This document shows positions 1-16,270 of a stretch of DNA of 16,270 nt, piece by piece. The stretch is from an uncultured Steroidobacteraceae bacterium (GTDB lineage: Bacteria; Pseudomonadota; Gammaproteobacteria; Steroidobacterales; Steroidobacteraceae). The notes below the pieces were generated by a model, which worked only from the letters and a program-made list of their open reading frames with translations, was not told the origin of the DNA and made no database searches. Location: contig CAZPJE010000209.1 of NCBI GenBank assembly GCA_964586725.1, forward strand, positions 1 through 16,270, in the 5' to 3' direction. The position numbers and the translations under genes were made by a program. Every line of letters begins with the position of its first letter. The stretch's first letter is position 1.

Positions 1-1
1 C

Positions 2-595
2 TTGCATTGGTCTCAGAGCGGGGGGAACGTCGTACTTATTGTGCCGATGGGTAGCGACGCGTTTCGCTCCGACGATGAGGGTTCAGATCCCGAGAAAGCG
101 AACCCTACTCGGAGATTTTCCGTCGAGGCAGACGGCTCGGAGCAGGCTATCCTTGCCCCTGACGGGCGGCCGGTTGTTGCAATTCGGATAGATGCGTTCA
201 ACGGCAGCCTAGATCTCACAAAAGGCCAGCCTAAGGAGGTAGTGCTGGGTCACATCCAGATCGAGCTAGTTTCTGGCAACCTCTTGCTCGGCAATCGTTT
301 CTTCGCCGCGCCTGTTGCGATTCCGCATGCCCTACGCATTGGCGGCGCGTCGCCTGGAGCGTGGGCCTACTCCGTTGCCGCTCGCTTTGACGGCTCACAA
401 ATGATTGTCGAGTTTCGCCAGCTTTCGGTTGGGCTTCGCAACAAGAACCTAGAGGTTGCCGTGCGAGGACTGGCAGAGGACGAAGAGCTCACGTTAACAG
501 CGCCGAAAAGTTCTACTCAGTACGTACTGAATCTGTCTGACACGAGGGTATCGGTTCCGTTAGTGGGCAAATTGTGCTTGCGAACTCAACGCTGA
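2..595 (+). CDS. Hypothetical protein, 5'-truncated by the window edge (C-terminal 197 aa). No recognisable motif. Lies in a lower-GC segment.
   Basis: Long ORF running in from the window start, stop at 593-595. GC is visibly lower than the rest of the window. No family recognised from sequence. Confidence 0.45.
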   Translation: MHWSQSGGNVVLIVPMGSDAFRSDDEGSDPEKANPTRRFSVEADGSEQAILAPDGRPVVAIRIDAFNGSLDLTKGQPKEVVLGHIQIELVSGNLLLGNRFFAAPVAIPHALRIGGASPGAWAYSVAARFDGSQMIVEFRQLSVGLRNKNLEVAVRGLAEDEELTLTAPKSSTQYVLNLSDTRVSVPLVGKLCLRTQR

Positions 596-915
596 GGATT
601 CTCACCGAAGATTCAGCGACTCGCGCCGCTAATCCATGCACGGCGCGACATGCTTCAGCGCGTTCTCGGAATCCACCGCGCCCTAGTCTGGTCGGCACAG
701 TTGGTAGAAGTCTTGGTATCTAGGGCGCGACTTGTACAGAAAGCTCTTTCCAGTCAATCGCTTAGGGACTCGTTCGAATCCCTCTCTCCCGCCAATTCCC
801 CTGTTTCAAGCCGTCTCAGGCTGTCTCGAAAACAGGGAAAAATCTCAAGAAGTCTCGGGAGAAGCTGCGCTCTCGGATTTCCGCGCTGTCCCTCAAGCTA
901 CGGGCGGAATGTTGC

Positions 916-931
916 GGAACTCGGCAGTTCC
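916..931. promoter_or_regulatory. Inverted repeat GGAACT-cggc-AGTTCC about 50 bp upstream of the antitoxin start; candidate autoregulatory operator of the TA pair.
   Basis: Perfect 6-bp arms with a 4-bp spacer read directly from the sequence. The position is typical for type II TA operators. Function is inferred. Confidence 0.3.
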
Positions 932-983
932 ACCAGATATCGCCGATTCGGACTGCCGGATTCACCGAGGAGGTCGAGTACAA

Positions 984-1216
984 TGCAGGGCATGGACTTC
1001 GAATCCATCGAACGCGAAGCACTGCGGCTGGACGCGCGTCAGCGCGCCCGCCTCGCCCAGGAGTTGCTCGACAGCATCGACAATCTCTCGCCGGCCGAGA
1101 TCGAAGCGCTTTGGCTCGATGAAGCAGAGAAGCGATCCGCGGAGATCGATGCGGACGCCGACGTGCTCGTGTCCGGCGAAGACGTAGCAAGAAAGGCGCG
1201 AGCCCTGCTGCGGTGA
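984..1216 (+). CDS. Type II antitoxin-like protein of the TIGR02574 'putative addiction module component' type (77 aa).
   Basis: ATG at 984 is preceded by GAGGAGG (966-972). The protein MQGMDFESIEREALRLDARQRARLAQELLDSID...EALWLDEAEKRSAEID...VLVSGEDVARKARALLR matches the conserved pattern of this small antitoxin family. Its stop overlaps the toxin start as GTGA. Confidence 0.75.
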
Positions 1217-1506
1217 CTTACCGCTTCCATGTTCGCGCCGAGCGCGAGCATCTGGCGCGCGTCAGTTACTACGAAGGCGAGCGAACGGGGCTTGGCGCGC
1301 GATACCTCGCTGACTTTGAATCGACGATCGCGAAGATCTGTGAGGCGCCCGCACGACTGAACTGCGTCCGTGCGCCAGACATCCGACGAGCGTTCTTCCT
1401 AACCTTTCCCTGCTCGATCATTTACCGGGAGGTGCGCGGCCAGGTTGTCGTGCTCGCGGTCGCGCACCATCGCCAGCGGCCGGGGTATTGGCTGGCGCGG
1501 CTGTAG
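1213..1506 (+). CDS. ParE/RelE-family toxin (plasmid stabilisation system protein type), 97 aa.
   Basis: GTG start overlaps the antitoxin stop by 4 nt (GTGA), suggesting translational coupling. Size and C-terminal ...VVVLAVAHHRQRPGYW fit ParE/RelE. Confidence 0.75.
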   Translation: MTYRFHVRAEREHLARVSYYEGERTGLGARYLADFESTIAKICEAPARLNCVRAPDIRRAFFLTFPCSIIYREVRGQVVVLAVAHHRQRPGYWLARL

Positions 1507-1547
1507 TCAGGCGTGGGCATTCGACCCAGCAACAACAAAGGAATCTC

Positions 1548-1973
1548 GTGTTCGCACCTGACATCGAACGCTGGCTCGAAGGCAACACAACGCCGGGCTA
1601 CAAGCAGTTCCTCGTGGAGAGCCGTGCCGAGACCGCAGACCTGCTTCGGGAGGTCGGCGTACCGCGCAAGTGCGAGCTGGCGGATTTCTATCTGCGGCAC
1701 GGCGCCGCAACCTGTCGCGGCTGGTACGAGCTCAAAGAGCCGGACCAGATCGCAGATGCCACGCAGTACGTGCAGGAAGAGTGGGACGTGCCCGAGGGCT
1801 TCATCGCACTGACCAGTACAGAGGGCGAGGGCGTCGTGTTGTACGCACTCGAAACCGGCGCGGTCTACGAGGTCGAGCTTGGCAGGCTGGATGACTTCCT
1901 GGGCGGTTCGCTCGAGCCAATTGCGAGCACCTTCGAGGGGTATCTGCGCTGGTGCATGGGTAAAGCCGGTTAG
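1548..1973 (+). CDS. SUKH-1 (SMI1/KNR4)-like immunity-type protein, about 141 aa.
   Basis: GTG at 1548 with AAGGA 6 nt upstream. Motifs ELADFYLRHGAA and EGFIALTSTEGEGVVLYALETGAVYEV resemble the SUKH fold signatures (LP.DY..FL..NGG / IPIa.dggG..lclD..g.V). The alternative ATG at 1488 would overlap the toxin gene by 19 nt. Confidence 0.45.
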   Translation: MFAPDIERWLEGNTTPGYKQFLVESRAETADLLREVGVPRKCELADFYLRHGAATCRGWYELKEPDQIADATQYVQEEWDVPEGFIALTSTEGEGVVLYALETGAVYEVELGRLDDFLGGSLEPIASTFEGYLRWCMGKAG

Positions 1974-2041
1974 GGTCGAAGTGCGGCGCCGTACCAAGGC
2001 TGCGCCGCTCGCGAGACTCCATGACCGGAGGTGGGATAGCA

Positions 2042-2245
2042 ATGAAGGACAGGACTCACGACGTCGCCGAAGTCGAGGCGCTCTGGCTTGACGAGGCTGA
2101 GAGACGTGCCGACGAGATCGACCGCAGAGAAAGCGTGCTTGTCTCGGGCGACGAGGTGGCGCCTAAAGCCCGTCTCTTGCTCGAGACATGCCGGTCTGAC
2201 TCTCGAAGTGACACGGTCCGCGATTCAACCGATACGAGCACCTAA
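2042..2245 (+). CDS. Second TIGR02574-type antitoxin-like protein (paralog of 984..1216) with a unique 20-aa Ser/Thr/Asp/Arg-rich C-terminal tail. It has no ParE/RelE partner and sits directly upstream of the nucleotidyltransferase.
   Basis: ATG at 2042 with GGAGG 10 nt upstream. EVEALWLDEAERRADEIDRRESVLVSGDEVAPKARLLLE is clearly related to the first antitoxin. It ends 8 bp before the next gene. Confidence 0.6.
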   Translation: MKDRTHDVAEVEALWLDEAERRADEIDRRESVLVSGDEVAPKARLLLETCRSDSRSDTVRDSTDTST

Positions 2246-2252
2246 TGCGCTC

Positions 2253-3047
2253 ATGATTCCCCTGGAGATCCGCGAAGAACTGCTTAAGCGCATGCGCTCT
2301 GCAGAGTTGGAGCATGATGTCCGTATCGTGCTCGCCGTGGAGTCCGGCAGTCGAGCCTGGGGCTTTGCATCCCCGAACAGCGACTATGACGCGCGCTTCA
2401 TCTACGTGAATCGGCCGGAGTGGTACCTGTCGGTATCGCTCGAGGAACAGCGCGATGTTATCGAGTACCCCATCGTCGATGACGTTGATCTGAACGGTTG
2501 GGATTTGCGCAAGGCCCTTCGCTTGATGTGGAAATCCAACCCGGCGTTCGTCGAGTGGATTCAGTCGCCGATTGTCTACCGTGAAGCGAACCAGTTTGGC
2601 GCCGACGCCCGCGGGTTGCTGCCGCACGTCTACTCCGTCGAGCGCGGCATGCATCATTACCGCAGCATGGCGAAGACCAATTATCGCGGCTATCTGCGGG
2701 AGGCAGAGGTGCCCCTGAAGAAGTACTTCTACGTTTTGCGCCCACTGCTGTCCGTGCGATGGCTCGAGCGGTACGGCACGCCTGCCCCGATCGAGTTCCC
2801 GCGCCTCATGCCACTGGTGGAGGATGATCGGGAGCTGACACAGGCGATCGACGCGTTGTTGCAGCAGAAGCGCGCAGCGCCAGAGCTGGGTCGTGGCCCT
2901 GCCGTGCCGGTGCTGCAGGCGTTCATCGAGCAGGAGCTGGACAGGCTCGAAGCCATCGACCCGCCCGCCGTTCGTCCGGGCGCAGCCGCGCCACTACTCA
3001 ACCGGTTCTTTCTACGGGTCCTTAACGAGACCTGGTCACCGACCTGA
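2253..3047 (+). CDS. Pol-beta-superfamily nucleotidyltransferase of the RlaP type (PF10127-like 'RNA repair pathway' NTase), 264 aa.
   Basis: N-terminal RIVLAVESGSRAWGFASPNSDYDARFIYV carries the hG[GS]...D.D nucleotidyltransferase signature typical of this family. It lies beside rtcR/rtcBA as reported for RlaP genes. The 2088 ORF start would overlap the antitoxin gene, so ATG 2253 is preferred. Confidence 0.7.
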   Translation: MIPLEIREELLKRMRSAELEHDVRIVLAVESGSRAWGFASPNSDYDARFIYVNRPEWYLSVSLEEQRDVIEYPIVDDVDLNGWDLRKALRLMWKSNPAFVEWIQSPIVYREANQFGADARGLLPHVYSVERGMHHYRSMAKTNYRGYLREAEVPLKKYFYVLRPLLSVRWLERYGTPAPIEFPRLMPLVEDDRELTQAIDALLQQKRAAPELGRGPAVPVLQAFIEQELDRLEAIDPPAVRPGAAAPLLNRFFLRVLNETWSPT

Positions 3048-4619
3048 CGCCGTCTCCCAATCCAGCCCGAATCGCGCAAGGTATTTTCGCAGTCGATCGC
3101 TGTCGTTGGTCACGGAGCGCTGCAGTCGGGACGACGCGAACAACGTTCGACCTGCATCCGCCAAAGAACGGGATCGGCGGCAGATGTCGAGCACACCCGC
3201 CAACTGAATCTGGTCGAACAGATCGAGGTCGCGCGCAACGCTCGCCGGCAGTGCGGGAGCGGCCGCGGCGTCGGAATCCGACATCCATGACCCGCGCAGG
3301 CGCTCGATCTCTGCGGCGACAGCCGGCTCGCCGATGCGGCCGCCGTCCGCCAGCGTCGCGAGCCGGGTGATGGAGGCGGACAGCTCGCGGAAGTTGCCGC
3401 GCCACTGGGCCTCGGGCGAGGTCGCAAAGCGCAGATAACGGCTGCGCGCTTCGGTATTGAAGCGGACGGTCGTGGCGTTCGCGGCCGCGAAGCGTTCCAG
3501 TTCGTACTCGATGTTGGGTTCGATGTCTTCCGGCCTGTCCCTGAGGCCTGGCAGCTGGAACGTCCACAGGTTGATGCGCGCCAGCAGGTCCTCGCGAAAG
3601 CGGCCCGCCCGCACGGCGTCGCGCAAGTCGCAGTTCGTGCCAGCAACGAGCTGGAAGTCGCTCTGGGCTTCCTTATCGCCGCCCATAGGCAGGAAGCGCT
3701 TTTCCTCGATGGCCTTGAGGAGCATGGCCTGCTCGTCGAGCCCGAGTTCGCCGATCTCGTCGAGGAACACAATGCCGCCGTCGGCCTTGCGCAGCAGGCC
3801 CGGGCGGTCACTCTGCGCCCCGGTGAACGCGCCCTTCACGTGTCCGAACAGCGTGGACATCGCCGCATCGCCCCGGAGCGTGGCGCAGTTGACCTCGACG
3901 AACTCGCCGCGGATCTGGTGCTGCGCCTTCTTGAGTTCGTAGAGTCGGGTTGCGAGCTGCGACTTTCCGGCACCCGTGGGGCCGACGAGCAGCACCGGAG
4001 CCTTCGAGCGGATCGCCACCCGTTCGAGTTCGTCGATCATGCGATTGAAAGCGGCGTTGCGTGTCGGGATTCCCGACTTCAGGAACGTCGTGCTCTCGCG
4101 CCGCTCGTCCGCGAAGCGTGCGGCGATCTGGTCGTAGCGGGAGAGGTCGAGGTCGATGATCGAGTAGCTCCCGACCTTGCCCGTCGCTTCGCGCGCCGGC
4201 GGTGAGGTTTGCAGCAGCGACCCCGGAAACGTGCGTGCTTCGGCCAGCAGGAACAGGCAGATCTGTGCGACGTGGGTACCGGTCGTGATGTGGGCGAGGT
4301 AGCGCTCGTGCTCGAGGTCGAAAGAGTACTTTCGGACGAACTCCCGCAGGGCGCCGTACATCTGCTCGAAGTCCCACGGGTCGCGCGGATCGACGCGGTG
4401 CAGGCGTACCGTGGTCTCGGGCGACACCTCCTGGATGTCGTCGCGAACCTGCTCCGCCAGCCGCTGATGTGGGCGGGCATGCATGAGCTCGAGGCGACCG
4501 ACGACGAGATCATCCTGTTGGCAGATGGACACAGTCGGGCGCCAGCGCTCCCAGCGGCCCGGGCCCCGGCCGCCAGCGTCGAGCGTCGAGCCCAGGAAGC
4601 CAATCACGACCGTCTTCAT
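3036..4619 (-). CDS. rtcR: RtcR: sigma54-dependent transcriptional activator with N-terminal CARF-type sensor domain, AAA+ core (GPTGAGKS Walker A, GAFTGA sigma54-contact motif) and C-terminal HTH; 527 aa.
   Basis: N-terminus MKTVVIGFLGSTLD is like E. coli RtcR. GPTGAGKSQLA and GHVKGAFTGA are present, and the length is right. It is divergent from rtcBA. The 3' end overlaps the RlaP gene 3' end by 12 nt. Confidence 0.9.
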   Translation of the reverse strand: MKTVVIGFLGSTLDAGGRGPGRWERWRPTVSICQQDDLVVGRLELMHARPHQRLAEQVRDDIQEVSPETTVRLHRVDPRDPWDFEQMYGALREFVRKYSFDLEHERYLAHITTGTHVAQICLFLLAEARTFPGSLLQTSPPAREATGKVGSYSIIDLDLSRYDQIAARFADERRESTTFLKSGIPTRNAAFNRMIDELERVAIRSKAPVLLVGPTGAGKSQLATRLYELKKAQHQIRGEFVEVNCATLRGDAAMSTLFGHVKGAFTGAQSDRPGLLRKADGGIVFLDEIGELGLDEQAMLLKAIEEKRFLPMGGDKEAQSDFQLVAGTNCDLRDAVRAGRFREDLLARINLWTFQLPGLRDRPEDIEPNIEYELERFAAANATTVRFNTEARSRYLRFATSPEAQWRGNFRELSASITRLATLADGGRIGEPAVAAEIERLRGSWMSDSDAAAAPALPASVARDLDLFDQIQLAGVLDICRRSRSLADAGRTLFASSRLQRSVTNDSDRLRKYLARFGLDWETASGR

Positions 4620-4640
4620 AGAGCTAGCATAAAAGATATA

Positions 4641-4679
4641 TTGCTATCGGCCAAGATCGCTTTCAACGGGATGTAGCAA
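4641..4679. promoter_or_regulatory. Candidate RtcR upstream activating sequence: inverted repeat TTGCTA-N27-TAGCAA in the rtcR-rtcB intergenic region, next to an AT-rich tract (possible IHF site).
   Basis: 6-bp inverted arms read from the sequence. It lies about 100-140 bp upstream of the sigma54 promoter, the distance expected for an enhancer-binding-protein UAS. Function is inferred. Confidence 0.3.
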
Positions 4680-4779
4680 GTCTGCGAAAGTCGCCATCCG
4701 TTCCCGCGATCACGCAAATGCTCGTGAATACAGTCAGTTACGCTGGTCGTGCCTGGCGATCGTCGATTCCTCGAACCTT

Positions 4780-4795
4780 TGGCACAGCGGTTGCT
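4780..4795 (+). promoter_or_regulatory. Sigma54 (-24/-12) promoter of rtcBA: TGGCAC-agcgg-TTGCT.
   Basis: Exact match to the TGGCAC-N5-TTGCW consensus, 81 bp upstream of the rtcB ATG and next to the sigma54 activator gene rtcR. Confidence 0.8.
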
Positions 4796-4875
4796 TTGTA
4801 CTCAGCAACAGAGACAACCACCGAAGCACGGGGCGGCGCCATGGGGGCGCCGCCGGTCTCTGCAAGGAAAGTCCC

Positions 4876-6099
4876 ATGAGCGACACGAACTACGAAACGA
4901 TGCATGTCGAAGGCGGCCGCCACGTGAAGATGTGGACGCGCGGCGTGCCGGTTGAAGACGACGCGCGTGCGCAGCTCGCGAACACCGCGCGGATGCCGTT
5001 CATCTTCAAGCACCTTGCAGTGATGCCGGACGTGCATGTCGGCAAGGGCTCGACGATCGGCAGCGTCATCCCGACGATCAAGGCGATCATCCCGGCGGCG
5101 GTTGGCGTGGACATCGGCTGCGGCATGATGGCGGCGAAGACCACGCTGACGGCGGCGGACCTGCCGGACAGCCTCGCGGCGGTGCGTAGCGCGATCGAGC
5201 GCGCCGTGCCGCACGGTCGTACGGTCGGCAAGCGCGACAAGGGTTCCTGGGGCCACGAGCCGCCGCAGAGCGTAGACGCGGCGTGGACCGACCTGGTCGA
5301 GGGCTTCGAGCGAATCAGCACGAAGCACGGCCGGCTGAAGAACACGAACAACCGTGTACACCTCGGCACGCTCGGAACAGGCAACCACTTCATCGAGGTG
5401 TGCCTCGATGAGCACGACGCGGTGTGGTTCATGCTGCACAGTGGTTCGCGCGGCGTCGGCAACGCGATCGGCAGCTACTTCATCGAGCTGGCGCGAGAAG
5501 ACATGCGCAAGTGGATGATCAATCTGCCTGATCGGGACCTGGCGTATTTCCCGGAAGGGACGGACCACTTCGACGACTACGTCGAGGCGGTCGAGTGGGC
5601 GCAGCGCTTCGCGCAGCGCAACCGCGAAGTGATGATGACCAACGTCATCCGCGCGGTGCGCAGCGTGCTGCCGAAGCCGTTCGAGAGCCACGTGGAAGCG
5701 GTGAACTGTCACCACAACTACGTGTCCCGCGAACACCACTTCGGCGAGAACGTACTCGTGACTCGCAAGGGTGCGGTGCGCGCGCGTCGCGGTGAGCTCG
5801 GCATCATTCCGGGCAGCATGGGTGCGCGTTCGTACATCGTGCGCGGCCTCGGCAACGAGGAGAGCTTCCACAGCTGCAGCCACGGGGCTGGCCGGAAGAT
5901 GTCCCGCACCGAAGCGCGCAAGCGCTTCACGGTCGAGGAGCACGCTGCGGCGACGGCCGGTGTCGAGTGTCGCAAGGACGAGGCCGTCATCGACGAGACG
6001 CCGGCCGCGTACAAGGACATCGACGCAGTGATGGCCGCGCAGAAGGACCTTGTGGAAGTTGTCTACACGTTGAAGCAGATCGTCTGTGTGAAAGGATAG
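4876..6099 (+). CDS. rtcB: RtcB RNA 3'-phosphate/2',3'-cyclic-phosphate to 5'-OH ligase, 407 aa.
   Basis: AAGGA RBS 7 nt upstream. Hallmark motifs MPDVHVGKGSTIGSVIPT, HSGSRGVGN, the NCHHNY region and GxxRxG-like SHGAGR are present. Confidence 0.95.
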   Translation: MSDTNYETMHVEGGRHVKMWTRGVPVEDDARAQLANTARMPFIFKHLAVMPDVHVGKGSTIGSVIPTIKAIIPAAVGVDIGCGMMAAKTTLTAADLPDSLAAVRSAIERAVPHGRTVGKRDKGSWGHEPPQSVDAAWTDLVEGFERISTKHGRLKNTNNRVHLGTLGTGNHFIEVCLDEHDAVWFMLHSGSRGVGNAIGSYFIELAREDMRKWMINLPDRDLAYFPEGTDHFDDYVEAVEWAQRFAQRNREVMMTNVIRAVRSVLPKPFESHVEAVNCHHNYVSREHHFGENVLVTRKGAVRARRGELGIIPGSMGARSYIVRGLGNEESFHSCSHGAGRKMSRTEARKRFTVEEHAAATAGVECRKDEAVIDETPAAYKDIDAVMAAQKDLVEVVYTLKQIVCVKG

Positions 6100-6101
6100 T
6101 C

Positions 6102-7115
6102 ATGATCGAGATCGATGGAGCACAAGGCGAGGGCGGCGGGCAGATCCTGCGATCTGCCCTGTCGCTTTCCATGTGCACGCAACAGTCGTTCCGTATTCGC
6201 GCGATCCGGGCGGGTCGCGCGAAGCCGGGACTGCTGCGCCAGCATCTGACCGCGCTGCGCGCGGCGCAGACCGTCTGCGGCGGCACCGTGGAGGGCGACC
6301 AGCTCGGGTCCACCGAGGTGGAGTTCCGGCCGAGTGCGGTCGTCGCGGGCGACTATCGCTTCGATGTCGGCAGTGCCGGCAGCTGCACGCTCGTGCTGCA
6401 GACGGTACTGCCGGCGCTGATGCTGGCCGCGGGGTCGAGCACGGTGCGCATTACCGGTGGCACGCATGCGAAGGCGGCGCCGCCCGTGGACTTCCTGCAG
6501 CTCGCGTTCCTGCCATTGCTGGCCCGCATGGGTCCGCGCGTCTCGATCGACATGACGCAGCCCGGGTTCTACCCGCGCGGTGGTGGCGTGGTCACGGCTC
6601 GCATCGAGCCGACGCCGGCGCTCGTGCCGCTGCAACTGATGGACCGAGGCGCCTGGGTGGGTGGCGAAGCCTGCGCGTACGTTGCTGCCATCCCGATGCA
6701 TGTCGCCGAACGCGAGCTCGAAGTCGTGGGTCGGACGCTCGGGTGGGGCCCGCAGCAGCGCCGCATCAAGCCCTGGGCCAATGAGTTCGGCCCGGGTAAC
6801 GCGCTGACGCTCACGCTGACCCATGAGCACGTTACAGAGGTCTGCGCGGCGTTCGGCGAGAAGACCGTGCGCGCCGAGGACGTGGCAGGCGCAGCGGTGC
6901 GCGAGGCACAGGGCTACCTCGCGACGCGCGCGGCGGTCGGTGCGCATCTGGCTGATCAGTTGCAGTTGCCGGTCGCGTTGGCGGGAGACGGGTGTTTCAC
7001 GGCTGCAGAGATCACGCCGCACTTCGTATCGAACGGCGGCGTGATCGAACAGTTCACCGGTCGGCGCTTCGAGTGCGAGCGAGACGCAGGACGAACGGTC
7101 GTGACGCTGCGATGA
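6102..7115 (+). CDS. rtcA: RtcA RNA 3'-terminal phosphate cyclase, 337 aa.
   Basis: ATG lies 2 nt after the rtcB stop with AAAGGA inside the rtcB end. Starts MIEIDGAQGEGGGQILRSALSLS, the signature cyclase N-terminus. Length matches E. coli RtcA. Confidence 0.9.
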   Translation: MIEIDGAQGEGGGQILRSALSLSMCTQQSFRIRAIRAGRAKPGLLRQHLTALRAAQTVCGGTVEGDQLGSTEVEFRPSAVVAGDYRFDVGSAGSCTLVLQTVLPALMLAAGSSTVRITGGTHAKAAPPVDFLQLAFLPLLARMGPRVSIDMTQPGFYPRGGGVVTARIEPTPALVPLQLMDRGAWVGGEACAYVAAIPMHVAERELEVVGRTLGWGPQQRRIKPWANEFGPGNALTLTLTHEHVTEVCAAFGEKTVRAEDVAGAAVREAQGYLATRAAVGAHLADQLQLPVALAGDGCFTAAEITPHFVSNGGVIEQFTGRRFECERDAGRTVVTLR

Positions 7116-7147
7116 ACGGTTGCATGAGGAATTTGTCTCAAGGTGTA

Positions 7148-7176
7148 TTGACAGGAGATTCGGCGCGCGTAGGATG
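7148..7176 (+). promoter_or_regulatory. Sigma70-like promoter candidate TTGACA-N16-TAGGAT just downstream of rtcA.
   Basis: Perfect -35 hexamer with a 16-nt spacer and a TAnnnT -10. It would drive the small ORF/RNA at 7186-7411. Confidence 0.3.
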
Positions 7177-7185
7177 CGCGCCCCT

Positions 7186-7305
7186 ATGAACTACGCCTTC
7201 AACGCAACAACCCCGCGACTGCACGACATGCAGCGCGCCGCGCTTCGGAATCCGGCGATTCCGTCGAGCGCGCCGCCGCGCGTCGATGAGGTCCTGATGC
7301 GTTAG
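7186..7305 (+). CDS. Small ORF (39 aa, MNYAFNATTPRLHDMQRAALRNPAIPSSAPPRVDEVLMR) or non-coding RNA body, lying between the candidate promoter and the terminator.
   Basis: ATG at 7186 with no clear SD. It is bracketed by a promoter-like element and a strong terminator. Coding status is uncertain. Confidence 0.2.
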   Translation: MNYAFNATTPRLHDMQRAALRNPAIPSSAPPRVDEVLMR

Positions 7306-7371
7306 CTTCCGATGCGAGTCGGAGGCTGACCACACGGCAGCCTCCGGATGCTCTCTACACGAGACCCCGGC

Positions 7372-7411
7372 AGGCCACCGTCTGCCGGGGTCTTTGTGTT
7401 TTGGGCCTGAC
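7372..7411 (+). terminator. Rho-independent terminator: 11-bp GC-rich stem GACCCCGGCAG/CTGCCGGGGTC, then TTTGTGTTTT. It is preceded by a second 9-bp hairpin at 7329-7355.
   Basis: Stem-loop plus U-tract read directly. It ends the rtcBA/small-ORF transcription unit. Confidence 0.7.
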
Positions 7412-7526
7412 GGTCTGACAAACGGCATTTCGTGCTGCGGTGCGGGTTCAACAGCCCGCCTGGCGCGCCTGTGCTCCGGCAACGGATCGCGCAGGGGTGT
7501 ACCGCACGGGTGTGCGTGTCGGAGCC

Positions 7527-7598
7527 AGCAAGCTAGCTCAGTTGGTAGAGCAACGGACAGAACTCCGTGTGTCGCGGGTTCGATTCCCGCGCTTGCAC
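7527..7598 (+). tRNA. tRNA-like gene on a tRNA-Phe-type scaffold (D-arm TAGCTCAGTTGGTAGAGCA, variable loop GTGTC, T-arm GCGGG-TTCGATT-CCCGC). It is non-canonical: 6-nt anticodon loop (CAGAAC, no U33), A1:A72 mismatch, no encoded CCA. Probably a pseudo-tRNA or a tRNA-mimic RNA.
   Basis: Manual cloverleaf: acceptor AGCAAGC/GCTTGCA (6 of 7 pairs), perfect D and T arms, anticodon stem ACGGA/TCCGT with only 6 loop nucleotides. Total 72 nt, against 73 expected without CCA. Confidence 0.5.
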
Positions 7599-7852
7599 CT
7601 CCTTGAGGTGGAGTGATGGTTCATTTGAGCGCGGAGCGAAAGCTTCGCATCGGGATGTCCCGGTGGGTCGATGACGGACACGACGTCGCGACACACAACG
7701 AGGGTACCGCCTTGAGCGGCCCACGGCGTGCGATGGCAGGCGCTGCACTGGCAGAGAGCCGCATCGTCCTCCCGGGTCGACCGCGGTGCCGGCGTGGGCC
7801 CATCCCGACCTATTCGACGAAATGCGCAAGGTGCGCAGGGAAGGAGAGTGTG

Positions 7853-9001
7853 ATGAAGATGATTCGGCGACTGACGGTCGCCCAGCACGAGCGGGTGCTC
7901 GTGTTCCGCGACCGACGCTTCGAGACGATTCTCGAGCCGGGCGTGCACTGGCTGTTCGACCCGCTGCGGCGTGTCGAACTGCAGGTGTACGACCTCACGG
8001 TGGCGGAGTTCGAACACCCGCGCGCTGAGTTCCTGCTGCAGGACGCGCGTGCTGTCATGGAACGCTACTTCATGATCGTCGAGACCGGCGATACCGAAGT
8101 GGGTGTGGTCAGCAAGCTGGGCCGTGTGACGGGCCTGCTGGGTCCGGGCCGTCGTCAGCTGTACTGGAAGGGTCCGATCGACGTGACCGTCGAGAAGATC
8201 GATTTCACGGCGACGATGGAATTGCCGGGTGCGCTGGCCCGTGTCCTGGTGCGCGCGAAGCAGCCGCTTGCGGCGCAGGTGAACGAAGCCGTCAGCGCGA
8301 TCGAAGTCCCGGACACGTCCGTCGGCATGCTGATCGTCGACGGTGAGTTCGTGCGGGTGCTCGAGCCGGGTCTGCACGCGTTCTGGAAGTACCAGCGCGC
8401 GCTGAAGACCGAGCTGGTGGATCGGCGCGTGCAGACGATGGAAGTGGCGGGTCAGGACATCCTGACGCGCGACAAGGTCAGTCTGCGCGTGAACCTGACG
8501 GCGCTCTGGCAGGTGGTCGACGCGGTGCAAGCCCGCGCAGCCGTCGTGAACGTCGTCGAGTCGGTCTACAAGGAATTGCAGTTCGCGCTGCGTGCGGCCG
8601 TCGGCGGCCGCTCGCTCGACGAACTGCTCGGCGACAAGGGCGTGCTCGATCGCGAGATCGGCGCGGCCGTGGCGACGCGGCTCGAAGTCCAGGGCGTGGT
8701 GGTGAAGTCGGTGGGCGTGAAGGACGTCATTCTGCCGGGTGAGATGAAGACGATTCTCAACCAGGTGGTCGAGGCGGAGAAGCGCGCACAGGCGAACCTG
8801 ATCCAGCGCCGCGAGGAGACGGCAGCGACGCGTTCGCTGCTGAACACCGCGCGGCTCATGGATGACAACCCGACGCTGCTGCGGCTCAAGGAGCTGGAGA
8901 CGCTCGAGAAGGTGACCGAGAAGATCGGGCACCTGACTGTCTTCGGCGGCCTCGAGGGTGTGATGAAGGACACGGTGCGCATCCAGCTGCCGGCACGCTG
9001 A
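7853..9001 (+). CDS. SPFH/band-7 (slipin-like) domain protein, 382 aa, with an N-terminal duplicated beta-rich region.
   Basis: AAGGAG RBS 6 nt upstream of ATG 7853. The C-terminal half (QDILTRDKVSLRVNLTALWQVVD...EAEKRAQANLIQRREETAA) is typical of SPFH domain plus coiled coil. The upstream ORF extension to 7613 lacks an RBS. Confidence 0.8.
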   Translation: MKMIRRLTVAQHERVLVFRDRRFETILEPGVHWLFDPLRRVELQVYDLTVAEFEHPRAEFLLQDARAVMERYFMIVETGDTEVGVVSKLGRVTGLLGPGRRQLYWKGPIDVTVEKIDFTATMELPGALARVLVRAKQPLAAQVNEAVSAIEVPDTSVGMLIVDGEFVRVLEPGLHAFWKYQRALKTELVDRRVQTMEVAGQDILTRDKVSLRVNLTALWQVVDAVQARAAVVNVVESVYKELQFALRAAVGGRSLDELLGDKGVLDREIGAAVATRLEVQGVVVKSVGVKDVILPGEMKTILNQVVEAEKRAQANLIQRREETAATRSLLNTARLMDDNPTLLRLKELETLEKVTEKIGHLTVFGGLEGVMKDTVRIQLPAR

Positions 9002-9019
9002 GCGCACCCAAGGAGAAGT

Positions 9020-9056
9020 CCCGGCGGACCAATGGGGGTCCGCCGGGTGTTTGTGT
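9020..9056 (+). terminator. Rho-independent terminator: CCCGGCGGACC-aatggg-GGTCCGCCGGG, then TGTTTGTGT.
   Basis: Perfect 11-bp stem and T-rich tail immediately after the SPFH gene stop. Confidence 0.75.
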
Positions 9057-9080
9057 GGCTAACTGATACGGAGAAGTACC

Positions 9081-9394
9081 ATGAAGACCAAGCGTGTACA
9101 CCGCGAAGCCGAGTGCTTTCGAGGTCACCAGTAAGCGTCGCAAAGGCTACCCCTCGGAAACGCGGGTGAAGCGCGGCATCCGGGTCGTGCATGGCGACAA
9201 GGAGCTGATCGAGAAACTCGGTCGTAACGACCCGTGCCCGTGCCAATCCGGTCGCAGATTTCAAGAACTGCTGCATGCAGACCGGAGAATTCGATGGTTC
9301 AGATCGGCACTACTTCTTTCAGAGAGTGAGATCCGTCGCTGACGTCGAAACCAGTTTGCGGCACGAGTGCGGCAGGGTCGACCTCCGGCTCTGA
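9081..9394 (+). pseudogene. SEC-C-motif (SecA C-terminal-type zinc-binding motif) small protein gene, disrupted. A frameshift falls inside the [12 protein letters not shown] / DFKNCC motif, and the gene ends exactly at the IS boundary.
   Basis: ATG 9081 with GGAGAAG RBS gives only 17 codons. Frame +1 (9094..) encodes ...[18 protein letters not shown], while the completion of the motif (DFKNCCMQ) lies in the third frame up to TGA 9392-9394. At least one indel is inferred. Confidence 0.4.
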
Positions 9395-9453
9395 CGTCGC
9401 CCCCGTTTGCGTACGGTTTGCGGTTAGAGCACCGCCAGTTCTGAAGTCCGTTT

Positions 9454-10221
9454 CTACTGACGCTTCTGTGCATACTCGTTCGGTGTCAGGTGCCCGAGCG
9501 AGCTGTGGGGTCGATGATCATTGTAATCGATCCGCCACGCCTCGATCTTCGCGCTGGCATCGTCGATCGATTCGAACTGCATCACGTTCAGGCACTCATC
9601 GCGCAGTCGCCCATTGAACGACTCGATGTGCCCGTGTTCAGTGGGTTTTCCCGGATGGATGAAGTCGAGCTTCACGCCTCGCCGATACGCCCATTCCTCG
9701 AGCACTTTCGACGTGAACTCCGTGCCGTGATCGATAGTGATCGATACCGGTGTGCCAGCTCGCTCGATCGCCCGCTCCAGGGGCGCGACAACGTCGCGTC
9801 CGCCAAACGAAAACCGCGACTCAAGCAACGGAGTCTGACGACTAAACTGATCGACGATGGGGAGCACCCGAAACGCCCGGCCGCTGAACAACTGGTCATG
9901 GACGAAATCCATGCTCCAACGCTCGTGCGTACGCCGCGCCTGCGGAACAGGGCCACGATGCAGGCTCATGTGCTTGCGACGACGCACGCGCATGCGGATT
10001 TGCAGGCCCTCGAAGCGATACCAGCGATACACGCGCTTCCGGTTCACCTTCCAGCCCTCTCGTCGCAGCATGACGTGGATACGCTGATAGCCGAAGCGCG
10101 GCCTCGCGTGCGCGATCTCGCGAATGCGAAGGCGCAGAGCCGATTGGTCTCTGGCCTGGCTCTTGGCGTACCACCCGCCATGGGAGAACTGCCCCAGCTC
10201 TATAGCTTTGCGCACGCTCAC
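9454..10221 (-). CDS. IS3-family transposase OrfB (integrase/DDE catalytic core), 255 aa as a stand-alone ORF. Normally expressed as an OrfAB fusion by -1 frameshifting.
   Basis: Characteristic IS3 OrfB sequence (...DHGTEFTS...YNDHRPHSSLGHLTPNEY). The -1 frame continuation from orfA (..VVRKK|ALRPALRRALAEW..) reads straight into it. Confidence 0.85.
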   Translation of the reverse strand: MSVRKAIELGQFSHGGWYAKSQARDQSALRLRIREIAHARPRFGYQRIHVMLRREGWKVNRKRVYRWYRFEGLQIRMRVRRRKHMSLHRGPVPQARRTHERWSMDFVHDQLFSGRAFRVLPIVDQFSRQTPLLESRFSFGGRDVVAPLERAIERAGTPVSITIDHGTEFTSKVLEEWAYRRGVKLDFIHPGKPTEHGHIESFNGRLRDECLNVMQFESIDDASAKIEAWRIDYNDHRPHSSLGHLTPNEYAQKRQ

Positions 10222-10271
10222 CGCGTAGCGCTCCCGGATCCACTCGGCCAGCGCGCGCCTGAGCGCTGGCC

Positions 10272-10538
10272 TCAGAGCTTTTTTCGGACGACTTCTCCCA
10301 GGATGTGCTTGTCGAGCGTGAGCTCGGCGACCAGACGCTTCAGCCCCGCGTTCTCATCCCGTAGCTGACGCATCTCCCGGATCTCGGTCATGCCAAGCTT
10401 GCCGTACTTCCTCTTCCACAACTAGAAGCTCGCCTCGCTCACGCCCAGCTGCCGACACACGTCGACCACGGGCGTGCCGCCCTCAGCCTGGCGCAGCGCG
10501 TAGGTGATCTGCTCGTCCGTAAACCGTTTGCCCTTCAT
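10272..10538 (-). pseudogene. IS3-family transposase OrfA (HTH) interrupted by an in-frame amber codon (TAG at 10424..10422, where family members have Tyr in EASFYxWKRKYG).
   Basis: Translation MKGKRFTDEQITYALRQAEGGTPVVDVCRQLGVSEASF*LWKRKYGKLGMTEIREMRQLRDENAGLKRLVAELTLDKHILGEVVRKKL. The stop falls in the otherwise conserved SF(Y)LWKRKYG motif. Confidence 0.7.
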
Positions 10539-10704
10539 GCTCCTCGTCTCCTCTGGTGGGAAACTTCAGAGCCAGCTTAGTCAAACTCCAAACTGTCCGG
10601 AAATCGGGGACCACGTCACCGGGGGCAGACCACAGGTGCGGCCCTCGTTCCTTGGCGGCTGGACTGGCGGCGCTGTTCCGCTGTCAGCGCCCGGAACGGC
10701 TAGC

Positions 10705-11252
10705 ATGGCGTTGCTAGCGCTGCTGGTCGCCAGTTGTGGTGGCGGTGGCGACGGTGGCTCGTCATCTCTCGCGCCAGCGCCGCCGCGCGTACCGCGCTCG
10801 CCGCCACGCCTTCATGCACCACGCCAGCGGGCCCGAACGTGACGCAGCGCCTGGGTTTCCTCTACGTCTCCTCGGCCCATGACAGCCCGTCATCGGTCGG
10901 CGGGCTCGCGGGCAACTACACGCTGGCGATCAGGCCCGTCAGCAACATGCTGAACGTCAATTCGAGTGGCGTCGTCTTCGCGATGTACGGCAACGGTCCG
11001 CGCTGCACTGTGATCGGGCGTTTCAGCGTGATCGACGCCCGCTTCAATCCCTATCGCGCTGAGTGGATCTTCGCCGCCTGCGCGGTGCCCGGATCGCAGG
11101 CCTACGAGGGCGTCACGTTCACGGGCTTCGCGCAGCGGACTACGAGCACGCCGAACTCTGGAGCGGCTCGCGGCAACGCGATCTACGTCCTGCTGACGGC
11201 GACGGTGCAGAATCGTCTGTCGTGGATCAGCGTTGTATACGATCCGAACTGA
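10705..11252 (+). pseudogene. Putative lipoprotein gene with an apparent frameshift. The signal peptide and lipobox (MALLALLVASC|GGGGDGG) are in frame 1 to 10842; the mature beta-rich domain is in frame 0 (10734..11252).
   Basis: The lipobox LVASC is directly readable. The Pro/Arg-rich continuation of frame 1 looks non-native, while frame 0 continues as plausible protein. An indel near 10760-10800 is inferred. A sequencing error is equally possible. Confidence 0.4.
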
Positions 11253-11270
11253 TGGCGACGGGTGTGGGCG

Positions 11271-13115
11271 CTACCCTCGGCGCCGCCGCGCCCAGGCTGC
11301 GAGCGAGGGCGCGACCACATGGTCATAGAGTCCAACGCCGATCGCATGCAGGACGGGTGCGCGGAAGACTCGCGCGACACTTCGGTAGGCAGGCATGCGA
11401 TCCCACAGTGCCAGCAGCGCATCGAAGCCACTGAATATCCGCCCCTGCTCGTTTCGCAGGTACAGCCGTGACTCGAGATGTTCCGAGCGCAGCCCCCAGG
11501 TCGCGACGCGTGCCGCTTCCTTTGGGCCATCCACGAACTCGGTAGCGGGCTTGCCGACCGCATCTGATGCGAACCTTTTCGCATAGTGCGATATCTCCAT
11601 GCTGCACACGGGGCAGTCGCCATTGAAGTAGACCTCGCAGCGGGCGTTCGCGTCTGCGACCGGGAGCACGGCCGGTGGTGCCCGCAGCAGATCGCGCAGC
11701 GCACGCTGCGCGGTGGGGTACTGGAACCGGAAGCCTCGCGACAGCAGGCGACTCGGGTAGACGCGCTGCCCGTCCAGCAGCAGTTCCGACATCTCGCCGA
11801 GCATCAGGCGCAGCGGGGTGGCGGGGGAGCGCAGCCATTGCGGCCGCGCCAAGGTGCGAGCGATCAGGTGCTGGAAGTGGCGCTGCCTGAGTGCCTGCGG
11901 CGCCACGGCATTCACGGGGCCTGCGATCGCGATGGTATCGAGCGCAAACACGATGGCGCGCACGAGGTCATCGATGTGTATCCACGACACCCACTGGCGA
12001 CCGTTGCCGAGCACGGCACCGAACCCGAGTCGTGTCGGCAGCGCGAGGCGCGGCAGGATGCCGCCATCGCCGAGCACGAGGCCGACGCGCAGCATGACGG
12101 CCCGCACTCCGAGCGCCGCGAGCGGCATGGCAGTGCGTTCGACCGACTGGCACAGCTGCGACTGGAAGCCAACGCCAGGTCCATGCTGCTCTGAGAGGCG
12201 TTCGTCATCACGCGGCCCGTAGAAGCCGATCGCGCTCGCGCCGACCCAGACGCGTGGCGGCGTGGTCAACCGTCCGCACAGTTCGATGAGTTGCTGCGCA
12301 GTCTCGACGCGACTCGCCACGAGTTTGCGGCGACGCGACCGTGTCCAGGGCGGGCCGAACACGGGCGCGCCGGCGAGGTGCACGATGGCATGCAGGCGCG
12401 CATCGGTGTCGATCTCGGCCAGGTTCGTGATGATCCGCACTTGAGGCCCGAAACGGTTGAGCGCGCGCTCGGCATCGCGTGTCCACACCCAGACGGCATC
12501 GCCACTGCGCAGCAGGCGCCGCACGAGATGCCCACCCACGAACCCCGTAGCCCCCGATACCAGCACCGCGCGCCCCGTCGGGCGCGCCGCGCGTTCAATC
12601 GGCTCGCGCACCCACTCGGGCGGCGCGAAGTGGCGCAGTGCGGCGGTGCCGGTGCGCAGCGACCAAGCGGTCGAGCCGATGCCAAACAGCGTGAACACCC
12701 ATGACACTGCACCGTAATCCGCGGCGACCACCCCATGTGGCAGTGCGAACCAGCCCGTGAGCACGGGCCATAGGGCAAAGAGCACAGCCCCTATGCTGAT
12801 CGCCAGCAGCGTATGCAGCACGCGCTCCGCACGAGGCAGGCGGCGGGTCTGGTCTTCGACGATGAAATCCGCCAGCGTGATGATGATCTCGGCGATGACG
12901 ACCGCCGCAATCAGCAGTGCCCAGGCACCGTGCCACGCGTACCAGGCCAGTGCGAAGAACAGGAAGCCGTACAGCGCTTCGCGCGCAGCGTGCAGCGAAA
13001 GTTCCGCGCGCGCCGATCGCTTCGCCGGGAGCTTCTCGGTGATCTCGTGGTGCCACAGGTTGTCGAAAGCACCCATGACTGCCTGAAGGGTCAGCAAGGC
13101 GAACAAGGTGTTCAT
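11271..13115 (-). CDS. Three-domain fusion protein, 614 aa. N-terminal roughly 170 aa is a 4-TM membrane domain. The centre is a YfcH/SDR39U1-type NAD(P)-binding epimerase-like domain (TIGR01777-like, with DUF1731-type C-terminal segment). The C-terminus is a DCC-family (DUF393) thiol-disulfide oxidoreductase domain.
   Basis: Rossmann motif VLVSGATGFVGGHLVRRLL. YfcH-type tail LGEMSELLLDGQRVYPSRLLSRGFRFQYP. DCC motif EVYFNGDCPVCS with WDRMPAYRSVARV. Start ATG 13115 has a GGAGAG RBS and overlaps the upstream gene stop (ATGA). Confidence 0.8.
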   Translation of the reverse strand: MNTLFALLTLQAVMGAFDNLWHHEITEKLPAKRSARAELSLHAAREALYGFLFFALAWYAWHGAWALLIAAVVIAEIIITLADFIVEDQTRRLPRAERVLHTLLAISIGAVLFALWPVLTGWFALPHGVVAADYGAVSWVFTLFGIGSTAWSLRTGTAALRHFAPPEWVREPIERAARPTGRAVLVSGATGFVGGHLVRRLLRSGDAVWVWTRDAERALNRFGPQVRIITNLAEIDTDARLHAIVHLAGAPVFGPPWTRSRRRKLVASRVETAQQLIELCGRLTTPPRVWVGASAIGFYGPRDDERLSEQHGPGVGFQSQLCQSVERTAMPLAALGVRAVMLRVGLVLGDGGILPRLALPTRLGFGAVLGNGRQWVSWIHIDDLVRAIVFALDTIAIAGPVNAVAPQALRQRHFQHLIARTLARPQWLRSPATPLRLMLGEMSELLLDGQRVYPSRLLSRGFRFQYPTAQRALRDLLRAPPAVLPVADANARCEVYFNGDCPVCSMEISHYAKRFASDAVGKPATEFVDGPKEAARVATWGLRSEHLESRLYLRNEQGRIFSGFDALLALWDRMPAYRSVARVFRAPVLHAIGVGLYDHVVAPSLAAWARRRRG

Positions 13116-13798
13116 AGCCGCTCTCCGTGGGCGCGAAAGCGCCCGGTCTGATAGAACAATTCACCGAACCATCCGTGCGTGACTCGCAACGTGAAGCGGA
13201 ACCAGCCGTCGCATTCATCGATGTGCTCGACATGCGTCGTGCCCGGCGACAGCCAGCGCGGCAGCCGCATATGCCACTCGTGGGCGAAGCCGCTGCGCCG
13301 CAACCACTCGAGCGAAAGATCGAAGTAGTAGCCCGTGCTGACGAAGTGCAGCACGCCGTCGCGCTCGTGCAGTTGCAGCGGCATGCAGAGCCGCGCCGGC
13401 AGGCGTTCGACCAGTCCGCCATGCCGGTCGATGACCTTGGTGGAGCGCACCAGCGACCGTCCGCCGTCGGGCCAGCAGTACTCGCGATGCCAGTCGACGC
13501 CGCCATCATGCGGACCGACGTGGACGACCGCGGGGATGTTCACGCCCACGGCCGCGACGACCGGCGTCCCCAGCAGGCGGGAGACGAGTGCGATCAGTCG
13601 GCCGACGCGGCTTGCCCGCACGACCTCGAAGGTGCCGACATAGTCGACGCGTCGCGCGGGTTCCTCGAAGCGGTGGCGGACCGCGGGCGGCAGCCGCGAC
13701 CAGGCGGTCTCGCCGATGACCCGGCGGACGCCGCTGTGAGCGTGAGCGCTAGCCGGGCAGGGGGTCTCGAGCGGAAGCATCTGGTCGGAGGAGATCAT
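13112..13798 (-). CDS. DUF4166-like domain protein, 228 aa.
   Basis: GGAGAC RBS. Its stop overlaps the start of the fusion gene (ATGA). The sequence pattern recalls DUF4166 proteins, which commonly accompany NAD(P)-binding saccharopine-dehydrogenase/epimerase-like genes. Family assignment is from memory, not from a search. Confidence 0.6.
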   Translation of the reverse strand: MISSDQMLPLETPCPASAHAHSGVRRVIGETAWSRLPPAVRHRFEEPARRVDYVGTFEVVRASRVGRLIALVSRLLGTPVVAAVGVNIPAVVHVGPHDGGVDWHREYCWPDGGRSLVRSTKVIDRHGGLVERLPARLCMPLQLHERDGVLHFVSTGYYFDLSLEWLRRSGFAHEWHMRLPRWLSPGTTHVEHIDECDGWFRFTLRVTHGWFGELFYQTGRFRAHGERL

Positions 13799-13825
13799 GT
13801 GCGTGTCTCCGCGGTGTCCGTGGCA

Positions 13826-14332
13826 TCACTCGCCCACCAGCTTCGAGATGCGCTCGCCCATCTTCATCATCTTCAATAGCGACTTGCGCGGCATGCGCTT
13901 GATCGAGTCGTACCACTGCGTCATGGTTTCCATGAACTCGAGCTGCGCGCGGATGCGCTCGCGGACAACGCGCGGCGTGTCTGTCTCACGCTCGAATTGG
14001 GCGACGCAATCGCGCAGCGCCTGCAAGGTCGGGTCGATCTCGCGCCGTTTGCGACCCTCGATGATCGAGCGGATCACTTCCCACGTGTCGTGCTGGGCGG
14101 CGAAGAAGTCGCGCCGGTCGCCTAGCACCTGCGTGACGTGCACGAGGTCCCAGGCCTGCAGCTCGCGCAGGCCGGTGCTGACATTCGAGCGGGCGATGCC
14201 GAGCGTCTCGGCGATCTCGTCGGCATGCAGCGGTTCTTCGGCCAGGTAGAGCAGCGCATGGATCTGCGCCACGGACCGGTTCATGCCCCAACGACTGCCC
14301 ATTTCGCCCCAGTGGACGATATAGCGCTGCAT
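13826..14332 (-). CDS. MarR-superfamily winged-helix regulator of the GbsR/OpcR-like subtype, about 168 aa (or 174 aa from the upstream ATG 14350).
   Basis: MQRYIVHWGEMGSRWGMNRSVAQIHALLYL...ADEIAETLGIARSNVSTGLRELQAWDLV is the typical HTH region of this subfamily. It is the first gene of the minus-strand operon, 27 bp upstream of the DUF4166 gene. Confidence 0.8.
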   Translation of the reverse strand: MQRYIVHWGEMGSRWGMNRSVAQIHALLYLAEEPLHADEIAETLGIARSNVSTGLRELQAWDLVHVTQVLGDRRDFFAAQHDTWEVIRSIIEGRKRREIDPTLQALRDCVAQFERETDTPRVVRERIRAQLEFMETMTQWYDSIKRMPRKSLLKMMKMGERISKLVGE

Positions 14333-14361
14333 GGTGGGTGTGAGGTGCATGGTGGGCCTCT

Positions 14362-14397
14362 CGGGCTGTATTGACTGTTATTTCTGTCGTTACAGAA
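14362..14397. promoter_or_regulatory. 36-bp operator-like palindrome TGACTgttATTTCTGTcgttACAGAAATtatAGTCA. It overlaps a perfect -10 TATAAT (minus strand, 14393..14388) just upstream of the regulator gene.
   Basis: Inner 8-bp arms are perfect (ATTTCTGT/ACAGAAAT) and outer TGACT/AGTCA arms are symmetric about the same centre. This is the geometry expected for autorepression by a dimeric MarR-type protein. Confidence 0.6.
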
Positions 14398-14413
14398 ATT
14401 ATAGTCATTACGG

Positions 14414-14450
14414 GCGAAAATGGAAGAGGCGGCATGCGCCGCCCTTCCCA
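14414..14450 (-). terminator. Rho-independent terminator of the ELWxxDGT-repeat gene (minus strand): GGAAGGGCGGC-gcau-GCCGCCUCUUCC followed by AUUUUCG.
   Basis: GC-rich hairpin with a T-tract on the minus strand immediately after the gene stop at 14466. Confidence 0.55.
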
Positions 14451-14465
14451 AGGCCTGGCAGGGGT

Positions 14466-16270
14466 TCAGTGCGACCGTCGCCGTGCGGCGCCCACGCCGC
14501 CAGCCATCAGCAACAGGGACAGCCAGTCCCAGGATCCTCCACCGCCGCCACCACCACCTGAGGGCGGCGCGGGGGGCGCCGCCACCGTCACGGTGACCGT
14601 GCCGGGTGCGGACTCTCGCTGCTGGTTGTCGGTCACGGCGTAGGTGAACGTGGCGGTGCCGCTGAACCCGCTCGCCGGGGTGTAGCGGATGGCGCCGGTG
14701 GCACTGTCCACCTGCGTCGTGCCGGAGGCCGGTGCCTGTACCACGCGCACACTGCCTCGAGTCAGCAACCCGTCCTCATCGGTGTCGTTGGCGAGCACAT
14801 CCACGGAAACGGCTGCGCCGGCCTGGGTCGTGGCGGTGTCGGCCTGCGCGGTCGGCGCGAGGTTTTCGACGTTCCAAAGCTCCTGGCCGTTCGCCACGGT
14901 GAAGAGAGGCAGGAACAGTCTGTTCCCGGCAGCTGCCATGCCAAACGGGAACGTAGCCGTATTGAACTGGGCACTCTGCACCGGCAACGCATTCGTCCGC
15001 TCGGTGTTGGCTGCCGTGCCGTCGGTGCGCCAGAGCTCGAAGTTAGTGCTGTTGACGCTTTCAATCGTCACCACAAAGTAAACGAGCCCGCGAAAGTCTA
15101 CAAACTGAGTCGGATTGCTCCGCGGTGTGCCCGGCAGGATGTCGCGCAGCTGGCGGGTGCCGGCCGTAGTGCCGTCCGTGATCCACAACTCCCCATCGGG
15201 CGCACCCTGGAACACGACGCGGTCGCCTATGACGCCAACTGAGGGTGCCGCGAAGGGTGACAGATCGGCCGGTGCGAGCGCGATGGTGCCGCCGGCCGTG
15301 CCGTCGGTGCGCGACAGTGTGCATGTTCCGTTGCCATCGCAGGATTCAAAGTAGAGCAAGTTGCCGACGACGGTCAGGAACCTTCGGTTTCCGCTGGCGG
15401 CGGTACTCTCGTCGACGACGAGGTCGGGAACGGCGGTCGCGGAGCTGAGGCGCCACCAGCCCCGCTGTACGCCGTCGCTTGAGTGGAACAGCAGCGACGT
15501 TCCCAGTCTGGCGATCAAAACGGGGGCGCCGATCGGTCGACCCGCTGCCGAAGTCACTCGCTCCGCGTTGCCGCCTGCGGCGTTGATGCGCCAGAGGAAC
15601 TCGCCGGATTCAGTCTCCGACGCCGCAGCGAAGAAGACCCGATCTGAAAGGCTTTGGAGCACGCAGACGCGCGAGCTCTGGAAGAACAGGCGATTCGAGA
15701 AGAACGGAAACGGTGCGACTTCCTGCGTGCCGGCAGTCGTGCCGTCGGTGCGATAGAGGCGGCCGATTCGATTCACGGTCGCGCCGAAGAACACGCGCCC
15801 GTTCAACTCGAGAAAGCCTCGGCCGCAGTCGCCGGGTGCCGCATTGGCAAAGCCCCCGCTGAAGAAGCTGTCGGGCACGGAAAGGTTGGTCAATCGCGTT
15901 GAGCCGGCGGATGTGCCGTCCGTGATCCAGACCTCGTTGTCGTTGGGCGTTGCGGCGCCGGTGTACACGATGCGATTGCCAAGTCGGGCGCTTTCGGGAG
16001 CGGGAAAGCTGGAGGGCTCGGATGGCGCGCCGTCGGAAAGACGAGTCGTGCCGGCGGCGGTGCCGTCCGTGCGCCACAAGCCGCGCGCGCGCACGCCATC
16101 CGTTGCGGCGAAGAGCATTGCGTCGCCCAGCGCGGTCAGTCGTCCAGGCGATGCATCGCCGTTCGCGGTTTGCGGAGCGAGGTCGACCACCAGGCGTGTG
16201 CCAGCCGTTGTGCCGTCACTGGTCCATAGCTCCCGTCCCAGCTGCGGATCGTCCGGAGCGAACAGCAGGC
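14466..16270 (-). CDS. Large secreted/surface protein, N-terminally truncated by the window edge. It has at least nine ELWxxDGT-type repeats (beta-propeller-like), one cadherin-like/bacterial Ig-like domain (VDVLANDTDEDG...TVTVTV), and a GlyGly-CTERM-like sorting tail (GGGGGGGGSWDWLSLLLMAGGVGAARRRSH).
   Basis: Repeated [EL]W[RI]TDGT[AT]AGT motifs throughout. The C-terminal poly-Gly, hydrophobic helix and Arg cluster resemble rhombosortase-type sorting signals. The ORF continues without a stop to the window end; the GTG at 16190 is internal. Confidence 0.8.
   Translation of the reverse strand, partial: LLFAPDDPQLGRELWTSDGTTAGTRLVVDLAPQTANGDASPGRLTALGDAMLFAATDGVRARGLWRTDGTAAGTTRLSDGAPSEPSSFPAPESARLGNRIVYTGAATPNDNEVWITDGTSAGSTRLTNLSVPDSFFSGGFANAAPGDCGRGFLELNGRVFFGATVNRIGRLYRTDGTTAGTQEVAPFPFFSNRLFFQSSRVCVLQSLSDRVFFAAASETESGEFLWRINAAGGNAERVTSAAGRPIGAPVLIARLGTSLLFHSSDGVQRGWWRLSSATAVPDLVVDESTAASGNRRFLTVVGNLLYFESCDGNGTCTLSRTDGTAGGTIALAPADLSPFAAPSVGVIGDRVVFQGAPDGELWITDGTTAGTRQLRDILPGTPRSNPTQFVDFRGLVYFVVTIESVNSTNFELWRTDGTAANTERTNALPVQSAQFNTATFPFGMAAAGNRLFLPLFTVANGQELWNVENLAPTAQADTATTQAGAAVSVDVLANDTDEDGLLTRGSVRVVQAPASGTTQVDSATGAIRYTPASGFSGTATFTYAVTDNQQRESAPGTVTVTVAAPPAPPSGGGGGGGGSWDWLSLLLMAGGVGAARRRSH

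Follow-up and report, generated by a model that had tools for sequence, protein, structure and literature searches.

A complete Rtc RNA-repair locus with an intact rlaP gene convergent with rtcR in an uncultured Steroidobacteraceae bacterium

Gene content and promoter of the Rtc locus

The stretch of DNA analysed here (16,270 nt of contig CAZPJE010000209.1 from an uncultured Steroidobacteraceae bacterium; hereafter, the window) carries rtcR on the minus strand (3036-4619), divergent from rtcB (4876-6099) and rtcA (6102-7115) on the plus strand, together with a plus-strand rlaP gene (2253-3047) that converges with rtcR. Inspection of open reading frames, starts and stops confirmed all the coordinates that the original prediction had given for rlaP, rtcR, the promoter, rtcB, rtcA and a 12-bp overlap between the first two genes. 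Its description of a complete, canonical RtcR/sigma54/rtcBA locus was likewise borne out by family models and a conserved promoter. RtcR, which combines a CARF domain, an AAA+ sigma54 activator domain and a C-terminal DNA-binding part, scored 817 bits against NF038308 (cut-off 650) and matched PF06956 (2e-83) and PF00158 (1e-48). Both the GAFTGA and the Walker A (GPTGAGKS) motifs are evident in its translation, and its stop codon reads as TCA at 3036-3038 on the plus strand. RtcB, a 3'-phosphate/5'-OH RNA ligase by family assignment (PF01139, 3e-133), shares 95% identity with its counterparts in the related loci L028 and L025, and RtcA matches RNA 3'-phosphate cyclases (NF003246, 430 bits, cut-off 352; PF01137 and PF05189). 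The end of rtcB at 6099 and the rtcA ATG at 6102 are separated by only 2 nt, a gap also found in three relatives, which together with the family models places both genes in one transcription unit. By homology, the CARF domain would let RtcR detect signals of RNA damage and switch on sigma54-dependent transcription, RtcB would join RNAs ending in a 2',3'-cyclic phosphate or a 3'-phosphate to 5'-OH ends, and RtcA would cyclise RNA 3'-phosphates; all enzyme activities assigned to the locus are predicted on this same basis.

The intergenic region contains a sigma54 -24/-12 promoter motif on the plus strand (4780-4795; TGGCACAGCGGTTGCT, that is, TGGCAC-N5-TTGCT), which would drive translationally coupled rtcB and rtcA. 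This was the sole match in the window, with no second sigma54 motif found, and it is conserved at the same position in six orthologous rtcR-operon intergenic regions. By itself the motif is not statistically rare, with 0.30 matches expected in the window when up to one mismatch is allowed and at least one match in 47 of 200 shuffles. Further downstream, the rtcB 5' leader is predicted to fold into a GC-rich hairpin (4809-4862, plus strand; core stem 4832-4854; MFE fold z = -2.8), and its GGGCGGCGCC-ATGG-GGGCGCCGCC sequence is conserved in the window, L028, L025, L027 and L031. The hairpin lies 5' of rtcB, except in L027, where it precedes rsr instead.

An rtcR/sigma54-rtcBA operon has reportedly been known from E. 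coli since the work of Genschik and co-workers in 1998. In Salmonella, the corresponding genes form an rsr-yrlBA-rtcBA operon (Hughes et al. 2020, PMC7790460), and RtcR-controlled rtcBA is induced there by RNA damage or by tRNA fragments ending in a 2',3'-cyclic phosphate (PMC7790460). The window resembles both systems in its divergent rtcR encoding CARF, AAA+ and HTH parts, its TGGCAC-N5-TTGC promoter, and the order of rtcB and rtcA. Unlike Salmonella, it lacks rsr and Y-RNA genes, although the 70% relative L027 does carry rsr. Additional to the E. coli and Salmonella layouts are the GC hairpin in the leader, rlaP at the rtcR 3' end, and a tRNA-like leader/slipin unit after rtcA.

RlaP and its upstream neighbours

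The rlaP gene reads from ATG 2253 to TGA 3045-3047 and encodes an intact Pol-beta-type RNA nucleotidyltransferase that matches PF10127 over the full-length model (6.4e-85; 285 bits, cut-off 23; model positions 1-247 of 249). A TTG at 2088 was rejected as an alternative start, as the N-termini of homologues fit ATG 2253. In an alignment of ten sequences including this one, D79 and D84 do not vary and at least 90% of the aligned homologues retain G32-S33 and D44-Y45-D46, which gives RlaP the Pol-beta NTase catalytic motifs (G-S, D-x-D and a third Asp). A sequence-based search for a PDB relative retrieved none. By homology, the rlaP product would act as an RNA 3'-end nucleotidyltransferase. Within the window, rlaP does not share an operon with an RNA ligase gene; it is located 1.8 kb from rtcB, in a separate and seemingly RtcR-independent transcription unit. 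Association with a ligase in the same operon is the source of the RlaP family name rather than a sequence criterion, and many members of the family are encoded on their own.

Members of this family, namely the P. fluorescens and P. aeruginosa enzymes, add 1-2 NMP to RNA 3'-OH ends (PMC12776372). The link between RlaP and RtcB is already published, with rtcB-rlaP-rtcA as the usual layout (PMC12776372), and the family was tied to RNA ligases by Burroughs & Aravind 2016, as this study cites it. Compared with the Pseudomonas rtcB-rlaP-rtcA operons (Carruthers, Fatma & Huang 2025 preprint, PMC12776372), the window similarly holds a PF10127 NTase with intact catalytic motifs near RtcB, RtcA and RtcR; it differs from them in that rlaP is neither between rtcB and rtcA nor behind the sigma54 promoter, and is convergent with rtcR.

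Upstream, rlaP is preceded by a co-directional string of genes, all on the plus strand, that opens with an Unstab_antitox antitoxin gene (983-1216; PF09720, 3.6e-11), which gene calls on identical contigs give as 77 aa and which is 99% identical in L028. Its stop is overlapped by 4 nt by a ParE-type toxin gene (1213-1506; PF05016, 1.4e-5, 26 bits, cut-off 23), with 94% identity in L028. There follow a 141-aa ORF (1548-1973) with weak similarity to SUKH/SMI1-KNR4 immunity proteins (PF14435 and PF09346, E ~6e-4, below the gathering score) and a 74-aa orphan antitoxin-like ORF (2021-2245; PF09720, 6.2e-5, 23.4 bits, cut-off 23.3) that matches just the C-terminal half of the model, shares 69% identity over 39 aa with the antitoxin at 983-1216, and ends 7 nt before the rlaP ATG. 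Accordingly placed as the final gene of a conflict-system string, outside the sigma54 operon, rlaP is presumably transcribed independently of RtcR, as gene order and the absence of any further sigma54 motif suggest.

A tRNA-like leader and slipin unit downstream of rtcA

Beyond rtcA, on the plus strand, a slipin gene is preceded by a structured leader, which contains a tRNA-like element, and by a conserved promoter of the sigma70 type. The promoter (7148-7175; TTGACA-16-TAGGAT) has an invariant -35 hexamer and a conserved -10 in six homologous slipin loci. Along the ~650-nt leader lie hairpins, a T-arm-like domain, a putative attenuator resembling a terminator, and a tRNA-like element that is apparently derived from tRNA-Ile. 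A 15-bp stem followed by a T-run (7361-7394), with compensatory changes at three pairs across the six loci, probably ends rtcBA transcripts, and may serve as an attenuator within the slipin leader. The tRNA-like element (7527-7599) scored 49 bits with the Rfam tRNA model (gathering score 29), the generic tRNA model being the only one that Rfam returned, and its MFE fold is a cloverleaf with compensatory pairs in the acceptor, anticodon and T stems. The anticodon loop (CAGAAC) has 6 nt, one fewer than the 7 of a decoding tRNA, and positions 1 and 72, A and A, are unpaired in the fold; ARAGORN reported a 'tRNA-???' with a 2-base anticodon. Because of these traits we rejected the element as a decoding tRNA and regard it as tRNA-like. 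Its homologues in L109-L111 read as tRNA-Ile with 7-nt loops. The slipin (SPFH/Band 7) gene itself spans 7853-9001 (PF01145, 7e-31; homologues named 'slipin family protein'). DNA homology with L028 and L001 ends at 9327, and an IS3-family transposase orfB on the minus strand (9454-10221; NF033516, 211 bits) begins ~130 nt past this point.

A slipin gene is found in or beside rtc operons in L084, L096, L099, L100 and L110, and the leader/slipin unit accompanies RtcB in at least three architectures, that is, after rtcBA (the window), before rtcB (L110), and inside operons. The last of these are the RtcR-associated rtc operons of L084, L096, L099 and L100, two of which (L084 and L099) have an upstream sigma54 motif. 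More generally, tRNA or tRNA-like genes recur as integral components of rtc operons. Our literature search retrieved no description of the leader/slipin unit. YrlA-type Y RNAs contain a tRNA-like domain and occur in rsr-rtcBA operons (Chen et al. 2014, PMC4201824). The window element would share with YrlA its non-coding nature, a tRNA-like module and a location beside the RtcB gene; unlike YrlA, it comes without a Ro60/Rsr gene, has a full cloverleaf including the anticodon arm, and is part of a slipin leader.

The rlaP/rtcR junction in related loci

Reading of the sequence at 3036-3047 places the last three codons and the stop of both rlaP and rtcR within the 12-bp overlap. The arrangement, with the same proteins, recurs in 4-5 independent metagenome contigs, and within the clade the intact junction is confined to the window's own population. 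The window, L028-type and L025-type lineages are roughly equidistant and exhibit three different rlaP layouts. In L028 (RtcR 91% identical), a GNAT gene follows rtcR and RlaP (92%) is encoded 5.5 kb past rtcA, behind the candidate defence pair PDC-M21; L001 (RlaP 92%) has the same type of layout. Both L028 and L001 still carry, 5' of their RlaP block, 57 nt of the SUKH-like gene seen in the window, equivalent to its final ~20 codons, and this remnant points to a window-like block as the source. In L025/L026 (RtcR 87%), an in-frame C-terminal RlaP remnant of the last 14-28 codons occupies the same rtcR junction, with identical 12-bp overlap geometry in L025 (6788-6799), and is followed by SLT and TraG/TraH/TraF genes of a conjugative element. 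Unconstrained local alignment of the L025 remnant, which is short, was equalled by 25 of 2000 shuffles, yet the remnant is still credible because its position, frame and stop are exact. The sister lineages without a window-type rlaP show unchanged rtcR, RtcR C-terminus and rtcBA, and in L027 (RtcR 70%) another, unrelated gene is convergent with rtcR. Since the three lineages are nearly equidistant, the order of rearrangements is not firmly polarised, and any direction read from these comparisons is provisional.

We further surveyed 80 other rtcR loci, of which 72 were informative on convergence and 45 on operon content. None of the 72 had RlaP convergent with rtcR, so the proposed synteny check, whether rlaP is always convergent with rtcR, turned out negative; neither in these distant loci nor across the three sister lineages was the convergent overlap conserved beyond recent shared ancestry. 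RlaP was co-directional after rtcR in one locus (L031) and inside the rtc operon in 14 of 45, the in-operon proteins sampled sharing just 41-44% identity with the window RlaP. Among 16 other RlaP loci recovered, rlaP adjoined rtcB only in L009, and 12 encode proteins with 64-69% identity to the window RlaP. On the other hand, RlaP or its remnant lies within ~6 kb of rtc in all three sister lineages, which is compatible with selection for linkage.

Taken together, we consider it likely that this is a canonical Rtc locus with an intact, RtcR-independent rlaP, and that the 12-bp overlap is a tolerated recombination junction, a by-product of local gene shuffling. The two frames can share 12 bp because conservation is poor at the last three residues of either protein; RtcR C-termini are of equal length and vary in precisely these positions (SGR, SSG, SSR, SRG). 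The junction is probably ancestral to the small clade and would have been lost at least twice since, leaving rtcR and rtcBA unaltered, and elsewhere RlaP would have entered Rtc loci at other positions. The original prediction had instead viewed the convergent overlap as unusual and as a possible coupling; in such a model, complementary 3' ends from convergent transcription would tie NTase expression to the amount of Rtc regulator, through interference or RNase III-type processing. We found no intrinsic terminator-like site at or near the junction on either strand, though clear ones exist elsewhere in the window (7361-7394 and 9020-9047), and mutual antisense read-through is thus physically plausible; the stability of the arrangement across several metagenome samples and the overlap geometry preserved at the L025 remnant also speak for such a coupling, and this shared geometry could reflect selection instead of common ancestry. 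Nonetheless, the coupling appears improbable, given that the junction is missing from the 91%-identical relative and from all 72 more distant loci, and that structure prediction for the junction region gave nothing out of the ordinary (z = +1.3 and +0.9). RlaP was also lost in L025 and, if the window-type layout is ancestral, relocated in L028, in both cases with no compensating change in rtcR, the promoter region or rtcBA. Moreover, 6 of 14 other convergent pairs in gene tables of related high-GC genomes overlap, by 4-71 nt, among them an RtcB/Lactamase_B pair (11 nt). With its short stop-region overlap, TGA/TCA stops and no intergenic terminator, the window junction is like such pairs of compact high-GC genomes, and comparison with them disclosed no distinctive feature, its length falling inside their range. 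Being common and lineage-restricted, such a junction does not warrant presentation as a regulatory device unless transcript evidence supports it.

Rather than being tied to Rtc, RlaP might belong to the adjacent mobile conflict island of toxin-antitoxin, immunity and defence genes and simply have landed by rtcR, maybe as a toxin-like RNA-modifying module with the antitoxin-like ORF. Its position 7 nt after this ORF and behind the ParE module fits such an origin, as do the 12 loci of 64-69% identity, which have no Rtc gene within ~6 kb and variable neighbours, the MobC/NikA-like genes upstream in L021, the overlap of the L028 rlaP with the end of the PDC-M21A/B pair (PADLOC 1e-47 and 5e-61), and the fact that, around rlaP, the window and L001/L028 are homologous at the DNA level almost exclusively over the rlaP ORF. 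We nevertheless hold this origin to be rather unlikely: RlaP or its remnant stays close to rtcBA in three sister lineages at two positions, L009, of the same subfamily, has rtcB-rlaP, L031 has co-directional rtcR-rlaP, RlaP lies inside 14 of 45 rtc operons, and the published biochemistry (PMC12776372) suits a repair role. In addition, the 74-aa ORF fits half an antitoxin model, and PADLOC returned nothing on the window's own proteins. Somewhat less doubtful, albeit still tentative, is a larger Rtc locus in which RlaP, the tRNA-like RNA and the slipin membrane protein would serve one RNA-damage response; if true, the junction would be the clade's ancestral means of keeping RlaP linked to RtcR yet outside RtcR control.

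Under the favoured reading of a tolerated junction, the window adds another Rtc locus to an RlaP-Rtc link already in print, and its chief value is in closing the question raised by the overlap. RlaP is now seen with Rtc genes in at least four layouts, that is, in the operon, co-directional after rtcR, convergent with it, and several kb further downstream, following a candidate defence pair, which suggests either that linkage matters more than co-regulation or that RlaP simply travels with conflict islands. As for the tRNA-like leader/slipin unit that accompanies RtcB in several lineages, it would, if confirmed and indeed undescribed, offer a handle on RtcB targets or signals.

Gene content and promoter of the Rtc locus

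Matches to family models leave no doubt about the predicted identities of RlaP, RtcR, RtcB and RtcA. The rlaP gene runs on the forward strand from an ATG at 2253 to a TGA at 3045-3047 (PF10127, 6e-85), rtcR on the reverse strand from 4619 to a stop at 3036-3038 (NF038308, 817 bits; cut-off 650), rtcB from 4876 to 6099 (PF01139, 3e-133) and rtcA from a start at 6102, two bases past the rtcB end (NF003246, 430 bits; cut-off 352). RtcR combines a CARF-type domain (PF06956, 2e-83) with a sigma54 domain (PF00158, 1e-48), and both the GAFTGA and Walker A motifs are visible in its translation; RlaP keeps the G-S, D-x-D and downstream Asp motifs. Re-reading of ORFs, stops and starts reproduced exactly the coordinates of the original prediction, including the overlap at 3036-3047. 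Judged from sequence, both the RtcR/sigma54/rtcBA module and RlaP are shown to be intact, and the core of the locus is of the same type as the Rtc operons of E. coli and Salmonella.

The sigma54 promoter motif TGGCACAGCGGTTGCT maps to 4780-4795. Such a motif is not rare on its own, with 0.30 matches expected at up to one mismatch; its position is the same in six orthologous intergenic regions, five of which also carry a GC-rich hairpin in the rtcB 5' leader (4809-4862, forward strand, in the window). The hairpin arms, GGGCGGCGCC-ATGG-GGGCGCCGCC, are kept in relatives whose RtcR is as little as 70% identical, and the hairpin is also found upstream of rsr in L027, the locus of the 70% relative. 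This hairpin might represent a processing or regulatory element. No second sigma54 promoter was found within one mismatch upstream of rlaP or of a tRNA-like element located 3' of rtcA; a TGGCGC...GTGCT sequence at ~7461 was discarded by inspection, its spacing being wrong.

For these families it is established that RtcA cyclises 3'-phosphates and that RtcB seals 5'-OH ends with 3'-P or 2',3'>P ends. RtcR is activated through its CARF domain, in Salmonella by tRNA fragments with cyclic-phosphate ends (PMC7790460) and in E. coli by RtcA/RtcB binding (PMC9650030). RlaP adds one or two NMPs to an RNA 3'-OH, with a mimic of cleaved tRNA as preferred substrate (PMC12776372).

The rlaP/rtcR overlap and the distribution of RlaP

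The 12 bp shared by the convergent rlaP and rtcR ORFs (3036-3047) comprise the stop and the last three codons of each. The original prediction had taken this overlap as unusual and derived from it a possible antisense coupling of both genes through their 3' ends. Near the junction there is neither a terminator-like site on either strand, with clear ones elsewhere in the window, nor any unusual predicted structure, so that transcription of either gene could read through into the other. As an overlap it proved unexceptional, since 6 of the 14 other convergent pairs in the gene tables of related contigs overlap by 4-71 nt, as exemplified by RtcB/Lactamase_B in L110 (11 nt) and cyclase/rtcA in L027 (4 nt). 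Furthermore, RtcR proteins of close relatives are equally long but differ in their final three residues (SGR, SSG, SSR, SRG), and the RlaP tail is likewise variable, a pattern consistent with dual coding at little cost. We regard antisense coupling as quite improbable; the overlap is most likely a tolerated junction.

The synteny comparison suggested earlier, namely whether RlaP converges with rtcR elsewhere, gave a negative answer. Our census of distant rtcR genes covered 80 loci (RtcR identity 61-73%), 72 with at least 800 nt of flank and 45 covering the operon. RlaP was convergent at the rtcR 3' end in none of the 72. In 14 of the 45 it was an operon member placed between rtcB and rtcA, and at a single locus it followed rtcR co-directionally (L031; PF10127, 4e-20). 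Proximity of RlaP to RtcB has already been published, usually as rtcB-rlaP-rtcA (PMC12776372), and the convergent placement is a lineage-specific layout. A survey from the RlaP side covered sixteen other RlaP loci: twelve RlaPs of 64-69% identity (from Massilia, Pseudoduganella, Pseudomonas sp., Roseateles and a Burkholderiaceae MAG) show variable neighbours and no Rtc gene within ~6 kb, three remoter ones (30-45% identical) likewise lack Rtc neighbours, rtcB-rlaP adjacency occurs only in L009, and L001, with an RlaP of 92% identity, shares the layout of L028 given below. The twelve solitary genes speak for an RlaP unrelated to Rtc and the in-operon copies against it; on balance this alternative is unlikely.

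Closer relatives differ at the junction. In L028 (RtcR 91%), the order in window orientation is antitoxin, ParE, HTH, desaturase, FAD oxidoreductase, and then GNAT and rtcR, both leftward, followed on the right by rtcB, rtcA, the leader with its tRNA-like element, slipin, M74 peptidase, TonB_C, PDC-M21A, PDC-M21B, RlaP (92%) and a hydrolase; L001 (RlaP 92%) is of the same type. In L025 and L026 (RtcR 87%), an in-frame remnant of the RlaP C-terminus abuts rtcR, ending in ...MLHPFFREVLRETWLAP before the stop versus ...LLNRFFLRVLNETWSPT in the window, with the same 12-bp overlap. Directly beyond the remnant lies a conjugative-transfer block encoding SLT, TraG_N, TraH and TraF (L025, 7002-13799; L026, 3619-9612), and the rtcR 3' flank is therefore variable or insertion-prone in the clade of the window. 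In L027 (RtcR 70%) the operon reads rsr-rtcB-rtcA, and the convergent neighbour is unrelated and 60 nt off.

A structured slipin leader with a tRNA-like element

The region 3' of rtcA (7140-7852) is homologous to gene-free stretches of 0.7-1 kb preceding slipin genes in the relatives L028 and L025 and in three further slipin loci, L109 (5052-6000), L110 (5173-6000) and L111 (4993-6000). On the forward strand of the window it comprises a conserved sigma70-type promoter (7148-7175) and a structured leader of ~650 nt, in which a hairpin (7318-7348) is followed by a terminator-like hairpin (7361-7394), by a T-arm-like domain (~7441-7458) and finally by the tRNA-like element (7527-7599), which lies between rtcA and the slipin gene (7853-9001). 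The homologous regions have in common an invariant TTGACA, conserved hairpins, the T-arm-like domain and the cloverleaf element, and 18 of 77 predicted pairs show compensatory changes among six sequences only. A 39-aa ORF annotated at ~7187-7305 in some contigs was not accepted as a gene, since large indels run across it in the six-locus alignment and most of it is absent from L028. In an Rfam scan of the whole window at E <= 1 the generic tRNA model was the only hit, three further matches falling far below their gathering scores; neither a Y RNA nor any other known family was found in the leader or at the rlaP/rtcR junction.

The tRNA-like element reaches 49 bits against the Rfam tRNA model, and its predicted fold is a clean cloverleaf, with A at both positions 1 and 72 and an anticodon loop of only 6 nt (CAGAAC or CUGAAC). 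One loop base is missing in the window and in the copies of L001 (336-408), L025 (2211-2284, reverse strand) and L028 (6164-6236, reverse strand). The homologues in L109-L111 have normal 7-nt loops and are recognised as tRNA-Ile (GAU or UAU); the clade of the window therefore lacks one loop nucleotide, by deletion, of an RNA that is otherwise conserved.

This unit recurs beside RtcB in several positions: it stands after rtcBA in the window, ahead of rtcB in L110, and in L084, L096, L099 and L100 in the interval from rtcR to rtcB/rtcA. In L084 and L099 the tRNA-like element is itself preceded by a sigma54 motif. Arrays of 3-5 tRNA genes separate the slipin gene from rtcB in L084, L099 and L100; L109 and L111 have no rtc gene within 6 kb. 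In ~15 rtc operons of another, remoter lineage (L036-L038, L041, L044, L045, L048, L053, L055-L057, L067, L085, L097 and L105), the first element upstream of rsr or rtcB is a tRNA-Pro(UGG)-like gene (e.g., L037, 4665-4742, minus strand) with C1-G72 and an odd long D-loop. The CCA end is encoded in 13 of the 15, and nine show a sigma54 motif (TGGCAC-N5-CTGCA/T) ~110 nt upstream. A literature search that did not include Burroughs & Aravind 2016, the key comparative paper, found no link of slipin or these tRNA-like genes to RtcB.

Flanking genes, junction history and rlaP expression

The gene order of the window, with identical proteins, is found on 4-5 metagenome contigs, and the nearest named relatives are Steroidobacteraceae. 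Downstream of the slipin gene, a bidirectional terminator (9020-9047) precedes an IS3 element spanning 9328-10370, with transposase orfB at 9454-10221 on the reverse strand (NF033516, 211 bits) and orfA called as two short pieces in the identical contigs. Synteny with L028 and L001 stops at 9327, ~130 nt short of the IS3 gene, and the M74 peptidase/TonB_C/RlaP block that lies 3' of slipin in relatives is missing from the window. Further on, the reverse strand (11271-14350 and 14466-16190) carries genes that appear unrelated to the Rtc finding: a fusion of a TIGR01777-type epimerase with a DCC1-like thiol-disulfide domain, a following ORF that is putatively DUF4166-like but has no NCBIfam match, a MarR regulator gene and one for a surface protein with ELWxxDGT repeats.

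Upstream, rlaP is preceded by a co-directional, tightly spaced gene string on the forward strand: an antitoxin (Unstab_antitox, 983-1216), ParE (1213-1506), a weakly SUKH-like ORF of 141 aa (1548-1973) and a 74-aa orphan antitoxin fragment, a copy of the antitoxin C-terminal half, ending at 2245, 7 nt before rlaP. In L021, MobC/NikA-like, DUF4240, DUF4304 and LRR genes lie ahead of this conflict-gene block (983-2245 in the window), a setting that suggests a mobile island. PADLOC returned nothing for the RlaP, slipin, SUKH-like ORF, orphan antitoxin, ParE or antitoxin of the window, leaving membership of its RlaP in a catalogued defence system unsupported, although the neighbours in L028 are PDC-M21A/B. 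A PDB sequence search with RlaP gave no match at E <= 1e-3. In L028 (1148-2364, reverse strand) and L001 (4208-5424, forward strand), rlaP overlaps the end of the PDC-M21A/B pair, a PADLOC candidate defence system (matches of 1e-47 and 5e-61 in this sister lineage; the B protein has faint AbiEii-like NTase similarity), and is followed by a putative alpha/beta-hydrolase-like ORF, by translation, whose GTG start overlaps the rlaP stop.

Distances among the three sister lineages are almost the same. Ahead of their PDC-M21/RlaP block, L028 and L001 retain 57 nt from the 3' end of the SUKH-like gene, in frame and with the same stop. Because of this remnant and that of RlaP at the L025 rtcR junction, the window-type block is probably the older state, the junction having been inherited and RlaP lost once (L025, where a conjugative element now adjoins the remnant) and relocated once (L028/L001). 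A very recent accidental junction was dropped as an explanation after both remnants were found; a microhomology origin was also considered, from the GACGCC that in L028 the 3' end of rtcR has in common with the 3' flank of RlaP, but six bases are too few to support it.

On this reading, neither loss nor relocation of RlaP changed rtcR, its promoter region or rtcBA. We infer that expression of rlaP is tied to that of the conflict-island genes upstream of it rather than driven by the sigma54 promoter, so that any contribution of RlaP to RNA repair would be constitutive or separately controlled.

Follow-up and report, generated by a model that had tools for sequence, protein, structure and literature searches.

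The window, by which we mean the whole 16,270-nucleotide stretch of uncultured Steroidobacteraceae DNA analyzed here, carries on its plus strand, at 7527..7599, a tRNA-like RNA that is real, conserved, and non-decoding. It was recognized by ARAGORN, by the Rfam tRNA model, by its minimum-free-energy fold, and by covariation in 12 homologues. We regard it as moderately likely, taking the class assignment and a trans-acting mechanism together, that the element is a selectively maintained non-decoding b7a-tRNA tied to the adjacent slipin gene and, via slipin, to the RtcB/RtcA/RtcR/RlaP repair genes. For the questions of what bacterial RtcB repairs and why RtcB operons carry tRNA-like RNAs, the window and its relatives offer a clean comparative series, in which selection keeps the tRNA body and not the anticodon.

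A tRNA cloverleaf with a six-nucleotide anticodon loop

Direct reading resolves 7527-7599 into all parts of a tRNA. The acceptor stem AGCAAGC/GCTTGCA (7527-7533 and 7591-7597) has a mismatched A1·A72 and is followed by TA, the D arm GCTC-AGTTGGTA-GAGC, and a single A. The anticodon stem ACGGA/TCCGT encloses the 6-nt loop CAGAAC (7558-7563), in which position 33 is A, and leads through the variable loop GTGTC into the T arm GCGGG-TTCGATT-CCCGC. After the acceptor stem, the element closes with CC; its 3' end reads A72-C73-C74-U75-C76 and thus contains no encoded CCA. The original prediction had described the same arms at the same positions, together with a 6-nt loop without U33, the A1:A72 apposition, and the missing CCA, and all of these were confirmed in the sequence.

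Checking the cloverleaf with ARAGORN and a covariance model gave a tRNA call in both cases. ARAGORN placed a tRNA at 7527-7599 and reported it as "tRNA-???", with an undeterminable two-base anticodon. The Rfam tRNA model matched the element from end to end at 49 bits (E = 4.9e-8), above its gathering score of 29, and the sole defect relative to the model was an anticodon-loop region that was 1 base short. At relaxed thresholds, the tRNA model was the only Rfam family matched across 7100-7900. When the 73 nt were folded in isolation, the cloverleaf was the minimum-energy structure (-29.7 kcal/mol, 64% of the ensemble, z = -2.8). The element therefore has the cloverleaf of a canonical tRNA, with G18G19 and the T-loop, while the 7-nt loop with U33 used in canonical decoding is replaced by six nucleotides with A33. 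An inverted repeat (7567-7587 and 7676-7696) that could unfold the T arm was set aside because it is not conserved in the close relatives L011 or L007.

Conservation of the tRNA body and variation of the anticodon loop

Relatives of the window locus were gathered first via RtcA homologues and then via slipin homologues, and the closest of them are metagenome-assembled Steroidobacteraceae genomes. Pairing was counted at 21 cloverleaf pairs in 12 distinct sequences, using five measures and 500 column shuffles. Standard pairs were formed in 96% of the cells, and 10 of the 21 pairs had changed on both sides; pair 31:39 was seen as A:U, U:A, C:G, and G:C, and pairs 2:71 and 52:62 were seen as G:C and A:U. 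On each of the five measures, all 500 shuffles fell short of the real alignment, and registers slid by 1 to 3 columns gave pairing in only 30 to 48% of the cells. Pair 1:72 was unpaired in 10 of the 12 sequences, and the mismatch itself thus looks conserved.

Identity to the window was higher overall in the tRNA-like RNA (0.80 to 0.97) than at four-fold sites of the adjacent slipin gene (0.58 to 0.82). The same held separately for the close loci (0.96 to 0.97 versus 0.79 to 0.82) and for the distant loci (0.80 to 0.84 versus 0.58 to 0.70). The close loci L011 and L007, whose RtcA proteins are 98% and 79% identical to that of the window, have the same element with the 6-nt loop CTGAAC; all other differences from the window lie in the D loop.

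The anticodon loop was the fastest-changing part of the element, also among close relatives. CAGAAC, with A33, is found in the window and L033, and CTGAAC, with U33, is found in L011, L007, L019, and L035. Another 6-nt loop, TGAGAA, occurs in L037. Loops of 7 nt are CCCAGAA in L036 and CCTATAA in L045, both with C33, CTTGGAA in L047, and CTGATAA, which looks like that of tRNA-Ile-GAU, in L038 and L040. In Burkholderia cenocepacia (L042), the stem of the arm has 6 bp and ends in a GAAA tetraloop. Thus, almost every lineage has a loop of its own, and the conservation of an anticodon among orthologues that would be expected of a decoding tRNA was not seen. The 6-nt loop is shared by five other members of the clade (L011, L007, L019, L033, and L035), and a sequencing error or indel, which had been named as a possible source of the short loop, is therefore excluded. 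Encoded CCA was rejected as a family feature; only L037, L040, and L045 have it, and in two of these it lies inside the next hairpin.

Taken together, the comparison shows that the tRNA body, comprising the acceptor stem, the D arm with G18G19, and the T arm with its TTCGA loop, is under purifying selection, and that the anticodon loop is free in both length and sequence. Public genomes (one per species) and metagenomes were also scanned with a pattern specific for loop length. The genome scan gave one true homologue, L019, from a Steroidobacteraceae metagenome-assembled genome, and the metagenome scan with this loop-length-specific pattern gave none. The other matches were discarded; they were tRNA-Phe genes lacking one loop A, which are probably assembly errors, and an unrelated actinobacterial element.

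Slipin as the constant neighbor

The start of a slipin (Band-7/SPFH) gene of 382 amino acids (7853..9001, plus strand) lies 254 nt 3' of the tRNA-like RNA on the same strand. The protein matched Pfam Band_7 (E = 7e-31) and stomatin structures, and its N-terminal 156 amino acids also matched Band_7. An N-terminal extension of the gene from 7613 was rejected; it is not conserved, and gene callers and relatives start at 7850/7853. A tRNA or tRNA-like gene was found about 250 to 450 nt 5' of slipin, on the same strand, in 12 of 12 related loci with readable DNA. Slipin identity to the window was 96% in L033 and L034, 88% in L035, 79% in L036, 77% in L037, 78% in L038 and L039, 74% in L040 and L041, 72% in L047, and 71% in L045. 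Even the B. cenocepacia slipin, at 49% identity, has a homologue of the tRNA-like RNA upstream.

The constant partner of the tRNA-like RNA is therefore the downstream slipin and not rtcA. The element had been predicted to lie immediately downstream of rtcBA. This needs correction, since it starts 411 nt after the rtcA stop (7115), and a promoter (7148-7175), a 39-codon open reading frame (ORF) (7186-7305), and a terminator-like hairpin (7361-7404) lie in between. The broader proposal of a non-decoding tRNA mimic belonging to an Rtc neighborhood was borne out by the presence of RtcR, RtcB, RtcA, and RlaP in the window, but it had missed the slipin partner.

The Rtc neighborhood of the window begins after a ParDE-like toxin-antitoxin pair (650-1506, plus strand). 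The RlaP nucleotidyltransferase gene (2088..3047, plus strand; Pfam PF10127, E = 1e-84) is followed by the gene for the sigma-54-dependent activator RtcR (3036..4619, minus strand; NF038308, 817 bits). RlaP extends the 3' ends of damaged RNA by one or two nucleotides (PMC12776372). A promoter match gave a sigma-54 promoter-like site, TGGCACAGCGGTTGCT (4780-4795, plus strand), which is a putative RtcR target; this match by itself is not above chance, and its support comes from its position upstream of rtcB. The RNA ligase RtcB (4876..6099, plus strand) was assigned from RtcB-family NCBIfam matches, all of them below curated cut-offs, and the homologous gene is called PF01139 RtcB in L007 and L033. 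The RNA 3'-phosphate cyclase RtcA follows at 6099..7115 on the plus strand (NCBIfam NF003246, 430 bits).

The clade of the window has rtc genes, and RtcB or RtcA adjoins the RNA-slipin unit in L007, L033, L035, L037, L040, L042, and the P0136 contig. RtcB lies directly 3' of slipin in L040 and the P0136 contig; in L037, the distance from slipin to a downstream RtcB-family gene is about 1.6 kb. No rtc gene was found within about 4 to 5 kb of the unit in L036, L038, L045, and L047. The unit is thus often, but not necessarily, linked to RtcB. In L040 and B. cenocepacia, the RtcB encoded after slipin shares 68 to 72% identity with the RtcB of the window and therefore belongs to the same close RtcB lineage.

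In B. cenocepacia, the order is rtcR, sigma-54 promoter, a conserved 5' domain, tRNA-like RNA, slipin, RtcB, and RlaP. In this species, as well as in Citrobacter and Escherichia coli, the RNA-slipin unit stands directly behind a TGGCAC-N5-TNGC sigma-54 promoter. In B. cenocepacia and Citrobacter, rtcR and this promoter are arranged divergently, and the E. coli locus has no adjacent rtcR. Downstream of slipin, Citrobacter and E. coli have RlaP alone. At the equivalent position in these two, only the T arm is recognizable; thus, not every such locus has a full cloverleaf. A reduced version of the unit is present in about 30% of complete E. coli genomes. An SPFH protein, PaFlo8, is also encoded in the rtc locus of Pseudomonas aeruginosa PA14 (PMC13086221).

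A conserved leader around the tRNA-like RNA

The non-coding stretch under study covers 7148-7670 on the plus strand. The region between the promoter and the start of slipin, about 700 nt in all, could be aligned across seven loci. The promoter scan identified a sigma-70-type promoter, TTGACA-16-TAGGAT, followed by the GC-rich GCGCGCC (7148..7175, plus strand). Across the seven aligned loci, TTGACA does not vary and the -10 box keeps its register; L045 and L047 likewise have TTGACA.

A small ORF of 39 codons (7186..7305, plus strand) opens 38 nt downstream of the first -35 base and would be nearly leaderless. Its frame and stop position are conserved, and its peptide is not. In ten loci, the ATG lies 38 to 39 nt after the start of TTGACA, the ORF has 20, 32, 38, 39, 40, 43, 44, 47, or 48 codons, and the stop falls at one and the same aligned position, as TAG or, in L040, as TGA. 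The middle of the ORF has insertions and deletions between loci. The frame survives these, which makes translation of the small ORF probable; what seems to matter is that it is translated, not which peptide results.

At the small-ORF stop, sequence reading, folding, and RNAalifold revealed alternative hairpins (7306..7348, plus strand), in which segment 2 (TCGGAGG) can pair with either segment 1 (CTTCCGA) or segment 3 (CAGCCTCCG). A GC-rich terminator-like hairpin with a U-rich tract follows at 7361..7404 on the plus strand (terminator scan). It is conserved in seven loci with three covarying pairs, and the U tract is weaker outside the clade of the window. A simple attenuator was rejected here, as this hairpin forms both with and without a masked ribosome footprint around the stop codon. 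Within the clade of the window, the hairpin looks like a strong terminator, which leaves the source of transcription into the tRNA-like RNA uncertain.

The 5' domain of about 75 nt (7434..7507, plus strand; RNAalifold) is a three-way junction with a T-loop-like hairpin, GCGGG-TTCAACA-GCCCGC. Pairing was found in 97% of its cells, and five pairs had changed on both sides. Of 500 shuffles, 37 matched its both-side-change count and 64 its pair-type count, and its covariation support is thus weaker than that of the cloverleaf. A covariance model of this domain built from nine loci also gave a match in B. cenocepacia, which was outside the training set; this match (36.3 bits, E = 3e-5) precedes the tRNA-like gene of that species by 70 nt. 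Between the terminator-like hairpin and the 5' domain, no conserved promoter motif was found in the aligned loci.

Three hairpins lie on the 3' side, all on the plus strand. Directly after the acceptor stem is a 4-bp CTCC/GGAG hairpin with a 7-nt loop (7599..7613; RNAalifold), in which two of the four pairs covary. It is followed by the GNRA-capped hairpin GCGGAGC-GAAA-GCTTCGC (7631..7648), with compensatory changes at two pairs in relatives, and by the small conserved hairpin CGGG-ATGT-CCCG (7651..7662; RNAalifold). As conserved flanks, these hairpins and the 5' domain would suit a cis-acting leader just as well. An ORF at 7616 (MVHLSAERKL...) was discarded, since its ATG and frame are not conserved, L007 and L011 stop early, and the GNRA hairpin explains the conservation. 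The 3' trailer CACCTCCTT (7596-7604) is identical to what we take to be the 3' tail of 16S rRNA. Mimicry of 16S rRNA was nevertheless rejected and the match treated as a coincidence, because the trailer is not conserved outside the clade, being CAGCCACCTG in L037 and L040 and GCACTCCC in L038.

Probable membership in the b7a-tRNA class

A tRNA-like RNA class next to Band-7/SPFH and RtcB genes, termed b7a-tRNA, is described in a preprint that cites Burroughs and Aravind (Nucleic Acids Res 2016) (bioRxiv 10.1101/312249). According to the account given there, the class was predicted in 2016 and was experimentally unvalidated as of 2018, the RNA "strongly resembles an authentic tRNA," and RlaP is often nearby (bioRxiv 10.1101/312249). 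No experimental follow-up on b7a-tRNA was found in the literature searched.

The element of the window combines a tRNA cloverleaf, a same-strand adjacent Band-7/SPFH gene, and RtcB in the neighborhood. Thus, it very probably belongs to the b7a-tRNA class, on the features given in the citing preprint, and we regard it as a further member of a predicted class, for which a mechanism can be inferred. Like b7a-tRNA, it is tRNA-shaped and encoded next to a Band-7/SPFH gene and an RtcB ligase gene. It differs from the class as described in the citing preprint in that the anticodon loop of its clade is cut to 6 nt. The unit of this clade is further set apart by a small ORF, a terminator-like hairpin, and a sigma-70-type promoter of its own, and several relatives of the window have no rtc genes nearby. 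Moreover, the unit lies downstream of rtcBA in the clade of the window, whereas in Burkholderia, Citrobacter, and E. coli it lies behind a sigma-54 promoter of the RtcR-dependent type.

The YrlA RNAs (Rfam RF02553) of rsr-yrlBA-rtcBA operons are a related case. Both are tRNA-mimicking noncoding RNAs in an RtcB repair neighborhood, with a conserved D/T-loop elbow, and both are paired with a putative scaffold protein. The RNA-slipin unit of B. cenocepacia, Citrobacter, and E. coli occupies the place that rsr-yrlBA holds in Salmonella. However, a YrlA-type Y RNA, which the original prediction had raised, does not account for the element. The YrlA covariance model scored 16.6 bits (E = 1.8) against a threshold of 69, and the scan of the plausible ORFs of the window gave no Ro60/TROVE (rsr) gene. 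In addition, the RNA has ordinary tRNA topology, whereas YrlA has a tRNA-like domain closed by a Ro-binding stem.

In the E. coli thrU-tyrU-glyT-thrT-tufB operon, tRNA genes are cotranscribed with a protein gene. The window has a similar arrangement, with a tRNA-shaped unit 5' of a coding gene, and release by RNase P and 3' processing is probable. In contrast to the decoding tRNAs thrU-tyrU-glyT-thrT, which have conserved anticodons, the RNA of the window has no usable anticodon loop.

The element itself will not surprise a specialist. The small ORF, the 5' domain, and the tractable hosts make the RNA-repair question more approachable. The larger conserved RNA context, consisting of the promoter, small ORF, 5' domain, and hairpins, provides concrete targets for mutation. 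Experimentally feasible organisms are B. cenocepacia, with the unit behind an RtcR-type sigma-54 promoter, E. coli, with the reduced version, and P. aeruginosa PA14, with the SPFH gene for PaFlo8.

Possible modes of action

The promoter and terminator scan found no such site between the tRNA-like RNA and slipin, which makes cotranscription the simplest reading. In this reading, transcription starting at the 7148-7175 promoter would pass through the terminator-like hairpin into the tRNA-like RNA and slipin, and under RtcR activation transcription may also come from rtcBA. The tRNA-like RNA would then be freed from the leader transcript by tRNA-processing enzymes. The freed RNA may act in trans as a partner, cofactor, or scaffold of the tandem-SPFH slipin in RtcB-type repair of damaged tRNA or rRNA, with no role in translation. 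This partnership is modeled by analogy on Y RNA and Ro60 in rsr-yrlBA-rtcBA operons. We put forward the trans-acting mechanism tentatively and with somewhat less than balanced confidence.

As the main alternative, the tRNA-like RNA may be part of a purely cis-acting structured 5' untranslated region that sets slipin expression, with no free functional tRNA-like product. Such a leader could act, for example, as an RNase P or RNase E entry site, as an mRNA-stabilizing 5' structure, or as a sensor of translation status together with the small ORF and hairpin. Conservation of the whole stretch of about 700 nt from promoter to slipin start would be expected of it. The frame-conserved small ORF, which ends exactly at the alternative hairpin pair, and the stretch from the tRNA-like RNA to slipin, which has neither promoter nor terminator, also suit a cis-acting leader, as does the pairing of the element with slipin at all loci read and with rtc genes at only some. 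However, a complete L-shape with G18G19, the T-loop, and a 12-bp acceptor/T stack far exceeds the needs of a processing site. The B. cenocepacia RNA lies directly behind an RtcR-type sigma-54 promoter, the place of yrlA in Salmonella, and no simple attenuator switch is visible, given that the terminator-like hairpin is present in both folding states tested. On balance, we consider a purely cis-acting role unlikely.

A similarly low probability is assigned to a composite RNA of about 490 nt (7180-7670) that would sense the state of translation and include the tRNA mimic as one of its modules. Here, the small ORF would be selected only for in-frame reading to a fixed stop. The stop abuts the alternative and terminator-like hairpins, which would be followed in such an RNA by the covarying 75-nt junction domain and the tRNA mimic. 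Upon damage to ribosomes or tRNAs, the small ORF would go untranslated, the leader would refold, and the tRNA mimic and slipin would be released. If true, this leader would provide an RNA-repair response independent of RtcR. No prior description of such a leader architecture was found in the literature searched, which included the preprint that cites the 2016 prediction.

It is less likely still that the element serves as a sentinel or decoy, that is, as bait for tRNA-cleaving toxins. Cleavage would either spare real tRNAs or yield 2',3'-cyclic-phosphate fragments that switch on RtcR. tRNA fragments with cyclic phosphate ends do activate RtcR (PMC7790460), in keeping with such a role, and the rapid change of the anticodon loop, close relatives included, is the expected product of an arms race. 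Nevertheless, relaxed constraint explains the loop variation equally well, and a tetraloop-capped or 6-nt loop mimics any real anticodon loop poorly. Known anticodon nucleases are sequence specific, and several loci have the RNA but no nearby RtcR.

With the tRNA body constrained and the decoding end not, a working tRNA and a pseudogene are both ruled out. An unusual decoding tRNA, such as a tRNA-Phe or tRNA-Ile, could be suspected from some distant homologues, which have canonical-looking loops, even encoded CCA, and scores of 57 to 64 bits with the Rfam tRNA model; L040 and L038 have the loop CTGATAA, and L045 has A1:U72, A73, and CCA. For the window, this is contradicted by the 6-nt loop without U33 and the lack of CCA, and across the family by an "anticodon" that differs in nearly every lineage (with C33 in two) and by the unpaired 1:72. 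Equally untenable is the decayed tRNA pseudogene or integration-site scar that the original prediction had entertained and that an IS3 transposase ORF 1.8 kb downstream (9454-10221, minus strand) might suggest: the window contains no second copy of the tRNA 3' half as a direct repeat bounding an island, the cloverleaf covaries in 12 sequences with identity above that at synonymous sites, contrary to neutral decay, and slipin synteny is kept in loci that lack this IS.

Conserved elements of the leader

The leader of about 700 nt between rtcA and the slipin gene contains further conserved parts in addition to the tRNA-like gene. Close to its start lies a nearly leaderless small ORF of 39 codons (positions 7186-7305, plus strand), whose start, frame, and stop position were kept in 10 loci, while neither the sequence of the encoded peptide nor its length (20 to 48 codons) was. 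At one distant slipin-linked locus (L040), the stop codon was TGA instead of TAG, with its position unchanged. Another part, 5' of the tRNA-like gene, is a 75-nt domain (positions 7434-7507) that folds into a covarying three-way junction with a T-loop-like hairpin. Its covariance model matched in Burkholderia cenocepacia (L042, 3529-3605), and Rfam contained no family for this domain.

Directly 3' of the acceptor stem of the tRNA-like RNA, a 4-bp hairpin with a 7-nt loop was present in the window (positions 7599-7613) and at the equivalent site in four more distant loci (L036, L037, L038, and L040). In these five lineages, the loops (TTGAGGT, CTGGTAA, CTGCCAA, CTGTAAA, and CTGTTAC) resembled an anticodon loop (Y-U-NNN-R-N), whereas the true anticodon loop of the tRNA-like RNA was degenerate.

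Other short-loop tRNA matches

tRNA-Phe genes that lack one A of the CTGAAAA loop but are normal in other respects were found at seven loci (L013, L015, L017, L022 to L024, and L027) in assorted, mostly metagenome-assembled genomes. These are probably homopolymer assembly errors, and searches for short-loop tRNAs should beware of them. Also obtained were tRNA-Phe-like pieces from actinobacteria (L014, 7260-7299; L018, 5392-5431; L030, 367-406), which have a CTGAAG loop of 6 nt, an odd 5' acceptor strand, and almost the same sequence in all three metagenome sources. Gene neighbors were examined at one of these loci, L018, where an FMO-like monooxygenase was encoded next to the piece, as was a dehydrogenase; neither slipin nor RtcB was found there.

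Genes flanking the slipin unit

In the window, an IS3-family transposase ORF (positions 9454-10221, minus strand) separates the slipin gene from a 112-aa ORF (positions 10504-10842, plus strand). Since a 112-aa ORF directly follows slipin at equal spacing in the related locus L033, the IS appears to have been inserted recently. In two relatives, L035 (3308-4426) and L037 (6253-7368), slipin is directly followed by a gene encoding an ATPase of the AAA type (about 370 aa), at the site that holds the IS and the 112-aa ORF in the window. Just 5' of the RlaP gene lie genes for an antitoxin resembling ParD (PF09720) and a toxin resembling ParE (PF05016) (positions 650-1506); L036 and L038 likewise have ParE/Phd pairs close to their slipin units.

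Enteric loci

In Escherichia coli (L044, 3472-4001) and Citrobacter freundii (L043, 3556-4004), a sigma-54 promoter is followed by an RNA with T-arm-like hairpins, slipin, and RlaP, in a region adjoining lysC. Among the features given for the matches, only the slipin gene appeared and the RNA was unannotated. The full E. coli region was found in 1,629 of 5,426 complete E. coli genomes.
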